Source: Podarcis gaigeae | Taxonomy: Eukaryota | Assembly (NCBI GenBank): GCA_964106915.2 | Contig: OZ066914.1 | Direction: 5' to 3' (one strand) | Length of the DNA stretch: 64,000 nt | In this document: positions 1-64,000 of the stretch, in pieces | How the letters are laid out: the number at the start of each line of letters is the position of its first letter | Position numbering within the stretch: position 1 is the stretch's first letter | Translations under genes and position numbers: made by a program | Notes under the pieces: generated by a model | The model's database searches: none | Told to the model about the DNA's origin: nothing | Seen by the model: the letters and a program-made list of their open reading frames with translations, nothing else

Positions 1-710
1 TTTAACCCTCTTCTGTCCAAACTTCCAATAGTGCCTCTTAAAGTGGTTGTTTGTTGCATTGAATTAGCTTCTGCGGGTGAAATGTTTATGGTCTGAATTA
101 TGCTTGTCTTACCAGTCTACTTGGTTATGCCCTCTGCGCGGACAGACTCCTCTCCTATCTGGGGCTTGGCACACAAAGTGCCCCTATTTTTATCTGTGAA
201 GTGTTGTGAGAGTAAGCTTTAACTATTTAAATAATAATCAAGAAGGCCTTTGCCCTCATTACTAAGACAACAACCATGCACCACCGGCTTCCTCCCAAAA
301 CTCCTGTGCCTTTTAGCAAATGCACAACAGGCAGAAACACAAGGGGGGCAGGGAGCTTTCTCTGCTGCACCATCTCCATGCCAGAAAACACACCATCTGA
401 ACATCTGCCTGTCATGCACAGGGCTGGATTTAGGTTTGATGAGGCCCTAAGCTACTGAAGGTAATGGGGCCCTTTTTTCATCCAGCTGTCCTTTGTCAAC
501 AACAAATTGCCGCTGTTTTTTGTGTTGAATATATGCTATATGGTAATTTATGGACCTAATAGGTATCTAAAGACATTTGCACATAACAAAATATTAAAGT
601 AATTGTTGAACTGAAATACAATTAAGAAGTATATTCATAGTGAAATAATTACAGTATTAAGCTCTAACTTAAAATGATTGGGGGCCCATTACTTACATCA
701 TAGGAGCCTG

Positions 711-945
711 TTACAGATAGGTAGCCGTGTTGGTCTGCCATAGTCAAAACAAAATAAAAAAATTCCTTCCAGTAGCACCTTAAAGACCAACTAAGTTAGT
801 TCTTGGTATGAGCTTTCGTGTGCATGCACACTTCTTCAGATAGTGGTATCTGAAGAAGTGTGCATGCACACGAAAGCTCATACCAAGAACTAACTTAGTT
901 GGTCTTTAAGGTGCTACTGGAAGGAATTTTTTTATTTTGTTTTGA
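711..945. mobile_element. Penelope-like retroelement terminal fragment as an inverted duplication (palindrome)
   Basis: Perfect 99-bp inverted arms 744-842/847-945; TSD ATCATAGGAGCCTG (697-710, 945-958); contains a minimal hammerhead motif; near-identical to 60214-60342. Confidence 0.8.
844..885 (+). ncRNA. Minimal type I hammerhead ribozyme motif
   Basis: Stem I TGGTAT/ATACCA; core CTGAAGA + extra A; stem II GTGTG-CATG-CACAC; GAAA; palindromic stem III AGCT; predicted cleavage after C879 (CUC). Confidence 0.75.
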
Positions 946-1239
946 TCATAGGAGCCTGCACAACACAAAACACTGTTGCTGTATGTACAGTAGATTTTAT
1001 TTGCTTTTATCTTATATTTTGGAAATGTACATCCAGGTTTTTTTCCCTTTACATTTTTTTGGAGAGAGTGGGGCCCTAGCTATAGCTTGTTTAGCTTGTA
1101 CGTAAATCCGGCAGTGGGGAGCTTTCTCTGTTGCACCATCTCCATGCCAGAAAACGCACCATACGAACATCTGCCTGTCACGCAGCTATGGAAAGCCTAG
1201 CAGTGATGAAAAGGACATTCTAAGGTAGCTGCGAGGCTT

Positions 1240-1900
1240 TTATCCAGCTCCCATTTTAGAAACTAAACAGAGCGGAAGAGCGCCTCTCTTCCTCCTCCGC
1301 CACTTCGTCTCTGGACGCTTCAAGCAGAAAGCGGTTGAGCACGAGAACTTCCGCGAAAGTCCGGACGTCTCCCTCTCGGCTGGCGGCGGCGGCACCTGCT
1401 CCAAGCCGAGCCGGCGTCGCTGGGGAAACAAACGGCCGAGGGGCAGCGCCCGCGAGGCGAGTTGCCGCTGAGGGCAGCCCCCTCTGGAGGTACCCAGGCG
1501 CAGGAGCGGATTCAAACCGCCCAATGGAGCGTCAGATAGGGGGCAAGGGCGGGCATAGCGGCGGCCAATGGAGAACGAGGATATTGGGAGGTGTGGCCTG
1601 CGTCGGTGATTTCAAACCCACTTGAGGAGCGGCCCGAGGTTTGCCTTACCGCTTGGCCGGTCGCGGCCTAGGTGAGTACCCGCCGCCTGCATGAGAGGGG
1701 GGCCTCAGCAGGGGCATGGAAAGCGGGGCTTCGGCGAGGACGGCCGGAGCTCCGAGAAAGGCCGTTGCTCTGAGGCGGCCGGGCTCCGCCTCGTCCTTAC
1801 TGCCATTCTGGTCCTCTAGGTGCTGTTCCTCAGGATGGGCTCCACAACACAGCTCCATCCCCACCCCGCTGCTCTTGAGGGGAGGGAGGGTTAGTGATTT
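1240..1900 (+). promoter_or_regulatory. CKAP5: CpG-island promoter of CKAP5 with NF-Y CCAAT boxes, GC box and CHR elements
   Basis: CpG/GC-rich. CCAAT at 1521 and 1565, inverted ATTGG at 1583, GGGCGGG at 1547, and TTCAAA (reverse CHR TTTGAA) at 1511 and 1611, just upstream of a strong donor AG|GTGAGT at 1671/1672. Confidence 0.8.
1620..1671 (+). other. CKAP5: CKAP5 non-coding exon 1 (5' UTR; start approximate)
   Basis: Consensus 5' splice site CTAG|GTGAGT at 1671/1672 immediately downstream of the promoter motifs. The first coding exon has its own acceptor at 14653-14654. Confidence 0.7.
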
Positions 1901-4686
1901 GCGTTTGTTCTTGGTTTTTGTTAAGCATTTTGTGTGTTTTTTTTCTCTTGTATTTTTACTGTTGTGAACCTCGCCGAGATCTACCGATGAAGGGCGGCAT
2001 ACAAATTTATTAAGTAGTAATAATAGCAGCGGCTACCGAAGGCCCTCCACCGATCTCGGCATCGTCTGTAAAACGAGCCCGCGCTCTCTGCACTCTCTCT
2101 GAGGTGCACAGCGGAATAGGGCTTCCCGCTCGAGTCATCTCTAACTGCGTGTGGGCATGCGCTACTGAGGGCTGCAGGTTTGGGATGGGGCGGGGGGAGG
2201 CTCAGCAACTTGCTGTCCGGTGGAAGCCCCATGCTTCCCTAGGCAAACTCACTCACTTGCCTCTCCCCTCCCATCCCTGGTCAAAGGTTAAGCACGGGGC
2301 AGGGGGTAGAATTTTGCTTGCTGCCAGTTGCCCACTTGAGCAAGCAGGTAGTACCAGTCGCTACTAGGAATATACAAAAAGCTCTTGTATTGAGTCAGGT
2401 CACTGGTTCATCTAGCTCAATCTTGTTTGCCCTGACTGGGAGCAACTTTATAGGGGTTCAGGCAGGTGTCCCTACCTGGGACCTTCTGCAGGCAAAGCAG
2501 GGGAGAAGTGAAGGGGAGAAGGCAGTTGAGTGAGCAACTGTAGACACCATACCACTCTGTGCTGCCATTGCTGCTAACTCACTTGCCCAATAGGGTGAGT
2601 GACACTGGTGACTAGAAACAGGACTTGCTTGTCTGTCCTCTCCCTTTCCACCGGTGCTGCTTGCTTGCTGCATGTGTGAGTTGACAGACACTAGAAATTC
2701 CTGTCTGCTTCTCTGAGGGATGAAGAGAGGCTATAACAAGCATTGGTGTTCACAATGTTACATGTACCTAATCTAGAGGGGAAGAGGAGTATAACGTTAA
2801 TACCTTCAGGAGGACCCAATCATGCTACTGTGATGGATACTTCTACAGAAAGGTTGTGGTTGGTAGTGGGCTTTCCTGAGGCCATGGCAGTTGCCAGAAG
2901 AATCTAGCCCTGGGTAGGGGCTTCCCAGAGAAGTAGAGGAACCCCTGATGGCTCTTTGCTCACCCATGACATAGGGAGCAGTGATGAATGCTAGGGTAGC
3001 TGTCACCACTGTGAACCAGTGATGATTGTCAGTAGCTGCTTTTAGGGAGAAGTGGGCAGAGGAGCCCACATCAGCAGTTGCCGTTCCCAGAAACCATTTG
3101 TGTTCACTTGCTCTGGTGCACTAAATGAGCAGCATTGCTAGTCCGCGGTACGAACAGCCTTTCCTTTCTTGGCAGTCGTTGAATGTTGTTGTTGTCAGTT
3201 TGTTCAGGTGAGCTATTGGTGATAGAAATGGCAAACAAGGAACAACCTCCATTCCCTACCCTCCAACGCAAGAGGGTGAAGAAGACAGTGAGCCTTATGG
3301 TGAGGACAGGGGTCCCCTAGACAGCAAGTTGACATGGGCCTATCAAACCTGGAGCTGGTTTTAGTGTAGTAGAGACACTTAGGAACTATTCTGTGAAAGA
3401 TTTTTCCTCCAGTGGGCCTTACATCCAAGTCATTTGCTAGGGTTTCTATGCTTAGAATGTTTATATACCTATAGGTATGAGTGGTTTGATGGGCATTGTT
3501 AGTGCCTTCTACAAAGTGAGATGCACATTAATGCTTATTGTGGGCAATAATACTTGCATATAATCACACACCTAAGAGGTACCCCATTCAAAAAGTCTTG
3601 CTGGATCATATCCAAAGATCCATGTACTATAGTCCAATACCCCCCTTCCTGATGCCTCTGGAAAGCTGACCCTGATCCCCTCCCCTAAAAAAAGTTTCAT
3701 AATTAAGACCTTGAGGTCCTTCAGTTTAAGATACCTGGAGTTATTACTTGTTTATGCAGTATATCTTCATTTGACTTCTCTCTTACCGGGGAAGGCAATA
3801 TTCCTTTTGTAGAAGGAGAGGTATGTTTAAATGCCAGCATCTATGTCCCAAGGAGGATTGGATAAATCCTAGGCATCTGTGCACTTACATATTTTATACT
3901 GACATTTTTATATTGGAGATAATTTGGCTCTGCAATATTGGTAACTACTTACAAAGAGGATAAGCTATTAAAATGTTATATCTGCGCTGACCCTTTCCCT
4001 AGGCACCTGCCCTGTTCTGAAAGCAGCTTTCATCATGGTTGCTAAGTGCACTTTATTCCAGAACTTGGAAAGTCCATAGAACATAATGGATCTTCTATTT
4101 CAGAACATGCTTGTTCTTTTAACACTCTCTAGAACATGTTACAACTTCAAAATGTCTTACTTTGACATTTTTACCCACTATTGCTACTGCACACTTAGAT
4201 ACTCCATTGTTTCTAACAGCAGCTTCTTTATGGTCTAGTAATAACATTTCTTCAAGTCTCCTGCAATCTACTGGTGGGTACCTCTTTCATCATTTAGGAT
4301 AATGAACTGAGAACCTTGAATAGCTTTGTGGGTCTGGACCTGAGGCATTTGCTTTTAATCTCTGAATACAGATACTGTTACACTTCTAGTTCTTACAAGT
4401 AGGTTACCAATTACTGTTTGAAAATGTTTCATCTGAATTTGGTTGCAAATACAGTGAAAACATTTTTTTCTGGATGAAGCAAAAATGTGAATATGTACTG
4501 GAATATTATTCTGCAGACTGCAATTACGTCATACTCTATTCTGTTTATGATTTTGCAGGGTTGGGCTTCACCATTTTAATCATTATTGTTTTGTATTGTA
4601 CCATGCACAAATGTCAAAGGAATTATTTCTGTTTAAGAATATTGTGTTGGTGTATGTGAAATTTCTTGCTCATAGTGTAATGATTT

Positions 4687-5790
4687 AATAATAATAATAA
4701 TAATAATAAATAATAATAAGTTTTTATTTATACCCCCACCCCGCTCTTCCTGGTTCAGAAACCTGTGCTCAGGGCGGCTAACAACAAATTTAAAACACTT
4801 AATTGTAATACAACATAAAAGCAGCATAAAATACAGTATGAAAGCATGAATAACAATAAAATTCAAAGTTCAAAAATCAATTTGAGGGAAATCCATCCAA
4901 TAAACATTAGATAGTCACCAGGGCTAGCTGGCTATATTAGACCTACAGTGGTACCTCGGGTTACAAACGTTTTAGGTTACAGACTCCGCTAACCCAAAAA
5001 TAGTACCTTGGGTTAAGAACTTTGCTTCAGGATGAGAACAGAAATCGTGCAGCGGCAGCGGGAGGCCCCATTAGCTAAAGTGGTACCTCAGGTTGAGAAC
5101 AGTTTCAGGTTAAGAATGGACCTCTGGAACAAATTAAGTTCTTAACCCGAGGTACTATTGTACTTGGGCCAGTGAGGAGGCCAGGGCAGAATTAGCTGTG
5201 GGATCCCAGAGTGGGTAATTTTCATAAAAAAGTGGGGAGGGGGGAAGAGAAGGGAAATAAAAGATCGGGCTGAGTTCAAATTAAAGGCCAGGTGGAATAT
5301 CTCTGTCTTATAGGAGGTTAAATCCTGTAGGGCCCTAGTCTCATGGGACCAGGTCAGAGCCATCACTGAAAAGGCCCTGGCCCTGGTGGAGGATAGTCTG
5401 ACTTCCTTAGGGTCCAGGGCATCTAAACTATGGTTATTCATGGACCTTAAGGTCCTCTGCTGGGCATACCAGGAGAGGCAGTCCCGTAAATACCAGGACC
5501 CTAAGCCACAAGGGGCTTTAAAGGTCAAACCCAGCACCTTGAACCTGACCCTATACTCCACCAGGAGCCAGTGCAGCTGGTAAAGCACTGGGTGAATATG
5601 CTGCCATGGCAGGAACCCCACGAGGAGCCTTGCTGCAGCATTCTGCACCCGCTGGAGTTTCTGGGACAGTTTCAAGGGCAGCCCCACGTAGAGCAAATTA
5701 CAGTAGTCAAGCCTGGAGGTGACCGTCGCATGGATCACTGTGGCCAGATCAGGGCAGGAGAGGTAAGGGACCAACTGCTTAATGCGGCGA
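4687..5790 (-). mobile_element. L2-clade LINE 3' fragment (RT C-terminal region, 3' UTR and (TTA)n tail)
   Basis: ORF 5142..5816 encodes LATVIHATVTSRLDYCNLLYVGLP...LQRVQNAAARLL...LHWL, typical of L2/CR1-group ORF2 C-termini; TAA-repeat tail at 4687-4718. Confidence 0.85.
4946..5160. mobile_element. Tc1/mariner (Tigger-like) MITE nested in the L2 fragment
   Basis: TA|CAGTGGTACCTCGGGTTA ... TAACCCGAGGTACTATTG|TA; same family as 31911 and 52018. Confidence 0.85.
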
Positions 5791-6929
5791 AGATTATCAG
5801 TGTTAATGACAATCACTAATAGACACTCCCCCCAAAAAACTATTACTAGCTTTATGTATGTATTTATTTACTACAAGCATTTCCACTTAGGAACTCAAGG
5901 CAGTGTGCATGATTCACCCTCTTTTTATCTTCTCAACAACCCTGTGAGGTATATGACACAGGCCCAATGTTGCCCAGTGAGCTTCATGGTTTAGTGGGGA
6001 TTTGAACCCTGGTCTCTCAGGTTTGACAGTCATACACATTCATTCCAGCAGACTGAATGAAAACTAATTGTTTTTGCAGTGGTTAATGCTGTTTCCTTCT
6101 ACTTTGTGGATGTTGATTTGTTTATTAACTTTGGTGTTTCCACCTGGTAAGTTATTGTTAAAAGGGGAATTATGGTTACACAGAACTTGAATGCATTTCA
6201 GAAGCATGGAAACATGCTAAGGATGTTCCTATTCTTCTCGACTTCTATTTTAAAAATAAATCTTGTTTGAGGTGCTTTCTCCTTGCTGTAGGGTACTGCA
6301 GACATTTGCAGCCATAAAGGGTAGAGCTTACCTAATTTCTCTGACAATGACCTAGTTGCTGATTTCTGTAGTACTGTCTATTAAAGCTGTGAAATGGCAC
6401 GTGCAAATTAAGTGGTTGTTGCAGTATTTATCCTTGACTGGTATTAGGATTATGAGCTTCATTTTACTATTGTAGGTGGAAAGCATTTCAGCATACTGAT
6501 GTGTGTTTGTGTGCACCTTTCATTATGTTCCTTTGAGGTTAGGTGATTGTAAGAAGGCAGGAAAACCAAGCTTTGATGCTTATATAAAACACGTGATTCT
6601 AACAAAGCATTGAGTAGTGCTACAGAACGCTGAGCAGTTAAAGGTGTCTCCTGAACAGAATTGTAAATTTGAGGAAAGTTGTTGCACTTTGAACAGCTCC
6701 TATAAGGCAAGACGTTGTAGTTGGTCCTTCTTAGGGAGATGGGCCTCTGGACGTTTTTCAAAGGCCACTTATTTTGGCTTACCCAGCGCAATGTTACAAA
6801 AAATGTTTACTCGAAAGCAGTTGGAGGCAGAGTAGTTCTTTTCGCAATTAAACGTATGCTTGCGGATTCTGTTTCGGACCACTATTTTTAACAGGTTCAA
6901 TTTACGGCCCCTCGTACAGAGATCACACA

Positions 6930-7850
6930 TAAGCACAACCCTGTACATACCGTCGGGCTCCTCGCCCCGCGGGATCAGCAAGACCTAAGATACACGGAAG
7001 CCTCTTCAGGAGCTCACCCGTCAAGCTAGCTAGTCTGAACATCAGTGGACGACTGGCCTTCCTGGTCAGGCCTCTTTTTCAGCTTGAGAACCCGTCTGCG
7101 ACAGAAAGGGAATCAAAAAGGCTTGCGAACTGGTTAGGGTGGGGACCCTCCGCGGCGCGGAAGCCTCGGTAGAAGCGCTCTGCCTCTCTGATCGGGGGTG
7201 GGGGAGAGCAAAGGGGCGGAGTGCGCGCATGGTCTGTCCGGGGCAGGGATCCCTGCCTTTGTTTGTCACATGGCCCGGGGAAGGCCCTTAGCTCAGGTGC
7301 GGCGGGAGGCGGAGGTTGGTGTCGCCGGCTGCGACGCGCCCCGCCCTTGGGGGAGGCGCCTCCTTCTCTGCCGGTCGGAGATGCAGCTCTCCGCCCGCTC
7401 CTGCTGCTAAGCCGGGCCGCGGTTGCTGGGCAAGCGAGAGTCCGGCCTAGTCCGGCCTGGGGGAAGGCGACGTTGTCCGGCGCCCGCTGCAAGGTAGGGC
7501 GGCGGCACTGGTGGCGAGGCCTAAACCCCCAGGGTGAAGGCCAGCTGGGGCGGGCGACTGTCATAAACAATGCCGGGAGAGCGGCCTGCTGCCCCGCTGC
7601 ATTGGGTGGCCAAGTTGTACCGAGCAGCGTCTCTCGGTCGGTCGGTCCGGCTGGCGAGCGGCGTCGGCCGATTTGTTGTGCTGGTGGTTGTAGATGTCGA
7701 CTGGCTCCGAGCTGCAGTAACTGGGGAAATGTGGCCCTGCTGGGCATAGAGCGGGAAACGGTGTCTGGGGAGCCTTCGGCAATTCCTGTCGCAGGGGAAA
7801 GGGACGTGCGTAAGTATAGACCGGCAATGTGATCTGGGACAGAAAGGGGA
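6930..7850 (+). promoter_or_regulatory. Second CpG island in CKAP5 intron 1; candidate alternative promoter/first exon
   Basis: High CpG density that I do not recognise as a repeat. GC box GGGGCGGAGT at 7213, X-box-like GTTGCTGGGCAAG at 7422, donor AAG|GTAGGG at 7493/7494. Confidence 0.6.
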
Positions 7851-9656
7851 TCCTTGACAGGGAAGGGATTCGGATCATCTTTTGAGATTCCCCTGTATGT
7901 GTTTGGAAGACGCTGGGGTGAGGTGGGGTGGCATGGGCGCGAGATTGTATTGAATGAAGAAGGCCTGTGTCAGGAATCCCCAACATCGAGCGCTTGAGCA
8001 TTTGAACGGAGTTGTTATGTTATGCTGTTCTACTCTGTGAATGTTCACAACAACAACGCTGGCCCTATTTCAGGGTGCTTGCTTTTTATGCTTCATAGGA
8101 ATTTTTATTCTTTGAAATTTAAACCAGGGATTCTTAATTTTTGACTCTCCAGATGTTGGACTACAACTCCCACTAGAAATCAAGCAGGGACTATCTCTGT
8201 TTGAGATCCCTGGTTTAAAAGGTTTTTCAGGAAGTCCTTGTGTTATGAACTTGTTCTAATGTTTTCTACGTTCTGATGTTGTAACTTAAGCATTAAATTC
8301 AATCTGTTGTATGTTTTGCTCTTTCCTGTAAACAGCTGTGAGATACATATTAAAAAGTGGGGTATAAAAATCTTAATCATCCCTGACTGGTCATGTTAAC
8401 TGGAATCCAACATCTGGAAGGCCACAGCCTAGGCAAACTTATTTGAAGCTTTTTGTATCTGTGGTGCTTTGCAGAGCATTTTTTTAATTAAAAAAATGAT
8501 TTCTTGAATAAAAAAAAGTGTTATCTTGCCTCCATGTCAGTGACATTCACACATGCATGTAAATACTAGGGCAAGATGCAGGGCTCTACAGCATTAATTA
8601 GATTTTAGAAAATAAGAGGTACTCGTGGTGAACCTATATTAGTTTCACTAGAACAGGGTTGGGGAACAAATGGGACTTCCAGCTAGCATTGTAAATGGTT
8701 GTGGATGATAGGTAGCATTGTTCAACACCATCTGAAGGACCATGGGCTCCCCACCCTGTTTCCAGGACTTAGTCATAGAGCCTACCTAGAATGTTTCCAT
8801 GTAACAGCTCCTGAATGCAGATGCAGTCAGGTAGAACAACTCTTATTTGGAAGGAAATGTGATTTAAAATAAGTTGTGGAAAAACTCAGTAAGCAGAGTG
8901 GCAGTGAATAGAGGCAAGTGGTCCTGTCTCAGCATAAGGATTCTCTGTTTTCTCTCTTGTTGTGTAAACAACTTGCCTTGCTTCTGCAAGTGGTGGGAGT
9001 GTTCTTTTCTTGCGCTCCTCTTCATAAAAAAGACTTCCAGGGATGTATTGTATCCCAATTTGGTACAAAATTTGAGGAATTATTTTTGGGGGATTACAGT
9101 ACAAGTTTTTGAAAATGGTACCAAACAATATTTTAAAAGGCTTGTAACAACAAGCAGTTCCTAGAGTTATAGCAGAATTCCATAATGTTTACCCAGAAAC
9201 AAGTCTCACGACCCCATGCTTCAATTTTAAGACTGTTACAAAAGTTGGGTGCCTCCCACTCTCTCTGCTGGGTGGTGGCAAAAGCCCATGGGGATTGAGA
9301 CACAGCAGAGACTGTTGTAGCTTTAAGAAATATGGGTTAGAAAATAAGAGGTACTCGTGGAGAACCTATATTAGTTTCACTAGAACAGGGTTCAAATAGC
9401 TTCAAATAAGTTTCCCTTCAATCTGCATTGAGGGAGTCCAGATCTTACAGCATGGTTATTTTAAGAGAGGCTTGTATCCCACAGCAGTGCAGCTCTGGAG
9501 TCCAAGTCATCTCTCCCAGTAATTTTCTCAGCCAGCCTGTCCAAAAAACGGCTCCCAACCCTTCTTCATCCTCCTTCTCAGAACCCCTTACTACCAGACT
9601 CCCTTTTCCTGTCACCTCAAACCTTGTTTCGCTGGCGACCCTCCAAATCCCTAGTC

Positions 9657-9988
9657 CAGGGGTCTGCAACCCGCGGCTCCGGAGCCGCATGTGGCTCTTT
9701 TACACCTTTGCCGTGGCTCCGGGGCGGATACTAGCGAGGGGAGGAGGCGCATTGTGCGCCCCGACACTCCCCACTGTGGCGGGCGCTGTACTGGCTGTGA
9801 CGTTGCATGGGGGCGGTGCGTGCGTTAGTCATGCACCGTCCTGACGTCACCTTCCTGCCCACTGTCAGATCGCGGCTCCGGAGATATATTTGTTTTAAAT
9901 GTCTAAATGGTTTTGCGGCTCCCAGCTTTTTTTCCCTTCGGAAACGGGTCCAAGTGGCTCTTTTTGTCTTAAAGGTTGCAGACCCCTG
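9657..9988. mobile_element. hAT MITE (young)
   Basis: TIRs CAGGGGTCTGCAACC / GGTTGCAGACCCCTG; perfect 8-bp TSD CCCTAGTC (9649-9656, 9989-9996). Confidence 0.9.
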
Positions 9989-10284
9989 CCCTAGTCACTG
10001 TTCACCTGGGGTGGGGGGAAAGGACAATTCCTCAATGATTCTCTATTGTTTCTTAAAGGCCCTCGCTTGGCCAGGTTGTTTAGCATAGGCTAGTCCAGGA
10101 ATTGATCTGCAGATTGTATTTCTCCCTTCACACCCCAAATCATCAAAATCCTGCCATTTATTAAATTCTGAGAGTAACCCTAATCAAGCACTGTGTTTCT
10201 GGCTTCTGAAAACATATGATTACTTTGTTGGAGTGCTCAGTTCATTTGTTCTCTCTCCCCAGTTCTTTTTGATTGGCTGTTTTC

Positions 10285-10430
10285 TTTTAGAAGACATCTG
10301 AAGGCAGCCCTGTTTAGGGAAATTTTTAATATTTGATGAATTATTGTATTTTGTTGGAAGCTGCCCAGAGTAGCTGGGGAAACCCAGCCAGATGGGCGGG
10401 TTATAAATAATAAATAATAAATAATAAAAA
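10285..10430 (+). mobile_element. LINE (L2-type) 3' end fragment
   Basis: GGAAGCTGCCCAGAGTAGCTGGGGAAACCCAGCCAGATGGGCGGGTTATAAAT followed by an (AATA)n tail. Confidence 0.6.
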
Positions 10431-13400
10431 TTATTGTTGTTGTTGTTTTATATTTGAAACAGCAACTGCTATACTGTAAAATATTTCAAATGATGCAGTT
10501 AAATTTAAGCACTTCTAAGTCCCCATTGTCTGAAAGTAGGAAAAAGTTAAGCATGTCTGATAATCCTGTTGAAATTGAGAAGACATAAAGGTGCTGGATC
10601 ATTTAGCTCAATCTGATATCTTTAGCTCAATCTGAAGATGTTTTCTTTGAAATAAATCTTACGGATTTCAGTGTGGTATACTCTGGAATAGCTGTATGTA
10701 GGATTGCAATTAGATACTTCAAAGTCACATTGTGTATTTAAAACACAAATAATCAATTCTGTACAATTCTGATATTAGAAAGCTTTTATCATTTGTGTCC
10801 TGAAAGCAGCTTCTGTGAAAAGTAACATTTTGAGATGGCTTGGTTGTGTTGTTGTTTGATAGGTGAATCTTTGTGCTGAGTCTTGCTGTGGGTGATGGTG
10901 GAGGTCCATCACAATGTTAAACAGTAGAATGCACTGGGTAATAAACTCTTGGCTCACCATACTTGCTAGGTGGTCCAGAACAAATTACAATTCCTCTGCC
11001 TAGCTAATGTCATAGAATAATTATAAAATTAGATGTGAGTTCCCCATAAAAAGCAAAAAAAGGAGGGCAAGCTGAATGAACAGATTTGATCTTCAGTTGC
11101 TTCATCTTTTAAGCACTGGGTAGCTACAGGTGAAGTTTTGCAAATAGAATTGGAAAGGAAAGTTTTATTAAAAATTAATCTGAGGTTTTGCTTCTAAGTG
11201 ATATCTTGAGCAAAGCTTTTCCTTGGTTGCAGCAAAACAATAGTAACTTACGGAGTAATGACAACAGTGGCAGTGATCCAAGTATCAGTTCAAAAGTAGT
11301 GATCACAGTGTGTACTGCAATTGAACACATCTATCCTGAGCTACCTTTGGTTCTCCCTCCTTTTCTTCTGTCTTCCTCACTGTCTCTGTTCATATCTCGG
11401 TTCATGTGCTGTGGGTTCATTTGCTCCCCTCTCTCACCTCAGTTTTCTTTTTCAAAATCAAGGGGCCTCTGACTATTAACAAGGCATTACTTCCAAGCCA
11501 CTGAAGACTGAATGCATGACATTTTAATAGAGCCATTGTCTATTTTAAGCAGGGGTAGGGGCGCTTATGAAGCTCTAAGATGTCATGTATGCTCATTGTG
11601 TTGTAGCAATAGCTGATTCATAAAAGGCCTGCTTCATGCTATGTTGATCATTGGGTGGGTGGGTGTACGACTGTGATTTGCCCCTACTGGTGTCTGGGAT
11701 CTGCTGAGCAAATGCTGCCTGTTTATGCAGCAGCATGATCTTCTCAGCTTGAGATAAACATTACCAGGACAGAAGTGATGTGGGACAGCTGACTGCATGG
11801 TTTTGACGCTACCCCAGCTGCAACATAAGCTGCTTCTATGGCAAATGCAGGGAAGCATCCAGAGGCAGTTTGGTCAGGGAGTGCAAAGGAAAAGAGTCTT
11901 GCGCCATCCTAACCTATTTTGAGTCTTTCCAAGGGGAACCAGAAAACAGTCTGTGGTTGTGAGAGCAGGTAACCTGTTCAAGGTGCCCCAGAAAGGAATT
12001 GGAAACCAGAACGACACTAGAGGGCATCCCAGTTTAACCAACCATATCCTTTTTGAGCACTTGGACACTAACATTAGCTTTCTTCTCATACAGGGAGCTG
12101 ACTACTTCCATCTAAAGCCAACAGGCGAGGAAAATACTCAAGTTGGTAGTGGGGGGGGGGAACTACTTTAAAAGCATTGTTTGTATTGTTGAAATAGCAA
12201 AGGACCACAAAATAGTGTTTCTTTAAAAAAAATCCTATTTTTTGCAGCTACTGCAGTGCTTCACTTAAAATCTTATATACTATATTTAAATATAGTAAAG
12301 TATAAGAGACGAGTAGCTTTTCTGCATGACATGTAAGGAAACTACCTCACATTTTGAAACTTGGATTAATGACTAGTTTATTGCAAACAAGCTATATGCT
12401 TTTAAAATTATTGTTAAGGTTGACAGTCGTTATCCTGTTTTGTATGGTATTTTAGTGCTTGGTTCACTGTTGAAATCTCATAAGTGCACTTGTTCTTTAT
12501 ACCGTTTTTAGGGACCTGGTAAGCATTTTCTGCCATAGTTTTAGTTGCCAGTGTGAGGGATTGTCCTACATAACTTATTAAATTAGGAGCCTGAGGCTTG
12601 TCCTTTATTTTTGACTGTTTGGAAAGAGAATTGCACCTGCATTCTTTAACATTTAACAACTGACACGAAGAGCCTTTTAGTTTCAGTGCCTATGATCTAC
12701 TGGTATTAATGTTATTGTTTTTAACTATTTCAATAAAATACTACTATTGAATTTTTATTTTGTTTTATAAGAAAATTATACCAAGAGAAGGACGAGGAGT
12801 AAAAATGTGATAAGGGAAAATAATCTGTGATCTGTGAAGGTTGTATATATTAGGTGCTGAATATCAATGACTATCTTGTAATCCCTTCTGTAATAACTGA
12901 CAGTGGGAATACACTTTTGTAGCAAAACCAGTAATTGGAATGCCTGTGATTTTTAAACTGCTGCATACACAATCCTGAAGTGCTTTGGGGAATTTGCCTC
13001 ATAGTTGGAAATGGATACTTGTTCCCATTTGAGGTAACTCAAATGCTATTCTATAAAAAAAATATGTAACATTATACATGGCTGAATTTTTTTCCTTTTA
13101 ATTCAGTATATGCTATCAATAAAGTAGATGCTGTTTCTCCAAGTTTGCTGGTGATGCTGTTACCTTTTTGCCTCCTTGAGTAGATTTCGGCATGCCTGAA
13201 TCTTCTAGGCTTTACTTGTCATCTTACCAGCGTGTCTATACCTTATTGCTAATATCAGGAAATCTTATTTATACTAGTTGGACCAGATAGCCTTCAAATA
13301 CATTCCAACTCTTTCTTTTTCATGAATAAAAATGACCTCTTTGTAACTATTCAAGAGAACCTTGAAATGTTTTCGGCATTATTTAATATTTTATACATTA

Positions 13401-14685
13401 GTTCAGACATTATACAGAATGTGTAGGAGGTGTTGGAACAGGTATTGAAATTATTGGGTGGTGCTCGGCCTCCTGTCCATAATTAATATTAGGTAAGGCA
13501 ATCTCAACCTACTGTGGCTTCAGTGAAGTAATTCTGTGTAAATAGTTGACTTATTTTATTAGCTTAACCTCTCCTTTCAACCTGGCCACAGAAGTTAGAT
13601 TAAACTGGTAATAGGTGTATGGTGTTTTTGTTAAGCATGTTCTCTTTGGAAGATGAGAAGTTTTTCCACTGCTGAACGGTCTTTGGAAGTCATCCTGGGG
13701 CCTCCTCCAGCTCCAATGTGGTTTGAAAGTAGTTGCTGAATTTGTATTTCCTTGTGTATTTTTCCTATACACAGGAATTGGGGGGGGGGGGGGAAATACA
13801 CCAGTAAGATCACTTGAAGTTGCTTAAAATTCTGTTTCTCTTCCACAGTCTTGCATAAAAAAAGCTTTTTAAATTTATTCTTTGGGGCACCACTTACTTG
13901 CCGTCCCTTGCCAGGAGCTGTTGTGATAAATTTCCACCAGTTGATAGTAGCCCATTTGGTTATGGTGCAGCAATAATCACTTGACTCTAGGGTTAATATG
14001 GGATGAGGGCATATTGGTGCAGCCGTGTTAAGTTAGGTGACAGAGGGTTGTGGGATTGCATATCAGCAAGTGAATAACAAGACTTTAGTGGTGCAGACAG
14101 GAAATAGAACAGGCTGTAGGAAGGTAGAGGTGCTTCTGCAGTCTGGAAAATACTGGTTGTCGGGATTAAAAGTGCAGTTAATTTAGTGGCTTAATAACTT
14201 GCTCTGTATTGTGCATCATTAGTTGAATTTGGCATTTAGAAATACATTATTTACCTGATGAAGTTGACTCTATCAGCTCTGAGAAAGGCATTTATGTTAA
14301 AATACTACTATACACATAAACTTGCATATGTCTTGGAATGATCTTACAGAGTTGGGTGTGCTTCAGAATATATTAAAAGCCCTTTAGGGAACTGAATGAG
14401 AGTCTGATTAACTATGTTCCTTACTACAGCTACATCTATATAATTCTGAAGGAAGATTCCTGTTGCTTTTGTGTCTGCCAAAAGAGGAACAGCAAATTAC
14501 TTAATGATATATTTTCTCATTTCATTGTAATTTCTATAGCCCTTTTCTGGTGGCATTGATAGTGTATTGACAGTTAAAATTGAGGTTTGTGTGTATTTTG
14601 CAAATGTAACTATGACCAGTGACTGTTAATTTTACTTTCCCCCCTCCTACCTAGGAATTACTGATTTACAAGAAACTAAAGCACC

Positions 14686-55478
<40,793 letters not shown>

Positions 55479-55911
55479 AATTGCATCAGACAGCGTGGCT
55501 GTTGAAGAGCTGTCCATCTTTAGTTTACTAAACTAGAAGTCTTCATAGTTAAGTGGCCTCATGTAGGCCTTCTGTATACAAACTGGTTTATGTGTATAAT
55601 ACAGCAGATCTTGGAGGAGGATCCAAGTCATTGTGGCACAAGTCTTTGTACATACTTTGCTTCTCTGTGAGCATTTATTGACCGTAGAAGACTGTCTGTA
55701 TTAGTTTTAGTGTACAGAGCTGTAAACAACCATTCTCTTCAATCCAGTTTCTCATAACTTTATTTGTAAAGTTGTCTTCTCTTTCTTAGCTCTTAACTCT
55801 TAGAAGCTCTTCAGTGGTTTTCCTTTTATTTTTAACAACTTCTTCTCCATATAATCCTTGAACAGTTTCTGTACGGACGCATGGCATGAATTAACTAAGT
55901 GTCTTTTTGTA

Positions 55912-55917
55912 AATAAA
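55912..55917 (+). terminator. CKAP5: CKAP5 proximal polyadenylation signal AATAAA
   Basis: First AATAAA about 430 nt after the stop codon; further AATAAA at 57539 and 58048 are possible distal sites. Confidence 0.7.
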
Positions 55918-58573
55918 GTTTGCATTAACTCTCTCTGGGAGCAGCAGTGGCTGTTGGTGAGAAATGTCCATCCATGTTCTTAGTTACAAGTGACAGCATT
56001 TCTAGTTGTTCGTGAGCTGCTGTCTAAACCTTCACAGCAGATTAACTTTCATGGAGAAGCTGAGACGCTAACATTGCAAGCATGCTTCAGGTTGAAGAAA
56101 TCTTTGATTTCTATTGAGAGCACTGTTAGTCTTGCCATGGCTTCCAGAATAGCGTGGGGCAGAGGCAGAACATTTCACCCCCTAAAAAACCACTTTCCAA
56201 GCCCTTCTCTGTATTTTAATCTAGTTAGTTTACAAGTGCTAGAATGCTCAGGTTCCTTTTAAGGATTTAGTTTCATCCATTTTGAGAACTGATTTTTTTA
56301 ACATGGTGGATGATCAGTATCCTACACTGAAGACATGTTGGCCTTTCCTCATATGTCAGTTGCTTTACATGCTGGAGCCCAGAATATTTCAATGTGCTAA
56401 TTTGCTCTTAGATATATTTTTAGCTCTGCTGTCAGCCTGAAAGTTTTGTAGTAAATGTATGATCAGTGATTGCTGCTAGTGGTTGAGAACATAGTCTTGG
56501 GGACACTGTTTCCAAAATACATGTGTTCTCAGAAGGTGAATTATACTGTGGCAGTTGAAGGTCATGTGGATGTGGTTGTGGGGAATTGTTCTGGAGGACT
56601 TGCTGCTTTTATGTATGGGTTATGCATTTGTGTGCCTCTTACAATCTGAGACTCAGAACTGCTATAGCACACAGTTGTTGGAGTAATTTCTAGGTTAATC
56701 TTCCCTCCTCTGCCCCTGCCTTGGATATTTTGACATAAGTGGCATTGCACTGGCTTTAACACACTCCCAGAAATACCAGCTCTTTCCTGTGGCTGACAGA
56801 GATTTAATTTCATTTGCATTTCTTTGTGCTTGTTAGACGTTGATTAAATAGCATTTACTATTCACCATAGTTTAGTGTTGCATCAAATCAAATTGGTTGT
56901 CTTTATAAACTTTGTTGGTCATTGTGTACACATTATGATGTGTATGCTGATTTGGAAGCGATGCCCATAAGAGGGCGCATCCCAGAGTGCATTATTTGCC
57001 TTCTGGGAGGACTCTGCACACTTCCCATTTTTAACTTGCAGTTTTTTTCAGTGGATGCCACTTCATATTGAATCAGCTGCCTTAGCTAGGGCTATGAAAG
57101 ATTGAATGAGCACCTGTCAGCCACATCATTCTATAGTACTTTGGTGTGCCTTGCAGTGGTGCAAAATGCATACAGTTTGTGGGGCTCTGAGTTGCTGCTT
57201 GTGCACATCTAGTGATAGCCTCCTCTTGTAGCTGATGCCCTGTTCCTTACTCTTATGTTGGAGCTCACACTGGTATAATAAGTGCAAGGAACGGAGAGGT
57301 AATGGTCATTAGAAATACAATTTGCAGGGGGGGGTGTATGTGTGTCATTAGTGAGATTTGGAAATGCAATGAAGTCTCTTTCAAACTTTGTTTTCTCTAA
57401 AAAGATGCTCTCCCCACCACTAGGTGTGGCTTTAGTTTTGATACATTCTCCCCTTTCAGTGCTGGTTTCAGAAATGCCCTATTTAAGCCACGTTTAGCTT
57501 AACCTAGAGCCAATGGAAATGTTTCTACAGTATGTTTGAATAAATGTTACATTTTACTACTAAAATTCTCTGTACTCCCTCAGTCTTGGTGATCTACCTA
57601 TGATAGGTACTCAAGGAGAACTAGCTCCTTTGCCTACCTGTATCTGAAAGGACAATGTCTGATCAGCATCAGTATAAACAACAGGTTTTTTATGAATATA
57701 AACTATCTTAATAGCGTATGCACCATATCCTTATAGCACAATCGAAGCACATTCTTTTCTTCAAAGAATTCTGGGCAGTGTAGTTTATCACTCCCAGATT
57801 TACAATTCTCAGCAACCCATAACAAATAGGGCCCAAAATTCTTTGAGGTGGGAAATTAAAGATATAGTATGTATGCAACCTTTGTCAATATTCATGGAAT
57901 TTGACTAGTTTTCTTCATTGTATCTTTTTATGATGCCTCACTTAGAAATGGTTCCTGCTGTAGAAAAGGCTCAATTTAACAGCTGTGGCAATGGTGGGGT
58001 ATATTTCTTTGCTTGCAGACACTACTGTTTTTTGTTTAATGGGATTGAATAAAACTACATCCCACAGCAACCACACCAAAGAACACACAAGCTGCCCTTT
58101 GGTTTACTCCCATAAATATCATAGGGTGGTGCTTGTAGTTTCACTCTGAACTTTGAATTATATTTTTTGTATTGAAATTGCAGGAAGAAAACGTATATCT
58201 GCTTTCTGCCCAGAGCCCTGAAACGGATGAACTATAGGCAACTTCTTTTACTCTCTCCTTTTTGAAGGCAAAAACACAGGCTAGGTGTACTCCTACCTTT
58301 GTTACTCTAAGATAAATAAGGCCCCATAACTTCTTATGCTAAGGTAACCCAAGCCACACTTTAAGATTTCCCATTGTATATTTTGAGGCTTGATTCTAAA
58401 AGATCCTGCATAGGGTTATCCTGCATAGCTATTTAACTTGCTCATTCAACCAGATACAGTACATTCACCTTAGTCACAGTTTTGCTTTGCTAACTTTTCA
58501 AGTGGTACCTGTACTGCTAAGTTCACTTTTTTGCAATTGATGACAAAGGAGATTGAGTACTTGGTCCAGAACC

Positions 58574-58579
58574 TTTATT
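58574..58579 (-). terminator. F2: F2 polyadenylation signal AATAAA
   Basis: TTTATT on the + strand about 110 nt past the F2 stop; preceded on the - strand by a U-rich GTATTTTGG. Confidence 0.8.
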
Positions 58580-58688
58580 GAGGTTTGTGCCAAAATACGT
58601 TTCCTTCCTTAGGCTTTTAGTTACCTGTCATGTTTGACCAGTATACATACATCTCTAAATCATTGTGCAGGTGCTAAGCTTAAGTTCT

Positions 58689-58832
58689 TTAATGCCCATG
58701 TTTCTCAGTAACCTTTTGCAACCATTTCTTCAGGCGGAACACGTGGGTATAGAATCCATATTTGCCATCACGATCACAGCCTTCTCCCCATGAGACGATA
58801 CCCGTCTGATACCACCGATTATCTGTTGGGTT
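58689..58832 (-). CDS. F2: F2 last coding exon (exon 14 equivalent)
   Basis: [47 protein letters not shown]; 144 nt. Confidence 0.96.
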
Positions 58833-61800
58833 CTGGAGAGAGGAGAGTGCAAGAGCACCAAGGAAGAGTCAGCATACTGGGAGAAAGCATATAGGTCACA
58901 TAAAGAGGGCAAGCAGCAGCAGGACTCTCTACAGTGGTGGCCCGCAAGACGAACGCCTTGCAAGACGGAAAACCCGCTAGACGAAAGGGTTTTCCGTTTT
59001 GGAGGCGCTTCGCAAAACGAATTTCCCTATGGGGTTGCTTCGCAAGACGAAAAAATATTGCGTCCCCCGGCGGTTTTTTTCCGCTTTTTTTCGCCCTTTT
59101 CTTAAGCCGCTAAGCCGCTTATCAGCTGTTCCGCTGATAAGCCGCTTAACAGCTGATCGCTAGAAGCCGCTAGACCGCGGTAGCGCTAATCCGCTAAGCT
59201 GTCAATGGGCTTGCTTCGCAAGACGAAAAAACCGCTAGACGAAGAGAATCGCGGAACGAATTCTTTTCGTCTAGCGAAGCACCACTGTATTTCAAAACTT
59301 TCAGAGCCCATAGAAGGTCCAGATCCAGGTATTTCTTACAGTGGAGCTTTATGAGTTATCTCTTTTCTAAAAGGAAATCTCACCCTTAATCGTAAAGATG
59401 TGGGATGGGGGGCTTGTTGCCCAACAATGCATGTGAGGATTGACTTACCAATATAAATCGGATCCACAAGCTTCTTTCTGTGTCAGGTGGAAAGCTCCCC
59501 CCCACCTCCATGGAGGGTAGCATTCACTCAGGGCTGTAACAAGTGACCTGCTGACAGTGGGAGGGACTGAAGCCCATAGGGGGTAGGGCCAACCAGTCTC
59601 CATCCTGCCCAGCAGACTGCCAAATGACGAAGAGGTTTCTCTTGCCAGAGGCTGAAGTGATTGCTTTGTTTACTAGGCTCCCTGCATCCTTGCTGAAATG
59701 TGAGCACTGTTCCTCTATCATTGATCCAGTATTTTAAGCTCGGGGGCCACCAAAGAAGTCATGACATATGTCACCCTTTTGCTGCCACTTGAGATTGATG
59801 TATTACGTCACTTGGAGCATTACACATACCTTCATGACAAAAGGGCCTCCACTGTCACCTTCGCAGGCATCTCCTCTTTGAGAATCTTCAGGGCTGTACC
59901 CTAAACAACAAGAAAAGGCATTTGAGGTTGACACTAGTGAATTCAATCTCTTCTGTTTTCCTTTTGCTGCTTTTCACCTTCTGATACTTAATCTTTTAGA
60001 AATCAGTGCCTGTGTACTGCCTTCTCAAGCAACCAGAAATATTTTCCCAGAAAGTGGGGATCAGCCCTTAGTTAACTAAAACTGGGATCTAGCTCCATAA
60101 ATTTCCCTGTTGCTTTCACTATTCTTCCATTTATTGTCATTTCAGTATGATTGGATTGGACTGTGTGTTTCTGTACAGCAATGTGAGGTAGATCAGATAT
60201 GCTAGGGGACCCAGTTACAGATAGGTAGCCGTGTTGGTCTGCCATAGTCAAAACAAAAAAAATTCCTTCCAGTAGCACTTTAAAGACCAACTAAGTCAGT
60301 TCTTGGTATGAGCTTTCGTGTGCATGCACACTTCTTCAGATACTAGGGGACCCAGTTATGGATCTCTGCAGCCTATTTTTATCACTCCATGTATTTGCTT
60401 CACCATGTGTATATCTGCCTCATATGTACAGGATACAAGCAAAATACCTGCTAAACGTATGAAGCACTCCTGTCTCACCTCTTGAGCTTCAGCCTACTTT
60501 GTGTTTCTTCTTAGCTGAGCTTTGTCAAAGGCACAGCCTGGTGTCTAGCCTGGATTTTCATCACACTGCCCACATGAATACATTATTTCCTCTCCCCACC
60601 CCAGGCTGGGAGTTCCTGGCCTGTTGCAATTTTGCTCAGGGCCTGGTGCTAGCTTGGCCAAGTTTCTCACCTGACTGGTGGTCCCTTCCTTAGCATTAAA
60701 TTAGAGGACATCATGTAGGCTTATGGGTCTTCCTATTTTGTGCAGCAGCTTCACTTGGGGAACAGTACTAGCCAGACCAAAGGGAAATATCCCTCCCTTA
60801 GACACAGCTGGAGGCCTATGAGGTATTACCCAGTTTGTGAGGGGACGCCACTTGTCAAGATTCTCCAGTCTGGGAGTTCAGATTGTCACCAGCCAAAGGG
60901 ATTGGTGGTAGGAGTATTTATATGGCGAAGGAGAGTTCCGGCTGTCTTACAGTGGTAATCATCTCTCATCCCAGTTCAGATTGGCTCATACTCTCCTTCC
61001 CTTGAAACATGTGGCTTGGGCTCACTTCCAGTTGAAATTGTTAGCATTTCCTTCAGTCTTCCCAACCACACAGATACATAACCTCACCAGTTTCTCCCTC
61101 AGTTGAAAGAACGTATCAGATGCTAAAGAAAACGTACCTGCACAGAACATGTTGTCTGTGACTCTAATCTTGGTGGATGCCTTGCAAGTTTCCCTTGGCA
61201 CAATAGGGAGGTTCACCTGCTGTAGTATGCCAGGCAGAGGTGACCTGCCAGAGGTCCATGTCTCTTGTAGGTTTCCCCAACCAGTCACACGCCCTTTGTA
61301 TCCCGTTAGCATCAGGCTACAGAACAAAAAACAACACAAACCCCAGTAGCTTAAAATCATTTTGGCTGACATTTGTAGGCAAAACATGTTTCCTTTTGTT
61401 ATGTATATGTAATGGTTTGTCTTAATCCTAATTACACTGCTCCAAACAAAAAACTGGTGTCTCTTGTGTGTGCTGAATTCTTCAGCAGAGACCAGGGTGC
61501 TACAGGAAGGAAGGCACCCATGGTGAAGTCCTCTGTAGGTATCTAGAGCACATAGGAAAGGAAGCAAGGCTAGACTCCAGCAATAAATGGCAAGTTACAT
61601 CAAACAGGATGTTTCCATTTTGCTCTTTGCAAAATCCCGAGTTTTCCAGACTGGCTGTGCTCTCATTGTATTTCTTCAACTGTGGGAATAGAAACACTCC
61701 TTAAACACACACTGTCTGTCTCATGTGCGCATGACCCCTGGCCTACAAGGTGCAATGGCTGTGGATGTACAAACCACGCATACTTTACTCTGCATTCGGC

Positions 61801-63208
61801 CTCTTTTGCACACAGCTGCCACATGTGCATTCTATTAGGCAAGAAGAACAAACACCATCCCTACCAGTAAATCCATCATTTGTCTTAAGGTTCAGATCTT
61901 CCACCCCAGGTCTGCACATGGGGCTCCTTTTGCAATCAGTACTTTGGACTAGGCACTCACGGTTAAGATCCGTCTAAACTTAGGCTCCCTATTCCTTTTG
62001 TACTCTTTGCCCATCTCTACTTTTTAATTCAGCGCAAATGGCTGGGAAGTGTGTGTCCAGCCAGCTTCCTAAAATCCTTCTGCTAGGATATCAACTCCCT
62101 TCAGGAAACAGAACCCTTAAAGCAGGGGTGGGGAAAGCTTTTCAGCTTGAGGGCCACATACCCTCATAAACTGTCTTCTGGGGGCCACATACCAATGATT
62201 GGTGGAACCAGAGGCCAAAGTAGATGAAGCAATTGAGTTGTAACCTTCTGCACACTTAAATTGGAAGTAAGCCAAAGTGGGACTTATTTAAGGTTACTTT
62301 TAAGCTCTCAATATCATGTAGGTTAGCCGCACCCTACCCTTTTCTAACAGTTATATTGCATGCTGTTTTCTAATAAAGAACCTATTGAAGCTACTGCTAC
62401 TACTGGGAAAATATGAACGGTTGTGTCCTATATATAAGATGGTCCAGCTTCATTTGTCTGCCTTATTCAGTTCATGGCAACCAGCGCCTGTCCAATAAAT
62501 TTTGCTGCCTGAGGCAAAGAACCAAATGGTGTCCCAAGTAGAAAACCCGACTGGACTAGTCTTTGGATTTTACTTCAGTAATGGCAACAGGACAGGGTCC
62601 TCTACCATGTCTGAGGACAGCAGGCTAGCTCAGAAGATGCAGGACAGCTTGAGTGGTACACAAACATCTTGCTGCTGCTCCCTACCACCCAGCATCCACT
62701 GCCTCAGTCTGCCTAATAGGACCAGGCCTGGTGACAACTTGCATCCTGCTAGTGAAGACAACCCACCTTCAGTGGAAGGCAGAAAGGGATTCATTAGTCA
62801 ATCCCAAGGTTGCCTTTTCCCAGTGTTGCTGCCATTCCAGATTTTATCACGGGTAAAACTGGGAAGATGCATGTTTGAGGACACTCACAATCTACTTAGG
62901 TGATGACACAATGTCTGGATGGGCCAACTGTCCCCCTCACCAAAGGTTTACAAACCACTAACTTAACTTGACAGGTTCCCTATCATTTTGAATGGGGCTG
63001 CTCCCATTACAACCATCACCTTCTGTCTCCTTACCTTTGAACAATCTCTTTAGTGGGTAAACAGACTGGATGTATATAGTTGCTGAACTCAACGGGCTTC
63101 TTCAGTAGTAACAGTGCAATGTCCCGGTCTAGATTCTCCTTCCAATTGTACTTGGGGTGAATGATGACTTTCTCTATCAACATAATTTTCTCCATGGTCC
63201 TCTCATAG
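58689..63208 (-). CDS. F2: Prothrombin (coagulation factor II), last four coding exons of the serine-protease domain; gene continues beyond the window end
   Basis: YERTMEKI...[15 protein letters not shown] (catalytic Asp), GRVTGWGNL...[25 protein letters not shown] (catalytic Ser, S1 Asp), [23 protein letters not shown]; tail-to-tail with CKAP5 as in mammals. Confidence 0.97.
58932..59287. mobile_element. Tc1/mariner (Tigger-like) MITE, CpG-rich (young), in last F2 intron
   Basis: TA|CAGTGGTGGCCCGCAAGACGAA ... TTCGTCTAGCGAAGCACCACTG|TA; internal CGCAAGACG and AAGCCGCT subrepeats. Confidence 0.85.
59830..59900 (-). CDS. F2: F2 exon (exon 13 equivalent)
   Basis: [24 protein letters not shown]; 71 nt. 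Confidence 0.96.
60214..60342 (-). mobile_element. Penelope-like retroelement terminal fragment with hammerhead core, in F2 intron
   Basis: Near-identical to 710-842; TSD CTAGGGGACCCAG(TTA) at 60202 and 60343; the - strand reads CTGAAGAAGTGTGCATGCACACGAAAGCTCATACCA. Confidence 0.8.
61138..61316 (-). CDS. F2: F2 exon (exon 12 equivalent)
   Basis: [20 protein letters not shown]...TDNMFCA; 179 nt. Confidence 0.96.
63035..63208 (-). CDS. F2: F2 exon (human exon 11 equivalent)
   Basis: [33 protein letters not shown]...EIVQ; 174 nt; AG/GT on the - strand. Confidence 0.96.
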
Positions 63209-64000
63209 CTGAAACATTTCCCAAAAAAAGAGAAGCAATTGATATATTTAAATACTGTCATCAGGGTGCCTTCAACTTGACTACAGTTTACAATAAGCCC
63301 AAGCCAAGTAGATGGTGAAATAGGACTTCTGGAGGCTCCTTAATTGTGGCAAAGGGAAAAAATACAGGTTGTATGTTCAGATAATGTGTCTCCATGGGAA
63401 CTAATTGCTAGGGATTTCTTTTTGATACAGGAACACTCTGGGATGTACTGGATAGGAATGAAAGATCATAGAAGTGGGGTCATAAGCATAACCCCCTCTC
63501 CTAAGTAAGAATGATGCAATCTAGGTCTGTTTTTTTTTCTGGGCAAGGGGACAAAGGAGACTATAGTTTTCAGTGTGGCAGAAAGACTATGGGCTATTCA
63601 AGTTCAGAGAAATTGCCTTCATTAGAGTTGCCTCTCTCTGGAGATCAGGCAATCAAACTGTCTTTCTGTTAGTGTGTTTTTCCTAAATCTATGCTCAACC
63701 TGTATATTTGTCAATAAACTTTAAAAATGCCATAACCTTCCAGAGACCTCCATACAAAGGAAACCAAAACTGGGTAAATGCTAAGTCCCTGGGACTTCTG
63801 ACCATTTAGCATAGTGGGGCAAGCCTAAGAATGATACTTAAAATGTGCATACTTTGAATTTAGTGTGTGGATGCATGGCACCTTGCATCCTGGAAGATTT
63901 CCCTTGACACCTAGAAGCATGGTTAGTGTTCTGCATGCCCAGAATCAATTCTGACTAAACATCAGGAAGAACTTTCTGGTGGCAAGAGCTGTTTGGCAGT

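Follow-up and report, generated by a model that had tools for sequence, protein, structure and literature searches.

Insertions of EN+ Penelope-like elements (PLEs) have been described as head-to-head repeats with a one-sided tail of 30-40 bp and a short target-site duplication (TSD), 8-10 bp in the rotifer examples, with the first ORF codons in the tail and a TATA box and initiator-like motifs in the pLTR; the inversion is explained by self-priming or left open, and no pile-up of ends at a transcription start site is reported in the accessible parts of these articles (PMC3846280, PMC8557442). The way in which PLEs form tandem and inverted structures has been called undefined (PMC8557442). Their minimal hammerhead ribozymes, a form that was defined by its own descriptor, showed no cutting in vitro as single units and weak cutting as dimers, and close opposite-strand hammerhead pairs and reptile examples are also mentioned (PMC4209133). 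In PAc, the Poseidon element of Anolis carolinensis, both target strands are cut in vitro and extended from two internal sites without a need for ribozyme cutting, uncut RNA being the main template; the hammerhead depended on the element protein for cutting, and the protein in turn required an RNA that included the initial 172 nt of its ORF (PMC11167929). Neither head-to-head products nor genomic RNA 5' run-off are treated in the accessible part of that study. Animal non-LTR retrozymes are hammerhead-bearing derivatives of PLEs, with an average unit of 176 bp in reptiles (bioRxiv 10.64898/2026.07.22.740005). Statements on these systems, here and below, refer to the accessible parts of the sources cited.

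The window, i.e. the whole stretch of 64,000 nucleotides of Podarcis gaigeae DNA that was analysed, carries at 697-958 an insertion of this known kind, since the layout of an inverted repeat with one tail and a TSD has already been described for PLEs. The features of the locus, of a second family copy in the window and of a parent element elsewhere in the genome are as follows.

419..1116, no strand: host element, a MITE of ~450 bp which we take to be hAT-like, with short terminal inverted repeats, split by the insertion (from read depth, a 25-mer and the termini)
697..710, + strand: left copy of the TSD, 14 bp, ATCATAGGAGCCTG, single in 29/29 paralogous host-repeat loci
711..743, - strand: one-sided tail with the outer copying start site, the first ATG of the ORF (741-739) and the first codons (match to the pLTR/ORF junction of the parent)
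744..842, - strand: left arm, a pLTR stub with a hammerhead core and a 3-bp stem I (exact inverted repeat)
843..846, no strand: junction spacer GTGG between the two arm copies (junctions vary among family copies)
844..885, + strand: minimal type I hammerhead, predicted to cut after C879 (core read base by base; no Rfam match)
847..944, + strand: right arm, a pLTR stub that ends at the inner T-rich copying start site and has no tail
945..958, + strand: right copy of the TSD
60215..60342, + strand: second, single-armed family copy with a tail, an end at the ribozyme 5' edge and a target duplication of its own
L084, G000:C17:77539000-77548999: parent element, a 921-aa RT and GIY-YIG frame between two repeats

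The two target copies are identical and their extension is impossible, and because the paralogous empty sites at the 29 other fetched loci hold the sequence once, the 14-bp duplication noted in the preliminary description is confirmed. The insert, described there as about 235 bp, spans 711-944 (234 bp), and its perfect 99-bp inverted repeat with a 4-nt spacer is present as described (744-842 and 847-945, spacer GTGG); the outermost base of the repeat belongs to the right target copy too, so that the element part is 98 bp. That account holds as far as it goes and had overlooked the host MITE and the one-sided tail, i.e. the 33 nt at 711-743 that lack a partner in the right arm. Over 711-842, a single substitution and a gap of 5 nt separate the window from the parent.

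The host segment shows very high read depth in 4/4 sequencing runs, and a 25-mer of the MITE has 489 exact matches in the genome; 30 loci were fetched, one of which is the present locus. The MITE is considered hAT-like because two paralogues, L263 and L273, have exact 8-bp duplications. Instead of such an 8-bp duplication, a 68-bp direct repeat (351-418 and 1117-1184, 93% identical) flanks the MITE here, perhaps a repair-linked duplication that predates the Penelope insertion. In all four runs, contigs pass from the unique flank into both ends of the MITE; they cover 26-33 letters of it at the left end, and at the right end only X3 and X4 do so. Among the pieces listed none bridges the insertion, the region being swamped by paralogous repeats. 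No RNA run was listed as containing the sequence, a result that carries no information about expression.

By DNA search, the genome gave 290 candidates, and the 40 that were scored include family copies at 95-99% identity, the nearest at 99%. A 27-mer of the arm has 15,948 exact matches in the genome, and on each strand there are 1,214 matches to head-to-head fusions with cores at most 30 nt apart, some few of the loci being counted twice; as the reversed-pattern controls have no genome match, hits to the palindrome and hammerhead patterns are not due to chance. With 1,214 comparable fusion matches in the same genome, the locus is not special. Longer family copies run on into a GIY-YIG coding region, and the element terminus is present in 18/20 fetched GIY-YIG loci. 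In the parent, L084, the 921-aa open frame (RVT_1 E 1e-11, GIY-YIG E 8e-6) is flanked by direct pLTRs as a partial tandem (5331-5205 and 2321-2223), and RVT_1 and GIY-YIG both lie above the Pfam cut-off in L084, L085 and L086. The insert is almost certainly a PLE stub: the copy-number and parent searches that had been proposed lead to an element with RT and GIY-YIG domains carrying this exact terminus, in agreement with the Penelope-like origin suggested earlier.

The RT-EN linker of the parent protein (P0001) holds a CX4CxxC motif, CNKPRCQLC, and a CX2-5CxxC motif at this position is the mark of Neptune and Nematis (PMC8557442); by its sequence, the parent appears to be an EN+ PLE with a Neptune/Nematis-type linker. 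At one of the two GIY-YIG-internal cysteine positions L084 has R, and L043 encodes C there. The insertion had also been called very young and non-autonomous. A fairly recent age agrees with the identical arms and the nearest scored copy at 99%; the idea of a non-autonomous family propagating in palindromic form does not stand. A MITE or palindromic element moving as a unit was rejected, as spacers, arm lengths and junctions differ among the copies, and the differing junctions imply that each hairpin was likely made anew at integration.

With its 33-nt tail, an inverted 5'-truncated copy and the 14-bp TSD, the palindrome has the layout of an EN+ PLE insertion; the unpaired 33 nt hold the ATG and first codons of the ORF and thus constitute a PLE tail, and TATA and initiator-like motifs occur in the pLTR as in the described insertions (PMC3846280, PMC8557442). 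In contrast to the latter, both arms here consist of the terminal 100-135 nt only, and the TSD is 14 bp instead of 8-10 bp. The likeness to PAc lies in two internal RT start sites, by which the tail is defined, in a predicted dimer and, under the mechanism proposed below, in extension of both strands and uncut RNA as the main template; the present element differs in belonging to another clade, in having its hammerhead wholly upstream of the ATG and in having start sites that flank the ATG (PMC11167929). The locus is an inverted pair, unlike the tandem arrays of retrozymes, and therefore provides no same-strand dimer.

The head-to-tail tandem that distinguishes non-LTR retrozymes, absent from this head-to-head locus, is present at L013-L015 (G000:C24:33609383-33609861), where three head-to-tail units of 175 bp, against the reptile retrozyme average of 176 bp (bioRxiv 10.64898/2026.07.22.740005), are followed by a palindrome. 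Each unit comprises a hammerhead, a tail and ~45 more ORF bases, a retrozyme-like array of the same family. At L045/L046 (G000:C1 near 2195200), a young palindromic stub lies within an older, more diverged copy of the family.

The right-arm hammerhead consists of stem I (844-849/880-885), CTGAAGA (850-856), an extra A857, stem II (858-862/867-871), GAAA (872-875) and GCTC (876-879). The core CUGANGA, GAAA and UH, stems I and II and a palindromic stem III are all found, in accordance with the earlier reading of a minimal type I hammerhead with a core that is complete on both strands, stem I being 6 bp long on the + strand and 3 bp in the - strand copy. The native stem I of the parent has 4 bp, and the 6-bp stem is an accident of the junction, which supplies the two outer pairs; the junction differs by one G from that in six of the first 30 loci (L005, L009, L010, L023, L024, L026), and stem I therefore reaches 6 bp. 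The 4-bp stem I of the parent, the long stem II, the extra base after A9, the G-C closing pair and the palindromic stem III are features of the minimal hammerheads of PLE pLTRs, from which the junction-made 6-bp stem I of the locus departs (PMC4209133). The Rfam search that had been proposed gave no hammerhead at E<=10: for window positions 1-5000 there were 24 matches, all below the gathering score and mainly miRNA hairpin models on the palindrome, and for the parent repeat one chance match.

According to folding predictions, the right arm alone forms stem II with a probability of 0.97 and stem I with 0.4-0.7, whereas the pair probability of stem II falls to ~1e-19 once a single RNA contains both arms. 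The hammerhead fold in read-through RNA is thus predicted to have a near-zero probability, the ribozyme being buried in the 99-bp duplex, and the masking of the ribozyme by the long hairpin, put forward in the preliminary description, is what folding predicts. The predicted stability of the hairpin is -195 kcal/mol as RNA and -121 as DNA. Co-folding of the native ribozyme dimer gave pairing through the stem II palindrome and not the catalytic dimer, and minimum-energy folding is a poor test here.

The origin of such stubs was examined from the positions at which arms start and end in the family. Element positions (eNNN) are numbered as in the left arm of the window and continued along the parent past 842; the first 30 loci, which are biased to the junction of the query, were left out of the end statistics. 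In a sample made of the first 100 listed 27-mer matches, mapped against the parent and restricted to one subfamily and to the initial 5.2 Mb of a single contig, 46 arms start at e711-713, 53 at e741-767 and one in between; seven end at or before e805, four at e806-813, 19 at e814-835, 46 at e836-852 and 24 further on, the commonest ends being e845 (11) and e843 (10). The ends thus pile up at a distance of 3-7 nt on the 5' side of the CUGAAGA core. Of 12,607 matches that extend to e843 in the whole genome, 4,723 extend to e847, so that 62% of the copies at the ribozyme 5' edge depart from the parent within 4 nt, a loss far above that expected from a copy divergence of 3-5%.

A TATA box is present in the parent, with its first T at -30 relative to the A of TCAGT (e846). 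Genome-wide, e843 is followed by the A of the parent in 8,884 cases, by C in 2,438 and by G or T in 1,285, which amounts to a 3.8-fold excess of C per base over G/T. Reverse transcriptases add untemplated C opposite the 5' cap. The extra C does not stem from a subfamily, since 41 extra-C arms at 40 fetched loci continue with 25 different triplets; in some single-armed copies (L233, L235) the extra C also matches the target. Single-armed copies begin at either start site. Taken together, the pile-up of ends, the TATA box at -30 and the excess C point to run-off at the 5' end of an RNA started at the element promoter, and as the modal ends are e843 and e845 rather than e846, the start site is spread or the ends are trimmed. 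At L158, L214 and L221, arms ending at e843 pass over into the ORF at a point 60-90 nt downstream of the ATG; the cDNA could here have switched to another template on reaching the RNA 5' end, and partial tandems could begin in this way.

The relation between the two arms of a copy was examined in 26 two-armed pairings (27 found, one dropped for spanning two adjacent insertions). Exactly one tail is present in 25/26 (p 8e-7), and most pairs have common flanking strings of 9-15 bp, by which the 14-bp duplication is typical. A T/C variant of ~50% frequency agrees between the arms in 24/25 position-ordered pairs and in 74/76 of all loci, with ~50% expected, and both discordant pairs are complex loci. 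Two RNA templates drawn at random are rejected by this agreement; the shared variants could instead reflect one dominant source locus at a time, or conversion between arms. The tail is on the short arm at L066, L070, L072, L075 and L077 and on the long arm at L082 and L085, and at L088 both arms are long; since the five former loci, which bear the endonuclease, combine a short tailed arm with a long untailed one, neither arm was copied from the other. In the nine two-armed loci that reach the endonuclease, which were chosen for holding GIY-YIG and exclude the complex L069, 0/9 partner arms end in the pile-up zone (p ~0.004): eight go past it and one stops short. This fits a read-through RNA that has no 5' end in the zone, as expected where the zone marks an RNA end, and it fits a fixed stall poorly.

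From these patterns, the stub was probably made by both strands of a staggered cut priming on one uncut RNA, with both copies running off its presumably capped 5' end. The element protein would cut both target strands ~14 nt apart; one 3' end would prime at the outer site, ~30 nt into the ORF, and the other at the inner T-rich site ahead of the ATG. The template would be an RNA begun at the element's own promoter, each copy would hit its 5' end after 100-135 nt, often gaining a C opposite the cap, and end joining would then fuse the two copies head to head with a short filler. The in vitro reaction of PAc, outlined above, provides a precedent for two-strand cutting, for extension from two internal sites and for uncut RNA as template (PMC11167929). 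On balance, though with less assurance, most copies of the family may have arisen in this way, one complex priming both break ends at two sites on a single uncut RNA with cap run-off just upstream of the hammerhead, and long, transposition-competent copies deriving from read-through RNA only. A literature search, with most subscription papers and key supplements outside its scope, returned no statement of start-site run-off or of twin priming in PLEs.

Other routes to the same structures were weighed against this one. The ends at the ribozyme 5' edge might mark a 3' splice site, or a stall of the reverse transcriptase on a folded or protein-bound hammerhead; the parent does have a pyrimidine tract and CAG, a possible splice acceptor, directly before stem I, and in the Drosophila virilis Penelope the 5' end of helix I is where an intron stops (PMC4209133). 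However, the 41 arms examined share no common upstream exon, the TATA spacing is canonical, the excess of C is not predicted, and the partners of long arms pass the zone in 8/9 cases and stop before it in 1/9, which makes this reading unlikely. A single cDNA that folds and copies itself back into a second arm, related to the self-priming on an antisense template proposed in PMC3846280, would account for the identity of the arms (74/76) and the single tail (25/26), and the 19 of 100 arms that end at e814-835 do so in the self-complementary stem III and stem II. The short tailed and long untailed arms of L066, L070, L072, L075 and L077 refute fold-back as the sole route, single-armed copies beginning at either site also speak against it, and as the source of the stubs it is a little less likely again than splicing or stalling.

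The stubs could also derive from RNA cut by the ribozyme, in which case the family would be a record of hammerhead activity in vivo. An exact departure from the parent at the cut site is seen in 72 arms, compared with 26 and 34 for the sites two bases to either side, and one pair ends at e808/e809 on both arms. These 72 are, however, ~0.5% of the arms, in a pattern that sees ~9/16 of random ends; 31 continue with CT, explicable by a GTAT overlap with the partner (9/16 CT arms inspected continue CTGAAGAAG), and 14 continue with AC, a self-palindrome. With these partner-overlap classes removed the remaining 27 are at control level, so that cut RNA would contribute at most ~1% of the arms, a small class being possible, and the arms of the present locus read through the cut site. 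As a general source of the stubs, cut RNA is extremely unlikely.

If the preferred reading of twin-primed run-off is true, the genome keeps thousands of records of the transcription start of the element, and one rule explains solo hammerheads, head-to-head pairs and the one-sided tail. It predicts that capped RNA begins 3-7 nt ahead of the core of the ribozyme, two coordinated start sites used by opposite strands, and uncut template RNA. The locus itself is minor, one among thousands of stubs, and the family statistics are more informative: they bear on the origin of tandem and inverted PLE structures and suggest a reason for the many solitary minimal hammerheads in metazoan genomes.

Whether the insertion affects its neighbours is a separate matter. 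The downstream gene has XMAP215/TOG exons (Pfam) with a candidate ATG exon at 14686, a PDB search with one exon giving only a weak Stu2 match (E 0.006), and is presumably CKAP5 by orthology; LDL-receptor class B and EGF exons upstream on the + strand belong to what we take to be LRP4. Ahead of this ATG exon lie two CpG islands, at about 1000-2000 and about 6500-8000; either may start CKAP5, and the insertion lies just upstream of the first of these. The hypothesis that CKAP5 or the upstream gene is influenced by the insertion, through self-cleaving RNA, dsRNA or a cruciform, can draw on this position, between the upstream + strand exons and the island, on the intact core, on the folding of stems I and II in the right arm alone and on the great stability of the hairpin. 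Against it stand the near-zero stem II pairing with both arms, the 1,214 comparable hairpin matches genome-wide, the failure of single minimal hammerheads to cut in vitro and the weakness of dimers (PMC4209133), and the dependence of the anole hammerhead on the element protein (PMC11167929), and such a function is very unlikely. The stub ends short of the TATA box and contains no more than 11 codons of the ORF, which, with the need of the anole protein for 172 nt of its ORF, indicates that it is likely silent and immobile. For the palindrome, inertness is predicted; read-through or antisense RNA, editing or the extrusion of a cruciform could conceivably still have effects. Caution is advisable in scans, where palindromes of this sort are picked up as microRNA-like hairpins or as intact ribozymes without being functional.

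Some further observations may be added. In the first CpG island (1001-2000), the CCAAT box and the TTCAAA motif occur twice each and there is a splice donor near 1671; by the usual meaning of these motifs, the island presumably resembles a cell-cycle promoter. In L063, the segment 2768-3781 is CpG-rich and lies amid LDL-receptor-type exons; both of its strands have long open frames, for which Pfam gave no match. At 5142-5867 on the - strand of the window, an open stretch of 241 aa resembles what we take to be a C-terminal fragment of a LINE reverse transcriptase.
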